Assembly (NCBI GenBank): GCA_052390575.1
Contig: JBQTGU010000061.1
Coordinates: 48,025-112,024 of the forward strand
Reading direction: 5' to 3'
Origin: Actinomycetota bacterium
GTDB taxonomy: Bacteria > Actinomycetota > Acidimicrobiia > IMCC26256 > JACDBD01
Length of the DNA stretch: 64,000 nucleotides
The number at the start of each line of letters is the position of its first letter. Position 1 is the first letter of the stretch. Below the pieces are notes generated by a model. It did not search any database and was not told the origin of the DNA. It saw only the letters and a list, made by a program, of their open reading frames with translations. Both the position numbers and the translations under genes were made by a program. Positions 1-64,000 of this stretch are shown one piece after another.

Positions 1-681
1 GCGCTCGCTCTGGATGCGCAGCAGGTACACCACGTCGGTTTCGGGCAGGAGCGGGTCGAGGTCGTGACTGACCGCGCAGTTCCAGCCCGCGAGCGACTCC
101 GGCATCAGCGTGGGCGGGCCCACCAGCGTGACCTCGGCGCCGACCGCGACGAGCGCCTTCACCGTGCTGCGGGCGACCCGCGAGTGACGCACGTCGCCGA
201 CCACGGCGACGCGCAGACCGTCGAAGGTGGTGGTGACCAGCCGCCGGCGCAGGGTGAGCAGGTCGAGCAGCGCCTGGGTCGGGTGCTCGTGGCGGCCGTC
301 GCCGGCGTTGATGATGCTGGCGTCGATCCACCCCGCGATGCGGTGCGGGGCGCCCGCGGCCCGGTGCCGGACCACGACCGCGTCGACACCGAGCGCGGCG
401 ATCGTCTGCACGGTGTCGCGCAGGCTCTCCCCCTTCTTCACCGACGAGCTGCTGATCGCGAAGGTCATCGTGTCGGCCGACAGGCGCTTGGCCGCGGTCT
501 CGAACGACAGTCGCGTGCGGGTGGATTCCTCGTAGAAGAGGGATGCCACCGTCTTGCCCCGCAGCGCCGGCACCTTCGGGATCTCGCGCTGGGTCACCTC
601 CACGAAGGAGGAGGAGAGCTCGAGCATCTCGTCGATGCCCGACCGGCCCAGGTCGTCGACCGAGAGCAGGTGGCGGCTCAT
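1..681 (-). CDS. pyrB: Aspartate carbamoyltransferase catalytic subunit (runs off window start)
   Basis: Manual translation from ATG 681 (ATGA overlap with pyrR stop): [11 protein letters not shown]...[14 protein letters not shown], plus HPTQALLD motif. Confidence 0.95.
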
Positions 682-1304
682 GGGGCCTCCTCGCCGGCAG
701 GCGGGCCCCAGATCTCGATGCCGTCCTCGCCGTCCACCTCGGCCAGGCGGACCCGCACGTCCTCGGCCACCTTGGTGGGCAGGTTCTTGCCGACGTAGTC
801 GGCCCCGACCGGCAGCTCCCGGTGGCCCCGGTCGACCATGACCGCCAGCTGCACCGCGCGCGGCCGGCCCAGCTCGGTGAGGGCGTCGAGGGCGGCGCGC
901 ACGGTCCGCCCGGTGAAGAGGACGTCGTCGACCAGGACGACGGTCTTGTCGGTGAGGTCGACGGGCACCTCGGTCGGACCGAGCGGCTGGACCGGCCGGA
1001 GCCCGATGTCGTCGCGGTAGAAGGCAACGTCGAGCGCACCCACCGGCACGTCGACGCCCTCGACCTGGTGGATCGCCTCCGCCAGGCGTTGGGCGACCGG
1101 GAGGCCGCGGGTGTAGAGGCCGACGAGCACCACGTGGGCGGCCCCGTGGTTGCGCTCGACGATCTCGTGGGCGATGCGGGTAAAGGCCCGGCGGAGGTCG
1201 TCGGCGTCGAGGACGCGGGCCCGGAGCAGAAAAGAACCCCCGTCCGGGGGCTCAGGAGTGCTACTCGGTTGTGCGGCCGGAGTTCCGGCGGCGGGCGCGG
1301 TCAT
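678..1304 (-). CDS. pyrR: Bifunctional pyr operon regulator / uracil phosphoribosyltransferase
   Basis: [22 protein letters not shown] and DRGHRELP motifs; SD GGAGGA at 1309-1314; adjacent to pyrB. Confidence 0.95.
1228..1253 (-). terminator. Intrinsic terminator-like hairpin inside the pyrR 5' coding region
   Basis: Minus strand GAGCCCCC-GGAC-GGGGGUUC followed by UUUUCU; 8-bp stem. Confidence 0.6.
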
Positions 1305-1317
1305 GTTGTCCTCCGTA

Positions 1318-1357
1318 GGGACCTCACAGGATCCCCTTCACGGTCCAGTTCAGGGTA
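1318..1357 (-). promoter_or_regulatory. PyrR-binding stem-loop (1318-1335) and extended -10 (TGnTACCCT, hexamer 1352-1357)
   Basis: GGGAUC-CUGUGA-GGUCCC matches the core of the PyrR binding-loop consensus (ARUCCNGNGAGGYU); lies 3 nt upstream of the SD. Confidence 0.8.
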
Positions 1358-1652
1358 GCACGGGCGGATGCGATTCGTGCGCCTCACAACCACGCGCGCG
1401 TCTCGCGCCCCTCAGCTTCCGCGGACCGAGGAGACCGATCGTTAGGCGTCGTCCTGGCGCGGAGCACTGATCTGCACCGTGATCTGCGCCTGAGGCCGGT
1501 GCCACACCAGCGGTGCGACGGAGAACGGAACTGCTCCGCACCGCAGCATTACGAATTGTCCCCGGAGTTCCCCGCCGTCGATCGTCAGTTCCACCGTATC
1601 TATCGGATACTCCCGGCATCTGGGTGGGCGGCACCGCATGCGCAGCGACGAG

Positions 1653-2147
1653 CTATTGGTTGTCCACGGGGACGAGTTCACCGCTGTGCACGTCGAACAT
1701 GAAGCCACCGACCTGGAGGTGGGGTGGCAACAGCGGGCACGACTTGATGAGCTCGATGTCATCGCGCAACGTCGCCAGCTGATCGGTGCTGGCCAAAAAG
1801 TCCCAACCGGTGGCATCGACGCCGCGCATCGCGCTGATGCGGGCGCGTATCTCGTCGTCGGTTGAGCCGACCATGGCACAGTCGGTGTGTTGCACCACAC
1901 AGACACGCGTCACGCCGAGCAGGTTCGCGGCGAGCACCAGCGAGCGCAGCGAGTCGTCGGTCACCCGCGCCCCCGCGTTGCGAATGATCTTCGCGTCGCC
2001 GGCCCGCAACCCGAGCAGGGCAAGCGGATCGATGCGCGAATCGATACAGGTCAGCACGGCCAGACCCTTCGCTGCGGTGCCCTCCACGCCCGAATCGTGG
2101 AACTCGTTCCGGTAGCGCCGGTTGGCGTCGAGCAAATCATCGAACAT
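1653..2147 (-). CDS. Beta-class carbonic anhydrase
   Basis: CIDSR, IRNAG and HTDC zinc-ligand motifs; start set at MFDDLLDAN. Confidence 0.9.
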   Translation of the reverse strand: MFDDLLDANRRYRNEFHDSGVEGTAAKGLAVLTCIDSRIDPLALLGLRAGDAKIIRNAGARVTDDSLRSLVLAANLLGVTRVCVVQHTDCAMVGSTDDEIRARISAMRGVDATGWDFLASTDQLATLRDDIELIKSCPLLPPHLQVGGFMFDVHSGELVPVDNQ

Positions 2148-2160
2148 CGACTGATTCTGA

Positions 2161-3144
2161 CTAGGAGCCACTCGTCGACCTCGCACGCTCCAGGCGGCTC
2201 CTGCGGGCGCTGAAGACGATCGCTGCCGCGAGGATGATGACGATGACGACCAGCGAGATCGTCGTCGGCAAGTGCCACCAACGAGAGACGATCATCTTGA
2301 GCCCGACGAAGACCAGGATCGCCCCCAGCGCGTGGGCCAAGTAGTGGAAGCGTTCCTTGGCGTCCCCGAGTAGGAAGTACAGCGCGCGCAAACCGAGAAT
2401 CGCGAACGCGTTCGACGAGAAGACCAGGAACGGCTCGCGTGAGACCGCAAGGATCGCTGGGACGCTATCGACCGCGAAGACAACGTCGGTGAGCTCGACG
2501 ACCACCAGTGCGGCGAGCAGCGGCGTGGCGACCAGACGGCCGGCGTCGCGAACGACGAAGCGTTGCCCGTCGAGTTCGCTGCGAACGGGCAACAACCGGC
2601 CGAGAAGCTTCACTGCCCGGTCATGTCCGTGCGCCCCCTCGTCGTCACGGTGGCGGACCACCTTGATGCCAGATGCGACCAAGATGACTCCGAAGACGAT
2701 GAGGAGCCACCAGAACCGGTCGAGCAGGCTCGTGCCGACGAAGATGAAGACCGCACGCAACACCAGCGCACCGAAGATCCCCCAGAACAGCACCCGGTGC
2801 TGGTAACGCAACGGGATCGCGAACGTTGAGAAGATGACCGCCCAGACAAAGACGTTATCGACGCTGAGCGACTTCTCGATGACGTACCCGCTGACGTACT
2901 CACCAAAGGCCGCGCCACCCCACGCAGCGAGCACCACCAGGGCAAACATGAGACCGCACGCAACCCAGGCCATCGACTCCAACACGGCTCGTCGCGCGGT
3001 CGGTTCGTGGTTGCCGCGATGGACAAGCAAGTCCACGGCGAGCAGACCGGCAAGCAGCGCGATCAGCAGCGCCCAGTGCCAGAACGCGATGTCCAGATCG
3101 ACATACGGATCAGACGATGCAGCAGTCGCGACGCCACGGAGCAT
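2161..3144 (-). CDS. TerC/Alx family Mn homeostasis membrane protein
   Basis: YVIEKSLSVDN, DVVFAVDS and GLRALYF motifs; multiple TM segments; yybP-ykoY riboswitch upstream. Confidence 0.92.
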   Translation of the reverse strand: MLRGVATAASSDPYVDLDIAFWHWALLIALLAGLLAVDLLVHRGNHEPTARRAVLESMAWVACGLMFALVVLAAWGGAAFGEYVSGYVIEKSLSVDNVFVWAVIFSTFAIPLRYQHRVLFWGIFGALVLRAVFIFVGTSLLDRFWWLLIVFGVILVASGIKVVRHRDDEGAHGHDRAVKLLGRLLPVRSELDGQRFVVRDAGRLVATPLLAALVVVELTDVVFAVDSVPAILAVSREPFLVFSSNAFAILGLRALYFLLGDAKERFHYLAHALGAILVFVGLKMIVSRWWHLPTTISLVVIVIILAAAIVFSARRSRLERARSTSGS

Positions 3145-3149
3145 GGAAG

Positions 3150-3263
3150 ATCCTTCGGTCGACGGCAGCTAGGGCCACCGAAGGTCTCTCCCACCTGCAA
3201 GAGGCACGATCGCCGGGCCGGAGCCGTGCTGACGACGACCGTCGATGGGGATACTCCCCTCCA
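3150..3263 (-). ncRNA. yybP-ykoY (Mn2+-sensing) riboswitch with SD-sequestering hairpin
   Basis: GGAGGGGAGUA...GUCGUCAGCAC...GGGAGAGACCUUC; CCUUCGGU (3184-3177) pairs with ACCGAAGG (3159-3152) covering the SD; -10 TACGAT at 3274-3279. Confidence 0.9.
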
Positions 3264-3455
3264 AGCAAGCGCCATCGTAGGCCGCGGGCTCTGTCCGGAC
3301 AACGGTGTGACTGACGCGACCTGCGATGCTGGCCCGCGCACTCGAGAGTGCTCTTCCTAGAGCGACGGCATGCCGGACGGTCGGGACCGCAGGAACGACC
3401 TTCGTCCCAGACCAGTAGGCGCGCGAATCCGACGCCCTTCCGAGAGAGAACTGGC

Positions 3456-3962
3456 TCAGCCAAGAAGCGTCTCCACCAGGTCGCCCTCGAGCCAGGTGAG
3501 CCAGCCGTACACCGCGTAGGCGGCGGCATCGGGGTGGTCCTCGCCGACGTCGTCGTAGTCGAGATCCTCGGTGACACCGAGACGGGTGCCGAGGGCGAGG
3601 CGGGCGTCGTTGAGCGCGCCCAGCCAGGCCTGGGCCTCGTCGGCGTCGAGCTCGACCTCGACCCGTCCGTCGCGCACCTGGCCGCGCTCCAACGACTTGG
3701 TCAGCCGCTCCAGCGAGGCGAGCCGCTCGCGCACGAGCTCGGGGCGTACTAGCTCCTGCCACTCGCGTTCCGCCCCCTCTTCGGTGGGGTCGAGGTAGGC
3801 GCGCGGGAAGAGACGCTCGCTGACCGGGTCATCGGGATCGACCGGCGCGCTCAGCACCGGGCCGAGCTCGTTCGGGATGCTCCGCAGCAACTCGGCCTCG
3901 GCCTCGGTGATCGAGACGCGCAGCCCGTCGCCCTGGGGTGTGAACCGTTCCGGAAAGCTCAC
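3456..3962 (-). CDS. DUF2017 family protein
   Basis: RLFPRAY and [16 protein letters not shown] motifs; GTGA overlap with clpS stop; usual ClpS partner in actinobacteria. Confidence 0.85.
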
Positions 3963-4282
3963 GCGGGATGTTCCATGGTTGCCCAGAGGCCGTGGGCGTG
4001 CAGGCGGGACACATCGGCCTCGCACTTCTCGCGCGTGCCGTCGGACACGACCGCCCGCCCCTCCTTGTGGACCTGCATCATGAGCCGGGTTGCCTTCTCC
4101 TTCGAGTAGCCGAACAGCTTCTGGAAGACGTACACGACGTACGACATCAGGTTGACCGGGTCGTTCCACACGATCACGATCCACGGCCGATCGGTCCCGA
4201 TCGCCTCTTCGCTCTCGGTCTCGCCCAGCTCGTCGGTCTCGGGATCGGCCGGCAGCACCTCCGGCTCCGCCTCCGCCGGCAT
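3959..4282 (-). CDS. clpS: ATP-dependent Clp protease adaptor
   Basis: [20 protein letters not shown] and HGLWAT motifs; an in-frame ATG at 4333 overlapping the nusB stop is an alternative start. Confidence 0.93.
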
Positions 4283-4329
4283 CGTGGACGACCGCCACCG
4301 CAATGACCCTGACGGCAACGGGCGCACGC

Positions 4330-4734
4330 TCATGCCGTCTGCTCGGGCGCCCTCAGATCCTCGGCGATGCGCCCGAGCATGCCGTTGACGAACCGGCCCG
4401 AGTCCTTGGTCGAGTACTGCTTGGCGAGCTCGACCGCCTCGCTGATGACGACGCCGGTCGGGAGGTCGGGCTCCCAGCCGAGCTCGTAGCAGCCGAGCCG
4501 GAGCACCGCCCGGTCGACGACGGGCATGCGCTCGAGTGCCCAGTGCTCGGAGTACTTGCGCAGCATGGCGTCGACCTCCTCCCGGTGCTCGTCGACGCCG
4601 CGCACCAGGGTGGTCGCGTAGGCCTCGGGCGGTGCGGGGAGCTGGTCGAGCAGCTCGTCGACCGGCAGGCCGCGGACCTCGAGCTCGTAGCAGAGGCTGA
4701 GCGCTCGCTCACGGGCCTCGCGTCGGGTTGACAT
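4330..4734 (-). CDS. nusB: Transcription antitermination factor
   Basis: [17 protein letters not shown] and FVNG.L motifs; follows efp. Confidence 0.95.
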
Positions 4735-4754
4735 TCGACCGGCTCCGGCGCGCG

Positions 4755-5315
4755 TCAGGCGCGCGCGAGGTACTCCCCGGTACGGGTGTCGACCTTCACG
4801 CGCTCCCCCGGCTCGACGAACAGCGGCACCTGCACGACCAGGCCGGTCTCGAGGGTGGCGGACTTGCGGGCGCCGGACACGCGGTCGCCCTGGATGCCCG
4901 GCTCCGTCTCGGCGACGGCGAGCTCGACCGCGGCGGGCAGCTCGACGCCGACGATCTGCCCCTCGTACGTGGGTAGGACGGCCGAGTCACCCTCCTTGAG
5001 GTACTTGACCGAGCCACCGAGGTCGCTGGCATCGACGTGGACCTGGTCGTAGCTCTCGGTGTCCATGAAGACGTACGAGTTGCTCTCGCGGTACAGGTAC
5101 TGCATCTCGCGCTTGTCGATCTTCGCGAGGGGGACCTTCTCGTCGGCCCGGAAGGTCTTCTCCACCACCGCGCCGCTGCGGACGTTCTTGAGCTTCGTGC
5201 GCACGAACGCGCCGCCCTTGCCCGGCTTCACATGCTGGAACTCCACCACGGTGACGAGGCCCCCGGGCAGGTCGAGCGCCATGCCGTTTTTCAAGTCGTT
5301 GGTGGACACACTCAC
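4755..5315 (-). CDS. efp: Elongation factor P
   Basis: HVKPGKGGAF and KVDTRTGEYL motifs. Confidence 0.97.
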   Translation of the reverse strand: MSVSTNDLKNGMALDLPGGLVTVVEFQHVKPGKGGAFVRTKLKNVRSGAVVEKTFRADEKVPLAKIDKREMQYLYRESNSYVFMDTESYDQVHVDASDLGGSVKYLKEGDSAVLPTYEGQIVGVELPAAVELAVAETEPGIQGDRVSGARKSATLETGLVVQVPLFVEPGERVKVDTRTGEYLARA

Positions 5316-6421
5316 AGGAGGAGGTCTTTCGGGGAGGCGGTGAGGGCGTCGGCGCCCTCGTCGGTGACGACCACGGTGTCTTCGATGCGCACGCCGCCCA
5401 CGCCGGTGAGGTAGACGCCGGGCTCGACGGTGACCACGTAGCCGGAAGCCAACGTATCACGGGCGGTCGCGGCGACCCGCGGGGCCTCGTGGATCTCGAG
5501 CCCGACACCGTGGCCGGTCCCGTGCACGAACGCGTCGCCCCACCCGGCTGCCGCGATGACGTCGCGGCAGGCCTTGTCGACGGCAGCGCAGTCGGCGCCG
5601 GCGCGCACCGCCGCCCGTCCCGTCTGCTGGCTGTCGAGCACGACGTCGTACACACGGCGGGCCTCGGCGCCGGGATCGCCGACGCTCACGGTGCGGGTCA
5701 TGTCGGAGCAGTAGCCGTCGACGACGCAGCCGAAGTCGAGGACAACGAGCTCATTCGCCTCGATCCGCCGGTCGGACGGACGGGCGTGCGGCTTGGCGCC
5801 GTTGGGCCCGGAGGCGACGATCGGGTCGAAGCTGACACCGCTGGCACCCCGGCGCCGCATCTCGAGGTCGAGCGCCAACGCGACCTCGCGTTCGGTAGGA
5901 CCATCGGCGAATGTCGGGGTGACCGCGGCCAGCGCCTCATCGGCGATGGCGCAGGCGGTGCGAATTCGAGCGACCTCGCCGTCGTCCTTCACCCGCCGGA
6001 GCCCCTCCACCAGGTGCTCGGTGGGGACGAGCTCGGTGTCCGGGAACCACTCCCCCGCGAACGCCCGCTGCTGGGCCCAGGTCACGCCGTGGGCCTCGAG
6101 GCCGAGCCGGGTGAAGCGCTCCGCCGCGGCGGACAGCGCGCCGCGCTGATCGACCTGGGCGGTGCGGATCTCGATGCGGGCGTCCACGTCGGCGGCGGCC
6201 AGCTGCTCGGCCGCCTGCTCCCCGTAGCGACCGTCGGACACGAAGACGAGCTCGTCCGGCCCCACCAGCAGGAAGGCAGCCGACCCGGTGAACCCGGTCA
6301 GGTAGCGCACGTTCGGGAGCCGGGTGACCAGGAGCGCGTCGATCCCGATGTCGATGAAGCGGGCTCGCAGGCGCTGGGCGCGTCCGGGAACGTCGACCGG
6401 AGGCAACGCCAACGTGGTCAT
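5312..6421 (-). CDS. pepQ: Xaa-Pro peptidase (M24 family)
   Basis: YLTGFTGS, DFG...YCSDMTRT, HGTGHGVGLEIHE and GGVRIED motifs. Confidence 0.92.
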   Translation of the reverse strand: MTTLALPPVDVPGRAQRLRARFIDIGIDALLVTRLPNVRYLTGFTGSAAFLLVGPDELVFVSDGRYGEQAAEQLAAADVDARIEIRTAQVDQRGALSAAAERFTRLGLEAHGVTWAQQRAFAGEWFPDTELVPTEHLVEGLRRVKDDGEVARIRTACAIADEALAAVTPTFADGPTEREVALALDLEMRRRGASGVSFDPIVASGPNGAKPHARPSDRRIEANELVVLDFGCVVDGYCSDMTRTVSVGDPGAEARRVYDVVLDSQQTGRAAVRAGADCAAVDKACRDVIAAAGWGDAFVHGTGHGVGLEIHEAPRVAATARDTLASGYVVTVEPGVYLTGVGGVRIEDTVVVTDEGADALTASPKDLLL

Positions 6422-6861
6422 CCGCGCGCTTGGAGCTGGTGCGCGGCCGCTTCGATCGCCAGGCGGTAGCCGTAGCGGCCGAATCCGGCGACGGTCCCGG
6501 TGACGTAGGGCGCGACCACCGAGATGCGGCGCCAGGCCTCACGCGCCGACGGGTTCGAGATGTGGAGCTCGACCTTCACTCCGTCGAACGAGGCCAGCGC
6601 GTCGGCAACCGCGAACGAGTAGTGGGTGAACGCGCCCGGGTTGATGACGATGGCGGCGCACCGGCCCCGCGCGCCCTGGATGGCGTCGACGATCTCGCCC
6701 TCGTGGTTCGACTGGTAGTGCTCGAGCTCGAGCCCGTGCTCCTTGGCCGCGGCGCGCGCGTCCTCGACGAGATCGTCGAGGGTGTCGGTCCCGTAGACCT
6801 CGGGCTCGCGGTCACCGAGCAGGTTCAGGTTGGGACCGGAGAGGAGGAGAACAGTCGTCAT
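6418..6861 (-). CDS. aroQ: Type II 3-dehydroquinate dehydratase
   Basis: GPNLNLLG.REPEVYG, SNHEG and ELHISN motifs. Confidence 0.95.
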   Translation of the reverse strand: MTTVLLLSGPNLNLLGDREPEVYGTDTLDDLVEDARAAAKEHGLELEHYQSNHEGEIVDAIQGARGRCAAIVINPGAFTHYSFAVADALASFDGVKVELHISNPSAREAWRRISVVAPYVTGTVAGFGRYGYRLAIEAAAHQLQARG

Positions 6862-6868
6862 GCCACGG

Positions 6869-7936
6869 TCAGGGTACGTCCACGCCCACGGCCCGGAAGG
6901 CGTGGTCGAGCGCGGCCACGGGCGGGTCCTCCACCGCTTCGAGACCGCCGGGCCCGCGCAGCACGAAAGTCAGCCCGCCGCTCGCCTTCTTGTCCCGGCG
7001 CATGACCGACACGAGGTCGGCGGCTCGGCTCGCGCCGGGCACCTTCGTCGGGAGTCCGAGCGAGGCGACGAGCTCGCGGTGGGCGTCGACCTCAGCGGCA
7101 TCGATGCGCTCGAGCGTCCGGGCGAGCTCACCGGCGAAGACGAGACCGATGGCCACCGCCTCGCCGTGCGCCAGGGCGAAGTCGCTGGTGGTCTCGAGGG
7201 CGTGGGCGAACGTGTGCCCGTAGTTGAGCGTCGCCCGCAGTCCCGATCGCTCCTCCGGGTCGGCGGCGACGATCTCCGCCTTGATCCCCGCGCAGCGGGC
7301 CACCACGTCGCTCACGATCTCGGGCTCGCCCGCGAGGAGATCGGCGGCGCGCGCCCGCAGCAGCCCGCCCAGCGCGTCGTCACCCATGAGCGCGTACTTG
7401 GCCACCTCCCCGAGGCCGGCGCGGTACTCCCGCTCGGGCAGCGTGACCAGCGTGTCGACGTCGGCCAGCACGCCCACGGGCTGGTGGAACGCGCCGACGA
7501 GGTTCTTGCCCTGCGGGAGGTTCACGCCCGTCTTGCCGCCGATGGCCGAATCGACCATGGCCAGCAGTGTGGTCGGCGCCTGCACGACGTCGACGCCCCG
7601 GTGGTACACGGCCGCCGCGAACCCGACGACGTCGCCGACGACGCCGCCGCCGAGGGCGATCACCGCGTCGCCGCGGAGCAGTCCCCACTCGGCCAGTCGG
7701 CGGCACAGGTCGTCGACGGTGGCGAGCGACTTGGCGACCTCACCGTCGTCGATCAGGAACAGCTCCGTGTCGGTGAGGCCGCCGCAGATCGCGGCGGCGT
7801 GAGGAGCGATCGCGGCCTGGCTCACGACCGCGCAACGGCGGCGACCCGCGAGCAACCCCGCGACCTCTCCGAGAGCACCCGGCCCGACCACGACGTCGTA
7901 CGGCCGCCCGGGTAGGTCCACCGTCACCCGTTTCAC
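6869..7936 (-). CDS. aroB: 3-dehydroquinate synthase
   Basis: GGGVVGD, DSAIGGKTGVN and LNYGHTFAH motifs; GTG start overlaps aroK stop. Confidence 0.95.
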   Translation of the reverse strand: MKRVTVDLPGRPYDVVVGPGALGEVAGLLAGRRRCAVVSQAAIAPHAAAICGGLTDTELFLIDDGEVAKSLATVDDLCRRLAEWGLLRGDAVIALGGGVVGDVVGFAAAVYHRGVDVVQAPTTLLAMVDSAIGGKTGVNLPQGKNLVGAFHQPVGVLADVDTLVTLPEREYRAGLGEVAKYALMGDDALGGLLRARAADLLAGEPEIVSDVVARCAGIKAEIVAADPEERSGLRATLNYGHTFAHALETTSDFALAHGEAVAIGLVFAGELARTLERIDAAEVDAHRELVASLGLPTKVPGASRAADLVSVMRRDKKASGGLTFVLRGPGGLEAVEDPPVAALDHAFRAVGVDVP

Positions 7937-8481
7937 GACGCGTACTCCTCGAGCACCGCGTCGACGACCTCGGCCACCGAGCGGCCGTCGGTGTCGACCA
8001 CCGCGTCGGCCACCGCCTCGTAGGCGCCGGCCCGCACCGCCGCCAGGCGTTCGAGTGTCGTAACCGGACCGTCGTCCAAGAGCGGACGCTCCGCCCGCGC
8101 CATCCCGCTGCCGACGCGATCGGCGAGGACTTCCGGGGGGGCCTGGAGCCAGACCACGAAGCCGGACCGCTTCACCTGCCGCCGGTTGTCGGTGTGCAGG
8201 ACCGCGCCACCACCGCAGGCGATCACCGCGGGAACAGGCGACGCGCACGCGTCGGCGACCGCCTCGCGCTCCATCGCCCGGAACCGGCCCTCACCGGACA
8301 TGGTGAAGAGCTCGGCCACCGTCATGCCCGCGGCCGTCTGAACGAGGTCGTCGGTGTCGACGAACGGCCGGCCCATACGCTTCGCGCACTGGTAGCCGAC
8401 GGTCGTCTTTCCGACGCCCATGAGGCCGACGAGGACGAGATGAGGGGTGTCCGACCCCGCGTCGTCGATCGAGCGGGCCAT
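7933..8481 (-). CDS. aroK: Shikimate kinase
   Basis: GLMGVGKTT P-loop, GE..FR..E and GGG motifs. Confidence 0.95.
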   Translation of the reverse strand: MARSIDDAGSDTPHLVLVGLMGVGKTTVGYQCAKRMGRPFVDTDDLVQTAAGMTVAELFTMSGEGRFRAMEREAVADACASPVPAVIACGGGAVLHTDNRRQVKRSGFVVWLQAPPEVLADRVGSGMARAERPLLDDGPVTTLERLAAVRAGAYEAVADAVVDTDGRSVAEVVDAVLEEYAS

Positions 8482-9633
8482 TTAGCGGAGTGAAGCCAGG
8501 TACGCGTCGTGGTTGCGCACGACTTCGACGACGGAATCGCCCCCGAACTTGCGCAGCGCCTCGCCTGCGAGCACGAGCGCGACCATCGTCTCGGCCACGA
8601 CACCTGACGCCGGCACCGCGGTGACGTCGGTGCGCTCCTTGAACGAGACCGTCTCCTCCTTGGTGTCGACGTCGACCGTGCGCAGCACCGGCCGGTTCAG
8701 CGTCGACAACGGCTTCATCGACGCCCGCGCCACCAGGAGCCCGCCGGTGGTCATTCCCCCCTCGATGCCGCCGGCGCGGGTCGAGCCCCGCTCGTAGCCC
8801 GATTCGTCGCTCCAGGTGATCTCGTCGTGCGCCTCGCTCCCGCGCCGACCGGCAACGTCGAAGCCCTCCCCGATCTCCACCGTCTTCATCGCCTGAATGC
8901 TCATGAGGGCCTGGGCGAGCAGCCCGTCGATGCGACGGTCCCAGTGCACGTGCGAGCCCAGGCCGGGGGGAACGCCGTAGCCGAGCACCTCGACCACCCC
9001 GCCGAGCGAGTCACCCGCCTTCGCCGCCGCCTCGATCGCCGCCACCATCTCCTGCTCGGCCTCGGGGTCGAAGCAGCGCACCTGCGAATCGTCGACCCGG
9101 TCGAGGTCGGACGGCTGCGGGCGATGGTCGGCGTCGGCCTGCACCGGGCCGAGCGCCACGACGTGGCTGAGCACGCTGGCGCCGAGCTGTTCGAGCAGCC
9201 CCTTCGCCAGTGCACCCGCCGCCACCCGGGCGGCCGTCTCGCGCGCACTTGCCCGTTCGAGCACGTTGCGGGCGTCGTCAAATCCGTACTTCTGCATGCC
9301 GACGAGGTCGGCGTGACCGGGGCGGGGCTGACGAAGCGGCTTCTCGGTAACCCCGGGCGCGGCCGACATCTCCTCCTGCCACTTCGGCCACTCGGTGTTG
9401 TGGATCAGCAGCGACACCGGCGAGCCCAGCGTGATGCCGTGGCGCACTCCGCCCACGAACTCGACGTCGTCGCGCTCGAAGCGCATCCGCGGCCCGCGCC
9501 CGAAGCCGAGCCGCCGACGGGCCAGCTCGGCCGCGACCTCTTCGATGGTGATGGGGAGACCGGCGGGCAGGCCCTCGACCACGACCACCAGGGCCGGACC
9601 GTGGGACTCCCCGGCGGTCAGGAAGCGGAGCAC
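8482..9633 (-). CDS. aroC: Chorismate synthase
   Basis: TAGESHG, RPGHAD and ERASARETA motifs. Confidence 0.97.
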
Positions 9634-9758
9634 GCCTACCTCTCACCTGCGGGGACGCCCCTCAGGATACCGGCGCAACCGCTTGATCCCGGGGGATTCG
9701 GGTGGTACGGACCGACCCATTTGGGGCATTCTCCCCGCAGCCCCGGGGGAGGTCCGCC

Positions 9759-11105
9759 GTGTCCCGACGCCTGTTCGCCCTCTGCATCCTCGTCGCCACC
9801 CTGGCCGTCCCGACTCGAGCGGCCGGAGGCCCGGCCGGAGCCGGCGCCCGCACTTCGCCGAACGTCACGGTGCTCGGCAACATCCCCGGCAGCTACGCCG
9901 GGATGGTGTTCTCGGGGCACTACGCGTTCGCCACCGGCTGGGCCACTGGGCTCAGCGTGTTCGACATCGCCAACCCGGCGGCACCAGTGCCGGTGGGTGC
10001 GCTCCCGCTCCCCCACTTCGAGAACGAGGACGTCGACCTGTGCGGCACGACGCTGCTCATCGCCAACGACCGGGCCACCCGGGACGTCGGCGGTGTCCTC
10101 CACATTGTCGACATCACGGTGCCGGCGACGCCCCGGCTCGTGACCAGCCTGCCGCTCGGCCTCACCCTGAGCGGGCGGGGCCCCGGCCACATCGCCAACT
10201 TCGTGACGCCCGACTGCACCCAGGCGTGGATCGACGGCGGCGACGACGTCGAGGTCATCGACCTCAGCGTCCCGGCCGCGCCGCGATCGCTGGGCTCCTT
10301 CAAGTCGCTGGCGTCGACCGGGCCCGATCCCGCCCAGCCCGCCGCGTTCAAGGTGACCCACGACACCGAGCCCGACGGCCGGGGAATGCTCTGGTCGGTC
10401 GGAGGCGGCGGCATCGCCGGGTACCAGCTCACCGCCGACCCGCTCGCGCCCGAGCTCGTCACCTCGTCCGGGCCCAAGGGCACCAACGTCGACTTCGACG
10501 AGGCCACCTCGCCCTTCAATGACTTCATCATGCACAACTCGCAGCGCTCGGGGAACACGCTGCTGGTGACGGAGGAGGACTACATCGACACCGAGGGCGG
10601 CGACAACACGCCCACGGGCTGCAACGGCCAAGGGAAGTTCGAGACCTGGACCACGCAGCGGGGTGTCGGCAGCATGCGCCCGCTCGACACCTGGCGCACC
10701 GAGCTGAACTCCTCCGACTCGAAGGCGCCGCTCACCGTCAACTGCTCGTCGCACTGGTTCGACACCCGCAGGAGCGTCGCCGCGGTCGGCTGGTACGAGC
10801 AGGGCGTGCGCTTCCTCGACACCCGCAACCCGCGCGACATCCGCCAGATCGGGTACTACCTGCCGCTCAACGGGTCGACCTGGGCCGCCTACTGGTCGCC
10901 GACCGCGTCCGACATCGTCTACACCGCCGACGTCTACCGCGGCATCGACATCCTGCGCGTCGACCGGGGCGGGCCGCCGGAGGGACCCACGGTCGTGGCT
11001 CCGATCCTGGACGAGTGGTTCGGGGCACCCGGCACGACATCGGGCGTCGCCGGCTTCGAGCCCTCGCCCACGTTCGGCTACTTCTGCGCCGTCCCTGCCC
11101 GTTAG
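9759..11105 (+). CDS. Secreted LVIVD-repeat-like beta-propeller protein
   Basis: Signal peptide after SD GGAGG and GTG; repeated LSVFDIANP / LHIVDITVP / VEVIDLSVP / VRFLDTRNP units. Confidence 0.75.
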   Translation: MSRRLFALCILVATLAVPTRAAGGPAGAGARTSPNVTVLGNIPGSYAGMVFSGHYAFATGWATGLSVFDIANPAAPVPVGALPLPHFENEDVDLCGTTLLIANDRATRDVGGVLHIVDITVPATPRLVTSLPLGLTLSGRGPGHIANFVTPDCTQAWIDGGDDVEVIDLSVPAAPRSLGSFKSLASTGPDPAQPAAFKVTHDTEPDGRGMLWSVGGGGIAGYQLTADPLAPELVTSSGPKGTNVDFDEATSPFNDFIMHNSQRSGNTLLVTEEDYIDTEGGDNTPTGCNGQGKFETWTTQRGVGSMRPLDTWRTELNSSDSKAPLTVNCSSHWFDTRRSVAAVGWYEQGVRFLDTRNPRDIRQIGYYLPLNGSTWAAYWSPTASDIVYTADVYRGIDILRVDRGGPPEGPTVVAPILDEWFGAPGTTSGVAGFEPSPTFGYFCAVPAR

Positions 11106-11110
11106 GCCTC

Positions 11111-11150
11111 GCTCGCTGCGGCGCAGGGTACCGGCGCCGCGGCCGCTCGC
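11111..11150. repeat. REP-like triloop hairpin, copy 1
   Basis: gctcgct-GCGGCGCAGG-GTA-CCGGCGCCGC-ggccgctcgc; near-identical to the 26.4 kb and 34.85 kb copies. Confidence 0.85.
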
Positions 11151-11195
11151 TCGGACGCCAAGTCGTACCGACTCACGCCGGGTATGCCACTTCCA

Positions 11196-11876
11196 TCACG
11201 CGTAGGCGCGGAGGATCGCCTCGCCCCACAGGACCGCGGTGAGCGTGCCGGCGGCGAGGAACGGGCCGAACGGCACCTGGTCTTTGCGGCCGCGTCGGCG
11301 CAGGACCATGAGCACGACGCCGACGACGGCCCCGTAGAGGAACGCCAGGAACAGTCCGAGCACGAGCTGGCCCCAGCCCAGCCAGCCCAGGGCCAGCCCC
11401 AGGACAAAGGACAACTTGACGTCGCCGAAGCCCATGCTCCGGGGCGACAGCACGTGCAGCACGAACATCGCCGCGAACCCGACCACGCCGCCCAGCAGCG
11501 AGCGGAGGAACGCACCACCGTCCCGGTCGCCGATGGCCCCGACGGCGAGGAGGACCGGGATCGCGATCGCGAGCGGATAGACGATCCGGTTGGGCAGGAT
11601 GAGATGCCGGAGATCGATCAACGACAGCGCGACCAGCGCGACCGCGAGCACGAGGAACGCCGGCAGCGCCCACGAGTCGTGCAGCCGCACCGCCACCCCA
11701 CCGAGCAGCGCGGCGCAGACCACGGCGAGCAGCGCGGCGCGGCGCGGGCGGAGCTGGTCGCGGACCCCAGGCGCGAGCACCGGAACTTTCTCGGGGACTC
11801 TGGTGACGGCGATGTCGACACCCAGCCCGGCCACGAGTCCGAGCACCGCGCTGGCGGCGACGACGGCCACCGTCAC
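11196..11876 (-). CDS. A24 family prepilin peptidase-like protein
   Basis: IDL.H.ILPN, MGFGDVKL and PFGPFL motifs; GTGA overlap with aroE. Confidence 0.9.
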   Translation of the reverse strand: MTVAVVAASAVLGLVAGLGVDIAVTRVPEKVPVLAPGVRDQLRPRRAALLAVVCAALLGGVAVRLHDSWALPAFLVLAVALVALSLIDLRHLILPNRIVYPLAIAIPVLLAVGAIGDRDGGAFLRSLLGGVVGFAAMFVLHVLSPRSMGFGDVKLSFVLGLALGWLGWGQLVLGLFLAFLYGAVVGVVLMVLRRRGRKDQVPFGPFLAAGTLTAVLWGEAILRAYA

Positions 11877-12682
11877 TGGTCGAGAGCGGCGGCCCGCATC
11901 ACGTCGAGCGGGGCGTCGCGGCCTGTCCAGAGCCGGAACGCCAGCGCCCCCTGGTGCACGAGCATGCTGATCCCGCCGGCGCACGCGACCCCCTGCTCGC
12001 GCGCGATCGCGAGCAGGGGCGTCTCGGCCGGGTAGACGGTGTCGTAGACGAACTGCCCGGGGCGGAGACGGCGGGCGTCGATCGGCGGTTCCTCGCCGTG
12101 CATGCCGAGCGGGGTCGCGTTGACCAGCACGTCCCACTCATCGACCACCGCCTCCCCCAACTCGACCGCGTTCCCGTCGGCGAGGGTGGCCGCCGCGCGG
12201 GCGACGTCCAGGCGGCGGGCGGCAACCGTGACCGACCCACCCGCTCCCCCGAGTGCGAGCGCGATCGCGCGCGCCGTCCCGCCGGCGCCCAGCACGAGCA
12301 CGCGAGCTCCCTTCACGTCGACACCCTCGTCAGCCAAGGCGCGGAGAAAGCCCTCGCCGTCGGTGTTGTGGCCCGCCAACGTGCCCGCGTCCGGATCGGC
12401 GACGACGGTGTTCACCGCGCCCAGGCTGGCGGCCTCCGCCGAGAGCTCGTCGCACGCGGTGGCGGCGTCCGCCTTGTGCGGCATCGTCACATTGAGGCCG
12501 GTGATCCCGAGATCGAGCATCGCCCGCACCGCCGCCCGCCCCTGACCGGCCGGCGCCGCGAAGGCGACGAACACCCAGTCGAGCCCGAGCGCGGCGAAGG
12601 CCGCGTTGTGCATCGCGGGCGAGCGGGAGTGCGCCACCGGGTCGCCGAGCAGGCCCACAACCCGGGTGGCACCCGTGATCAG
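11873..12682 (-). CDS. aroE: Shikimate dehydrogenase (probable CTG start)
   Basis: HSRSP.MHN, NVTMPHK, NTD, GAGG.A and NATPLG motifs; N-terminus ITGATRVVG lies upstream of the first GTG (12658). Confidence 0.9.
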   Translation of the reverse strand: MITGATRVVGLLGDPVAHSRSPAMHNAAFAALGLDWVFVAFAAPAGQGRAAVRAMLDLGITGLNVTMPHKADAATACDELSAEAASLGAVNTVVADPDAGTLAGHNTDGEGFLRALADEGVDVKGARVLVLGAGGTARAIALALGGAGGSVTVAARRLDVARAAATLADGNAVELGEAVVDEWDVLVNATPLGMHGEEPPIDARRLRPGQFVYDTVYPAETPLLAIAREQGVACAGGISMLVHQGALAFRLWTGRDAPLDVMRAAALDQ

Positions 12683-14154
12683 AGCAGCCCCTTCTCCCGC
12701 GCCGCCTGCACGTTGGCTTCGTGCTGCTCCGCGGTCTCGGCGAAGGCGTGCTTCCCGCTGGCGTCGCTGAGGACGTAGAACTTGAACGTCACCGCCGCCG
12801 GCGCCACCGCCGCCCGCAGGGACGCCTCGCCCACGCTCGAGATCGGACCCGGCGGGAGGGCGGCGACCTTGTAGGTGTTGTACGGCGAGTCGAGCTCCTT
12901 GTCGGCGTTGCTCAGCGGCTCAGTGCACCCACCCTTGATGTAGCAGAGGGTGGCGTCGATCTGGAGCGGCATTCCGTCACGCAGTCGGTTGAAGACGACC
13001 GCGGAGATAAGGGGACGGTCCTCCTCGACCCCGGCCTCCCGTTCGATCAACGACCCGATCACGATCGCCTCGTAGGGCGTGCGGCCGATGGCGGCGGCAC
13101 CGGCGGCGACGCCGGCGGCATCGGCTTTCTGGTCGAAGGTGTCGACCAGCTTGCGCAGGATGGCCTCCTCGTCCTCGGCCTTGGCAACCAGATAGGTGTC
13201 GGGGAACAGCAGGCCCTCGAGCGAGGTGACCTCGGCAGGCTGGTACCGCGAGCGCACGACCCCCGAGTTCGCCACCTCGAGGAACTTCGCCGCGGTTCGG
13301 TCGGGCAGCTGCTCCTCCACCTTCTGGGCGATCTGCTGGAGCGTCAGTCCCGGGGGCAGCGTCAGCTCGATGTCCGTGCTGCCCTGCTGCGGGCCGACCT
13401 CGAGCTTGGAGACCGCGTCGCGGACACCGAGGTTCTCGCGCAGCTGGTAGGGCCCGGGCTGGAACGGACCGGCGCCGCGGACCTTGGCGTAGAGCTGGAA
13501 CGCCAGCGACGACCCGACGACACCCTTGCGCTCGAGCACGTCGCCGATCTCGGAGACGCCCCAGCCCTTCTTGATCTGGACCTGGACGGTCTTGCCCGGG
13601 CCGCCGGGCGGGTTCAGCTGGTACACGAACCAGCCGCCCACGAGGAAGAAGGGCACGACGACGAGGCTGACGATGCCGAGGGCGGCGAAGTTGCGGCGAC
13701 GCCGGCGCTTGCGATCGGCCCGGTCGGTTCGCGCCGCCCGCCTCGCCGCCCGGGACTCGTCGTCGCCGCCGTCGACCTCGTCGTCGAGGTATTCGTCGGC
13801 GTCCTCCGTCCGCAGGTCGGGCTCGGCCGGCGGCCGCGGCCGACGTTCGGGTGGGCGCGTCGTCGTCGTGCGCTGGCGGGTGGGCGCGTCCGCACCGGGC
13901 GGCGGCGCGGCCTGGCGCGGCGGCGGCTTCGCCGCCTTGCGGGACGGGGCCTCCCGGCGTCCGCGACCATCCGGGGCCGGGGGCCGTCGTTCGGGCCTGC
14001 CTCGACCCGGCGCCGGCCGCCGCTCGCGCGGAGACGGACTGCGCTCACGGGGCGGGGGCCGCCGATCGGGCGTCGGGGGACGAGGGGGCGACGCGCCCGC
14101 ATTGACCCAATCGGGCGGGTCGAGGTCGTCGTCGGGGACCCAGCGGTCGGTCAT
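12679..14154 (-). CDS. mltG: Endolytic transglycosylase with long low-complexity N-terminus
   Basis: LEGLLFPDTY, SLIERE, NRL..GMPLQID and SPYNTY...LPPGPI motifs; follows ruvX. Confidence 0.93.
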   Translation of the reverse strand: MTDRWVPDDDLDPPDWVNAGASPPRPPTPDRRPPPRERSPSPRERRPAPGRGRPERRPPAPDGRGRREAPSRKAAKPPPRQAAPPPGADAPTRQRTTTTRPPERRPRPPAEPDLRTEDADEYLDDEVDGGDDESRAARRAARTDRADRKRRRRRNFAALGIVSLVVVPFFLVGGWFVYQLNPPGGPGKTVQVQIKKGWGVSEIGDVLERKGVVGSSLAFQLYAKVRGAGPFQPGPYQLRENLGVRDAVSKLEVGPQQGSTDIELTLPPGLTLQQIAQKVEEQLPDRTAAKFLEVANSGVVRSRYQPAEVTSLEGLLFPDTYLVAKAEDEEAILRKLVDTFDQKADAAGVAAGAAAIGRTPYEAIVIGSLIEREAGVEEDRPLISAVVFNRLRDGMPLQIDATLCYIKGGCTEPLSNADKELDSPYNTYKVAALPPGPISSVGEASLRAAVAPAAVTFKFYVLSDASGKHAFAETAEQHEANVQAAREKGLL

Positions 14155-14579
14155 CCCGGCGCCGCCCCGTCGAGGTACGACTGCAGCATCACCGCGGCGG
14201 CGGTCTCGTCGACGACCGCGCGGCGCCGGCGGGGCCGCACGCCCGCCTCGCGCAGGCGCTGCTCGGCGGTCACGGTGGTCAGGCGCTCGTCGTGGGTCTC
14301 CACCCTCATTCCTTCACCAGCCTCCGCCCGGATCGCCTCGACCTCCTCGAGGACCGCCCGGGCGGCCGGACCAGCCTCGCCCGAGAGCGACAGGGGCAGG
14401 CCCACCACGATGCGGTCGGCGCCAGCTTCGCGCGCTTCCGCCAGGATCGTCCGGTGGTCGGCGGCCGGATCGCCGCTGCGGGCGAGGACGCTCCGTGGGG
14501 TGGCCAGCTTCCCGCCCGGGTCCGAGACGGCCAGGCCGATGCGGCGCGACCCCAGATCGACGCCCAGGACCCGTCCCAT
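14151..14579 (-). CDS. ruvX: YqgF/RuvX family nuclease
   Basis: GVDLGSRRIGLA, VVGLP and DERLTT motifs. Confidence 0.95.
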   Translation of the reverse strand: MGRVLGVDLGSRRIGLAVSDPGGKLATPRSVLARSGDPAADHRTILAEAREAGADRIVVGLPLSLSGEAGPAARAVLEEVEAIRAEAGEGMRVETHDERLTTVTAEQRLREAGVRPRRRRAVVDETAAAVMLQSYLDGAAPG

Positions 14580-14593
14580 GGGCTGGCGGAGGC

Positions 14594-17239
14594 TCAGTCG
14601 GCCGCGCCCGCCAGGGCGTCGGTGGCCTCCTTGCGGGCCAGGGCGAGGGCCTCGTCGACGGCCGTGACCGTCTTCCCGCCCCCCTGCACGAGCTCCGGGT
14701 TCTTGGCCGTGCCCCCGCCGAGGGCCTTGGCCGCGGGCGCGGCGATCTCGGCCGCCGAGATACCTCGGGCGACCAGGTCCTTCGTCACCGCCACCACGAT
14801 GCCGGCGCTGTCGCCGTTGGGCCCCACACCGACGAGCGCGACCACCCCCGAGCCGAGCGCGTCGCGGATCGCCGCCGCCAGCCGCTTGAGCTGGTCGGGG
14901 CTCAGACCGTCACGGCGCACCGCGACGACCCCGTCCACCGCTTCACCTGCGAGCGACGCGGCCTCGGCGACCGCTTCCCGACCCCGGGTCTGCTCGAGCT
15001 CGGCGTTCAGCGACTTCACCTGGTCGAGGAGTCGCTCGATCCGGTCGGGCACCTCGGCGGCACCGACCTTCAGGAGCTCACTCGCCCGCCGGAGTTGGAG
15101 CTCTTCCTCGTGGATGCGGGCGAGGGCGGCGTCGCCGGTCACGGCCTCGATGCGACGGAGGTTCGAGCCGATGGACCCCTCGCTCACGATCTTGATCGGC
15201 CCGATGAACCCCAGCGCGTGGACGTGGGTACCGCCGCAGAGCTCGACCGAGTGTTCCCCCGCCTCGAGCACGCGTACGAGGTCGCCGTACTTCTCGCCGA
15301 AGAACGCGATCGCCCCCAGGCTCTCGGCGTGCTCCCGGGTGGTCTCGTAGTGGCGGACGGGCGCGTCGGTGATGATCTGCTCGTTGGCGAGCTCCTCGAT
15401 CCGGTCGAGCTGCTCGGGCGTGACCGCCTCGTGATGGCTGAAGTCGAACCGCAACCGGTCGGGCGCGACCAGCGAACCGGACTGCTTCACGTGGGGGCCG
15501 AGCACCTCGCGCAACGCCCAGTGCAGAACGTGGGTGGCGGTGTGGTTGCGCCGGATGCGGTCGCGGCGCTCGCCGTCGATGGTGGCGGTGACCTCGTCGC
15601 CTTCGCTGATGTCGCCCCGCACGACCTCGGCGCGGTGGAGCACGAGGTCGGGCAGGCCGTACTGGGTGTCGGTGACCCGCAGCTCGGCGCCGGCCCCCGT
15701 GCTGATCCTCCCGGTGTCGCCGACCTGGCCACCGGCCTCGGCGTAGAACGGGGTGCGGTCGAGCACGACGTCGACCGCATCACCCTCGCCCGCCCGGGCG
15801 ACCCGGGCACCGCCGGCGAAGAGCGCGAGCACGCGCGCGCCCACCGTCTTGTACTCCTGGCGGCCGGTGAACTCGGTTGGCCCGAACTGGTCGATCAGCT
15901 CGCGGTAGAGGCCGGCCTTCGCGTCATCGCTACCCGCCCCAGCTTCACGATGCGCCTGCTGGGCCCGGGCGCGCTGCTCGGCCCTCGCCGCTTGAAAACC
16001 GTCGAGGTCGACGGTGCGGCCCCGCTCCTCGGCGATCTCGCGGGTCAGGTCGATCGGGAACCCGAGCGTGTCGTGGAGGAAGAAGGCGTCCGGGCCGGTC
16101 ACGTCACCGGTCTGGAGCTTCTCGTCCAGCAGCTCGACGCCTCGCCGCAGCGTCTCCCGGAACCGCTCCTCCTCGCGCGAGACGGTCGCGATCACGATGT
16201 CGCGCCCCTTGACCAGCTCGGGATAGGCGTCACCCATGACATCGATGGTCGCCTCGGCGAGCGCGGGCGTCACCATCCCCTCGGCTCCGAGGCGGTAGCC
16301 GTGGCGCACCGCCCGCCGGATGATGCGCCGGAGCACGTACCCGCGCTCCTCGTTGGAGGGCACGACGCCGTCACTGACCAGGAAGGACATCGTCCGGCCG
16401 TGGTCGGCGAGGATCCGCAGCGAGACGTCGTCCTCGCGGTCACCGCCGTAGCGGGTGCCGGTGGTGCGCTCGGCGGTCTCGATGAGCGGCCGGAACAGGT
16501 CGATCTCCCAGATCGAGGTGTGGCCCTGGAGGAGCATGAGCGTGCGCTCGAGCCCGACGCCGCAGTCGACGCTGGGCGCGGGGAGGTCGACCCGGGTGCC
16601 GTCGGGCTGCTGGTCGTACTGCATGAAGACGGTGTTCCAGAACTCGAAGAACCGGTCCTCGCCGCCGTGGGCGGGACCGCCGTCGGGCCCGAACTCCGGG
16701 CCGAGGTCGTAGAAGATCTCTGACGACGGCCCGCACGGCCCGGTGTCGGCCATGCGCCAGAAGTTGTCGTCGGCCAGCCGCTGGATGCGCTCGGCGGACA
16801 TACCTACGGCGTCGCGCCAAATCCGCTCGGCGTCGTCGTCCGACTCGTGCACGGTGACCCAGAGCCGATCGGGGTCGAGACGGAAACCCTCGGTTACGAG
16901 CTCCCACGCCCACGGGATCGCCTCGGCCTTGAAGTAGTCGCCGAAGCTGAAGTGGCCGAGCATCTCGAAGAAGCTGATGTGGCGGTTGGTGCGACCGATG
17001 TCGTCGAGGTCGTTGTGCTTGCCCCCGGCCCGGACGCACTTCTGCACCGAGGTCGCCCGCTTGTACGGAGGCGTCTCCTCGCCGACGAAGTAGGGCTTGA
17101 ACGGCACCATCCCCGCCACCGTGAACAGCAGGGTGCGGTCGTGCGGGATCAGGCTCGCCGATCGCACCACGGTGTGGTCGCGCGACTGGAAGAACTCGAG
17201 GAAGGCGCGTCGGAGCTGGTCGGCGGTAGACGGCGGCAT
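14594..17239 (-). CDS. alaS: Alanine--tRNA ligase
   Basis: AGMVPFK, FFEMLGHFSFGDYFK, NHTATH and ELCGGTH motifs; -10 TAGCCT 7 nt before ATG. Confidence 0.98.
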   Translation of the reverse strand: MPPSTADQLRRAFLEFFQSRDHTVVRSASLIPHDRTLLFTVAGMVPFKPYFVGEETPPYKRATSVQKCVRAGGKHNDLDDIGRTNRHISFFEMLGHFSFGDYFKAEAIPWAWELVTEGFRLDPDRLWVTVHESDDDAERIWRDAVGMSAERIQRLADDNFWRMADTGPCGPSSEIFYDLGPEFGPDGGPAHGGEDRFFEFWNTVFMQYDQQPDGTRVDLPAPSVDCGVGLERTLMLLQGHTSIWEIDLFRPLIETAERTTGTRYGGDREDDVSLRILADHGRTMSFLVSDGVVPSNEERGYVLRRIIRRAVRHGYRLGAEGMVTPALAEATIDVMGDAYPELVKGRDIVIATVSREEERFRETLRRGVELLDEKLQTGDVTGPDAFFLHDTLGFPIDLTREIAEERGRTVDLDGFQAARAEQRARAQQAHREAGAGSDDAKAGLYRELIDQFGPTEFTGRQEYKTVGARVLALFAGGARVARAGEGDAVDVVLDRTPFYAEAGGQVGDTGRISTGAGAELRVTDTQYGLPDLVLHRAEVVRGDISEGDEVTATIDGERRDRIRRNHTATHVLHWALREVLGPHVKQSGSLVAPDRLRFDFSHHEAVTPEQLDRIEELANEQIITDAPVRHYETTREHAESLGAIAFFGEKYGDLVRVLEAGEHSVELCGGTHVHALGFIGPIKIVSEGSIGSNLRRIEAVTGDAALARIHEEELQLRRASELLKVGAAEVPDRIERLLDQVKSLNAELEQTRGREAVAEAASLAGEAVDGVVAVRRDGLSPDQLKRLAAAIRDALGSGVVALVGVGPNGDSAGIVVAVTKDLVARGISAAEIAAPAAKALGGGTAKNPELVQGGGKTVTAVDEALALARKEATDALAGAAD

Positions 17240-17270
17240 CGAGTCCAGGCTACCGCCGGGTGGTGCCGGA

Positions 17271-17474
17271 TCAGCTCACGCTTCGGAGCGGCCGGGTGCG
17301 CGCGTGGATCTCGCGGGCGCGTTGCTCCAACGCCGCGTTGAGGGCGCGTAGGCGCTCCGCCGCCGGTGCGGGTAGGTAGCGCTCGACCGTGTTCCGGACC
17401 GCCCGCGTCAACCGCAACATGAAGAGGACCCCGAGCCCGAACCCCACCGTCAGCCAGAACAGCCGCTTGATCAC
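17271..17474 (-). CDS. Small membrane-anchored hypothetical protein
   Basis: MIKRLFWLTVGFGLG N-terminus resembles the small gene commonly found before alaS in actinobacteria. Confidence 0.7.
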   Translation of the reverse strand: MIKRLFWLTVGFGLGVLFMLRLTRAVRNTVERYLPAPAAERLRALNAALEQRAREIHARTRPLRSVS

Positions 17475-17478
17475 GTGC

Positions 17479-18837
17479 TCACTCCTGCTCGCGTCGCTCG
17501 CCCTGCTCGTTCTGCTCGCCCTGGACCCGTGACCGGCGCCGCTCGAGCAGCTCGGCGACCCCGGCCTCGGCACCCTGCGCGCTCGGTTGGTAGTAGCTGC
17601 GCCCCGCCACCTCGTCGGGCCGGTACTCCTGGGGGACCCAGCCGGCCGGCGCGTCGTGCGGGTACACGTAGCCCTCCCCGTGCCCGAGCTTGCGGGCGCC
17701 AGGGTAATGGGAGTCGCGCAGGTGGACGGGGACCGCGCCCGCGGGCTGGTCGCGGACGTCTTCGAACGCCGACCCGAGCCCGGCCACGACCGAGTTCGAC
17801 TTGGGGCTGAGCGCCAAGTGGATGACGGCCTGGGCGAGGTTGAGCCCGGCTTCGGGCATGCCCACGAACTCGACCGCCCGGGCCGCCGCGTCCGCCACTA
17901 GCAGCGCCTGGGGATCGGCCATCCCGACGTCCTCGGAGGCCAGGATCACCAGTCGCCGGGCGACCAGGCGGGGGTCCTCGCCCGCCTCGAGCATGCGGGC
18001 GAGCCAGTACAGCCCGGCGTCGGGATCGGAGCCGCGGATGCTCTTGATGAAGGCCGACAGCACGTCGTAGTGCTCGTCGTCGCCGTAGCGCAGCGCCCGC
18101 ATGGCGAGGGCGGCCTCGGCGTCGGCGAGGGTGATGCGGTCGCGCCCGGCCTCGGCGGCGAGGCCGTGGGCGACTTCGAGCGACGTGAGCGCATGGCGGG
18201 CGTCGCCCTCGGACCGGTCGACGAGGTGCTCGAGCGCGTCGGGATCGATCTCGAGGCGCTCGTCGCCGAGCCCCCGGTCGGTGTCCTCGAGCGCGAGCAC
18301 GATCAGGCCACGGATGTCGTCGACGGTCAGCGGTTCGAGGCGGAACAACGAGGACCGCGAGAGCAGCGGCGCGGTGAGCGAGAAGAACGGGTTCTCCGTC
18401 GTCGCGCCGATAAGGACGAGCAGGCCCTCCTCGACGTGCGGCAGGAGCGCGTCCTGCTGGGTCTTGTTGAACCGGTGGACCTCGTCGAGGAACAGGATCG
18501 TGCCCTGCCCGTGCTCGCCGAGGCGGCCACGGGCCCGCTCGACGATCTCGCGCACGTCCTTGACGCCGGCCGAGACCGCCGAGAGCGGCTCGAACGCCTT
18601 GGCCGTGACGCCCGCGATCAGCCGGGCGATGGTCGTCTTGCCCGTGCCCGGCGGGCCCCAGAGGATGACCGACGACAGGCGGTCGGACTCGATCAGCACC
18701 CGGAGTGGCCGTCCCTTGCCGAGCAGGTGCTCCTGCCCGACGACTTCGTCGAGCGAGCGCGGTCGGATCCGCGCCGCCAGCGGCGCCCGCCGCCGGAGCC
18801 GCTCCTCGAGCGCGCTGGCAAACAGGTCGTCGGGCAT
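17479..18837 (-). CDS. rarA: Replication-associated recombination protein A (AAA+)
   Basis: PLAARIRP, GPPGTGKT, DEVHRF and SAFIKSIRGSD motifs. Confidence 0.96.
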   Translation of the reverse strand: MPDDLFASALEERLRRRAPLAARIRPRSLDEVVGQEHLLGKGRPLRVLIESDRLSSVILWGPPGTGKTTIARLIAGVTAKAFEPLSAVSAGVKDVREIVERARGRLGEHGQGTILFLDEVHRFNKTQQDALLPHVEEGLLVLIGATTENPFFSLTAPLLSRSSLFRLEPLTVDDIRGLIVLALEDTDRGLGDERLEIDPDALEHLVDRSEGDARHALTSLEVAHGLAAEAGRDRITLADAEAALAMRALRYGDDEHYDVLSAFIKSIRGSDPDAGLYWLARMLEAGEDPRLVARRLVILASEDVGMADPQALLVADAAARAVEFVGMPEAGLNLAQAVIHLALSPKSNSVVAGLGSAFEDVRDQPAGAVPVHLRDSHYPGARKLGHGEGYVYPHDAPAGWVPQEYRPDEVAGRSYYQPSAQGAEAGVAELLERRRSRVQGEQNEQGERREQE

Positions 18838-18862
18838 CAACTCAGCCTTCCACTCCGGGCCC

Positions 18863-18906
18863 GTTGTCACACGATGTGCGGTTAGGACGCCCGGTCACGT
18901 GACAAC
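18863..18906. repeat. 44-bp palindromic element, left
   Basis: GTTGTCAC-N28-GTGACAAC; contains the DUF559 gene stop codon. Confidence 0.85.
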
Positions 18907-19805
18907 GCAGCGAGATGCTCGGAGACGGTCGCAGCGATCTCGGCGTTCGTCCAGCTCGAAGTGAATCTGATCGGACGCCATCCCGCAGCTACGAGGTCGT
19001 TCTGGCGGGCGCGATCGCGGTCGAACGCGGTCCGGGTTCCGTGGGCGACCCAACCGTCGACTTCGATGGCGAGCTTCAGCTCGGGGTAGGCCAGATCGAT
19101 CCGACACCGGCGGCTACCCAGGCGCACCCAATACTGGGGCACCGGCTCCGGCAACCCGGCCTCGACGATCGCCCGCATGACGCGCATCTCGAGCTCGCTC
19201 TCGCCCGGGTCGTAGCCGGCGAGGCGGCGCACCAACACAATCTGAACGCGCTTCGGCCGGCGGCCCGGAGCCGGCGGCAGACCGGCGACGCACCGACGCA
19301 GATCGTCGAGACGGAGCAATCCTTGGCGTGTCCCGTGATCGGTAGCGGCTCCGAGAGCGGGGACGCTCATACGCCCGGATACATCGGCGAGTGTGCGCGC
19401 GACCGAGGTACACGGGATTCGATGGTGGACGGCATGCTCCAGCGCGAGGAATGCCACCGTTCTGTGGGAGCAGACCCCCGCGAGGCGAGCGTGGTGGGGC
19501 CGAGCCGTAGTCAGCTCGAGGCCGGCGTCGCGCTCGAAGCCTGGAAGTCCCCAGAGCGCAGCTGCCGTGGCATGCGAGGCAACGGCTCCGGGACCAACCG
19601 CGAGCACCGCCGCGAGCACGGCCTGCTCCCAGGTCGGCGGCGCCCCGGCCACCGCGAAGACGTCGTAACGGATGCGGACGAGCACCCCCGACCGGACGCA
19701 CCATCGGATCTGCTCCGTGCTAAAGCCGGCGTCCAGCAGCTGGCGACGCGTGACCAGGGTGTGTTGGCGCGCCGCCAACCGGGCGATCTCGGCATGCAGA
19801 CTCAT
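18882..19805 (-). CDS. AbiEi-like wHTH domain plus DUF559 (Vsr-like) endonuclease domain protein
   Basis: ARQH.LVTRRQL N-terminus; ASHATAAALWGL and TSVARTLAD; ES.LE...RIDLAYPELKLAIEVDG..H...DRAR C-terminus. Confidence 0.88.
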   Translation of the reverse strand: MSLHAEIARLAARQHTLVTRRQLLDAGFSTEQIRWCVRSGVLVRIRYDVFAVAGAPPTWEQAVLAAVLAVGPGAVASHATAAALWGLPGFERDAGLELTTARPHHARLAGVCSHRTVAFLALEHAVHHRIPCTSVARTLADVSGRMSVPALGAATDHGTRQGLLRLDDLRRCVAGLPPAPGRRPKRVQIVLVRRLAGYDPGESELEMRVMRAIVEAGLPEPVPQYWVRLGSRRCRIDLAYPELKLAIEVDGWVAHGTRTAFDRDRARQNDLVAAGWRPIRFTSSWTNAEIAATVSEHLAALSRDRAS

Positions 19806-19879
19806 GGCGCGCATGATGCCTGCCGGGTGAGACATCAACGATGGTCCCCCCGCCTGGCGGGGTGACCATCCCGTTGGCG

Positions 19880-19923
19880 GTTGTCACAGGAAGCGGGGTC
19901 CTGGCACCAGATCGTGTGACAAC
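19880..19923. repeat. 44-bp palindromic element, right (inverted relative to left)
   Basis: GTTGTCAC-N28-GTGACAAC; its reverse complement matches the left copy at 33/44 positions. Confidence 0.85.
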
Positions 19924-19925
19924 AC

Positions 19926-21680
19926 TCAGGATTTGGGCTTCTTCACCACCTGGAGGCCGAGCTCCTTCAGCTGCGCCGGGTCGAGTGGGCTCGGTGCGCC
20001 GGTGAGCGGGTCGGCGCCCGACTGGGTCTTCGGGAACGCCACCACCTCGCGGATGTTCTCCTCGCCCGCGAGGACGGCGGCGAACCGGTCGACGCCGATC
20101 GCGAAGCCCGCGTGCGGCGGCGCGCCGTAGCGGAACGCGTCGAGCAGGAAGCCGAACCTCGCCTGGGCGTCCTCCGGGGTGATCCCGAGCGCGGTGAACA
20201 CTTGCTGTTGCATGTCGGCGCGGTGGATTCGGACGCTCCCCGACCCCAGCTCCCAGCCGTTGAGCACCAGGTCGTAAGACTGGGACCGCACCGCGAGGAG
20301 CTCCTCCCCCTGCCCCGACTCGAGCAGCCCGAGATCGTCCGGGTGGGGCATCGTGAACGGGTGGTGGGCCGGGATCGGCCGCCCCTCGTCGTCGAGCCCC
20401 TCGAAGAGGGGAAAGTCGACCACCCACAGGAACCGCAGCCCGCCATCGTCCACCGGCGGGCGCGCCAGGTCGAGCCGCAACCTGCCCAACACCCGGTTCG
20501 CGATCGCCCGCTCCCCCGCGACCAACAGCAACAAGTCACCCGCCCCGGCACCGAGCGCGTCTACCAGGCCGAGTTGCTCCGCCTCGGAGAGGAACTTCGC
20601 CACTGGCGAGTCCAGCGCGCCCCGATCTCCGACCCGCATCCATACCAGACCGGCCGCGCCCAGCTGCTTGGCCCGGTCGATCAGCGCGTCGAGCCGCGCC
20701 CGTGCGACATCACCCTCGCCCGGCACCCGGATGCCCTTCACCGCCGCCGCCTGGAACGCGCGGAACTCGGTGGCGGCGAACACCTCGCCGACGTCCACGA
20801 GCTCGAGTCCGAAGCGCACGTCGGGCTTGTCGGTGCCGTAGCGGTCCATGGCGTCGAGCCACGTGATCCGGTCGGCCGCGCCGGGGAGCACGCCGGTGGC
20901 CTCCTCTGCTGCCGTCAGGGCGGCGTCGGTCACGACGGCCATGACGTCCTCGCCGTCGGCGAAGCTCATCTCGACGTCCCATTGCATGAACTCGAATTGA
21001 CGGTCAGCGCGCGGATCCTCGTCCCGGAGGCACCGGGCGATCTGGTAGTACCGATCGAGGCCGCCGACCATCAGCAGCTGCTTGAACAACTGCGGGCTCT
21101 GGGGCAACGCGTAGAACGATCCCGGCTGGAGGCGCGACGGGACCACGAAGTCGCGGGCTCCCTCGGGCGTGGACGCGATCAACATCGGCGTCTCGATCTC
21201 GACGAAGCCGTGACCGTCCATCACCCGGCGCAACACCCGGTTCACGACCGCCCGCTGGCGCAGGTTGCGCTGGAGCCGGTCACCGCGCAGGTCGAGGTAG
21301 CGGTACCGGTAGCGCAGCAGCTCGTCGGCCTCCCGGCGGCCGCCGATGGGGATCGGGGGCGCCTCGGCCTCGCTCAGCACATCGAGCCGCTGCGCGGCCA
21401 CTTCGATCTCGCCCGTCGGCAGTTCCTCGTTGACGGTGCCTTCCGGTCGGGGCCGTACCTCGCCCTCGACCCGTACGACGAACTCGCTGCGCACCCGGTG
21501 CACGTCCCCGGCCCCGGGCGCGTCCGGATCGACCACCACCTGCACGACACCGCCGGCATCCCGCACGTCGAGGAACACCACCCCACCGTGGTCGCGCCGG
21601 GTCGCGACCCAACCGCACACCGCCACGGTCTCGCCCGCGTGGTCGCGCCGCAGCTCACCGGCGCGGTGGGTGCGCATCAT
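19926..21680 (-). CDS. aspS: Aspartate--tRNA ligase (likely non-discriminating)
   Basis: RDHGG, LPQSPQLFKQ and GAPPH.G motifs; His in RDHGG and Gly in RPEG are typical of the non-discriminating type. Confidence 0.97.
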   Translation of the reverse strand: MMRTHRAGELRRDHAGETVAVCGWVATRRDHGGVVFLDVRDAGGVVQVVVDPDAPGAGDVHRVRSEFVVRVEGEVRPRPEGTVNEELPTGEIEVAAQRLDVLSEAEAPPIPIGGRREADELLRYRYRYLDLRGDRLQRNLRQRAVVNRVLRRVMDGHGFVEIETPMLIASTPEGARDFVVPSRLQPGSFYALPQSPQLFKQLLMVGGLDRYYQIARCLRDEDPRADRQFEFMQWDVEMSFADGEDVMAVVTDAALTAAEEATGVLPGAADRITWLDAMDRYGTDKPDVRFGLELVDVGEVFAATEFRAFQAAAVKGIRVPGEGDVARARLDALIDRAKQLGAAGLVWMRVGDRGALDSPVAKFLSEAEQLGLVDALGAGAGDLLLLVAGERAIANRVLGRLRLDLARPPVDDGGLRFLWVVDFPLFEGLDDEGRPIPAHHPFTMPHPDDLGLLESGQGEELLAVRSQSYDLVLNGWELGSGSVRIHRADMQQQVFTALGITPEDAQARFGFLLDAFRYGAPPHAGFAIGVDRFAAVLAGEENIREVVAFPKTQSGADPLTGAPSPLDPAQLKELGLQVVKKPKS

Positions 21681-22954
21681 CGGTCGAACTCCCGGCGCGC
21701 CCGGAGCCAGCCCGCCACTTGGTCCCGGGGGACGTCGACCTGCTCACCCGAGCGGAGGTCCTTGACGCCGACCTCCCCCCGGGTGAGCTCGCGTTCACCG
21801 AGCATGACGCCGAAGACCGCGCCCGCCCGGTCGGCGGCCTTCCATTGCGCCTTGACCGAGCGGCCTCCGTACGCCCGGTCGACCCGCAGTCCCGCCTCTC
21901 GCAGCTCATGGGTCAGCGTCAACGCTTCCCGACCGCCCCCCAGGCCGTCGACCACGAAGGCGTCGAGGTTCGACTCCCGCACTGGAACCGCGTGCTCGAC
22001 GTCGGCGACGATCAGCAGCCGTTCGATGCCCACGCCGAAGCCGATGCCCGGGGTAGCCGGGCCGCCCATCTGCTCCGCGAGCTGGTCGTAGCGGCCACCG
22101 CCCCCGACTGCGTTCTGGGCCGCATCCAGCGCATCGCTGACGAACTCGAACGTGGTACTGGTGTAGTAGTCGAAGCCCCGCACTAGCCGGGGGTCGAGCT
22201 CGTAGTCGATCCCGAGCGCGTCGAGGCCCCGCTGGACGGCCTCGAAGTGGTCCCGCGACCCGGTCGAGAGGTGCTCGGTCAGCTGCGGCGCCCGCTCGAT
22301 GACCTCCTGCCACTCCTCGTTCTTGGAGTCGAGCACCCGCAAGGGGTTGTCCTGCACCCGCTCGCGGAAGTCGTCGCCGAGATCACCGGCGTGCGCGAGG
22401 AGGTGCTCACGCAGGAGCTCGACGTACGACTGCCGGTCGGCCGGCTCACCCATCGAGTTGAGCAGGAGCGACCAGCGCTCGAGGCCCAGTTCGCGCAGGA
22501 AGCCCTCGAGCAGCGCGATGACCTCCACGTCGACGTCGGGATCGTCCACCCCCAGGGCCTCCACGCCGACCTGCCAGTGCTGCCGGTACCGACCCTTCTG
22601 CGGCCGCTCGTAGCGGAACAGCGGGGCGAGGTACCAGACCTTCCACGGCGGGGTCGGCCGGTGCTGCACGAACGCCCGCACCACCGGCGCCGTCCCCTCG
22701 GGCCGGAGCGCCATCGCCCGCCCGCCCTTGTCGAGGAACTCGTACATCTCCTTGCGGACGACGTCGGTCGACTCGCCCACGCGGGAGAAGACCTCGCGGT
22801 GCTCGAAGACCGGCGTGACGACGAGCCCGTAGCCGTACCGGGCCGCTCGGCGCGCGAACACGCTCACGACCTCGATCCACCGATCGCTCTCGGGTGGAAG
22901 GACGTCGTGCGTCCCCGTAGGGGCGCGGAAGCTCTCCGGCGATTCGGGCGGCAC
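21677..22954 (-). CDS. hisS: Histidine--tRNA ligase
   Basis: LRPEGTA, FRYERPQKGRYRQ, LVRGFDYY and GGGRYD motifs. Confidence 0.97.
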   Translation of the reverse strand: MPPESPESFRAPTGTHDVLPPESDRWIEVVSVFARRAARYGYGLVVTPVFEHREVFSRVGESTDVVRKEMYEFLDKGGRAMALRPEGTAPVVRAFVQHRPTPPWKVWYLAPLFRYERPQKGRYRQHWQVGVEALGVDDPDVDVEVIALLEGFLRELGLERWSLLLNSMGEPADRQSYVELLREHLLAHAGDLGDDFRERVQDNPLRVLDSKNEEWQEVIERAPQLTEHLSTGSRDHFEAVQRGLDALGIDYELDPRLVRGFDYYTSTTFEFVSDALDAAQNAVGGGGRYDQLAEQMGGPATPGIGFGVGIERLLIVADVEHAVPVRESNLDAFVVDGLGGGREALTLTHELREAGLRVDRAYGGRSVKAQWKAADRAGAVFGVMLGERELTRGEVGVKDLRSGEQVDVPRDQVAGWLRARREFDR

Positions 22955-22998
22955 CGCGGCATCGTACCGGCCGCCCCCCGAAGTACCCGGGGAACTTG

Positions 22999-25236
22999 CT
23001 ACGACGTCGTCGCGGCCTTCCCCGGGAGCACCCGGTACGCCTCGTACACCGAGTCGATCCGCTTGACCGCCTTGAGGATCGAGTCGAGATGGCTCGGGTC
23101 GGCGAGCTCGAAGTCGAAGCGCAGCTTGGCCACGCGGTCGCTCGACGTCTGCGACGTGCAGGCGAGGATGTTGACGTGGTGGTCGGACAGCACCTCGGCG
23201 ACGTCACGCAACAGCTTCGACCGGTCGAGCGCCTCCACCTCCACCGACACGACGTAGGTCGCGGGCTGGTCGTGGTCCCACTCCACCTCGATGAGCCGCT
23301 GGGCCTGGGACGCGAGCCCGGCGGCGTTCGCACAATCGGTCCGGTGCACGGAGACACCGCGGCCGCGGGTGACGAACCCCATGATCTCGTCGCCGGGGAC
23401 GGGCGTGCAGCACCGCGACAGCCGCACCATGACGTCGTCGAGGCCCTCGACGTGCACGCCGACGGTGCGGCGCTGGCGCAGACGGGGTGGCCGCCGGGCC
23501 GTGACCGGCAGCTGCTCCTCGCCGCCGCGCAGGTCGCGCTGGATCCGCTGCACCACCGTACGGGGCGAGACGTGGCCCTCCCCGATGGCCGCGTACAGCG
23601 CGTCGAGATCCGCGTAGCTCATCGCCTCGGCCACGGCCGCGATCGCCGCCGATCCCGCCATCTTCTGGACCGGCAACCCCTCCTTGCGCAGCGCCTTGAT
23701 CAGCTCGTCCTTGCCGGTCTCGATCGCGTCCTCGCGCCGCTCCCGCGAGAACCACTGCCGGATCTTCGAGCGGGCCCGGGGGGTGTGCACGAACTGGAGC
23801 CAGTCGCGGCTGGGGCCGGCGCCCGCGACCTTGCTGGTGAAGATCTCCACGGTGTCGCCCGACCCCAGCGCCGAGTCGAGCGGGACGAGTCGACCGTTCA
23901 CCCGAGCCCCGATGCAGCGGTGGCCGACCTCGGTGTGGATCGCGTAGGCGAAGTCGATGGCGGTCGCGCCGGTGGGCAGCGTGATCACCTTGCCCTTGGG
24001 CGTGAACACGAAGACCTCGTCCTGCTCGAGGTCGATCTTCAACGACTCCATGAACTCGGTCGGGTCGGAGGTCTCCTGCTGCCAGTCGACCATCCGCTGG
24101 AGCCAGGCCAGGTCCTCCGCCGGTGACGTCTGCTCCTTGTAACCCCAGTGGGCGGCGATGCCGTACTCGGCCCGCCGGTGCATCTCCTCGGTGCGGATCT
24201 GCACCTCCACCGGCTTGCCTTCGGGCCCGACCACCGTCGTGTGCAGCGACTGGTAGAGGTTGAACTTGGGCATGGCGATGTAATCCTTGAACCGCCCCTG
24301 CACCGGCTTCCACATGGCGTGGATCGAGCCGAGCGCGCCGTAGCAATCCTTCACCGAGTCGACGATGACGCGCACCCCGACGAGGTCCTGCACGTCGTCG
24401 AGCTCCTTGCCCCGTACGACCATCTTCTCGTAGATCGACCAGTAGTGCTTCGGGCGGCCACTCACCTCGCCGGCGATACCGAGCTCGGCCAACCGGGCCC
24501 GGAGCTCGTCCACGACCAGCTGGAGGTAATCGTCGCGCTGGGGCGACTGCACCGCGACCATCTGCTCGATCTCGGCGTAGCGCTTCGGGTGCAGGACCGC
24601 GAAGGCGAGGTCTTCGAGCTGCCACTTGACGTCGGCGATGCCGAGCCGGTGCGCCAGCGGCGCGTAGATGTCGAGGGTCTCCTGGGCGATGCGCTGCTGC
24701 TTGGCGTCGGGCAGGGACGCAATGGTGCGCATGTTGTGGAGACGGTCGGCCAGCTTGATGAGCAGGACCCGGATGTCCTTGGCCATGGCCACGAGCATCT
24801 TGCGCAGGGTGGCCGACTGCTGCTCCTCCTTGGTGTCGAACTGGAGCCGGTCGAGCTTGGTGACGCCCTCGACGATGGCGGCGACGTCGGCGCCGAAGCG
24901 GTCTCCGAGGTCGTCGGAGGTGAGCGTGGTGTCCTCGACCGCGTCGTGGAGGAGGGCGGCGGCGATGGTGACGTCGTCGAGGCCGAGGTCGGCGAGGATC
25001 ATTGCGACGCCGAGGGGATGGGCGATGTAGGGCTCGCCCGACCGGCGCACCTGCTCGGCGTGGGCGGTGCGGGCGACGTCGAAGGCGGCCTCGATGAGCT
25101 GCGTGTCGGCCCGCCGGTGACGCTCACGGAAGGTCGCGACGAGGGGGGCGATCTCGACGTCGACGTGGTGGCGGCGCCACGGCAGCACGGAGCGCTTGTC
25201 GGGGCGGTGCTCGACACGCGGCTCGGTGGTACTCAC
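22999..25236 (-). CDS. relA: Bifunctional (p)ppGpp synthetase/hydrolase (Rel)
   Basis: GEPYI.HP, LLHD, KLADRLHNMRT and YQSLHT motifs; TGS and ACT domains. Confidence 0.96.
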   Translation of the reverse strand: MSTTEPRVEHRPDKRSVLPWRRHHVDVEIAPLVATFRERHRRADTQLIEAAFDVARTAHAEQVRRSGEPYIAHPLGVAMILADLGLDDVTIAAALLHDAVEDTTLTSDDLGDRFGADVAAIVEGVTKLDRLQFDTKEEQQSATLRKMLVAMAKDIRVLLIKLADRLHNMRTIASLPDAKQQRIAQETLDIYAPLAHRLGIADVKWQLEDLAFAVLHPKRYAEIEQMVAVQSPQRDDYLQLVVDELRARLAELGIAGEVSGRPKHYWSIYEKMVVRGKELDDVQDLVGVRVIVDSVKDCYGALGSIHAMWKPVQGRFKDYIAMPKFNLYQSLHTTVVGPEGKPVEVQIRTEEMHRRAEYGIAAHWGYKEQTSPAEDLAWLQRMVDWQQETSDPTEFMESLKIDLEQDEVFVFTPKGKVITLPTGATAIDFAYAIHTEVGHRCIGARVNGRLVPLDSALGSGDTVEIFTSKVAGAGPSRDWLQFVHTPRARSKIRQWFSRERREDAIETGKDELIKALRKEGLPVQKMAGSAAIAAVAEAMSYADLDALYAAIGEGHVSPRTVVQRIQRDLRGGEEQLPVTARRPPRLRQRRTVGVHVEGLDDVMVRLSRCCTPVPGDEIMGFVTRGRGVSVHRTDCANAAGLASQAQRLIEVEWDHDQPATYVVSVEVEALDRSKLLRDVAEVLSDHHVNILACTSQTSSDRVAKLRFDFELADPSHLDSILKAVKRIDSVYEAYRVLPGKAATTS

Positions 25237-25255
25237 GGTGCACCTAAGTCTACGC

Positions 25256-26362
25256 CTACCTGCGCTTTCTTCGACGCTGCTGGCGCGGGCGCGGCGCCCG
25301 GGTCGGCCCCGGAGCCGGTGGTGCCGCCGGCGACGGCGCGGTGGGCCGGTCGGGTGCGCCAACCGCGGCGGGCTCGGCCACCGGTCCGGGCTGACGCGTG
25401 GCTGCCGCCGCCACCGAACGCTCGCGCAGGGCGCGGTAGCGCGGCTCCCGCTCCTTGAGCCAGGCCAGGATCGGGGTGGCGACGAAGATGGACGAGTAGG
25501 CGCCCGTGAGCAGCCCCACGAACAGCGCCAGCGCGAAGTCCCGCAACGCCACCGCGCCGAACAGCCCCGACCCGACCACGAGCAGGGACGCGACCGGTAG
25601 CAGCGCCACGAACGAGGTGTTGAGCGACCGCATCAGCACCTGGTTCATCGACCGGTTCACCATCAGCGAGTACGTGTCGCCCCGCACGGTGCCGAGCGCG
25701 GCCCCGTTCTCCTTGATCTTGTCGAACACGACGACCGTGTCGTAGAGCGAGAAGCCGAGGATCGTCAGGAAGGCGACGACGGTCGCCGGCGTCACCTCGA
25801 AGCCGGTGATCGAGTAGACGCCCGCGGTCACGATGATGTCGTGCACGACCGCGGCGATCGCGCCGACGGCCATCTTCCACTCGAACCGTAACCACAGGTA
25901 TCCCGCGATCACGACGAAGAAGATGAGGAGGGCGCGCAGGGCCTTCTCGCTCACCTGGTCACCCCAGGTGGGCCCGACGGTGTTCACGCTGACCTGGTCG
26001 CGATCGACGCCGCCGTACTCCGCCAGCGCGTCGGTGACCTGTTCCTGCTCCTTCGGCGGGAGCTCCTCGGCCTGGACCCGGACCGAGTCGCCCCCGAGGA
26101 TCTGCACCTTGGCCTCGGCGAGACCCAGGGGCCGCAGCGTGTCGCGGACGTCGCCCACCGACGGGCTCTTCCCCTCCACCGCGAACAGCCACGACGTCCC
26201 GCCCTCGAAGTCGATCCCGAGGTTCAGCCCACGCGTCCCCAACGAGACGAGGCAGATCACGATCACCGCGCCCGACAGCAGCGCCCACCGCCACGCCCGC
26301 CCCACGAAATCGAAGTTCGTCCGCTCGTGGATGACGTCGGAGAACGTGTGCCGCGGGCTCAT
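25256..26362 (-). CDS. secF: Protein translocase subunit SecF
   Basis: GIDFEGG, HD and LYDTVVVFDKIKEN motifs. Confidence 0.95.
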   Translation of the reverse strand: MSPRHTFSDVIHERTNFDFVGRAWRWALLSGAVIVICLVSLGTRGLNLGIDFEGGTSWLFAVEGKSPSVGDVRDTLRPLGLAEAKVQILGGDSVRVQAEELPPKEQEQVTDALAEYGGVDRDQVSVNTVGPTWGDQVSEKALRALLIFFVVIAGYLWLRFEWKMAVGAIAAVVHDIIVTAGVYSITGFEVTPATVVAFLTILGFSLYDTVVVFDKIKENGAALGTVRGDTYSLMVNRSMNQVLMRSLNTSFVALLPVASLLVVGSGLFGAVALRDFALALFVGLLTGAYSSIFVATPILAWLKEREPRYRALRERSVAAAATRQPGPVAEPAAVGAPDRPTAPSPAAPPAPGPTRAPRPRQQRRRKRR

Positions 26363-26451
26363 GCTTTCCCGCTCTCGGCCCTTCGGGCCGGGCCGCTCGG
26401 GCCCCGGCTCGCTGCGGCGCAGGGTACCTGCGCCGCGGTCGCTCGCCTCAT
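26359..26451 (-). repeat. REP-like copy 2 forming a 30-aa MIRU-like mini-ORF
   Basis: GCGGCGCAGG-GTA-CCTGCGCCGC at 26414-26436; ORF MRRATAAQVPCAAASRGPSGPARRAESGKA has ATGA overlaps at both ends. Confidence 0.8.
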
Positions 26452-28034
26452 GTCGTCGCCTCGGAGGCGTCGAGGCCGGAGGCGATGCCTACGTAGCGGG
26501 CCCGCAGGAACCCGGGTCGCCGCGCCAGGAGCACGACCAGCGGGTGCATGAAGAAGTAGGCGACGACGAGGTCGAGGACGGTGGCGAGGCCGAGGAAGAA
26601 GGCGAACCCCCGCACCGATCCGATCGCGAGCATGTAGAGGACGGCGGCGCCGATGAGCGACACCAGGTCGGCGGCCAGGATCGTCTGGAAGGAGCGGGCG
26701 AAGCCGCGGTCGACCGACGACCGCACCGTCTTGCCGCTCCGCACCTCGTCCTTCAGCCGCTCGAAGTACACGACGTACGAGTCGACGGTGACACCGACCG
26801 AGACGATCAACCCGGTGACGCCGGCCAAGGTGAGTGCGAGCCCGATGGAGTCGCCGAGGTAGGCGATCAGCGAGTACGTCGCCGCGGCCGTGAGAGCGAG
26901 GCCCACCAGGACCACCAACCCGAGCAGCCGGTAGTAGATGAACATGTAGAGCGAGACGAGCGCGATGCCGATAAGCCCGGCGGCGATCCCGGCTCGCAGC
27001 TGGTCCTTGCCAAGCGTCGGCGACACGTTCTCGACCGTCTGCTGGCTCTCGTCGAAGCGGACCGGTAGCGCGCCGTAGCGGAGGAGCCGGGCGAGGTCCT
27101 CGGCCTCGCTGCGGGAGAAGTCGCCCGAGATCAGCACGTTGCTCTCGAAGGTCGACTCCTGGAACGCCGGCGCCGACTGCACGATGCCGTCGAGCGTGAT
27201 CGCCATCTGGTTCTGGGGCGGCGGCAGCGGGAACTGCTTGCCCGCGAACGCGTTGATCTTCTCCTGGCCCGAGTCCTTGAAGTCGACGTCCACGGTGTAC
27301 TGACCGTTCTCGAACCGGCTCTTCGCGCCGCCGATGTCCTTCCCGGTGAAGGTGCCGCCGGTGCACTCCTGGTCGACGCACGCCGGTCCGAGCAGGTAGC
27401 GCCCGACGGGCTCGTCGTCCTCCGACCGGAGCGGCAGGATCACACACGCCTTGGCCTTGTCGTCGGCGACCCTGGTGTTCAGGATCTCGGCCGGGATCGC
27501 GGCAAGCTGCGTCAACGCCCCCTCGACGTCCCCGGTGGTACAAACATCGAGCGCGGCCTGCACCGCCGCCGCCGTAGCCTCGTCGTTCGGCCGTGTGGTC
27601 GTGGTCGTGGTGGTCGTCGAGTCGGCCGGGAGCGAGGTCGCCGGGTCCCCGGTGGTGGTCGTCGTCTCGGGCGGCTCCTCCGTCAACGGCGGCACCTCGG
27701 CCAGCACCGGCCGGAACCGGAGCTCGGCGGTGCGGCCGACGATGCGCTGGGCCTTGTCGCGGTCCTTCACCCCCGGAAGGTTCACGACGATGTTGTTCCC
27801 CTCCTTGGTGACCTCGGCTTCGGCCACTCCCAGGGCATCGACGCGGCTGCGGATGATGTCGACGGCCACGTCGAGTGACCCCCCCGCCGGATCACCGACC
27901 GGGACGAGCCGGACCGACACGCCCCCCTGGAGATCGAGCCCGAGCACCGGGCTCTGCCCCCTCACGATGGTGGCGACGAGCGCGCCGAGCACGACGACGA
28001 ACACGACGACGAGATAGACGACGTACTTGCGCAC
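26448..28034 (-). CDS. secD: Protein translocase subunit SecD
   Basis: LGLDLQGG, RVDALGVAE, LRYGALP and VDSYVVYFER motifs. Confidence 0.95.
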   Translation of the reverse strand: MRKYVVYLVVVFVVVLGALVATIVRGQSPVLGLDLQGGVSVRLVPVGDPAGGSLDVAVDIIRSRVDALGVAEAEVTKEGNNIVVNLPGVKDRDKAQRIVGRTAELRFRPVLAEVPPLTEEPPETTTTTGDPATSLPADSTTTTTTTTRPNDEATAAAVQAALDVCTTGDVEGALTQLAAIPAEILNTRVADDKAKACVILPLRSEDDEPVGRYLLGPACVDQECTGGTFTGKDIGGAKSRFENGQYTVDVDFKDSGQEKINAFAGKQFPLPPPQNQMAITLDGIVQSAPAFQESTFESNVLISGDFSRSEAEDLARLLRYGALPVRFDESQQTVENVSPTLGKDQLRAGIAAGLIGIALVSLYMFIYYRLLGLVVLVGLALTAAATYSLIAYLGDSIGLALTLAGVTGLIVSVGVTVDSYVVYFERLKDEVRSGKTVRSSVDRGFARSFQTILAADLVSLIGAAVLYMLAIGSVRGFAFFLGLATVLDLVVAYFFMHPLVVLLARRPGFLRARYVGIASGLDASEATT

Positions 28035-28043
28035 AGCCTGCGA

Positions 28044-28358
28044 TCAGCCGCCCTCGCCGAGCTCGCGCCGGCCTTCGGTCTCCTCGGCCGCGATCTCCTC
28101 GACCGGCGGGCCGACCCGGGACGCCACCGCACCCCGGGCGAGCCGCACCACGACGCCGTCGGCGATCTCGATATGGAGGACGGTCTCGTCGATGACGCGG
28201 ATGGTGGCGTGGATCCCGCCGGTGGTGATGATCTCGTCGCCCACTTCGAGGCTGGCAACGAGGGCCCGGTGGGCAGCGAGCTGGCGGCGCTGCGGGCGCA
28301 CGACCAACAGGAAGAACGCGAGGACCAGGAGAACGAGATACACGAGCGCGATCGGCAT
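28044..28358 (-). CDS. yajC: Preprotein translocase subunit YajC
   Basis: TM segment then RPQRR and GDEIITTGGI motifs. Confidence 0.93.
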   Translation of the reverse strand: MPIALVYLVLLVLAFFLLVVRPQRRQLAAHRALVASLEVGDEIITTGGIHATIRVIDETVLHIEIADGVVVRLARGAVASRVGPPVEEIAAEETEGRRELGEGG

Positions 28359-28397
28359 GAGTTTCCTTCGGACACGGTGCCCGAGACGCGGGCGATG

Positions 28398-29432
28398 CTA
28401 TCCGTCGAACAGGCTGGACGAGGCGTCGGGCCGGCCCGATGGCACCTCGAGTCCGAGGTGCGCGAAGGCCGATGCCGTCGGCACCCGGCCCCGAGGCGTG
28501 CGCTGCAGTAGACCCTGTTTGAGGAGGAACGGCTCGTACACGTCTTCGACGGTCTCGGGCTCCTCGTGCACCGCCACCGCGAGCGTGTTGAGGCCGACGG
28601 GCTGACCCGCGAACGTGTCACAGAGCGCAGTGAGGATCGCCCGGTCGACCTTGTCGAGTCCGCGCTCGTCCACCTCGAACAGGGCGAGCGCGTCGCGGGC
28701 GGTGGCCGCGCTGACCGTCCCGTCCGACCGGACCTCGGCGTAGTCGCGCACCCGCTTGAGGAGTCGGTTGGCGATGCGAGGCGTGCCCCGAGCGCGTTTG
28801 GCGATCTCGATCGCGCCGTCGGGCGCGAGGGGCACCCCTAGGATCCCGGCGGTGCGGGTCACGATCAAGACGAGCTCGTCGGCGGCGTAGTAGTCGAGGC
28901 GGGCGACGAACCCGAACCGGTCGCGCAACGGACCGGTGATGAGCCCGGTGCGGGTGGTCGCGCCGGCCAGGGTGAAGCGGGGCAGGTCGAGGCGGATCGA
29001 GCGCGCCGACGGGCCCTTGCCGATGACGATGTCGAGCTGGAAGTCCTCCATCGCCGGGTACAGCACTTCCTCCACGATGCGGGGGAGGCGGTGCACCTCG
29101 TCGACGAAGAGCACATCCCCGTCGTCGAGGTTGGTGAGGATGGCGGCGAGGTCACCGGCCCGTTCCAGGGCGGGGCCGCTCGTGACCCGCAACCCCACGC
29201 CGAGCTCGGCGGCGACGATGCCCGCCAACGTGGTCTTGCCCACCCCGGGTGGGCCCGCGAACAGCAGATGGTCGGCCGCCTGGCGGCGCTGGCGGGCCGC
29301 GGCGAGCAGGATCTCGAGGTGCTCCTTGAGGCGCGCCTGACCCACGAACTCGTCGAGGGATCGCGGGCGCAGGGTGGTCTCCTCCGCCACCTCGGCCGGG
29401 TCGGCCGTTGCGCTGACGATCTCCTCCCTCAT
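28398..29432 (-). CDS. ruvB: Holliday junction branch migration helicase
   Basis: [24 protein letters not shown] and RTPRGR motifs. Confidence 0.97.
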
Positions 29433-29452
29433 TGACTGCCATCCCTCGACGA

Positions 29453-29524
29453 GGGGGCCGGGTCTCCCGGCCCCCGGACCGCAGGGCGCGTGCGGGAGCG
29501 ACGAGCGAAGCGAGTGCGACCAGA
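29453..29524. repeat. GC-rich triloop hairpin plus empty REP scaffold
   Basis: GGGGGCCGGG-TCT-CCCGGCCCCC (29453-29475); reverse complement of 29489-29524 equals the flanks of the 43828-43897 element. Confidence 0.8.
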
Positions 29525-29528
29525 AGAG

Positions 29529-30116
29529 TCAGACACGACTGACGGCCAGGAGTTTGAGGGCGTCACGCAGCAGGTCTTCCACGGGGCCGTCGGTCTCGAG
29601 TTGGGCGAGCACGTCGCGGATCTCGTCGGGCTCGTATCCGAGGCCGGCCAGCGCGCCGCGCACCTCGGCGCGTGCGGTCGGCGGCGCCGCCGCCTCGACC
29701 GGTTCGAAGTCGGGTACGTCGAGCCGAGCCTTCAGCTCGATCAGCAGCCGTTGCGCCGTCCGCTTCCCGACCCCCGGCACCAGCGTGAGCGCGTCGACGT
29801 CGTCTTCGAGCAGCGCCCGCTGCAGCGCCGCGGGTGAGTGCACCGACAGGATCGCGAGCGCGAGCTTCGGACCGACACCGGTCGCGCCGACCAGCACCTC
29901 GAACGTGTCCCGCTCCTCGCGGGTCGGGAAGCCGTAGAGCACCAGGGCGTCGTCACGCACGTGCAGGTGGGTGAAGAGGAACGCGGCCGCGCCCGGACCC
30001 AGCGACGGCACCGCGCTCATGGGCACCAGCACCCGGTAGCCGACCCCGCCCACCTCGACCAGCACCTCCCCCGTCGGCGAGCGCTCGAGCACGCTCCCGC
30101 GCACTGAGCCGATCAA
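29529..30116 (-). CDS. ruvA: Holliday junction branch migration protein
   Basis: VGGVGY, LYGF, GVGPK and PGVGKRTAQR motifs; TTGA overlap with ruvC. Confidence 0.96.
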   Translation of the reverse strand: MIGSVRGSVLERSPTGEVLVEVGGVGYRVLVPMSAVPSLGPGAAAFLFTHLHVRDDALVLYGFPTREERDTFEVLVGATGVGPKLALAILSVHSPAALQRALLEDDVDALTLVPGVGKRTAQRLLIELKARLDVPDFEPVEAAAPPTARAEVRGALAGLGYEPDEIRDVLAQLETDGPVEDLLRDALKLLAVSRV

Positions 30117-30646
30117 TGCGAGTCCTTCACCAGCGCGGCGCGTACCGCGGACCGGAGGCCGCCGCCCCAGGCGTGGCACACCGCCAGCGCCAGCGCGTCG
30201 GCCGCGTCAGGGGGTCGGGGGGCGGCATCGAGCCCGAGCACCCGGGCGACCATCTCCTGCACCTGCTGCTTGGCCGCGCCGCCGTAGCCGACGACGCCGA
30301 GCTTCACCTCGTTGGGGCTGTAGTCGGTCACGGGCACACCGGCCCGCGCCGCCACCGCCAGTGCGAGGCCGCTGGCCTGGCCGACGGACATCGCGGTGCG
30401 CACGTTGGCCTGGAACAGCACCCGCTCGACCGCCATCGCCGCCGGCCGCAGCTCGTCGACCAGCGCGGCCAGCTCGCGCTCGAGCGCGGCCAGGCGGGTC
30501 GGGAGCGGATCGGCGGTGGGTGTGCGGATCACCCCGCACGCCACCGCCTCCCAGGAGCCGGCGCCGTTGTGGCGCCGGACCGCGCCGTAGCCACAGCAGG
30601 AGACGCCCGGGTCGATGCCCAGCACCGGGCCGGCCGGATCGAACAC
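30113..30646 (-). CDS. ruvC: Crossover junction endodeoxyribonuclease
   Basis: LGIDPG, AVE, A.KQQV and DAADALA motifs. Confidence 0.96.
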   Translation of the reverse strand: MFDPAGPVLGIDPGVSCCGYGAVRRHNGAGSWEAVACGVIRTPTADPLPTRLAALERELAALVDELRPAAMAVERVLFQANVRTAMSVGQASGLALAVAARAGVPVTDYSPNEVKLGVVGYGGAAKQQVQEMVARVLGLDAAPRPPDAADALALAVCHAWGGGLRSAVRAALVKDSH

Positions 30647-30659
30647 GGGTTCGATGTTA
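30639..30659 (-). promoter_or_regulatory. LexA (SOS) box over ruvC start, with -10 TAACAT
   Basis: TCGAAC-ACGG-GTTCGA at 30639-30654, a perfect actinobacterial SOS box; TAACAT 7 nt before GTG. Confidence 0.9.
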
Positions 30660-30691
30660 CGGGTGGCGGAGGAGCTGGTGGGGGATGCCGG

Positions 30692-31147
30692 TCAGAGCTT
30701 GTCGAGAACGATCCGAGCGAGTGCCTCCGCTTGGGCCTGGTCGAACACGCCGGAGATGTAGAAGGCGGTCTTCTTGTTCTTGAGCACCGCCAGCGAGCCG
30801 ATGGCGAAGTAGGCGTCCTTCCCGAGATCGTCGATCTCCACCAGGACCTCGGGGTTGAGCGCGTCCAGGCCCTGGTTGTAGCCGGCCTTCGCACCCTTAC
30901 CCCGCTCGACCAGCAACGTCATGCCGATCGCCTCCTCGTTGGCCTCGGGGTCACCGATCTGCCAGTAGCAGATCTCACCCAGGCCCTCGGGCTTGGCCAC
31001 CTCCTGCCCGATCAACTCCTCGATCTCGGCTCGCTTCAGGAGATCGCACGAGTCCGGCGAGTCCCCCGACGACGCCGCTGCCGGCGCGGCGAGCACCGTC
31101 ATCGCGGCCGTGATCGCGAGGAGTCGCATCACCGAGCTCGTACCCAT
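30692..31147 (-). CDS. Secreted hypothetical protein (DUF3558-like)
   Basis: Signal peptide, two Cys (CDLL, ICYW) and DLGKDAYF; family assignment is tentative. Confidence 0.6.
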   Translation of the reverse strand: MGTSSVMRLLAITAAMTVLAAPAAASSGDSPDSCDLLKRAEIEELIGQEVAKPEGLGEICYWQIGDPEANEEAIGMTLLVERGKGAKAGYNQGLDALNPEVLVEIDDLGKDAYFAIGSLAVLKNKKTAFYISGVFDQAQAEALARIVLDKL

Positions 31148-31155
31148 TTCGCTCC

Positions 31156-31749
31156 TCACCGCAACAACAGAACGACGACGATCACGACCGCCGCCAGCAC
31201 CACCACCGCCGGCACCAGCCGCTTGAGCACCGGTGCGCCGGCCGTGCGCAGGAGGTCGACCGGCGCGACCTCCCGAGGCTCGCCGGTGTCGGCGGGTGGC
31301 GGCGCCCCGCTCAGGACCCGCGACTCGAGGCACTCCACGAACTGCGCCAGGAGCTTGGTCGACACATCCGCCATCACGCCCCGCCCGAACTGCGCGACCT
31401 TGCCGGTCACGGTGACGTCGTTGTCGATGCTCACCTCGGTGCCGTCACCGTCGGGCGCGAGCGACATCGTGATCAGCGCCTTTGCGTTGCCCTGGCCTCG
31501 GGTGTCGCGACCCTGGGCGTCGATGACGGCCCGGTGCGCGCCCTCGTCGACCTCGGCCAGCTTCGCCACCCCCTTGTACTGCGCGGTGATGGGGCCCACC
31601 TTCACCTTCACGACACCGCGGTACTCGTCGCCCTCGACCTCCTGGAGCTCTGCCCCGGGCATGCAGGGCGCGATCCGCTCGATGTCGAGGAGCACCCGCC
31701 AGGCCTCCTCGACCGGAAGGTTGACGCGGAAGCGATCCTCGATCTTCAT
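31156..31749 (-). CDS. coxG: CoxG / SRPBCC family protein
   Basis: IAPCMPGA, VKVGPI and GKVAQFGRG motifs; C-terminal TM segment. Confidence 0.9.
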   Translation of the reverse strand: MKIEDRFRVNLPVEEAWRVLLDIERIAPCMPGAELQEVEGDEYRGVVKVKVGPITAQYKGVAKLAEVDEGAHRAVIDAQGRDTRGQGNAKALITMSLAPDGDGTEVSIDNDVTVTGKVAQFGRGVMADVSTKLLAQFVECLESRVLSGAPPPADTGEPREVAPVDLLRTAGAPVLKRLVPAVVVLAAVVIVVVLLLR

Positions 31750-32345
31750 CGATCCTCCAGCCGGCGCTCGAGATCGCCGAGGTCCGCGAGCGTATCGACG
31801 TCGGTCGGGTCGCCGGTACCCGTGCAGTCGACCTCGGTCACCGGATGGTGATCCATGAGGGCGCGCGCGCCCACGTCGCCCCGCAGCTTCCGCGCCTCAC
31901 CCCAGAGGGCGCGATCGAGCAGCACCGGGTTGCCGCGGGTGCCGTCGTAGGTCGCCACCGCCAGCCGGGCACCGTCTCGGTGGGCGGCCGCCAGCCGCCG
32001 GTACGCCTCCGCGCCGACGAGCGGCTGGTCGGCGAGCCCGACGCACACCGCGCCGACCCGGGACCAGTGGTACAGCGCCTCGAGCCCGGTCCACAGGCTG
32101 CGCGCGATCCCCTGCCGCCACTTCCGCGCCCGTACGATCACCACTCCGGGAGGCGCGGCCCGTCGCACGGCCAGTCCCCCGTGGCCGACGACGAGCACAA
32201 CCGGCCGGAACGTCGTTGCCATGGCGGCATCGAGCGCCCAGGCCACCAGCGGCCGGCCCTGCAACGTCATCAGCGGCTTGGGCGTCCGTCCCCCGAGGCG
32301 CTCGCCCCGCCCGGCAGCGAGGACCGCGACCGCGACGTCGCTCAA
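31746..32345 (-). CDS. mocA: Molybdenum cofactor cytidylyltransferase-like nucleotidyltransferase
   Basis: LAAG.G.R.G..K, LADQP, GNPV, GDVGAR and DVDT motifs. Confidence 0.85.
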
Positions 32346-33160
32346 GCGGTCGCGTCGAGCGCCCGCCGAACGAGCACCCGCGCCAGGTGCTCGCGGAACT
32401 CGGGAGTTGCGTTGAGGTCGGCGGGCGCCTCGGTGCCCTCGGCGGCGTGCTCAGCCGCGTCGGCAGGAGAGGCGCCGGCGGCAAGCGCTTCCTCGACCGC
32501 CCGGGCCCGCACGGGCGTGGCCCCCATGTTCACCAGCGCGACGCGGGTGGAGCCGTTTCGCACCGCCAGCGCGCCGACGATCGCCCAGTCCTGCGCCCGC
32601 CGGTTGAACTTCTCGTACGAGTACTTGGCGCCGGGCACCTTCGGCACCCGGATCTCGGTGAGCAACTCGTCGGGAGCCAGCGCCGTCTCCAGGAACCCCT
32701 GGAAGAAATCGGCCGCCGCGACCGTCCGCTCCCCTCCCGGCCCCCGGGCCACGAAGGTGGCGTCGAGGGCGAGGAGCGCGGCCGGCAGGTCGGACGCGGG
32801 ATCGCCGTGGGCCACCGATCCCCCGATCGTGCCGCGATGTCTGACCTGGTTGTCGCCGACTTCCGCCGCCACCGCCCGCAGCGGCCCGCAATCGGCCCCG
32901 AGCAGGTCGCTCACCTCGAGGTCGCGGTGGCGGGTGAGTGCTCCGATCGCGACATGGTCGCCGGCGTCGCGCAGGTACGAGAGATCGCGAAGGCGGCCGA
33001 CATCGACGAGCACCGCCGGCGTCGCCAGCCGCAGTTTCATGAGCGGCAGCAGCGACATCCCGCCGGCGAGGAGCTTGGCCTCGTCGCCGTGCTCGGCCAG
33101 CGCCGCCAGCGCCGCGTCGGCCGAATCCGCCCGGGTGTACTCGAACGGCGCCGGGATCAC
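32342..33160 (-). CDS. coxM: Xanthine/CO dehydrogenase family FAD-binding medium subunit
   Basis: [20 protein letters not shown] and [16 protein letters not shown] motifs. Confidence 0.92.
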
Positions 33161-33618
33161 GGCTTCTCTCCCGCCGCCGCCAGCACCGCCTGCACGATGT
33201 TGTGGTACCCGGTGCAGCGGCACAGGTTGCCCTCGAGCCCGAGGCGGATGTCGCGCTCGCTGGGATCGGGGATCTCGTCGAGAAGCGACACCACGGCCAT
33301 GACCATGCCGGCGGTGCAGAAGCCGCACTGGAGGCCGTGGTGCTCGCGGAACGCCGCCTGCACCGGGTGGAGCTCGCCGTCGCGGGCAAGGCCCTCGATG
33401 GTCGTGACGTCCGAGCCGTCGGCCTGGACCGCGAGCATCGTGCACGACTTCACCGACTCGCCGTCGACGAGAACGGTGCACGCGCCGCACGACGACGTGT
33501 CGCACCCGATCTTGGTCCCGGTCAGTCCCGCCTGCTCCCGGAGGTACTGGACGAGCAGCACGCGGGGCTCGACATCGTGCTGGACAGCGGCACCGTTGAC
33601 CGTGAGGGAAACCTGCAC
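33157..33618 (-). CDS. coxS: Xanthine/CO dehydrogenase family 2Fe-2S small subunit
   Basis: [17 protein letters not shown] and GNLCRCTGY motifs; -10 TAGTGT 7 nt before GTG. Confidence 0.94.
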
Positions 33619-33640
33619 GGGCGGGACACTATCCGCCTGG

Positions 33641-34051
33641 TCACCCGGCGCGGTCGGGCCCGGCGCGCTCGAGGTCGATGCGGACGAGCACCCGGCGTTC
33701 CTTCTCCATGGCGGCGCGGTAGTCGTCCCAGTCGGGGTGCTCGCCCGAGATCGAGCGGTAGTAGTCGACCAGGCCGTCCATCGCCTCCGGCAACGGCACG
33801 ACCGTCGCCCGCCCGTCGACCTGGACCCAGTCGCCGTAGAAGCCGTCGCTCACGACGCAAAGCGAGACCGCCGGGTCCCGCTGGAGGTTCTTGACCTTCA
33901 TGGCGGTCTCTCGGGTGCTGACGACGACTTTGTCGTCGCCGTCGACTCCGCACGTCACCGGCGACAGCTGGGGGCTGCCGTCCTTCCGGCGGGTCGCCAT
34001 CACCGCCTGGTGGTGTCCCCGGATGAACTCGCGCGCCTTGTCGAGATCCAT
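33641..34051 (-). CDS. PPOX class F420-dependent oxidoreductase
   Basis: [20 protein letters not shown] and EHPDWDDYR motifs. Confidence 0.9.
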
Positions 34052-34803
34052 CAGGCCATCACCGCTTGCAGGACCTCGTCGGGGATGTCGAAGTTGGCGA
34101 AGACCGCCTGCACGTCGTCGTGCTCCTCGAGCGCGTCGATCAACCGGAGCACCGGGCGGACCGCGGCCTCGTCGCGCAGCTCAACCGTCTGCGAGGGGAG
34201 CATCGTCAGGTCGGCGCTGCTGATCGGGATCCCGGCACCCTCCAGTGCGGTCCTCACCGCGTGGAGATCGGCAGGGCCGCTGGTGATCTGCCAGGTGTCG
34301 CCCTGGTCGACGATGTCCTCGGCCCCGGCGTCGAGCGCCGCCGCCATGAGGTCGTCCTCGCTCGCCACGTTCTTCTCCAGGATGATCACGCCCTTGCGCT
34401 CGAACTGCCACGCCACTGCCCCCGACTGGGCCAGCGACCCGTCGTGGCGGGTGAAGATGTTCTTGACCTCGGCACCGGTCCGGTTGCGGTTGTCGGTGAG
34501 GCATTCGACATAGAGCGCAACGCCGTTGGGGGCGTAGCCCTCGTAGCTCATGGGCTCGTAGCGGACGCCTTCTAACTCCCCGGTCCCCCGCTTGACCGCG
34601 CGCACGATCGTGTCGTTGGGCACCGAGTTGTCGCGGGCCTTCTGCACCATCGTGCGCAGGGTGGCGTTGGCGTCGGTGTCGCCGCCGCCCTCCCGGGCGG
34701 CCACTTCGATCTGCTTGATGAGCTTGGCGAAGAGCTTGCCCCGCGCCTTGTCGGCCGCACCCTTCTTGTGCTTGATCGAATGCCACTTGGAATGGCCGCT
34801 CAT
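34051..34803 (-). CDS. yebC: YebC/PmpR family protein
   Basis: MSGHSKWHSIKHKK, YEGY.P.G, TDNRNR and DDVQ motifs. Confidence 0.96.
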   Translation of the reverse strand: MSGHSKWHSIKHKKGAADKARGKLFAKLIKQIEVAAREGGGDTDANATLRTMVQKARDNSVPNDTIVRAVKRGTGELEGVRYEPMSYEGYAPNGVALYVECLTDNRNRTGAEVKNIFTRHDGSLAQSGAVAWQFERKGVIILEKNVASEDDLMAAALDAGAEDIVDQGDTWQITSGPADLHAVRTALEGAGIPISSADLTMLPSQTVELRDEAAVRPVLRLIDALEEHDDVQAVFANFDIPDEVLQAVMA

Positions 34804-35453
34804 CCGGTCACCTCCTTTTCCGCTCTGAAGGGCCGCTCGGGCCCCGGCTCGCTGCGGCGCAGGGTACCTACGCCGCGGCCGCTCACCTCGGCGAGAAAGC
34901 GTTCGTGCACGCGCAGGTCGCCCGACAGCTCGGGATGGAACGTCGCCGCCCACGTGGTGCCCTGACGCAGCAGCACGGGGTGGTCGTCGTGGGTCGCGAG
35001 CACGTCGACCGCGGGCCCCACCTTCGTCACCACCGGGGCCCGGATGAAGACACCCGGGAACGCGCCCTCGATGCCCTCGATCGCCAGCGGCGCCTCGAAC
35101 GACTCGCGTTGGCGGCCGTAGGCATTGCGCGCCACCGTGCAGTCGAGTGCGTCGAGCGCGCTCGGGGACGACGTGCCGTGTTCGTCCTCGACGTCTCGCG
35201 CCAGGAGGATGAGGCCGGCGCACGTGCCGAAGGCCGGGAGCCCGTCGCCGAGGCGCGATCGCAGCGCATCCTGCACGCCCGAGCTGTCGAGCAGCTTGGT
35301 GATCGTCGTCGACTCGCCGCCGGGGAGGAACACCGCGTCGACGCCGCTCAGGTGGTCGGGTCGTCGGACCTCGACCGCTTCGACGCCGAGCGCGTCGAGC
35401 ACCTCAGCGTGCTCGCGAAATGCTCCTTGCAGCGCGAGTACTCCGGCCTTCAT
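34800..35453 (-). CDS. pdxT: PLP synthase glutaminase subunit with repeat-derived C-terminal tail
   Basis: LALQGAF.EH, PGGESTT, GTCAG and FHPEL motifs. Confidence 0.95.
   Translation of the reverse strand: MKAGVLALQGAFREHAEVLDALGVEAVEVRRPDHLSGVDAVFLPGGESTTITKLLDSSGVQDALRSRLGDGLPAFGTCAGLILLARDVEDEHGTSSPSALDALDCTVARNAYGRQRESFEAPLAIEGIEGAFPGVFIRAPVVTKVGPAVDVLATHDDHPVLLRQGTTWAATFHPELSGDLRVHERFLAEVSGRGVGTLRRSEPGPERPFRAEKEVTG
34830..34889. repeat. REP-like copy 3 (within pdxT 3' end)
   Basis: 57/60 identical to 26390-26449. Confidence 0.9.
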
Positions 35454-35480
35454 GGCCTGGAGGTCTCCGGTCGCTCACCG

Positions 35481-36368
35481 CTACCAGCCCCGCTCGGACA
35501 GGCGCACGTCGACCTTCTCGGCTTCCTCGCCCCGCATGGGCTCGCCCAGGCCCCGCGACACCTTGGCCACGATCGCGGCGTCGGCGTAGTGGGTCGTGGC
35601 CTCGACGATGGCCTTGGCCCGGGGCGCAGGGTCGGCGCTCTTGAAGATCCCGCTCCCGACGAACACCGACTGGGCGCCCAGCTGCATCACCAGCGCGGCG
35701 TCGGCGGGGGTGGCGATGCCGCCGGCGCAGAACAACGGCACCGGCAGCTCGCCCCGCTCGGCGACCTCCTGCACGAGGTCGACCGGCGCCCGCAGCTCCT
35801 TGGCCGTCGCGAACCGTTCGGGCGCGTCGGCCACCGTGAGGCGGCGGATGTCGCCGAGGATGCTGCGCAGGTGGCGCACCGCCTCCTTGATGTCGCCGGT
35901 GCCGGCCTCACCCTTGGAGCGGATCAGGGCCGCACCCTCCGAGATCCGCCGCAGCGCCTCGCCCAGGTTGGTGGCGCCGCACACGAACGGGACCGTGAAC
36001 GCCCACTTGTCGAGGTGATGCGCCTCGTGGGCCGGTGTGAGCACCTCGCTCTCGTCGACGTAGTCGACGCCGAGCGACTCGAGCACCTGGGCCTCGGCGA
36101 AGTGCCCGATGCGGCACTTCGCCATCACCGGGATGGTGACGGCCTCCTGGATGCCCTCGATCATCACCGGGTCGCTCATGCGGGCGACGCCACCGTCGCG
36201 CCGGATGTCGGCCGGTACCCGCTCGAGCGCCATCACCGCGGCCGCACCGGCGTCCTCGGCGATCTTGGCGTGCTCGGGAGTGACGACGTCCATGATGACG
36301 CCGCCCCGCAGCATCTCGGCCAGGCCCCGCTTGACGCGGGCGGTACCCGTGGCGCGATCGGGAGTCAC
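35481..36368 (-). CDS. pdxS: PLP synthase lyase subunit
   Basis: [17 protein letters not shown] and [11 protein letters not shown] motifs; -10 TACACT 6 nt before GTG. Confidence 0.97.
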
Positions 36369-36388
36369 CGGCACAGTGTACCGAGCGA

Positions 36389-37471
36389 CTAGTCCTCGTC
36401 GGCCTGCTTCTTTTTCTTGGCTTTCGTCGTCGTGGTCGCCTCGGTGGGAGGCGGTGGCGGCGGGCCGGCGACGACGTCGACGGCCGAGCCGATGGGCAGC
36501 AGCTCGACCCAGGTCGGTCCGGGCACGAGCTTGATCGGGTTCCCGGCCGCGTCGACGAACTGGGCCGGCTGCTCGGGCGCGGGACGGATCCACCGCCCCC
36601 GCGTCAGCTGCCCGCCCGAGAACACCCAGACGTCGCCCTCCCCGACCGTCTTCCCGTCGCTGTAGCCGGGGTACTCGATGAACTGCACCACGACGTTGGC
36701 CGGCGCCACCTGCGCGCCGGAGGCGGTCATGAACGGCGTCAAGCCGTACGAGCGCCGCCACCGCCCGAAGGCGGCGTCCCACGTGTACGTCGGGTCGTAC
36801 CCGCGGGTGAAACCGACCCGGAACGAGGCCACCGGCTCGGGCGCCGCCCACGTCTCGCCCGGCGCCAGGTACGTGAACAGCGGCGGCGGCGGCACCGGCT
36901 GGCCACCCCGGTCGAAGAGCGCCTGCCCGTACCCGAAGAGGTTGTGGGGCGCGGCCTTCCCGCGATCGCGGAACATTGCGGTACCGGTCGCGCTCTCGTC
37001 GACCGGGTTCACCGGCGCGTCACGAATGTGGGCACTGGGGCCGGGGGCGCCACCTGAGTAGGCGAAGACCCCGCCGATCGGCCAGACGATGTTGGGGTCC
37101 ATGTCACGTACCGAGCGGATGGGCCCGACGACGTCGGGCACGGTGGAGTTGAAGATCACCGCGAACCGCGTGATCGCCCCTTCGACGACCTCCTCGTACA
37201 CGATGTCGGCCAGGTCGAGCCCGGCCTGCGGTCGGGAGTCGGGCGAGTTCTCGATCTTCACCGTCAGCGCGGGTCGGGTGAGCGACGCGCCGCTGGGGTC
37301 GGGCAGACCCGTGAGCGGAGCGATCGGAGGCGGCGCGGTCGTCGTCGTGGATTCGGGAGGTTCCTTCTTCTTCTTCTTGACCTCTTCCTTGTCGTCGCCA
37401 CCACCACACGCCCCGACTCCCGCCACGGCGAAGGCCGTGGTGACGAGCAGCGCGACGGGGCGACGCATCAC
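36389..37471 (-). CDS. DUF3048 (YerB-like) lipoprotein, paralog 2
   Basis: Lipobox GVGAC; VKIEN, RPQAGL..AD, VEG.ITR, GPIRS.R and APHNL motifs. Confidence 0.85.
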
Positions 37472-38484
37472 GTGCTCGGCGGCGCCGGCGCCGGCGGCGC
37501 GACCAGGTCGACCGGCGACAAGTTCGGGAGCAGCTCCACCCAGGTCGACCCCGGGAGGAGCTTGACCGGCTGCCCGGCGGCGTCGAAGTACTTGATGGTC
37601 TCTTCGCGGGCGGCCCGGCTCCACGTGCCCCGGATGAGCTTGCCGTCGGAGAAGATCCAGGCGACGCCCTCGCCGATCACGTCGCCCTCGCCACCGCCGG
37701 TGTACTGGGTGAACTGCACGATCACGTTCGTGGGCGCGACCTGGGTCAGGTCGCTCATCGTGAAGGGCACGCCGTCGATGTCGCGCTTCCAGGTGCGGGT
37801 GGCGGCGTCGTAGTTGTAGTTGGGCGCGTACCCCGGGCCGAAGCCGACCCGGAACGACGTCACGGCCTCGCCCGCGAACACTTCGCCCTCGGCGAGGTAC
37901 TCGAACAGCGCCGGCGGCGGGACCGGCTGGCCACCCTTGTCGAAGAGGGCCTGCGGCCGTCCGTAGAGGTTGTGCGGTGCATCCTTGGCGTCGTTGCGGA
38001 ACATGGCGTCGCCGGCGGCGTCCTCGTCGATCGCGTTCACCGGCGCCTGCCTGATCTTCTCGACATTGGGGCCGGCTCCGCCCGAGAACGCGAAGACACC
38101 GCCGATCACCGCCACCAGATCGGGGTCGATCGCCCGGACCGAGCGAATCGGGCCCACCTCTTCGGGGACCTGCGACTGGAAGATGGCCGCGAACCGGGTG
38201 ATGCCGCCCTCGGTGACCTCCTCGTACACCACGTCGGCGCGGTCGAGGCCGGTCTGGGGCCGGACGCCCTCTCCGTTGAGGTTGTCGATCTTGACCGTGA
38301 GCGCAGGCCGCGTCTGGGCGGTGCCGTCGAGGTCGGGCAGGCCGGTCAGCGGCGCGATCGCGACCTCCTCCTCGTCCTTCTTGGGCTTGGCCTTCTTCTC
38401 GGTCGTGTCGTCACCGCCGCCACCACCACAGGCGGCGAGCGCCACGGCCAGCGCGAGCGCGGTGGCAAGGAGGGAACGGCGCAC
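37468..38484 (-). CDS. DUF3048 (YerB-like) lipoprotein, paralog 1
   Basis: Lipobox LAAC; VKIDN, RPQTGL, EGGITR, GPIRS.R and APHNL motifs. Confidence 0.85.
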   Translation of the reverse strand: MRRSLLATALALAVALAACGGGGGDDTTEKKAKPKKDEEEVAIAPLTGLPDLDGTAQTRPALTVKIDNLNGEGVRPQTGLDRADVVYEEVTEGGITRFAAIFQSQVPEEVGPIRSVRAIDPDLVAVIGGVFAFSGGAGPNVEKIRQAPVNAIDEDAAGDAMFRNDAKDAPHNLYGRPQALFDKGGQPVPPPALFEYLAEGEVFAGEAVTSFRVGFGPGYAPNYNYDAATRTWKRDIDGVPFTMSDLTQVAPTNVIVQFTQYTGGGEGDVIGEGVAWIFSDGKLIRGTWSRAAREETIKYFDAAGQPVKLLPGSTWVELLPNLSPVDLVAPPAPAPPST

Positions 38485-39390
38485 TTACATCTCCTTCAGA
38501 ACGCGGATCCGCTCGTCGAGCGGCGGGTGGGTGTCGAAGGCGCGGTTGAGCCAAGTCCGCTTGTGCTGCTGATCACGATCGAGTGGCGACTCTATCCAGA
38601 GCTGGGCGGTGGCGCGAGTGGCGTGGTGCACGACGGCCTGGTCGGCCTTCAGCTTCTCCAGGGCCGAGACCAGCCCCGGAGGGTACCGGGTGAGCTGCAC
38701 GCCACTGGCATCGGCCAGCAGCTCGCGATTGCGGCTCATGGCGAACTGCATGAGCTGGGCGACGAACGGCGCCAGGATCAGCAGGGCGAAGGCGAGGATC
38801 ACGAGGATGATGCCCAGGTTGCCGCTGCTGGAGCTGTCCCGCCGGTCGCGTCGACCTCCGAACCACATGAATCGCAGCCCGATGTCCGCCATCAGCGCGA
38901 TGACGCCGACCGCGATGACCGCGACCGTCCCCACCAGGATGTCGTAGTTCTTGATGTGGGCGAGCTCGTGGGCGATGACCCCCTCGAGCTCGACCCGGTT
39001 CATCGTCTGCAGGAGCCCGGTGGTGACCGCCAGCGCGGCGTGCTTCGGGTTGCGGCCGGTGGCGAAGGCGTTGGGCGCCGGGTCATCGACGACGTAGAGC
39101 CTTGGCTTGGGCAGACCGGCGGCGATGCACAGGCCCTCGACCAGGTTGTGGTAGCGGCGGTACTCAGGCCCGTCGGCGGGCTTGGCCCGGCTGGCCGCGA
39201 GCGCCACCTTGTCGGAGGAGAAGTAGGCGAAGAACGCCATCCCGACCGCGAACACCACCGCGATCACCAGCCCGACCACGCCGAAGCCGAGCAGGAAGTC
39301 GAACGCGATCGCGACGCCGGCGATGAGGACGACGAAGAAGAACAGCAGGACGAACGTCCGCCGCTTGTTGCGTGCGATCTGTTCGTACAG
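38485..39390 (-). CDS. htpX: HtpX-like M48 zinc metalloprotease (probable CTG start)
   Basis: PNAFATG, AHELAH, SR.RE..AD and THPP..ERI motifs; N-terminus (M)YEQIARNKRRT. Confidence 0.92.
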   Translation of the reverse strand: MYEQIARNKRRTFVLLFFFVVLIAGVAIAFDFLLGFGVVGLVIAVVFAVGMAFFAYFSSDKVALAASRAKPADGPEYRRYHNLVEGLCIAAGLPKPRLYVVDDPAPNAFATGRNPKHAALAVTTGLLQTMNRVELEGVIAHELAHIKNYDILVGTVAVIAVGVIALMADIGLRFMWFGGRRDRRDSSSSGNLGIILVILAFALLILAPFVAQLMQFAMSRNRELLADASGVQLTRYPPGLVSALEKLKADQAVVHHATRATAQLWIESPLDRDQQHKRTWLNRAFDTHPPLDERIRVLKEM

Positions 39391-39437
39391 GAGGGAACCT
39401 CGTCAGTTCGCCGGACGCCCCGGCGTCAACGTGGCCG

Positions 39438-39998
39438 TCAGAACTCGACCTTGACCGGACCGGTGGCCTCGGGGTCGCCCTCGAAGTACTCCCGCTTCTC
39501 GAAATTGAACGTCCCGGCGATGATCGTGCGGGGGAACGTCTGGATCTTGTTGTTATAGGACAGCACCGAGTCGTTGTAGAACTGCCGCGAGTAGGCGATG
39601 CGGTCCTCGGTCGAGGTCAGCTCCTCCTGGAGCTGCAGGAAGTTCTGGTTCGCCTTCAGGTCGGGGTACGCCTCCGCCACCGCAAACAGGCTCTTGAGCG
39701 CGCCGGTGAGGACGTTCTCGGCCTGAGCCTGCTCGGCCGGGCCCTGGGCGTTGAGGGCGTTGGCCCTCGCCTGGGTGACGGCCTCGAAGGTCGACTTCTC
39801 GTGGGCGGCGTAGCCCTTGACCGACTCGACCAGGTTCGGGATGAGGTCGTAGCGCCGCTTGAGCTGCACGTCGATCTGCGACCAGGCGTTGTCGATCCGG
39901 TTCCGCAACCGGACCAGCCCGTTGTACATCAGGATGACGACAACGACGAGGACGAGGACGATTGCCCCCACGATGATGAGCCCGATCACGTAGTGCAC
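39438..39998 (-). CDS. lemA: LemA family protein
   Basis: [20 protein letters not shown] and AEAYPDLKA motifs. Confidence 0.95.
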
Positions 39999-40026
39999 TC
40001 CTACTCAGGGAATGAGACCGGGCGCA

Positions 40027-40983
40027 TCATATAGCCCCACCCTCCACCCGCTCCCGCAGCCGATCCATCCCTCGCTCGAGCGCATCGAGGAGCGACCGGT
40101 GGAGCGGCGCGCCGGCGGCGGCGAGAACCGCGAGCCCGTGCTGGCGGGACGAGCCGACCGCGGGATGGTCGTCGAGCGCCCGGCCGTCGGCGTGGGTGAT
40201 GACTCCCCCGGCCTCGGACAGGATCAGGGCGGCGGCCGCGACGTCGTATGGGAAGTTCGTGCACACCGAGCCCTCCCCCACCGTGAGGAAGGCCGCCTCG
40301 GTCGTCGGGACCTCGTCGACGATGCGCCGACCGACGTCGACGTAGGCGTCGAGCTGACCGGTGGCGATCCGGGTCAGGTTGAAGGCGGCCGAGCCCAGGT
40401 CGAAGTAGCCCCCGCCCATGCTGGACCCGTCGACGAGATCTTCGAGCACGATGCTCGTCGGGAGCAGGGGGCGGCCCCGCAGGCCCGCGGTCCAGAACAG
40501 CGCGGTCAGGTCGGTGTTGTCCGAGGGCTCGAGCGGGATCGGCGCGCCCGAGGAGGCCGCGCCGCGGGCACCGAAGCCGCGCCGGGCCCGGAACCGATCG
40601 CCGCTCTTGAGCTCGTGGACCACGCCGTAGGAGACGTCGCCGAGACGCGCGTCCTCCGACGGGGGCACGACCGCGATCGACACACAGCACGACTCCAGCC
40701 CCGCGGCCGCCGGCCGGGTGCCGTCGACCGGGTCGATCACGAGGAAGGCGCGTGGCCGTCCGTACGTCACCAGGCCGCGGTCCTCGGAGTAGAAGCCGAT
40801 GTCGCCGGCGGCGGCGAGCCGCTCCTCGACGACCCGCTCGGCGACCTCGTCGATCGCGAGCGTGGCGTCACCGCCGGGAGCACGGGCGACCCGGGCACGC
40901 GCTCCCGTCGTTCCCAGATGGGGGACGACCGCCGCCTGCACCAGCTCGGCGACGTCGTCGGCGAGGCGCTCCATCTCGGTCAC
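40027..40983 (-). CDS. Inositol monophosphatase / FBPase-like family protein
   Basis: D..AE, SED, IDPVDGT, GSAA and YDVAAA metal-binding motifs. Confidence 0.85.
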   Translation of the reverse strand: MTEMERLADDVAELVQAAVVPHLGTTGARARVARAPGGDATLAIDEVAERVVEERLAAAGDIGFYSEDRGLVTYGRPRAFLVIDPVDGTRPAAAGLESCCVSIAVVPPSEDARLGDVSYGVVHELKSGDRFRARRGFGARGAASSGAPIPLEPSDNTDLTALFWTAGLRGRPLLPTSIVLEDLVDGSSMGGGYFDLGSAAFNLTRIATGQLDAYVDVGRRIVDEVPTTEAAFLTVGEGSVCTNFPYDVAAAALILSEAGGVITHADGRALDDHPAVGSSRQHGLAVLAAAGAPLHRSLLDALERGMDRLRERVEGGAI

Positions 40984-40986
40984 GGT

Positions 40987-42081
40987 TCAGCGGGCCGGGC
41001 CGACGGCGATGGCCTCCTCGTAGATGGGAACGAACCGCTTCGCCAGCGAGTCCATCGAGAGCTCGTCGGCGCGCCGCCGCCCCGCTTCGACGAGCCTCGC
41101 CCGTTGGTCTGTGTCATCGAGGAGCTGGCGTAGAGCGAGTCGCAGGGCATCGGCGTCACCGGGCGGCACGATCAGCGCCTCGCGGGCGGGACGGGCGACG
41201 CTTCGGTAGCCGGGTATGTCGGACGCGATCGCGGGCACACCGGCGGCCATCGCCTCCAGCAGCACCACGCCGAAGGACTCGCTCGCGACCGACGGGAAGC
41301 AGGCGATGGTCGCGCCCCGGAGACGAGCCGCCTTCTCGCGGTCGGAGATGCGGCCGAGCCACTCGACGCCGGGGACGTTGCGCGCTTGGAGCTCCTCGGT
41401 CTGCGCGCCCTCGCCCGCGATCCAGAGCACGGCGTCCCGGTCGAGCTGGGCGTACGCGTCGAGCAAGACCGCGAGGCCCTTGCGGGGCTCGTGCCGGCCG
41501 ATGAAGAAGATCGCCGGGCGCGGGCTCGTCCACGGCTCCGCGCTCGCGTAGCGCTCGACCTCGACCCCGTTCGGAAGCAGCTGGTAGGTGCCGCCAAAGG
41601 CCTCTTCGGCTTCGCGCCGCGCCTCGTCCGAGACTGCGGTGCGGATCGCCAGGCGGTCGAGCGCGCGGCGCAGCGGCGGGCGGAAGAACTGGTACCAGCG
41701 GTTGGGCTCCGAGTACGAGGCGTGAAACGTGCCGACCAGGGGCGCCTCGGCCGCCAGCAATGCGGCCTGGGTGGGGCCGGGGACGAGCGGCTCGTGGAGG
41801 TGCACGACGTCGGGCGCGACCACCCGGAGGGCCTCGAGGGTGTGGGTGGCCGCCGCCTTCCCGGCTGCGATCGGCGCGATAGAGCCGTTGGAGGAGTAGC
41901 GCACACTCCCACCGACCACGGTGACACCCGGTTCGGGCGGCGGTCCGTCGCACGGGGCCACCACGCGCGCATCGACGCCCAGCTCCCGCAGCGACCGGGC
42001 CAGACCGAGCACCTGCCCCTGCACCCCGCCCACGTACGTGAGCGAGTACGGCGAGATGATCATCACCCTCACGTCACTCAC
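40987..42081 (-). CDS. pimA: Phosphatidylinositol alpha-mannosyltransferase (GT4)
   Basis: SPYS...GGVQ, HLHEP, TFHA, EPRKG and ESFG.VLLEAMA motifs; PIM operon context. Confidence 0.88.
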   Translation of the reverse strand: MSDVRVMIISPYSLTYVGGVQGQVLGLARSLRELGVDARVVAPCDGPPPEPGVTVVGGSVRYSSNGSIAPIAAGKAAATHTLEALRVVAPDVVHLHEPLVPGPTQAALLAAEAPLVGTFHASYSEPNRWYQFFRPPLRRALDRLAIRTAVSDEARREAEEAFGGTYQLLPNGVEVERYASAEPWTSPRPAIFFIGRHEPRKGLAVLLDAYAQLDRDAVLWIAGEGAQTEELQARNVPGVEWLGRISDREKAARLRGATIACFPSVASESFGVVLLEAMAAGVPAIASDIPGYRSVARPAREALIVPPGDADALRLALRQLLDDTDQRARLVEAGRRRADELSMDSLAKRFVPIYEEAIAVGPAR

Positions 42082-43046
42082 CCTCGCGCGGCGGCGTCGT
42101 CGGCGCGGCCGTCGTTGGAGGGGCCGTCGTTGGAGGGGCCGTCGTTGGAGGGGCGGTCGCTGGGCCAGTTGGGCTGCAGAAGGTGCCATTGCTCGGGCGC
42201 AGCCCGGATCAGCTCCTCGAAGCGGTAGGCGAGCTCTTGAGTCACCCGGGTGACGTCGTCGCGCAGGCGGCCTTGGCGCTCGGCCGGTACGGGCGGTTGC
42301 ACGATGCCGTGGTGACCTCCCCGGGGCCGGAAGTACACCGCGCACGGGAGCAACGGCGCCCCGGAGCGCAGCGCTAGCGTGGCCGGCCCGGCCGGGAGCG
42401 TGGTGCGCTCCCCGAAAAACTCGACCTCGATCCCGTCCCCGGTGAGATCACGGTCGCAGAGCAGGCAGACGACGCGCGCGTCGCGCAGGGCTCGGAGCAC
42501 CGCGCCGCCCGCTTCGGGCCCCAACGGGACGACCTCCATGCCGAGCCGGCGCCGGGTGTCGGCAAACCATTCGAAGAGCTCGGGCGGCTCGATGGGTTCG
42601 ACCACCACGGTCGGCGGATACCCCTGCACCGAGAGCCAGGCGCCGGCGTAATCCCATGCGCCGACGTGGGGCAGCGCCAGGATCGAGCCGGTGCCGGCCT
42701 CGCAGCCGGCCACGATCCGGTCGAACCCGTCGACCATGTTCTTGTCGGCCAGCAACTCGTCGTGATCGAGGTCGCCCCGCAGGTGGAACAGCTCGAACCA
42801 GTAGCGCCCGTACGAGTCGAACGTCTGCGACACCGCCCGTCGCAGCGCCGCCCCCTGCAATCGCCCGTCGGTGGCGCGCTGGAGGTTGCGCTCGACCTGC
42901 CGCCGCTTCGCCGGCGTCGCCACCGACGACAGCCGAGCGAGCGCTCGCGCCCCCGGTTCAGCCAGCGACTCGGGGAGCACACGACCCACAACCGACGCCG
43001 CCCGGTACGCGAGGTATGACGCGCGGCCGCGGAGCGCGCCGGGCAC
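42078..43046 (-). CDS. patA: Phosphatidylinositol mannoside acyltransferase
   Basis: Y.RYW.E.F, LPH.G.WD (HxxxxD), DRDL and WH.LQP.W motifs. Confidence 0.9.
   Translation of the reverse strand: MPGALRGRASYLAYRAASVVGRVLPESLAEPGARALARLSSVATPAKRRQVERNLQRATDGRLQGAALRRAVSQTFDSYGRYWFELFHLRGDLDHDELLADKNMVDGFDRIVAGCEAGTGSILALPHVGAWDYAGAWLSVQGYPPTVVVEPIEPPELFEWFADTRRRLGMEVVPLGPEAGGAVLRALRDARVVCLLCDRDLTGDGIEVEFFGERTTLPAGPATLALRSGAPLLPCAVYFRPRGGHHGIVQPPVPAERQGRLRDDVTRVTQELAYRFEELIRAAPEQWHLLQPNWPSDRPSNDGPSNDGPSNDGRADDAAARG
42107..42163. repeat. 15-bp tandem repeat, three copies plus a degenerate fourth
   Basis: GGCCGTCGTTGGAGG at 42107, 42122 and 42137; encodes PSNDG repeats. Confidence 0.9.
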
Positions 43047-43052
43047 GGGACC

Positions 43053-43808
43053 TCAGGGTCGGGTGCGGCGCCGCGGACGGGACCTGGTCCGCGGTTGGCG
43101 CGACGCCCACCAGTCGGCGAAGCGTCGGGGGGTGCGCGCGCCGGTGAGCTCGAGCTCTTCGCTAGTGCGGCGCGGGTGGCGGAATCGGCGCAAGCGCGCC
43201 TGGAGGCGCGCCTCACCGTCTCGCGACTCGGTCGGTTCCGTGGCCTGGAGCCAGACCTTCACGAACCGGTGGATGGCGGTGACCGCGCTCAGCGTCACCA
43301 TGATCCAGAGCACGGGGACGAGCACATCGAACGCGAGCCCGACTGCGAGGAGCACGAGCCGCTCGGCCCGCTCCATGATCCCGCCCTTGGCGTGGAACCC
43401 GAGGCCTTCCGCCTTCGCCCGCTCGTACGAGATGAGCATCGAGAGCGACATCGCCGCGAAGGCGAGCATGGGCAGGTAGGCGCTCTCACCCGCCAGGAAC
43501 CACGCCACCCCGCCCAGGAGCACCGCGTCCGACACGCGGTCGCACACCGAGTCGAAGAACGCGCCGCGGAGGCTGGCCTTGCCGCTCTGGCGGGCGACGG
43601 TGCCGTCGAGAATGTCGGGCACGCCGGTGAGCGCGACGCCGAAGACCGCCAGCCCGAGCCGGCCATTGGCGATCAGGAAAGCGGTCGCGACCGAGAACGC
43701 CAGACCGAGGATGGTGAGGGCGTCGGGGTGCACCCGGGCCTTGTGGAGGCCCTTGCCGACCGGCTCCAGGCCCCGTTCGACCTTGCCGCGCCAGCGTCCG
43801 TCGAGCAT
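43053..43808 (-). CDS. pgsA: CDP-alcohol phosphatidyltransferase (PI-phosphate synthase)
   Basis: D.LDG..AR...GAFFDS.CDR motif; first gene of the PIM operon. Confidence 0.92.
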   Translation of the reverse strand: MLDGRWRGKVERGLEPVGKGLHKARVHPDALTILGLAFSVATAFLIANGRLGLAVFGVALTGVPDILDGTVARQSGKASLRGAFFDSVCDRVSDAVLLGGVAWFLAGESAYLPMLAFAAMSLSMLISYERAKAEGLGFHAKGGIMERAERLVLLAVGLAFDVLVPVLWIMVTLSAVTAIHRFVKVWLQATEPTESRDGEARLQARLRRFRHPRRTSEELELTGARTPRRFADWWASRQPRTRSRPRRRTRP

Positions 43809-43827
43809 GTAGAGATCCTCCGACCTA

Positions 43828-43897
43828 TCTGGTCGCACTCGCTCGCCGGCCAGGGTACCTGGCCGGCGTCCTTCGGAACGCTCGTCGCTCCCGCACG
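43828..43897. repeat. REP-like copy 4: hairpin module nested in scaffold
   Basis: CGCCGGCCAGG-GTA-CCTGGCCGGCG flanked by 16-bp and 19-bp arms identical to the reverse complement of 29489-29524. Confidence 0.85.
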
Positions 43898-43978
43898 AGG
43901 CCGCGATTGATGTCGCTGGATGGCAGGCCTTCGAGTCCCCATAGACTCACACACCAAGTCGCTCGAAGGGGGAATCGA

Positions 43979-46000
43979 GTGAAGAGCTTCCCGTCGGAGC
44001 AGATCCGAAACGTCGCGCTGGTGGGCCACGGCGGGTCCGGCAAGACGACACTGACCGAGGCGCTGCTCTTCATCGCCGGCGCGATCCCCCGCCTCGGCAA
44101 GGTCGAGGACGGCAACACGGTGGGCGACTTCGACCCCGAAGAGGCGCGTCGGGGGATCTCGGTGTCGCTTGCGATGGCTCCGTTCGAGCACGACGGTCAC
44201 AAGGTCAACGTGATCGACACCCCCGGCTACGCCGACTTCGTCAGCGACGTGGCCGCGGCGCTGCGGGCCGCCGATCTGGCCGTGTTCGTGGTGTCGGCGG
44301 TCGAAGGGGTCGAGGTGCAGACCGAGGCCGCCTGGCGTCTCGCCGAGGACCGCGGGCTCCCCCGGGCCGTGTTCGTCAACAAGCTCGACCGCGAGCGCGC
44401 CTCCTTCTCCCGCACACTCGATGAGCTCAAGGCCAAGTTCGGTGCCGGGATCGCGCCCCTGCAGCTCCCGATCGGCGAGGAGCATGCGTTCCACGGTGTG
44501 GTCGACCTGCTGAGCGACTCGGCCATCACCTACGACGGCGACACCGGCAAGGGCACCGAGGGTCCCGTCCCCGACGACATGGAGTCCGAGGAGCACCGCG
44601 TCCACGACGCGCTCGTCGAGGGGATCGTCGTCGCCGACGACGACCTCATGGAGCGCTACCTCTCCGACGAGAAGATCGAGGTCAAGGAGCTCCAGGCCGC
44701 CCTGGCCAAGGGCATCGCCGAGGCGAGCGTGTTCCCGGTGCTGTGCGGTAGCGGGAGCAAGCTCATCGGCGTCGACCGGCTGGCGCGCTTCATCGTCGAG
44801 GAGGGTCCGGCGCCGAACGTCGCCGACGGCGCCCCGGTCGCGTTCGTGTTCAAGACTATCGTCGACCCGTACGTCGGGCGGGTGAACCTGTTCAAGGTCC
44901 TCCAGGGAAGCGTGAAGACCGACGCCCACCTGGTCAACAGCCGCAGCGGCGCGGAGGAGCGACTCCACCAACTCTCGACGATCCGGGGCAAGGAGCAGGA
45001 GTCGACGTCGGAAGTCCCGGCGGGCGACATCGCCGCCGTCGCCAAGCTGTCTGACACCGCCACCGGTGACGTGCTCGGTGCCCGCGGTGCCGAAGCCGAC
45101 GTCGAGCCGTTCGAGGCACCGGAGCCCGTGCTGGCGGTCGCGATCCGGCCGAAGTCGAAGGGCGACGAGGACAAGCTGGCAACCGCGCTCCACCGTCTCC
45201 AGGACGAGGATCCCGCGCTGCGCGTCGAACGCAATTCGGAGACCAAGCAGACCCTGCTGCGCGGCATGGGCGAGACCCACGTCTCGATCGCGATCGAGCG
45301 CCTCCACCGCAAGCTCGGCGTCGAGGTGACGACCGACGACCTGAAGGTTCCCTACCGCGAGACGATCACGGACGAAGCCGAGGCCGAGGGCAAGTACAAG
45401 AAGCAGACCGGTGGCCACGGGCAGTTCGGCGTGGCGTTCGTGCGGGTGAAGCCGCTCGAGCGCGGCGCGGGCTTCGAGTTCGTCGACAGCATCGTGGGCG
45501 GTGCGATCCCGCGGCAGTTCATCCCCGCGGTCGAGAAGGGCGTCATCGAGACGATGCAGAACGGCGGCGTGTTCGGCTTCCCGGTGGTCGACGTGCAGGT
45601 CGAATGCTTCGACGGCAAGTACCACTCGGTCGACTCGTCGGAGATGAGTTTCAAGATGGCGGGATCACTCGGGTTCAAGGAGGCGATGGCGAAGGCGGGC
45701 CCGATCCTGCTCGAGCCGATCAGCGAGCTGGTGGTGATCGCGCCCGAGGCGAGCCAGGGCGACATCATGGGCGACCTCAACTCGAAGCGCGGCCGGATCC
45801 AGGGCGCGAGCTCGATCGGTAGGGGCCACGTCGAGATCGTGGCCATGATCCCGACGTCCGAGATCCTGCGCTACGCCATCGACCTCCGGTCGATGACCGG
45901 TGGTCGCGGTCTCTTCGAGGTCAAGCACTCGCACTACGACCCGGTGCCGAGCCACCTCGTCGACAAGCTCACGGGCGACAAGGAGCCCGCGAAGTCGTAG
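43979..46000 (+). CDS. fusA2: Elongation factor G-like protein (EF-G2)
   Basis: GHGGSGKT, DTPGYADF, NKLD, KQTGGHGQF and HSVDSS motifs; outside the str operon; -10 TAGACT at 43942-43947. Confidence 0.9.
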   Translation: MKSFPSEQIRNVALVGHGGSGKTTLTEALLFIAGAIPRLGKVEDGNTVGDFDPEEARRGISVSLAMAPFEHDGHKVNVIDTPGYADFVSDVAAALRAADLAVFVVSAVEGVEVQTEAAWRLAEDRGLPRAVFVNKLDRERASFSRTLDELKAKFGAGIAPLQLPIGEEHAFHGVVDLLSDSAITYDGDTGKGTEGPVPDDMESEEHRVHDALVEGIVVADDDLMERYLSDEKIEVKELQAALAKGIAEASVFPVLCGSGSKLIGVDRLARFIVEEGPAPNVADGAPVAFVFKTIVDPYVGRVNLFKVLQGSVKTDAHLVNSRSGAEERLHQLSTIRGKEQESTSEVPAGDIAAVAKLSDTATGDVLGARGAEADVEPFEAPEPVLAVAIRPKSKGDEDKLATALHRLQDEDPALRVERNSETKQTLLRGMGETHVSIAIERLHRKLGVEVTTDDLKVPYRETITDEAEAEGKYKKQTGGHGQFGVAFVRVKPLERGAGFEFVDSIVGGAIPRQFIPAVEKGVIETMQNGGVFGFPVVDVQVECFDGKYHSVDSSEMSFKMAGSLGFKEAMAKAGPILLEPISELVVIAPEASQGDIMGDLNSKRGRIQGASSIGRGHVEIVAMIPTSEILRYAIDLRSMTGGRGLFEVKHSHYDPVPSHLVDKLTGDKEPAKS

Positions 46001-46009
46001 CAGCTCCCG

Positions 46010-46816
46010 GTGACCGAAGGCGCGTCCCTCTCACCCGAGCCGTCACGGCCACCGGCAGCCGCGCCCTGGCGCCAGCGCGGGCTCGTGAGCGGGCTCATCG
46101 TCGGCCTCGCGTTGATGGCCGGGCTCCCGACCGGGAACCTCGAGTCGCCGGTCGCCCTGCTCGGCACCTACGTGCACGAGTCGGGTCACGCCATCGCCGC
46201 CACCGCCACCGGCGACCGGGCGGCGGGCATCGCCGTCAGCCGGCACCTCGGCGGCGTCACGGTCGTGGAGGACCGCGATCCCTCGACGGCGTCGACAGTC
46301 TTCACCGCCTCGGCCGGGTTCCTCGGCACGGCGACAGGAGCCGCCCTCGCCCTCGTCGCCCTCGCCTTCTTCCGCGCCGGGATCGCGGCCTGGGCCGCGC
46401 TCGCGGGCTACTTCGCGGTGACGGGCGCGGTGTGGGTTCGTCCGAACTCCATCGCCACCACTGCCTACCCGGGCGAGGCGTGGGTCACGTTCTGGTTCGT
46501 ACTGGGCGCGGTGCTGGTGTGCGCGGCGATGACACTGCTCGCGTCCCGGCCGTTGCGCCTGGTCGGGTTCACCGCGGTGGCGCTCGTCCTCGCGGTGGCG
46601 ACGCTGGGCGAGTTCCGGCTGCTCGGCGCGGGCGCCGGCGCCTCGTCCGATCTCGACCTGCTTGCGAGCGAGACCGGGCTCCCTCGGGCACTGTGGCAGG
46701 TGGTCTGGTCCGTCGTCGCGATCGCCCTGGTCGTGGGGGGCGCCGTCGTCTTCGCCCGCGCCCGGGCCGCCGGCGTGGACGCCGAGGATGAGGAGCCCTC
46801 GCCGCCCGACTCGTAG
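46010..46816 (+). CDS. M50B-like membrane metallopeptidase
   Basis: VHESGH (HExxH), multiple TM segments and a late SD motif. Confidence 0.75.
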   Translation: MTEGASLSPEPSRPPAAAPWRQRGLVSGLIVGLALMAGLPTGNLESPVALLGTYVHESGHAIAATATGDRAAGIAVSRHLGGVTVVEDRDPSTASTVFTASAGFLGTATGAALALVALAFFRAGIAAWAALAGYFAVTGAVWVRPNSIATTAYPGEAWVTFWFVLGAVLVCAAMTLLASRPLRLVGFTAVALVLAVATLGEFRLLGAGAGASSDLDLLASETGLPRALWQVVWSVVAIALVVGGAVVFARARAAGVDAEDEEPSPPDS

Positions 46817-46822
46817 CGCGAG

Positions 46823-47305
46823 CTAGTCGTCCGCGCCGCGACTCTCGAGACCGTACTGCGACCAGTCTTCGGGGTTGGGCTCGGTGTACTCGCCCATCAC
46901 GTGGCCGTCGATCGCGTCCAGCTCGACCAGGCCCCGCATCGTCGGCGGCTCGTCGGCGCTGTAGAGCAGGATGCGCCAGGCGGGGCGGCTGCGCAGCCCC
47001 CGCCACGCCAGTTGCGCCGACGAGTGACCGACGGGGAACCCGACCGTCCGGGTGGCGATGAGCAGCGCTTCGGTCTCGTCGACGCGCACGTCCCACGCGG
47101 TGGCGAAGTGGTACGCACTGATCGCGGCGAGGACGGCGGCGGCCGCCAGCAGCCCGGGGTTGTCGGTGGCGAGCCACCCCACGATGCAGATCAGCGCGAC
47201 GAGCAAATACATGGCGCCCGGGATGCGCCGGCGGGTGATGTTGGGGAAGACGTAGGGCCCGACGTAGGCGGTGACGTCGAGGTCCTCTGGTAGCTCGTCG
47301 GACAT
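46823..47305 (-). CDS. Hypothetical membrane protein
   Basis: Two TM segments; genome-typical codon use; -10 TAGCTT 7 nt before ATG. Confidence 0.7.
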   Translation of the reverse strand: MSDELPEDLDVTAYVGPYVFPNITRRRIPGAMYLLVALICIVGWLATDNPGLLAAAAVLAAISAYHFATAWDVRVDETEALLIATRTVGFPVGHSSAQLAWRGLRSRPAWRILLYSADEPPTMRGLVELDAIDGHVMGEYTEPNPEDWSQYGLESRGADD

Positions 47306-47315
47306 CACCCGGAAG

Positions 47316-47816
47316 CTACCGGTCGGGCCAGGCGTCCTTCAGCTTCTGCCAGCTGGTGCGCAGATCCTCCGGGAGCACGCGGGTCTCGGCCACCGACGTC
47401 ATGAAGTTGGTGTCGCCGCCCCAGCGCGGCAGCGCATGCACGTGCAGATGGCCGAGTACCCCCGCGCCGGCGGCGCGGCCGACATTGGCGCCCACGTTGA
47501 GGCCGTCGGGGCGGTAGGCGGCCTTGAGCGCGGTCGTCGCTCGTTGCGTGATCACCATGAGCGCGGCGGCCTCGGCGTCGCTCAGCCCGTCGAGCTCCGC
47601 CTCGTGGCGGAGTGGGGCCAGCATCAGGTGACCGGAGATGTACGGGTAGGCGTTCATCACCGCGAAGACGAGATCATCGCGGGCAACCACCAGCGCCTCG
47701 TCGGGATCGGCGGCGGCGAGCTCGCAAAAGAGGCACCCGTCCGGGTCGGACTCCTCCGACGTGACGCTGTCGATGTAGGCGGCGCGCCAACCCGCCCACA
47801 TGCGTTCGAGGGTCAC
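47316..47816 (-). CDS. HIT family hydrolase
   Basis: CLFC, N.YPY..GH and HLHVH motifs; follows thrS. Confidence 0.93.
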   Translation of the reverse strand: MTLERMWAGWRAAYIDSVTSEESDPDGCLFCELAAADPDEALVVARDDLVFAVMNAYPYISGHLMLAPLRHEAELDGLSDAEAAALMVITQRATTALKAAYRPDGLNVGANVGRAAGAGVLGHLHVHALPRWGGDTNFMTSVAETRVLPEDLRTSWQKLKDAWPDR

Positions 47817-49783
47817 GCCCGTTCGGTGACCTCGGCGGCGAGTCGGGCGACGAAGTCGTCGACCTTGACCCCGCGCTCGGGCTCGTCGCCGCCACGCGCG
47901 TTCACACCCACGGTGCCGGCATCGGCATCGTCGTCCCCTACGACGAGCACGTAGGGCACCTTCTCCTGCTTCGCCCGGCGCACCCGCGCGCCGAGCGAGT
48001 CGGCGGCGGCGTCGACAAGCTCGGCCCGGAAGCCCTCCGCCCGCAGACGGTCGACGATCCGAAAGCCGTAGGCGTCGTGGCGGTCGGCTACGGGCAGGAC
48101 GGCTGCCTGTACCGGTGCGAGCCAGGTCGGGAGCGCGCCGGCGTAGTGCTCGACCAGGATGGCGAAGAACCGCTCGACCGACCCGAAGAGCGCCCGGTGG
48201 ATCATGATCGGCGGGTGGCGCTCGTTGTCGGCGCCGACATATTCGAGCTCGAATCGCTGCGGCTCCTGGAAGTCGACCTGGAGCGTCGACAGCTGCCAGC
48301 GCCTGCCGATCGCGTCACGCAGGTGGACGTCGATCTTGGGCCCGTAGAACGCACCCTCGCCTTCGGCGACGTCGTACGAAAGCCCCGACCCGTCGATCGC
48401 GTCGAAGAGCGCCTGGGTCGCGAGCTCCCAGTCGGCATCAGCGCCGACCGACTTCTCCTTCGGTCGGGTCGAGATCTCGGCCTCGAACTCGGTGAACCCG
48501 AAGGCGCGCAGGACCGAGAGCACGAAGTCGAGGAGCTCGCGCAAGACATCGACGATCTGGGATCGCTCGCAGAAGATGTGGCTGTCGTCCTGCGTCATCC
48601 CCCGGACCCGCAGGAGCCCGTGGAGCACGCCCGAGCGCTCGAACCGGTAGACCGTGCCGAGCTCGTAGAACCTGATCGGGAGCTCGCGGTACGACCGCAG
48701 GTGGCTGCGGTAGATGAGGATGTGGAACGGGCAGTTCATCGGTTTCGGGTAGTACTTCGCCCCTTCCAGCTCCATGGGCGGGTACATGGCGTCGGCGTAG
48801 AAGTCGAGGTGGCCGCTCGTCTCCCAAAGCGTCGAGCGGGCGATGTGGGGGCTGAACACGAACTGGTAGCCGGCCCGCTCGTGCTCGGCGCGAGAGAAGT
48901 CCTCCATCACCTTGCGGACAATCGCGCCCTTCGGATGCCAGACCGCCAGACCGGCGCCCAGCTCCTCGGGGAACGAGAACAGATCGAGCTCGGTGCCGAG
49001 CTTGCGGTGGTCGCGCCGCTCGGCCTCTTCGAGGCGATGGAGGTGGTCGTCGAGCGCGGCCTTCGACTCCCAGGCGGTGCCGTAGATCCGCTGGAGCATC
49101 GGGCGGCGCTCGTCGCCGCGCCAGTAGGCGCCCGCGACCTTCATGAGCTTGAACGGACCGAGGCGCTTCGTCGACGGTACGTGCGGGCCCCGGCACAGGT
49201 CAACGAACGGGTCGGAACCGTCGCGGGGATTGCGGTAGACGGAGATGACCTCGCCCTCCCCCACCTCGGTCGTGTTGTCGGGCTCGACCCGTTCGATGAT
49301 CTCGACCTTGTAGGGCTGGTCGGCGAACAAGGCGAGTCCCGCGCCGCGCCCGACCTCCTCCCGCTCGAACGGCTGGTCGGCCTGGACGATCTCGCGCATG
49401 CGCTTCTCGATGCGGTCGAGGTCGTCCTCGCTGAAGTGCGTGCCGTCGGGGAGCTCGAAGTCGTAGTAGAAGCCGTCGTCGATCGCGGGCCCGATGGCGT
49501 ACTTCGCTCCCGGGAACAGGTCGGTCACCGCCTGGGCCATGACGTGGGCGGTCGAGTGCCGGAGGACCTCGCGGCCCTCGTCGCTGTCGGCGGTGATGAT
49601 TGCGACGCTGGCGTCGTGGTCGATGGGGCGGCCGAGGTCGGCCCATTCGCCGTCGACCTTGGCCGCGACCGCGGCCTTGGCCAGGCCCTTGCCGATCGAC
49701 GCCGCGATCTCACCCGGCGTCGTGCCCGACGGGTACTCGCGCTCTGATGCGTCCGGCAGCTCGATCTTGATCGGCTCGGCCAT
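47813..49783 (-). CDS. thrS: Threonine--tRNA ligase
   Basis: TGS domain; RHSTAH, DLCRGPH, RDHRKLG and KPMNCP motifs. Confidence 0.98.
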   Translation of the reverse strand: MAEPIKIELPDASEREYPSGTTPGEIAASIGKGLAKAAVAAKVDGEWADLGRPIDHDASVAIITADSDEGREVLRHSTAHVMAQAVTDLFPGAKYAIGPAIDDGFYYDFELPDGTHFSEDDLDRIEKRMREIVQADQPFEREEVGRGAGLALFADQPYKVEIIERVEPDNTTEVGEGEVISVYRNPRDGSDPFVDLCRGPHVPSTKRLGPFKLMKVAGAYWRGDERRPMLQRIYGTAWESKAALDDHLHRLEEAERRDHRKLGTELDLFSFPEELGAGLAVWHPKGAIVRKVMEDFSRAEHERAGYQFVFSPHIARSTLWETSGHLDFYADAMYPPMELEGAKYYPKPMNCPFHILIYRSHLRSYRELPIRFYELGTVYRFERSGVLHGLLRVRGMTQDDSHIFCERSQIVDVLRELLDFVLSVLRAFGFTEFEAEISTRPKEKSVGADADWELATQALFDAIDGSGLSYDVAEGEGAFYGPKIDVHLRDAIGRRWQLSTLQVDFQEPQRFELEYVGADNERHPPIMIHRALFGSVERFFAILVEHYAGALPTWLAPVQAAVLPVADRHDAYGFRIVDRLRAEGFRAELVDAAADSLGARVRRAKQEKVPYVLVVGDDDADAGTVGVNARGGDEPERGVKVDDFVARLAAEVTERA

Positions 49784-49824
49784 CTCCCGAGCGACGATAC
49801 CAGTGGGCATTTAGCCTGGCGGAT

Positions 49825-51159
49825 GTGATTGAGCGGTCGCCGGTGCAGTACGCGCAGAACGACGGCGTGCACCTCGCGTACGAAGTCGTCGGCGACGGCG
49901 ATCGGGACCTCGTCCTCGTCCAGGGCTTCGTCAGCCATCTCGACCTGGAGTGGGACAACCCGGGGATGGCTCGTCTCCTCAGCGGACTGGCGTCGTTCAC
50001 CCGCCTGATCCTGTTCGACAAACGAGGCACCGGCCTCTCCGACCGTGCAGTTGCGATCCCGACGCTCGAGGAACGGATGGACGACGTTCGCGCCGTCATG
50101 GATGCCGTGGGATCGGAACGGGCGGTGCTGATGGGCACCTCGGAGGGTGCGCCGATGTGCCTGCTCTTCGCCGCTACGCACCCGGAGCGCACCGAAGCGC
50201 TTGTGCTCTTCGGGGGGATGGCGCGCGCGACCGAAGCACCCGACTACCCCTGGGCTCCTCCGGCGGAAGCGGCCGTGGAGGCGGCCACCGACCTCCTCGT
50301 CCCGTACCTGTACACCGGCGAGGACATCGATGTCTGGGCGCCGTCGCTCGCCGATGACGCCCCTGCCAAGGCCTGGCTCGGCCGCTATCGCCGCGCGGGG
50401 GTTAGCCCCGATGGCCTCACCGCGCTCTTCACCATCTTCATGGACATCGACGTGCGTCACGTCCTGCCGACGCTGCAGGTGCCGACTCTGGTCCTGCACC
50501 GGCGAGGCGATCGTGTCATCAACCGGCGAGCTGCGCGGTGGATGGCCGACCAGATTCCCACGGCCAAATACGTCGAGTTACCGGGTCAGGACCACTTTCC
50601 CTGGGCGGGTGACACGGACATCGTCATCGAAGAGATCAGGGAGTACGTGACCGGCACACGCGTCGCGCCCGAGCCCGACCGCGTCCTCGCCACCGTCATG
50701 TTCACCGACGTCGCCCGCTCGACCGAACGGGCGGCGTCGCTCGGCGACCGCCGCTGGAAGGAACTCCTCGACGCCCACGACGCTGCCATCCGCCACCAGC
50801 TCGAGGCCTTCCGTGGTCGTGAGGTGAAGACCACCGGTGACGGCTTCCTCGCCACGTTCGACGGCCCGGCCCGCGCCATCCGGTGCGCGTCGGCCATCCG
50901 CGCGGCCGCGTCCGATCTGGGGCTGGACGTCCGGGTCGGCCTGCACACCGGCGAGGTCGAGGTGCGCGGTGACGACATCGGTGGTCTCGCCGTACATATC
51001 GGGCAGCGTGTGTCCGCACTCGCGCAGCCGGGCGCGGTCCTCGTGTCGAGCACCGTCAAGGATCTCGTGGCCGGCTCCGGCATCGAGTTCGAGGACCGGA
51101 GTGAGCACGAGCTCAAGGGAATCCCCGACTCCTGGCACCTGTTCACCGCGAAGGTCTGA
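49825..51159 (+). CDS. Alpha/beta hydrolase fused to class III adenylate cyclase (LipJ-like)
   Basis: FDKRGTGLSD and GTSEG motifs; then MFTD, K.TGDG, GLHTGE and AVHIGQR cyclase motifs. Confidence 0.9.
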   Translation: MIERSPVQYAQNDGVHLAYEVVGDGDRDLVLVQGFVSHLDLEWDNPGMARLLSGLASFTRLILFDKRGTGLSDRAVAIPTLEERMDDVRAVMDAVGSERAVLMGTSEGAPMCLLFAATHPERTEALVLFGGMARATEAPDYPWAPPAEAAVEAATDLLVPYLYTGEDIDVWAPSLADDAPAKAWLGRYRRAGVSPDGLTALFTIFMDIDVRHVLPTLQVPTLVLHRRGDRVINRRAARWMADQIPTAKYVELPGQDHFPWAGDTDIVIEEIREYVTGTRVAPEPDRVLATVMFTDVARSTERAASLGDRRWKELLDAHDAAIRHQLEAFRGREVKTTGDGFLATFDGPARAIRCASAIRAAASDLGLDVRVGLHTGEVEVRGDDIGGLAVHIGQRVSALAQPGAVLVSSTVKDLVAGSGIEFEDRSEHELKGIPDSWHLFTAKV

Positions 51160-52335
51160 GTGCCTCCGAAGCAGCTCGCGCCCAAGCTCCTGTCGTGGGC
51201 GTCGGAGATCGACGAGCAGACCGTCGCGCAGGCCCAGCGAACCGCCCGACTGTCGATCATCGAGGGCCACGTCGCGCTCATGCCCGACGCGCATCTCGGG
51301 AAGGGCTCCACGGTCGGCTCCGTCATTCCGACAAGCGGAGCCGTAATTCCGGCAGCGGTGGGCGTCGACCTCGGTTGCGGCGTCATCGAGGTGGAGACGG
51401 ACCTGAGGCAGGACGATCTCCCGGACAGCCTCGATCCGCTGCTACGCGAGATCGAGCGGCGAATCCCTGCCGGTGTCGGGCGCGGGCACGATCGTCGTTC
51501 CGAGGCGGCACAGCGCTGGCTCGCTGAGCATGATCCCCGGGATTGGCGCCAAGAGCATTTCTCCTCGCGCCAGGAGGAACGGGCGGCCGTTCAGTTCGGC
51601 ACGCTCGGCTCCGGGAATCACTGGACCGAATTGCACGTAGACGAGAGCGGGATCGTGTGGGCGGGCCTCCACTCTGGGAGCCGCGGCATCGGCAACCAAC
51701 TCGCGACACACCACATCGAGAAGGCGAAGGTGCTGGCGCGGCAAGAGCGGACGCCACTGGAGGATCCCGATCTCGCCTACTTCATCCAGGGCACAGCGGA
51801 GTTCGATGCGTACATCGCCGACATGCTGTGGGCTCAGGACTACGCGCTCGCGAACCGTGAGCAGATGATGGACGAGCTACTCAAGGCTCTGTTCCGCGAG
51901 GTAGGACGCGGCCGCGAGATCAGCCGGATCAACTGTCACCACAACTACACCGTCCAGGAGGAGCATCAAGGCCGTGATCTCTGGGTGACCCGCAAGGGCG
52001 CCATCCGAGCGGGGAAGGGCGAACTCGGGGTCCTGCCCGGGTCGATGGCCACGGGCACCTACATCGTCCGCGGCCTCGGAGAGGCCGAGAGCTTCGAGTC
52101 GTCAGCTCACGGAGCCGGACGCCGCTTCAGCCGCAACCAGGCGAAGAAGCGCTTCACTGTCGATCAGCTCGAGGCACACATGGAGGGCAAGGCCTGGAAC
52201 CGCGACCGGGCACGAGCGCTCCTCGACGAGATCCCGGACGCGTACAAGCCCGTGGAGCGTGTCATTGAGGATCAAGCCGATCTCGCTGAGGTCGTGCACA
52301 CGCTGACGCAAGTCCTCAACTACAAGGGGTCGTGA
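51160..52335 (+). CDS. rtcB: RNA-splicing/repair ligase
   Basis: MPDAH, VGVDLGCG, GSGNH, HSGSRG, HHN, RKGA and SAHGAGR motifs. Confidence 0.95.
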   Translation: MPPKQLAPKLLSWASEIDEQTVAQAQRTARLSIIEGHVALMPDAHLGKGSTVGSVIPTSGAVIPAAVGVDLGCGVIEVETDLRQDDLPDSLDPLLREIERRIPAGVGRGHDRRSEAAQRWLAEHDPRDWRQEHFSSRQEERAAVQFGTLGSGNHWTELHVDESGIVWAGLHSGSRGIGNQLATHHIEKAKVLARQERTPLEDPDLAYFIQGTAEFDAYIADMLWAQDYALANREQMMDELLKALFREVGRGREISRINCHHNYTVQEEHQGRDLWVTRKGAIRAGKGELGVLPGSMATGTYIVRGLGEAESFESSAHGAGRRFSRNQAKKRFTVDQLEAHMEGKAWNRDRARALLDEIPDAYKPVERVIEDQADLAEVVHTLTQVLNYKGS

Positions 52336-53526
52336 TCAGCCGCCGCGCTCGACGGGGCGGGTGAGGTCGAGCCCGAGTAGCTCGCCCAGGCCGCACAACT
52401 CCGTCGGTGCCGACCGATCGGATCCACCCGACAGGACCGCGCTGGCCAGATCGTCGAGAGCCTCGAGCGCGCGGGGCGCGTCGAGGTCGTTGTCGAGCGC
52501 GCTGCGGACCCGCTCGGCGAACGGACGAGGATCAGCGCCGTCGGGTCGCTCGGCCGCGGCCAGCAGCCGGCGCAGCAAGGCGTTCCCCTCGTCGAGGTCA
52601 GTGTCGTACCACTCGAACCCGGCCCGGTAGTGGTGACGCATGAGCGCGAGCCGAATCGCGCGCGGATCCGCCACCTTGAGCAAATCGCTCACGAACACGA
52701 GATTCCCGAGCGACTTCGACATCTTCTCGCCCTCGTAGCTCACCATCGCCGAGTGCATCCAGTGGCGGCTGAACGGCTGCCCGGTCACGCTCTCGCTCTG
52801 GGCGATCTCGCACTCGTGGTGGGGGAAGATCAGGTCGGTGCCACCCCCGTGGAGGTCGAGCGTGGGACCGAGCGCGTCCATCGACATCACCGAGCACTCG
52901 ACGTGCCAGCCGGGACGCCCCGCACCGAACGCCGCGGGCCAGGACGGCTCGTCCGGCGCCGACTCCTGCCAGAGCACGAAGTCGAGCGGGTCGCGCCGGT
53001 TGGGGTCGTCGGGGTTGCCACCCCGCTCGCGGGCGAGCCGCACCATGTGCTCGTGCGGGTAATGCGACAGCTCGCCAAAGCGCGGGAACGTCGCCACGTC
53101 GAAGTACACGGTCCCGTCGGCCTGGTAGGCGTGCTTCGAGTCGAGCAGCTTGCCGACCATGTCGATCATCCCGTCGATCGCCTCGGTGGCGCGCGGCTCC
53201 GAGATCGGCGGGCGCATCCCCAGCGCATCCATGTCGGCCTGGAACCGGGCGAGCTCGGCGTCGGCGAGCTCCAGGTAGTTCACCCCCAGCTCGCGCGCCT
53301 TGGGGAGGATCGAGTCGTCGACGTCGGTCACGTTGCGCACCATCCGGACGTCGTGGCCGAGCTCCTCGAGCCGCCGGATCAGCAGGTCGTAGGCGAGATA
53401 GGTGGCGGCGTGACCGAGGTGGGTGGAGTCGTAGGGGGTGATGCCACACACGTACATCGACACGGCCGGCCCTGCCTCGAAAGGGACCAGCGCCCGCTGG
53501 GCAGTGTCGTGGAGCCGGATGGTCAC
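52336..53526 (-). CDS. mshC: CysRS paralog, MshC-like cysteine ligase
   Basis: CGITPYDSTHLGHAATY, NVTDVDD, GRPGWH.EC and KMSKS motifs; 396 aa, apparently without the anticodon-binding domain. Confidence 0.7.
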   Translation of the reverse strand: MTIRLHDTAQRALVPFEAGPAVSMYVCGITPYDSTHLGHAATYLAYDLLIRRLEELGHDVRMVRNVTDVDDSILPKARELGVNYLELADAELARFQADMDALGMRPPISEPRATEAIDGMIDMVGKLLDSKHAYQADGTVYFDVATFPRFGELSHYPHEHMVRLARERGGNPDDPNRRDPLDFVLWQESAPDEPSWPAAFGAGRPGWHVECSVMSMDALGPTLDLHGGGTDLIFPHHECEIAQSESVTGQPFSRHWMHSAMVSYEGEKMSKSLGNLVFVSDLLKVADPRAIRLALMRHHYRAGFEWYDTDLDEGNALLRRLLAAAERPDGADPRPFAERVRSALDNDLDAPRALEALDDLASAVLSGGSDRSAPTELCGLGELLGLDLTRPVERGG

Positions 53527-54206
53527 GCGGGCTCCGTGCCCGGCGTGTGGCCTTCGACGCCGAGCAGCCGCAGCGTTCCCTTGCCCCGGTGACGCAGATT
53601 GATCGACAGCAGAACGGCTGCGAATGCCTCGATGCCGAGCGCGTTGACGAGGGATCCGCCGTCGAACGCCCGCAGGTTCGGGATGCCGGTGATGAGCTCG
53701 AGCACGGCGCGGCGGGCCTCGTCGTCGTCCCCGCAGGCGATGACGTCGCTTTCCATCGGGTGGTCGAGGTCACCGAACGCCGATGCGGGGACGTGCTGGA
53801 ACGCCGCGACTATCCGGGCTTCGGGCACGGCCGACTGCACCGCCATGGAGACCGAGCCTTCGTCGGGGATGACGGGATGGAACTCGCTCCCGTGCTTGGT
53901 GAGACCGTTGGCCATCGCGATGACGACCTTGCCCGCGAGCGCCTCGGCGTGGGCCCGGGCGGTGTCGACCGCGCCGTCCCACGGGACGGCCAGGACCACC
54001 AGCTCGCCCCCGGCGGCGGCGTCGGCGTTGGAGCCGCCTTTCAGCCCGTCGACGCGGGAACCCCAGCGCTCGCGCAGCTCCGCCACCGTGGCCTCGCCCC
54101 GCGCCGGGTCGCGCGAGCCGGCAATGACGTCGTGACCGACGCTCGCCAATCGCGCCGCCAGTCCCTTGCCCGCGGGGCCGGTCGCCCCCATGACTCCGAT
54201 CTTCAC
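53523..54206 (-). CDS. npdG: NADPH-dependent F420 reductase
   Basis: GATGPAGKGLA, GSR, LAVPW and AAFQHVPA motifs. Confidence 0.85.
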   Translation of the reverse strand: MKIGVMGATGPAGKGLAARLASVGHDVIAGSRDPARGEATVAELRERWGSRVDGLKGGSNADAAAGGELVVLAVPWDGAVDTARAHAEALAGKVVIAMANGLTKHGSEFHPVIPDEGSVSMAVQSAVPEARIVAAFQHVPASAFGDLDHPMESDVIACGDDDEARRAVLELITGIPNLRAFDGGSLVNALGIEAFAAVLLSINLRHRGKGTLRLLGVEGHTPGTEPA

Positions 54207-54265
54207 GCCGAGAGCTTGGCACGGCCGCCAGACGTGCTCGCCGCAACCGCCGTAGGCTGCGACAC

Positions 54266-55129
54266 GTGAAATTCGGGATCATCTTCGCCAACGCCGGGCC
54301 GCTCGGTGAGCCCGACGTCACCACCGGCCTCGCGCAGCTGGCCGAGGAGCACGGCTTCGAGTCGCTGTGGACGGTCGAGCACACTGTGGTACCCGCCGGC
54401 TATGCGTCGGAGTACCCGTACGACGACAGCGGGAAGATGCCCGGCGGCGACGAGGTGGCGATCGCCGATCCGCTCATCTGGATGAGCTGGGTCGCGGCCG
54501 TCACGACCCGCCTGCGGGTGGCAACCGGGATCCTGATCCTCCCCCAGCGCAACCCGGTCACCCTCGCCAAGGAGCTCGCCACCCTCGACGTGCTCTCGCG
54601 CGGCCGAGTCGACCTGGGAATCGGCGTCGGCTGGCTGCGGGAGGAGTTCGAGGCGCTCGGCGTCCCGTTCGAACGTCGGGGGGCGCGCACCGACGAGTAC
54701 GTCGCCGCTATGCGCGCGCTCTGGAGCGACGACCCCGCGACGTTCAAGGGCGAGTTCGTGTCGTTCGATCGCTGCCACTGCAACCCGAAGCCGGTGCAGC
54801 CCGGCGGCATCCCGATCGTGGTCGGCGGCCACAGTCAGGCGGCGGCGCGCCGGGCCGGGCGCCTCGGCGACGGCTTCTTCCCCGGACGGTTCAGGCCGGA
54901 GGAGCTCGAGCCGCTCCTCGCGCTGATGCGCGAGGCCGCGACCGGTGCGGGCCGCGACCCCGGCAAGATCGAGATCACGGCCGGCGGCGCCTTCGACGTC
55001 GACGGGGTCAAGCGCTTCGCCGACCTCGGCGTCGATCGGATGGTCATTCCGCCGCTCGGTTTCGACCTCGAGACACTGAAGAAGGCCATCGGTGACTTCG
55101 CCGATTCGGTCATCGCCAAGGCGGGCTGA
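54266..55129 (+). CDS. LLM class F420-dependent oxidoreductase
   Basis: GFESLW.VEH, LPQRNP..LAK, G.GVGW..EEF and PKPVQ motifs. Confidence 0.92.
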   Translation: MKFGIIFANAGPLGEPDVTTGLAQLAEEHGFESLWTVEHTVVPAGYASEYPYDDSGKMPGGDEVAIADPLIWMSWVAAVTTRLRVATGILILPQRNPVTLAKELATLDVLSRGRVDLGIGVGWLREEFEALGVPFERRGARTDEYVAAMRALWSDDPATFKGEFVSFDRCHCNPKPVQPGGIPIVVGGHSQAAARRAGRLGDGFFPGRFRPEELEPLLALMREAATGAGRDPGKIEITAGGAFDVDGVKRFADLGVDRMVIPPLGFDLETLKKAIGDFADSVIAKAG

Positions 55130-55130
55130 C

Positions 55131-55334
55131 ATGGCTGACGACATCGAAAGGCCGACCACACCCCTGTGGGCGAAGCTGTTCGTGATCGGCCTGCTCGCAG
55201 TGGGCGCCTGGATCGCTTTGTCGTTCGTGTTCGCGATCGTCGGACGGGCCATCGCGCTCGCCGGCTACGTGATCGTCGCGATCATCGCCTACTTCATCGG
55301 CAAAGCGGTGGGGAGCGCGTCGAGAGGCGAGTAA
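55131..55334 (+). CDS. Small two-TM membrane protein
   Basis: ATG 1 nt after the LLM stop; two hydrophobic helices. Confidence 0.65.
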   Translation: MADDIERPTTPLWAKLFVIGLLAVGAWIALSFVFAIVGRAIALAGYVIVAIIAYFIGKAVGSASRGE

Positions 55335-55375
55335 TTCGCGGCGGCACGAGCGAGCGGCCGATCATCATTGGCTTC

Positions 55376-55714
55376 ATGCCTCGACCCCTTCCTCCCGCGA
55401 GAGACGCGCCCGCGGGCGACGGCCCGGGAATGAGCCACGGCGAACTGGTCACGGCGCTTCGCGGGATCGAAGGTCTCGTCGACGTGGGGAAGGACCCGCC
55501 GAACTTCCAGTTTCGGTCTCGGCCGTTCCTGCACTTCCACGCCCATCCCGACGGGATGTACGCGCACGTGCGGTTCGGGCGGAGTGGCTTCGAACCGGTC
55601 TGGAGCGCGACACCACTGGAGCGACTGGCGCTGCTGGCACGCGTGCTCGACCACGTCGAGCGTCTCGACCGCACGCGCAAGACGCGGCGCTCGCGGCCGA
55701 GCCGGAAGCGCTAG
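55376..55714 (+). CDS. Hypothetical protein
   Basis: Globular-looking core with FLHFH; start uncertain (55376 or 55430). Confidence 0.55.
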   Translation: MPRPLPPARDAPAGDGPGMSHGELVTALRGIEGLVDVGKDPPNFQFRSRPFLHFHAHPDGMYAHVRFGRSGFEPVWSATPLERLALLARVLDHVERLDRTRKTRRSRPSRKR

Positions 55715-58700
55715 GCGATGCAGTCGGCGCCGAACAGGATCCGCAGCTCGGCGTAGAGCCCGTTGCTGGAGCCGACCAGGAAGTCGTCGGCGAGCTGGAG
55801 GACCGTCGTCTTCTCGGGGCTGTCGAGGTGCACGTACACGGGGCTCTCGCCCGGGTGCTCCCGCAGGATCTCCCTGAGCCGCTCGACCTTCTCCGCCGAC
55901 AGCGCCCCCAGCTTCACCCGCACCCGTACCGGCGGACTGCCGTCGAGGACGAGCTCGGGGCGGGTCACGTCCATGGCGATGATCTTGGGCTGCTCGTCGC
56001 GCAGGTCGAGCCGGCCCTTGACGCAGATGATGGCGTCGTCCTCGATCAGGTGACCGAAGCCGGTCATGGTCTTCGGGAACACCATGACCTCCATTGCCGC
56101 GCCGAGGTCCTCGAGCACGAACGTGGCCATGAGGTCGCCCCGTTTCGTGTACTTGCGGGACAGGGCGGTCACGACGCCGCCGACGACCCGCATCTCGCCC
56201 TCCCGACACTCCTTGAGCTCGGCCAGCGTGCACTCGGTGTACCGGCGCAGCGCCCGCTCCGCGCTCATCATCGGGTGCTCGCTCACGTACAAGCCGAGCA
56301 TCTCCTTCTCCTCGCGGAGGCGCTCGGCCTTGCCGAACTCGGTGTCGGGGATGTCGACCCGGTGGTCGAAGTCGTCGGCGCCGGCATTCGGGCCGAGGTC
56401 GAAGAAGCTCATCTCCCCCTGGTCGCGGCGGCGGCGGACCTCGAGCACCTGGTCGATGATCTGCTCGTGCACGTGCAGGAGTCCCTGGCGAGGATGACCG
56501 AGCGAGTCGAACGCGCCCGCCTTGATCAGGGACTCGACCGTGCGCTTGTTGAGCACGGTCATGTCGACCCGGTCGCAGAAGTCGTGGAAGTCGGTGAACA
56601 GGCCCCCCGCAGTTCGAGCAGCCACGACGTGGGCGACCATCCCCTCTCCGACGTTGCGCACCCCCGAGAGGCCAAAGCGGATCGAACCGTCGCGCACCGC
56701 GAAGTCACTCTCGGACTCGTTGACGTCGGGGACGAGCACCGGGATGCTCCGCTGGCGGCACTCGTTGAGGTAGACCGCGGTCTGGTCCTTATTGGCCTTG
56801 ACGCTCGTCAGCAGCGCAGCGAGGTACTCGACCGGGTGGTTGGCCTTGAGGTAGGCGGTTTGGTACGCCACGAGTCCGTAGCCGACGGAGTGGGACTTGT
56901 TGAACGCGTAGTCGGCGAACGGCTCGATGATGTCGAACATGTGCTCACCAAAGTCGCGTGAGTGACCCTGGTTCGCGCATCCCTCGACGAACTTCGAGCG
57001 CTCCTTGGCAATGAGCGAGCGGATCTTCTTGCCCATGGCCTTGCGCAGGTTGTCGGCCTCTTCGAGCGTATAGCCGGCGAGCCGCTGCGCGACCCTCATG
57101 AGGCTTTCTTGGTACACCATGAGCCCGTATGTCGGCTCGAGGATGTCGACCAGGCTGTCGTGGTAGTAGGTCACCGGCTTGCGACCGTTCTTGCGGTCGG
57201 CGTAGTCGGTGTGCATGTTCGCCGCCATCGGCCCCGGCCGGTACAGCGCGACCAGCGCGCACACGTCCTCGAAGGTGCTCGGCGCGAGCGAGCGCATCAA
57301 CGCCCGCATGGGGGCGCCCTCGAGCTGGAACACGCCAATCGAATCGCCCCGCTTGAGCATCTCGAACGTGGGCTCGTCGTCGAGCGGTACCGCGTCGATG
57401 TCGACCCGCTCGCCGGTCGACGCCTCGATGAGCTCCAGGCTCCGCTCGATCACCGACAGGTTGCGCAGCCCGAGGAAGTCCATCTTCAACAGGCCGAGGT
57501 CCTCGACGCCGTGCATTTCGTACTGGGTGACGATGGGCGCGCTCTCGAGGTCGCCCCCCGGCTCGGGCTTGCGCTGGATCGGCAGGTACTCGGTCAGCGG
57601 CTCCCGGGTGATCACCACCGCGGCGGCGTGAATGCCGTCCTGACGGCGCAGGCCCTCGAGCCCGCGGGCGACGTCGATCACCCGCTTGGCGTCGGGGTCG
57701 GTGTCGTACAGCGACCGCAGCTCGGCCGCCATCTTGTAGCCGTCCTCCTGCCCCTCCACCTTCTCCAGGCACGCCCGCAACGGGGTGTCGCGGCCCATGA
57801 TGAGCGGCGGCATGAGCTTGGCGATCTTGTCGCCGACCAACCACGGGTAGCCGAGGACGCGTGAAGCGTCCCGCACCGCCGCCCGCGCCTTGATCGTCGA
57901 GAACGTGACGATCTGGGCCACGTGGTCCCACCCGTAGCGCTGGGCGGCGTAGCGGATCATCTCGCCCCGGTGGCGCTCGTCGAAGTCCATGTCGATGTCG
58001 GGCATCTGCTTGCGGCCGGGGTTGAGGAACCGCTCGAACAGCAGGTCGTAGCGAATCGGGTCGATGTCGACGATCCGCAGGCAGTACGCGACGCACGACC
58101 CTGCCGCGCTCCCCCGGCCCGGGCCCACCCGGATCTTCCGCTCCTTGGCGTAGCGCACGAGGTCCCACACCACGAGGAAGTAGGCCGAGAAGCCCATCTC
58201 CTTGATGACACCGAGCTCGAACTCGATCCGCTCCGCGACCTCGGCGGGGATCGGCTCGCTGTAGCGGTCGCGCGCGCCGGCGAGCGTCAGCTCGCGCAGG
58301 TAGGAGTTCTCGTCGTGCCCGGCCGGCGTCGGAAACGCCGGCAGCTCGGGCTTGCCGAACTCGATCTCGACGTCGGCCCGGTCGGCGATGAGCAGGGTGT
58401 TGTCGCACGCCTCCTCGTAGTCGGCGAAGAGATGGCGCATCTCCGCCGCCGTCTTCAGATAGAACTCCTCGGCGTCGAACTTGAACCGGTTGGGGTCGTC
58501 GCGTAGCGCGCCGGTCTGCACGCACAGCAGCGCGTCGTGGGCCTCGGCGTCGGCCTTGTGGGTGTAGTGGCTGTCGTTGGTGGCGAGCAGCGGCGCATTG
58601 AGCTCACGCGCCATCCGCACGAGCTGGGGGTTGACCTGCCCTTGCTCGGGCAACCCGTGGTCCTGGAGCTCGATGAAGAACGAGTCGCGTCCGAGGACGG

Positions 58701-59193
58701 ACTGGAAGCGTGCCGCCGAATCCCGTGCGCCGTCGTAGTCGCCCCGCAGGAGCTGCTGGGAGACGAGCCCACCGAGGCACCCGCTGGTGCCCATGAGCCC
58801 GGCGCCGTATTGCTCCAGCAGGTCGAAGTCGACTCGGGGCTTGTAGAAGAACCCGTCGAGGTAGGCGTGGGATGCGACCTTGATCAGGTTGCGGTAGCCC
58901 TCGTTGGTCTCGGCCAGCAGGGTGAGGTGGAAGATCTCGTGGTCGGCGCGCCGCGGCCGGTCGAAGCGGCTGCCCTCGATCTGGTAGGCCTCGATCCCGA
59001 TTACGGGTTTGATCCCCGCCTCGCGCGCGGCGCGGTAGAAGTCGAGGATGCCGTACATGTTCCCGTGGTCGGTGATCCCGACCGCGGGCTGGCCGTCGGC
59101 GGCGGCGGTCGCGACGACATCGTCGATGCGGGCGGCCCCGTCGAGCATCGAGAACTCGGTGTGCAGATGGAGGTGAGCGAACGACTTGGCCAC
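55711..59193 (-). CDS. dnaE: DNA polymerase III alpha subunit
   Basis: PHP domain HLHLHTEFS.LDG, GRGSAAGS, PDIDMDF and YAFNKSH motifs. Confidence 0.98.
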   Translation of the reverse strand: MAKSFAHLHLHTEFSMLDGAARIDDVVATAAADGQPAVGITDHGNMYGILDFYRAAREAGIKPVIGIEAYQIEGSRFDRPRRADHEIFHLTLLAETNEGYRNLIKVASHAYLDGFFYKPRVDFDLLEQYGAGLMGTSGCLGGLVSQQLLRGDYDGARDSAARFQSVLGRDSFFIELQDHGLPEQGQVNPQLVRMARELNAPLLATNDSHYTHKADAEAHDALLCVQTGALRDDPNRFKFDAEEFYLKTAAEMRHLFADYEEACDNTLLIADRADVEIEFGKPELPAFPTPAGHDENSYLRELTLAGARDRYSEPIPAEVAERIEFELGVIKEMGFSAYFLVVWDLVRYAKERKIRVGPGRGSAAGSCVAYCLRIVDIDPIRYDLLFERFLNPGRKQMPDIDMDFDERHRGEMIRYAAQRYGWDHVAQIVTFSTIKARAAVRDASRVLGYPWLVGDKIAKLMPPLIMGRDTPLRACLEKVEGQEDGYKMAAELRSLYDTDPDAKRVIDVARGLEGLRRQDGIHAAAVVITREPLTEYLPIQRKPEPGGDLESAPIVTQYEMHGVEDLGLLKMDFLGLRNLSVIERSLELIEASTGERVDIDAVPLDDEPTFEMLKRGDSIGVFQLEGAPMRALMRSLAPSTFEDVCALVALYRPGPMAANMHTDYADRKNGRKPVTYYHDSLVDILEPTYGLMVYQESLMRVAQRLAGYTLEEADNLRKAMGKKIRSLIAKERSKFVEGCANQGHSRDFGEHMFDIIEPFADYAFNKSHSVGYGLVAYQTAYLKANHPVEYLAALLTSVKANKDQTAVYLNECRQRSIPVLVPDVNESESDFAVRDGSIRFGLSGVRNVGEGMVAHVVAARTAGGLFTDFHDFCDRVDMTVLNKRTVESLIKAGAFDSLGHPRQGLLHVHEQIIDQVLEVRRRRDQGEMSFFDLGPNAGADDFDHRVDIPDTEFGKAERLREEKEMLGLYVSEHPMMSAERALRRYTECTLAELKECREGEMRVVGGVVTALSRKYTKRGDLMATFVLEDLGAAMEVMVFPKTMTGFGHLIEDDAIICVKGRLDLRDEQPKIIAMDVTRPELVLDGSPPVRVRVKLGALSAEKVERLREILREHPGESPVYVHLDSPEKTTVLQLADDFLVGSSNGLYAELRILFGADCIA

Positions 59194-59215
59194 GCGCCGA
59201 CGACCCCCCTCCCAC

Positions 59216-59274
59216 ATATCCACAGCCCTGGGGAGAGGCCTGTGGAGAATCACACCGTTGTAGTTCCGAACATA
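59216..59274 (-). promoter_or_regulatory. dnaE leader with two inverted DnaA-box-like 9-mers and -10 TATGTT
   Basis: ATATCCACA (59216-59224, +) and TTCTCCACA (59249-59241, -), each one mismatch from TTATCCACA; TATGTT at 59274-59269. Confidence 0.55.
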
Positions 59275-59293
59275 GCGCGGGTGGCCGGGGTTG

Positions 59294-60400
59294 TCAGCGC
59301 CCTTCTCGACCTCTTCCTCTCCCCCGGCCCGCCAACAGCGGAACCTGCATCTCGTCGGGAGTCAGAGAGCCGTGCATGGCGAGGAGGGTGGCCTCCTGCG
59401 GCAGCGCCGGGTCGACGAACCCCACGGGGTCGCGGGCGGCCAGCACCACGTCCCCGATCCGGCCGCCGATCGAGCCGGTGGGCCGGGGGCCGAGCCAGCC
59501 CTCGTCGAGCAGCTGCTCGCGGGTCAGCACCCAGGCGTGCGCGCCCACTTCGGCGTGGGCGGCCTCGGCCAGCTCGGCGGCCGCGCCCGACTTCGCGTAG
59601 AGATATCGGAACCGGGCGTCGCCCGCTTGGAGCTCGATCAGCGCCTCGAGCGCGGACAGCTCGATCCAGCTCTCGGGCTCGATGTGCATCTGGCCGTGAT
59701 CCGACGTGACGAGGAGCGCGGCCGACTCCGGCAGCGCGTCCAACATCCCGGCCACGAGTGCATCGGCGGCGCGCAGCTCGGCCCGGTAGAAGTCGCTGCG
59801 GAGGCCGTGCTCGTGCGCAACCGTGTCGACGCCCGGGTAGTAGGCGTAGACGAGCCGCTCACCGGTGGCGACGAGCCGGCGGCAGTGCACGATCAGCGAT
59901 GACACCGTGCTCCACCCGACGAAGCGGGTCCCCCGCAGCTGGGCGTCGGTGAACCCGGTGTGCAGGAACTCCCGGCGCGTCACCACCGGGACGGGGCGCC
60001 CGAGGAACGCGTCGTGACGCTGCACCGCGAAGGGATCGGGCGCTCGGCTCCCGGTCGGCCACCGCAGGACGTTGAGCACGGCGCCGTCGACTCGCATCCG
60101 GAAGCCGACCAACCCGTGCTGCGACGGCGCGAGCCCGGTGGCGAGCGAGGTGAGCGCGCTGGCTGTCGTCGACGGCGCCACCGTGGTGATCGCCTCGCCG
60201 GAGAGCGAGGCGAGCGCCGGGAGCTCCTGCCCGTGCGACCGGACCGCCTCCGCCCCGAGCCCGTCGAGCGCCAGGAGGACGACCGCGTCCGCCCCGGCCA
60301 CCGGCTCCGGCAACCAGTCGACCGGCTGCACCCCGACGAGCGCGGGCGCCAGGCCGGTGACGCACCGGCCGCCGTAGTCGGGTACGAGGGGATCGATCAC
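59294..60400 (-). CDS. Alkaline phosphatase superfamily (nucleotide pyrophosphatase/phosphodiesterase-like) protein
   Basis: DGLG, PSTT, D..AH..G, TSDHG and HGSLT motifs. Confidence 0.88.
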   Translation of the reverse strand: MIDPLVPDYGGRCVTGLAPALVGVQPVDWLPEPVAGADAVVLLALDGLGAEAVRSHGQELPALASLSGEAITTVAPSTTASALTSLATGLAPSQHGLVGFRMRVDGAVLNVLRWPTGSRAPDPFAVQRHDAFLGRPVPVVTRREFLHTGFTDAQLRGTRFVGWSTVSSLIVHCRRLVATGERLVYAYYPGVDTVAHEHGLRSDFYRAELRAADALVAGMLDALPESAALLVTSDHGQMHIEPESWIELSALEALIELQAGDARFRYLYAKSGAAAELAEAAHAEVGAHAWVLTREQLLDEGWLGPRPTGSIGGRIGDVVLAARDPVGFVDPALPQEATLLAMHGSLTPDEMQVPLLAGRGRGRGREGR

Positions 60401-60458
60401 CCCACCGTATTCGCCGTACTGCGCGGGAACGCGTCTCCGACGCGCGACCATGGCGGCG

Positions 60459-60872
60459 ATGAAGGTCTCGACCCGGGGCGACTACGCCGCGCGGGCCCTG
60501 CTCTCACTCGCCCTCCACGGCTCCGACCGGCCCACGTCGGTCAAGGAGATCGCCGAGCGCACCACCCTCCCCCAGCCCTACCTCGAGCAGATCCTCCTGG
60601 CAGTCAAGGGGGCCGGGCTCGTCCGCTCGAAGCGGGGCGTGGGTGGCGGCTACGTCCTCGCCCGTCCGGCCGAGGAGATCACGCTGGCCGAGATCCTCGC
60701 CGCGGTCGAGGGCCCCCTCACGACGCTGATGGAGGAGCACGACCACTGTGAGGGCCACTGCGTGCTCCAGGAGGTCTGGGTGGGCGTGTCGGAGGAGACC
60801 CGCCAGATCCTCGAGCGGTTCACGCTGTCCGACCTGGTCGAGCGCACCCGGATCGGCCATCCCGACTCATAG
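60459..60872 (+). CDS. Rrf2 family transcriptional regulator
   Basis: MKVSTRGDYA, YLEQIL and S.RG..GGY.LAR motifs. Confidence 0.93.
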   Translation: MKVSTRGDYAARALLSLALHGSDRPTSVKEIAERTTLPQPYLEQILLAVKGAGLVRSKRGVGGGYVLARPAEEITLAEILAAVEGPLTTLMEEHDHCEGHCVLQEVWVGVSEETRQILERFTLSDLVERTRIGHPDS

Positions 60873-60879
60873 GCCCGCC

Positions 60880-61782
60880 TCATAGCGACGCCAGGACCGC
60901 CTCCAACTCGTCCGGGAGCGGCTCCTCGAATCGCATCGTCTCGCCCGACGTCGGGTGCACGAACGCCAGCCTGGTCGCGTGCAGGAACGGGCGGGCCAGC
61001 GGCAGCGACGGCCGCGCCCCGCGGTAGGCCGAATCACCGACTACCGCGTGGCCGATCGCGGCCAGGTGCACCCGGATCTGATGGGTGCGGCCGGTCTCGA
61101 GCCGGCACTCGAGCAGCGACACGACCGGGTCATCGAACTCCCGCACCACCTCGTACGAGGTGCGCGCGTCGCGACCACCTTCGCGGACGGCCATGCGCGT
61201 CCGCTGCGCCGACGACCGGCCGATCGGCGCGTCGACCGCCCCCCGCGGTGCGTCCAGGTGACCCCAGACGAGCGCGAGGTAGCGCCGGTCGACCTCGCGC
61301 CGCGCCATCTGGTCTACGAGCGCCTCGTACGCCGAGGCTGAGCGCGCCACCACCATCAACCCGCTCGTCGCCCGATCCAGTCGGTGCACGATGCCGGGGC
61401 GGGCGCGGTCACCGACGCCTTCGATCTCCGGGAACAGGCCCAGGAGGCCGTTCACCAACGTGCCTCCCGCATTGCCGGCACCCGGGTGAACCACCAGCCC
61501 GGAGGGCTTTACCAGGACGATGACGTCGTCGTCGACGTGACGCACGTCGACGGCCACGTCTGGGTCGGGGCCCGGTGGCGCCGGCGGTTCGGGTTCGCTG
61601 AGCAGCTCGACGACCTCGCCCGCGGCGAGCTTCCTGCTCTTCGCCACCGGCCGGCCGGTCACGAGGACGTCGCCGGCGGCGCAGAGACGGCTGATCTCGC
61701 TCCGGGTCCATCCGGTCAGCGTGGCCAGGGCGCGGTCGACGCGCTCACCGGCCAGCACGGGCGGGACCTCCAGCTCACTCAC
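60880..61782 (-). CDS. rluD: RluA family pseudouridine synthase (RluD-like)
   Basis: S4 domain; KP.GLVVHP, HRLD..TSG and GRTHQIR motifs. Confidence 0.92.
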   Translation of the reverse strand: MSELEVPPVLAGERVDRALATLTGWTRSEISRLCAAGDVLVTGRPVAKSRKLAAGEVVELLSEPEPPAPPGPDPDVAVDVRHVDDDVIVLVKPSGLVVHPGAGNAGGTLVNGLLGLFPEIEGVGDRARPGIVHRLDRATSGLMVVARSASAYEALVDQMARREVDRRYLALVWGHLDAPRGAVDAPIGRSSAQRTRMAVREGGRDARTSYEVVREFDDPVVSLLECRLETGRTHQIRVHLAAIGHAVVGDSAYRGARPSLPLARPFLHATRLAFVHPTSGETMRFEEPLPDELEAVLASL

Positions 61783-62284
61783 CTTCGGGTTGGTACCTCC
61801 ACCCCCAGATCACGAGCAGCACCGCGCCGATCGTGATGGAGGAGTCGGCCACGTTGAAGCTCGGGAAGTCGCCCACCCTGATGAAGTCGACGACCGCGCC
61901 CCGCAGGAAGCTTGGGGCACGGAAGATCCGGTCGAGGAGGTTGCCGACGGCACCGGCGAGCACGAGCGCGAGCGCCACGAGGATCACCCGGTCCTGCGTG
62001 CGTTGGAGCGCCCGCACGAGGATCACCGCGACGATGACGGCCAACACCGCCAGGACGGGCGTGAACTCCTGGAACAGGCTGAACGCGCCGCCGGTGTTGC
62101 GGCTGAGGCGGAACTCCACCGTCGTGCCCACGATCGACAGCGGTGCATCCGACAGCGTCGCGACCACCCATGATTTCGTCAGCTGGTCGAGGGCGATGAT
62201 CCCGACGACGAGGACGGTGACGAGCGCGGTGCGGCCGTGGTTCGCTTCCGTCTCGGGGCCTGCGCTACCGGCGTCGCTCGGCAC
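61775..62284 (-). CDS. lspA: Lipoprotein signal peptidase II
   Basis: DQLTK, N.G.AFS, GNLLDR, VVDF and FNVAD motifs; start approximate. Confidence 0.94.
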   Translation of the reverse strand: MPSDAGSAGPETEANHGRTALVTVLVVGIIALDQLTKSWVVATLSDAPLSIVGTTVEFRLSRNTGGAFSLFQEFTPVLAVLAVIVAVILVRALQRTQDRVILVALALVLAGAVGNLLDRIFRAPSFLRGAVVDFIRVGDFPSFNVADSSITIGAVLLVIWGWRYQPEGE

Positions 62285-63062
62285 GTGCCTTGCAGTCGAC
62301 GCACTCCTCGGCATACGGGATCGCCTCGAGGCGCTCCAGCGCGATGCGCCGCCCGGCGGGGACGCAGAGGCCGTACGTCTTGGCGTCCATGCGGGCCAGG
62401 GCCCGGTCGATCGCGTCCACGATCTGGCGGGCCGACGCCGAGAGGAGGAGGTCGCGCTCCCGCTCGACGTTCACCGTGTCGCCCTCGCCCGACTCCTCGT
62501 CGAACTGCGTGTCGCCCGGGTCACGCTCCATGGCCAGCGCCTCGGCCTCGGCCTGGAGCTCCTCGGCCTGCCGGACGTGGCGCTCCCGCTCCTCGAGCAG
62601 CTTGCGCCGGAGTCGCTCGACCGTCTTCTCCGAGAGGTTCGGCGTCGTCGGCATCACCTCGAAGCCCGACAGCGGGCAGATCACTGAACCCGGCTTCCGC
62701 GGCGGCAGCTTGCGGTCGAGCAGCGACGACTTCTTCGGCGGCGCCTTCTTCTCCGCCTTGGGCTTCGCCTCCGGCGCCTTCTTCTTGACCGGTGCCTTCT
62801 TCGCCTCCGGCGCCTTCTTCTTGACCGGTGCCTTCTTCGCCACCACCTTCTTCTTCTTCGCCGGTGCCTTCTTCTTGGCGGGCACCTTCTTCTTGGCGGG
62901 CACCTTCTTCTTGAGCGCCTTCTTCTTCGGGGCGCGTTTGGGCGCGGCTTTGCGCCGCGCCTGGGTCTTCGCCTTGGCAGCTTTCTTCGCCCGGGCCGGC
63001 TTCGCTTTCGCCTGCTTGCGCCCCGGGGCCGCCTTCTTCGCCGACTTCTTCGGCGTCGCCAT
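62265..63062 (-). CDS. TraR/DksA family regulator with histone-H1-like Lys/Ala/Pro-rich N-terminus
   Basis: AL.R....YG.C....I..ERLEA.P....C..C C-terminus; many PAKKK repeats. Confidence 0.88.
   Translation of the reverse strand: MATPKKSAKKAAPGRKQAKAKPARAKKAAKAKTQARRKAAPKRAPKKKALKKKVPAKKKVPAKKKAPAKKKKVVAKKAPVKKKAPEAKKAPVKKKAPEAKPKAEKKAPPKKSSLLDRKLPPRKPGSVICPLSGFEVMPTTPNLSEKTVERLRRKLLEERERHVRQAEELQAEAEALAMERDPGDTQFDEESGEGDTVNVERERDLLLSASARQIVDAIDRALARMDAKTYGLCVPAGRRIALERLEAIPYAEECVDCKARAERRR
62763..62841. repeat. Perfect 36-bp tandem duplication in the dksA-like gene
   Basis: Units at 62763-62798 and 62799-62834 encode KAPVKKKAPEAK twice. Confidence 0.9.
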
Positions 63063-63073
63063 CACATGGCTCC

Positions 63074-63126
63074 CTCGCTCGGCGCCGGGATACCCGGCGC
63101 CGCCCTGCGGGACGCTCGTCCGCACG
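63074..63126. repeat. REP-like copy 5 in the dksA-like leader
   Basis: gct-CGGCGCCGGG-ATA-CCCGGCGCCG-ccctgcgggacgctcgtccgcacg; same architecture as copy 4. Confidence 0.7.
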
Positions 63127-63234
63127 GACATTCCAGAGCCCGCCCCGGCATCGGTCCGCTTGGGGCCGGGAGGGCGCCGGAGTGTAGGCCGACCGGTGCG
63201 TTAGTTCAACGCTGCCGGGTCGACAGAGCGCGGC

Positions 63235-63585
63235 TCAGGTTGGAGGGCGGCGCGGCTCGCCGATACGCGTGGCTGCCTCGTCGAGGGCGTTGCGCAACTG
63301 CACCTCGAGCTCCTCGGGGGTGATGCCCTGGATACGGAACCGCTTGACCCGCGACTTCCCGCCGCTCACGAGCTCGAGGTCCTTCGCCGGGACCTCGAGC
63401 GCCTCGGAGAGGAGCGCGACCGCGGCGTCGTTGGCCCGCCCTTCGACCGGCGGCGCCGCGACCCGGATCTTGAGCGAGTCGCCGTGTCGTCCGACCACCG
63501 CAGCGCGACCGGCTCCGGGTTGCACGTGCACGTGCAGCACGACCGCGCCGTCCTGGACGTTATAGAGGTCCGAGAGTTCAGGCAT
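63235..63585 (-). CDS. DUF167 (YggU) family protein
   Basis: VQPGA, APPVEGRAN and G.KSR.K motifs. Confidence 0.9.
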   Translation of the reverse strand: MPELSDLYNVQDGAVVLHVHVQPGAGRAAVVGRHGDSLKIRVAAPPVEGRANDAAVALLSEALEVPAKDLELVSGGKSRVKRFRIQGITPEELEVQLRNALDEAATRIGEPRRPPT

Positions 63586-63608
63586 TCGCCGGTACATTAC
63601 GTCGTGTG

Positions 63609-64000
63609 ATGCCGTTCGAGCCGGTGCCGTCCCGCTTCGAGCCGGTCGCGCTCGAGGAGCGGGTCGCGCGGCGCTGGCGCGACGGCCAGGTGTTCGCCGA
63701 GAGCCTCCGGCGGCGCGAGGGCGCGCCCGAGTGGGTGTTCTACGAGGGCCCGCCGACCGCCAACGGACGACCGGGCATCCACCACGTGCTCGGCCGGGTG
63801 TTCAAGGACCTCTATCCCCGGTTCCACACGATGCGGGGCCGTTACGTCGCGCGCAAGGGCGGCTGGGACTGCCACGGCCTCCCGGTGGAAGTCGAGGTCG
63901 AGAAGGAGCTCGGCTTCTCGGGCAAGCCGCAGATCCTGGAGTATGGCATCGAGGCGTTCAACCAACGCTGCCGGGAGTCGGTGTACCGCTACGTCGAGGA
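63609..64000 (+). CDS. ileS: Isoleucine--tRNA ligase, type 2 (runs off window end)
   Basis: Manual translation: MPFEPV...FYEGPPTANGRPGIHHV...KGGWDCHGLPVE. Confidence 0.96.
   Translation, partial: MPFEPVPSRFEPVALEERVARRWRDGQVFAESLRRREGAPEWVFYEGPPTANGRPGIHHVLGRVFKDLYPRFHTMRGRYVARKGGWDCHGLPVEVEVEKELGFSGKPQILEYGIEAFNQRCRESVYRYVE

What the first reader, a model, noticed from the sequence alone, without database searches (positions are those of the whole stretch)
18863..19923. Orphan AbiEi-wHTH/DUF559 nuclease gene bracketed by two inverted 44-bp palindromes: candidate mobile or selfish system
Seen: both ends carry GTTGTCAC-N28-GTGACAAC of identical length. Left is GTTGTCAC ACGATGTGCGGTTAGGACGCCCGGTCAC GTGACAAC; the reverse complement of right is GTTGTCAC ACGATCTGGTGCCAGGACCCCGCTTCCT GTGACAAC (33/44 identical, outer 13 bp perfect, shared central AGGAC). 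The right copy starts 2 bp after the aspS stop and the left copy supplies the gene's own stop codon. There is no AbiEii toxin, no DDE or HUH transposase and no target duplication. Known: AbiEi-type wHTH proteins bind inverted repeats, DUF559 is a Vsr-like nuclease fold, and RAYT genes are flanked by inverted REP palindromes. Inference: a RAYT/REP-like arrangement driven by a different nuclease class, in which the protein recognises and nicks its own fixed-spacer palindromes to spread itself or solo repeats. Whether this has been described already could not be checked.
Basis: partly seen in the sequence, partly recalled or inferred. Interest (0 to 1): 0.78.

Follow-up and report, generated by a model that had tools for sequence, protein, structure and literature searches.

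The report
Nuclease gene bracketed by its own hairpin repeats
A gene for a DNA-binding nuclease in an uncultured actinobacterium sits between two copies of a short hairpin-forming repeat, and its relatives show the same layout with matching repeats scattered through their genomes, which looks like a repeat-and-nuclease partnership known so far only with a different kind of enzyme.

Summary
Window 18863-18906 and 19880-19923 are the only two GTTGTCAC-N28-GTGACAAC sites in the 3.68-Mb genome. They bracket an intact gene for an AbiEi-like winged-helix protein fused to a Vsr/DUF559-type nuclease, lying between aspS and rarA.

The layout is a family trait. An upstream/downstream pair of ~45-55-bp hairpin palindromes flanks 60 of 74 homologues in relatives, 21 of 24 in named Acidimicrobiales MAGs and 19 of 38 across the phylum. 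The background is 66 of 1781 ORFs.

The pairs differ between paralogues and keep their hairpins through compensatory changes. In several genomes they have dispersed solo copies at gene 3' ends, and some solos are present or absent between congeners.

The dispersed type matches the type flanking the aspS-rarA gene. G016 has 10 GTTGTCAC and 0 GTTGGGTC sites, while G014, its sister in an 8-genome RarA tree, has 0 and 8. Clean empty aspS-rarA junctions carry no palindrome. No HUH/Y1 transposase was found in this genome.

Best reading: a REP/RAYT-like unit built on a PD-(D/E)xK nuclease. In this genome only the flanking pair survives, its hairpins are weak, and there are no solos. Binding and cutting are untested. 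My paper searches found no description of this arrangement.

The parts
19880..19923 (.). Upstream palindrome (gene on the minus strand): GTTGTCAC-N28-GTGACAAC. It lies 2 bp after the aspS stop and 75 bp before the likely ATG at 19805.
   Evidence: Weak hairpin with a 9-bp outer stem. Same type and position as in the orthologous loci of G016 and G015.
18882..19838 (-). Gene for an AbiEi-like (wHTH plus AbiEi C-domain) protein fused to a Vsr/DUF559-type PD-(D/E)xK nuclease. The ORF runs from TTG 19838; the likely start is ATG 19805 (307 aa).
   Evidence: Pfam. PADLOC AbiEi, E 3e-25, residues 5-186. A profile of the family hits PDB 3hrl and 3r3p over residues ~201-304. AF2 model pLDDT 94.6. Foldseek hits 6y8q, 1zel, 3r3p and 1cw0. 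All 12 positions that are >=90% conserved in 76 homologues are present, including D237, E248 and H255.
18863..18906 (.). Downstream palindrome, GTTGTCAC-N28-GTGACAAC. It holds the last 7 sense codons and the TAA stop of the gene, and lies 25 bp before the rarA ATG (18837).
   Evidence: Across the family the downstream unit begins a median of 11 bp before the end of the stop codon.
19926..21680 (-). aspS (aspartyl-tRNA synthetase), the upstream host neighbour on the same strand.
   Evidence: Pfam tRNA-synt_2, GAD and anticodon-binding OB domains. Syntenic in relatives.
17479..18837 (-). rarA/mgsA (AAA+ recombination-associated ATPase), the downstream host neighbour on the same strand.
   Evidence: Pfam MgsA_C, AAA_assoc_2 and AAA. 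24 of 25 relatives have a match, at 47-95% identity.

Best explanation
The gene and its two flanking palindromes form one unit, built like a REP/RAYT 'REPtron' but on a different enzyme. The enzyme is an AbiEi-type winged-helix DNA binder fused to a Vsr-like PD-(D/E)xK nuclease.

Shown: the unit was added as a block between aspS and rarA. Each paralogue has its own hairpin-forming palindrome pair. Both copies of a pair evolve together and keep their stems. In many genomes the same palindrome type also occurs as dispersed solo copies at gene 3' ends. The dispersed type matches the type flanking the resident gene.

Inferred: the fast-evolving wHTH domain recognises the outer arms of its own palindromes. 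The nuclease cuts or nicks at or in the hairpin or cruciform. Host repair or recombination then homogenises the two flanking copies and copies or removes solos. The whole cassette is exchanged or lost at its conserved locus like a free-standing homing-endonuclease gene.

In this genome the system looks run down. The gene is intact, but there are only two palindromes, their inner stems have decayed, and there are no solos.
For: (1) Family-wide flank pairs. The best local alignment of upstream against downstream flank exceeds the 99th percentile of 1500 mismatched pairs in 60 of 74 usable loci, and exceeds the null maximum in 43 (4 of 78 loci dropped for short flanks). The figures are 21 of 24 in named Acidimicrobiales MAGs (6 of 30 dropped) and 19 of 38 across the phylum (2 of 40 dropped). 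The background is 66 of 1781 G000 ORFs, and most of the top 40 I inspected are coding or tandem-gene similarity.

(2) Hairpin selection. In 52 ungapped upstream/downstream pairs, 35 of 55 double changes keep pairing, against 7 of 27 in a slid control. Strong units fold at z -6 to -7.

(3) The palindromes came with the gene. The G001 (same genus), G012 and G013 junctions carry no palindrome by eye, while decayed copies in G015, G011 and G008 keep both.

(4) Cognate solos.
- Paralogue C76's palindrome has 14 further loci in G000.
- The L067 type has 7 further loci in G034, and the L051 type 10 in G026.
- The CTCGAGGC type is counted at G000 16, G007 15, G001 4 and 0-2 in all other published genomes searched. 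Its protein clade is found only in G000, G001, G003, G007 and G037.
- GTTGTCAC versus GTTGGGTC sites: G016 10/0, G014 0/8, G010 0/10, G030 0/4. In each case the dispersed type matches the type flanking that genome's aspS-rarA gene.
- G014 and G016 are sisters in the RarA tree, 100/100.

(5) Turnover. One G001 solo is absent from G000. One G000 solo is absent from G001 and another is reduced there to a stub.

(6) The enzyme is plausible. The conserved D237/E248/H255 set is present, and the nuclease domain is homologous to the I-Bth0305I homing-endonuclease domain. The wHTH domain is the most diverged part among syntenic orthologues, at 32-47% identity against 49-68%.

(7) No Y1/HUH transposase was found in G000.
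Against: - No biochemical or read-level evidence exists that the protein touches the palindromes.
- In G000 this gene's type has no solos and weak hairpins.
- Palindrome similarity tracks protein similarity only above about 60% identity. One same-genome pair at 69% identity (L065/L077) has unrelated palindromes.
- Half of the phylum sample lacks the pair, including all 8 loci of family f33.
- Solos persist where the gene is decayed: G015 has 10 and G006 has 6. G015 holds both types.
- G000 holds other abundant palindromic repeats with no such gene next to them.
- Target duplications are inconsistent: CTAG in 1 of 3 polymorphic solos.
- Related genomes are not independent samples. Several MAGs are 59-87% complete, and the pattern counts require exact 8-bp arms.
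- Counts for G003 and G009 come from unpublished genomes and are not relied on.
Confidence: 0.6

Rival explanations
1. A stand-alone, self-regulated toxin-antitoxin-like or defence gene. The AbiEi part represses its own promoter through the upstream palindrome, and the downstream palindrome is a U-less terminator. The two stay alike by local gene conversion, and the dispersed copies are simply terminators.
For: Full-length AbiEi similarity (PADLOC E 3e-25; Foldseek 6y8q and 1zel). From recall, AbiEi binds inverted repeats in its own promoter. The related nuclease domain gives weak hits to parts of anti-phage proteins Hhe and ProA, far below their cut-offs. Family f33 loci have an upstream TCGCGA-type motif and no flank pair. 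Of 14 solos, 12 lie between convergent or tandem genes, a terminator-like position.
Against: It gives no reason why the terminator should copy the operator in 60 of 74 loci. It does not explain why the dispersed type switches with the gene allele between G016 and G014. It does not explain why clean empty junctions lack any palindrome. No AbiEii partner is adjacent; the neighbours are aspS and rarA.
Confidence: 0.17
2. The palindromes are independent REP-like or terminator repeats moved by something else. The nuclease cassette merely prefers to insert into or beside them, duplicating the target, so the association is one of target choice.
For: Closely related proteins can have unrelated palindromes (L065/L077, 69% identity). 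Other repeat families in G000 have no such gene. Solos outlast decayed genes in G015 and G006. At the site syntenic to paralogue C76, G001 holds a different palindrome.
Against: The empty aspS-rarA junctions of G001, G012 and G013 hold no palindrome to insert into. Within each lineage the upstream and downstream copies resemble each other more than they resemble their orthologues in other lineages, although the locus is occupied across several families. No Y1/HUH transposase was found in G000. The allele-matched dispersed types in G014 and G016 also argue against it.
Confidence: 0.13
3. An ordinary free-standing homing-endonuclease gene parked between two conserved genes. The hairpins only insulate its transcription and play no part in spread.
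For: The nuclease domain matches I-Bth0305I (3r3p, E 4e-6 by profile; TM 0.65). Intact, decayed and empty states occur at one locus: of 21 relatives' loci, 5 are intact, 2 are cut by contig ends, 1 is split, 4 are decayed, 1 holds a solo-like palindrome, 7 are empty and 1 is not syntenic. The G014 allele groups with G026 (96/91) although the hosts G014 and G016 are sisters.
Against: It does not predict dispersed cognate solos or paired flank repeats. No cleavage target is identified.
Confidence: 0.08

Closest known systems
REP/RAYT systems ('REPtrons'; REPINs with their RAYT)
   Same: A nuclease gene bracketed by two copies of a hairpin-forming repeat. Cognate copies are dispersed in intergenic 3' regions. 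Several paralogues can sit in one genome, each with its own repeat type. Inheritance is mostly vertical and the gene copy number is low. The RAYT features are taken from the abstracts listed and passages of PMC3733652 read.
   Different: The enzyme is a wHTH plus PD-(D/E)xK (Vsr-like) nuclease, not an HUH/Y1 transposase, and none was found in the genome. The units are single long hairpins of ~45-55 bp, often with an inner and an outer stem. No GTAG tag was noticed, though I did not scan for one. Copy numbers are tens, not hundreds. This gene's type has no solos in its own genome.
I-Bth0305I and other Vsr-like (EDxHD) homing endonucleases
   Same: Homologous catalytic domain joined to an N-terminal DNA-binding region. 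Intact, decayed and empty states occur at one conserved locus.
   Different: It is free-standing between genes, not inside an intron (intron residence of I-Bth0305I is recalled; the PDB entry calls it 'mobile intron protein'). It is flanked by repeats with dispersed copies. The N-terminal part is AbiEi-like.
AbiEi antitoxin of type IV AbiE toxin-antitoxin systems (6y8q; Rv2827c, 1zel)
   Same: The N-terminal ~190 residues match AbiEi models and structures. From recall, AbiEi recognises inverted repeats.
   Different: No AbiEii nucleotidyltransferase partner is adjacent. A nuclease domain is fused instead. The repeats lie on both sides of the gene and elsewhere in the genome.
DUF559 / MTES_1575 proteins (e.g. 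PDB 3hrl)
   Same: C-terminal nuclease fold and motifs.
   Different: Those families have no described function or repeat association in the papers I could search.

Membership tests
AbiEi (Pfam AbiEi_4; PADLOC AbiEi) | N-terminal wHTH matching the family model above its cut-off | tested here: met
   AbiEi_4 33.4 bits against a cut-off of 25. PADLOC AbiEi E 3e-25 over residues 5-186. Foldseek 6y8q E 2e-5 and 1zel E 1e-4.
Type IV AbiE toxin-antitoxin system | Adjacent AbiEii nucleotidyltransferase toxin gene | tested here: not met
   The neighbours on both sides are aspS and rarA.
Vsr-like / DUF559 / MTES_1575 PD-(D/E)xK nucleases | Match to a family model and presence of the catalytic acidic/His set | tested here: met
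   MTES_1575 38.5 bits against a cut-off of 38.2. DUF559 19.4 bits against 20.6, just under. A profile of 76 homologues hits 3hrl at E 9e-8 and 3r3p at E 4e-6. D237, E248 and H255 are >=90% conserved and present.
REP/RAYT (REPtron) | The gene encodes an HUH/Y1 (IS200-like) tyrosine transposase | tested here: not met
   The protein is AbiEi plus PD-(D/E)xK. PF01797 gave no match in G000, which is 98.7% complete.
REP/RAYT (REPtron) | The gene is flanked by copies of a hairpin repeat | tested here: met
   for this locus; 60 of 74 homologues.
REP/RAYT (REPtron) | The same repeat is dispersed in the same genome | tested here: not met
   Only the 2 flanking copies occur in G000. The feature is met for the orthologous gene in G016 (10 sites) and for paralogue C76 in G000 (14 further loci).
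Free-standing homing endonuclease gene | Presence/absence polymorphism at a conserved locus, with decayed copies | tested here: met
   Of 21 relatives' loci, 5 are intact, 2 are cut by contig ends, 1 is split, 4 are decayed, 1 is solo-like, 7 are empty and 1 is not syntenic.
Free-standing homing endonuclease gene | The enzyme cleaves the empty allele | not testable with these tools
   This needs a cleavage assay.
Insertion sequence / MITE | Consistent target-site duplication and a DDE or other transposase | tested here: inconclusive
   Of 3 polymorphic solos, 1 shows CTAG on both sides, 1 a possible TGG, and 1 is a stub. There is none at this locus. No search for DDE families was run.
Integron cassette / attC | An integron integrase nearby, with cassettes in arrays | not tested
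   The neighbours are housekeeping genes. No IntI search was run.

The most novel reading that the evidence does not exclude
A second, independent invention of the 'nuclease plus cognate hairpin repeat' partnership. AbiEi-wHTH/Vsr-like nucleases, found in 61 of 151 sampled Actinomycetota genomes, would each maintain and spread a private family of ~50-bp hairpin repeats. They would do so without any HUH transposase, by structure-directed cutting followed by host repair. Their own cassettes would be swapped at fixed chromosomal sites like homing genes. If so, many 'DUF559 / AbiEi-domain' genes are drivers of repeat families rather than antitoxins or repair enzymes. The idea might extend to orphan repeat families such as the CGTC REPs, for which no transposase is known (PMC3733652, passages read).
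Probability: 0.45. Interest if true: 0.9.

Novelty: new variant of a known kind. Interest (0 to 1): 0.82.

Why it matters
REP-type repeats are known to be tied to only one enzyme class, the HUH/Y1 RAYTs. Many repeat families have no known driver.

A restriction-fold nuclease with a winged-helix reader sits inside its own hairpin repeats here, and the dispersed repeat type switches together with the gene allele between closely related genomes. That would give a second route to such partnerships. It would also give a function to a large, unexplained protein family (AbiEi_4 plus DUF559/MTES_1575) that genome annotation currently labels as antitoxin-like.

The system is directly testable, because each protein comes with its candidate DNA site next to it.

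Tried and rejected
- Chance: rejected.
- Known RNA family: 0 Rfam matches at E<=1 in window 18600-20100.
- Sigma-70 promoter or U-tailed terminator: 0 of each.
- Plasmid relatives: no tblastn match at E<=1e-10 in 72,556 plasmids.
- Homodimer prediction (complex prediction, 2 copies): no verdict, so it is not used either way.
- A simple protein-palindrome correlation: Spearman 0.05 over 1711 pairs and -0.03 over 77 same-genome pairs. Signal appears only above about 60% protein identity.
- Clean empty sites for paralogues C111 and C80 in G001: the flanks there are rearranged or not found, so nothing was learned.
- Solo at C41: the G001 flanks match only weakly and on different contigs, so it was not used.
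- Integron attC idea: the arm order is opposite to my recollection of attC, and there are no arrays. It was dropped without a search.
- Read-level evidence (excision joints, transcript ends): the look-up of sequencing runs could not be reached in 4 tries.
- One paper search failed on a term's syntax and was not re-sent.
- Supplements of papers were not opened.
Full report
**What is in the window.**

Window 18863-18906 and 19880-19923 both read GTTGTCAC-N28-GTGACAAC. Allowing 2 mismatches, they are the only two such sites in the window, with none expected in 100 shuffles. They are also the only two exact sites in the whole 3.68-Mb, 175-contig, 70.7% G+C genome.

The left site and the reverse complement of the right site agree at 33 of 44 positions. 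In direct orientation they agree at 31 of 44, so the orientation is not decided.

The sites bracket a minus-strand ORF, 18882..19838. Homologue alignments begin near residue 10-18, so the likely start is ATG 19805 (307 aa). Its TAA stop lies inside the left site, and the right site ends 2 bp before the aspS stop. The downstream gene is rarA/mgsA and the upstream gene is aspS, all on one strand.

Only the outer 8-9 bp of each site are self-complementary. As single strands the sites fold weakly, at z -0.6 to -2.3.

**The protein.**

- Pfam gives AbiEi_4 (residues 17-57) and MTES_1575 (218-295), both above their cut-offs. DUF559 falls just below its cut-off.
- PADLOC AbiEi models cover residues 5-186 at E 3e-25.
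- A profile of 76 homologues hits the DUF559 structure 3hrl (E 9e-8) and the catalytic domain of the homing endonuclease I-Bth0305I, 3r3p (E 4e-6), over residues ~201-304.
- The AlphaFold model is confident, with pLDDT 94.6 and pTM 0.88.
- Foldseek matches AbiEi (6y8q) and Rv2827c (1zel) with the N-terminal two thirds, and 3r3p and Vsr (1cw0) with the C-terminal domain.
- Twelve positions are >=90% conserved, among them D237, E248 and H255 in the RxDxAYP...AIExDG...H block. All twelve are present in this protein.

So the protein is a whole AbiEi-like DNA binder fused to a Vsr-type nuclease whose conserved catalytic-block residues are all present. No AbiEii partner is adjacent.

**The flank pair is a family trait.**

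The genome has three paralogues at 49, 33 and 30% identity. By eye, each sits between its own pair of palindromes, different from the others.

Homologues occur in 35 of 41 related genomes, with up to 10 matches per genome. I fetched 77 homologue loci from relatives and added this locus. For each I aligned the upstream flank (-300..+45) with the downstream flank (-90..+250) in both orientations.

- Four of the 78 loci were dropped for short flanks.
- Of the 74 remaining, 60 exceed the 99th percentile (score 32) of 1500 mismatched upstream/downstream pairs. Forty-three exceed the largest null value, 55.
- This locus scores 33, among the weakest positives.

The units are about 41-72 bp. The upstream unit ends a median of 16 bp before the extrapolated start. 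The downstream unit begins a median of 11 bp before the end of the stop codon. The better orientation is direct in 33 loci and inverted in 27.

Two further samples give the same picture, with one limit.

- Thirty loci from named Acidimicrobiia, Acidimicrobiales and Ilumatobacteraceae MAGs: 21 of 24 usable are above 32.
- A sample across Actinomycetota, where the family is found in 61 of 151 genomes: 19 of 38 usable are above 32. All 8 loci of one family (f33) and 3 others lack the pair, and several of them show an upstream TCGCGA-type motif instead.

As a genome-wide control with a slightly wider upstream window, 66 of 1781 G000 ORFs exceed 32. Most of the top 40 that I inspected are coding or tandem-gene similarity.

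**Hairpins are maintained.**

Strong units fold as two-tier hairpins. The C76 pair folds at -25 and -21.6 kcal/mol (z -7.3 and -6.0), and L067 at z -5.9.

In 52 loci whose two units align without gaps, 35 of 55 positions where both partners of a predicted pair differ between the two units still pair. In a control with partners slid by 2, the figure is 7 of 27. Seventeen loci show at least one such change. Each copy is therefore kept self-complementary even where the two copies differ.

**The unit came as a block, and the locus cycles.**

I examined the aspS-rarA junction in 21 relatives.

- 5 hold an intact gene (G016, G026, G029, G014, G032).
- 2 hold a gene cut by a contig end (G007, G010).
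- 1 is split into two overlapping matches (G030).
- 4 hold decayed remnants. G015, G011 and G008 still have both palindromes, and G006 has one.
- 1 holds a solo-like palindrome only (G002).
- 7 are empty (G001, G012, G013, G025, G028, G031, G033).
- In 1 (G027) aspS is not next to rarA.

In G001, the same genus, the aspS stop overlaps the rarA start. G012 and G013 have 25-31-bp spacers resembling the stretch that, in filled loci, lies between the rarA-side palindrome and rarA. By eye none of these holds a palindrome; G028 has a short inverted repeat. The inserted block therefore runs from one outer palindrome end to the other.

**Alleles.**

Six syntenic copies form one clade in a protein tree, with modest support of 88/59. 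Within it the G014 copy groups with G026 (96/91) and the G016 copy groups with G000 and G007 (95/80). In a RarA tree, G014 and G016 are sisters on very short branches, 100/100.

Their two proteins are only 54% identical. The upstream palindrome and the wHTH-coding part do not align by blastn, while aspS aligns at 84%.

Among syntenic orthologues the wHTH domain (residues 1-58) is 32-47% identical. The middle domain is 57-64% identical and the nuclease 49-68%. Either the cassette has been replaced at this locus, or its DNA-reading end evolves very fast together with the palindromes.

**Solos, and their match to the gene.**

- The palindrome of paralogue C76 (TTCTCGAGGC..GCCTCGAGAA) occurs at 14 further loci in G000. 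The C80 type occurs at about 3. The types of C111 and of this gene occur nowhere else.
- Of the 14 C76-type solos, 6 lie between convergent genes, 6 between tandem genes and 1 between divergent genes; 1 is unclear.
- The L067 type has 7 further loci in G034, and the L051 type has 10 in G026. None of these lies at another paralogue.
- Across 41 genomes, the exact pattern CTCGAGGC-N24-34-GCCTCGAG gives G000 16, G007 15, G001 4 and G003 23 (unpublished). All other genomes give 0-2, and those of them that I could see in the list looked like coding sequence.
- The C76 protein clade (E<=1e-60) is found only in G000, G001, G003, G007 and G037.
- In G007 and G003 the inner stem reads GTCCGG/CCGGAC where G000 and G001 mostly read GTGCGG/CCGCAC. 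This is a compensated difference shared by most listed copies of a genome.

For the finding's own type, the pattern GTTGTCAC-N24-34-GTGACAAC gives G000 2, G016 10, G015 10, G006 6, G020 6, G019 4, G011 2, G022 2, G017 1, G009 1 (unpublished) and 0 in the other 31 genomes. The reversed-pattern control gives 1 site in all.

The alternative type GTTGGGTC..GACCCAAC gives G010 10, G014 8, G015 5, G030 4, G007 3, G011 3 and G003 17 (unpublished). Nine further genomes give 1-2. G016, G000 and 23 others give 0.

The type flanking the aspS-rarA gene is GTTGTCAC in G000, G016 and G015, and GTTGGGTC in G014, G010, G030, G011 and G008. So the dispersed type follows the resident gene's type: G016 10/0, G014 0/8, G010 0/10, G030 0/4.

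G015, whose gene is internally deleted, has both types (10/5). G006, with only a remnant, still has 6. These counts need exact 8-bp arms, the MAGs are 59-99% complete, and relatives are not independent. The G014/G016 contrast is the cleanest piece of evidence.

**Turnover of solos.**

- One G001 solo is missing from the orthologous G000 site. There the filled form carries CTAG on both sides, between two convergent stop codons.
- One G000 solo is cleanly missing in G001 (47 bp), and of another G001 keeps only the end of one arm.
- One solo is conserved in both genomes.
- I see no consistent target duplication.
- At the G001 site syntenic to the C76 gene, a different palindrome is present.

**Points against, and limits.**

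- Palindromes diverge much faster than the proteins. Similarity appears only above about 60% protein identity (10 pairs, mean score 24.5 against a background of about 12.7). One same-genome pair at 69% identity has unrelated palindromes.
- G000 also holds other palindromic repeat families (cores counted 42 and 26 times) that I did not see next to any family member.
- No Y1/HUH transposase was found in G000.
- Nothing shows binding or cutting.
- A homodimer prediction gave no verdict.
- Read-level tests could not be run.

**Literature.**

The searches were 'DUF559' with 'palindrom' (3 papers), 'DUF559' alone (25 papers, 22 listed), REP/Vsr/RAYT, and AbiEi/endonuclease/inverted repeats/Vsr. They listed nothing on AbiEi- or DUF559-type nuclease genes flanked by palindromes; I saw listings and abstract starts only.

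I read passages of three papers.

- PMC3733652: GTAG REPs go with RAYTs, CGTC REPs lack a dedicated transposase, and the term search found no mention of Actinobacteria.
- PMC1189080.
- PMC3424549: it groups Vsr, DUF559 and the intron homing endonuclease in one clade.

Subscription journals and supplements were not searched, so prior description cannot be excluded.

**Verdict.**

The REP/RAYT-like reading is borne out wherever it could be tested by comparison, with a nuclease of another fold.

For this particular copy the system looks quiescent. The gene is intact, there are two weak palindromes and no solos, and the locus is occupied across several families of the order.

The association between gene and repeats is well supported. 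The mechanism (wHTH reads the arms, the nuclease cuts the hairpin, host repair copies) is inference.

Noticed in passing
G000 genome, e.g. C2:25912, C2:28378, C15:9576, C15:10533 (outside the window): There are two further palindromic repeat families. Core GCGGCGCAGGTACCCTGCGCCGC occurs 42 times with up to 3 mismatches, and core GCGCCGGGTATCCCGGCGC 26 times with up to 2. Both sit inside longer GAGCGAGCG..CGCTCGCTC arms. Several copies end just before an ATG with a purine-rich stretch. No family member was seen beside them.
   Followed up: partly
G000:C47:20407-20450 (outside the window): A lone 44-bp site GTTGGCAC-N28-GTGCCAAC has the same length as the finding's sites and a compensated change in the arms. 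It matches the right-hand site at about 25 of 44 positions by my hand count. It lies in a short gap between ORF-like stretches.
   Followed up: no
G000:C137 about 300-450 (reverse strand), after a tRNA 3' end: Where G001 has a C76-type solo after the same tRNA, G000 has two tandem copies of a short palindromic unit (GATGTCGCGGGACATCG). This is possibly the edge of an integrated element.
   Followed up: no
L154-L161 (phylum sample, family f33), about 60-110 bp upstream of the genes: Family members without the flank pair share an upstream TTCGCGATCGAGTCGC-like motif with TCGCGA half-sites, a candidate operator.
   Followed up: no
L026 (G002) aspS-rarA spacer; L097 (G001:C85:40903-40971): Gene-free sites hold a single palindrome. 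In G002 it is GAGCAGTTGA..TCAACTGCTC. At the G001 site syntenic to paralogue C76 it is a different one, CTTGTGTTG..CAACACGAG.
   Followed up: partly
table (relatives): Many family members are broken. At least 7 rows carry one in-frame stop, and about 9 loci are split into 2-3 adjacent matches. Frequent decay of this kind is expected for a selfish gene.
   Followed up: no
L173 (G073:C19), L009 (G030), L176 (G172): In some loci the shared flank is much longer (72 to ~236 bp) and contains tandem sub-repeats next to the palindrome.
   Followed up: no
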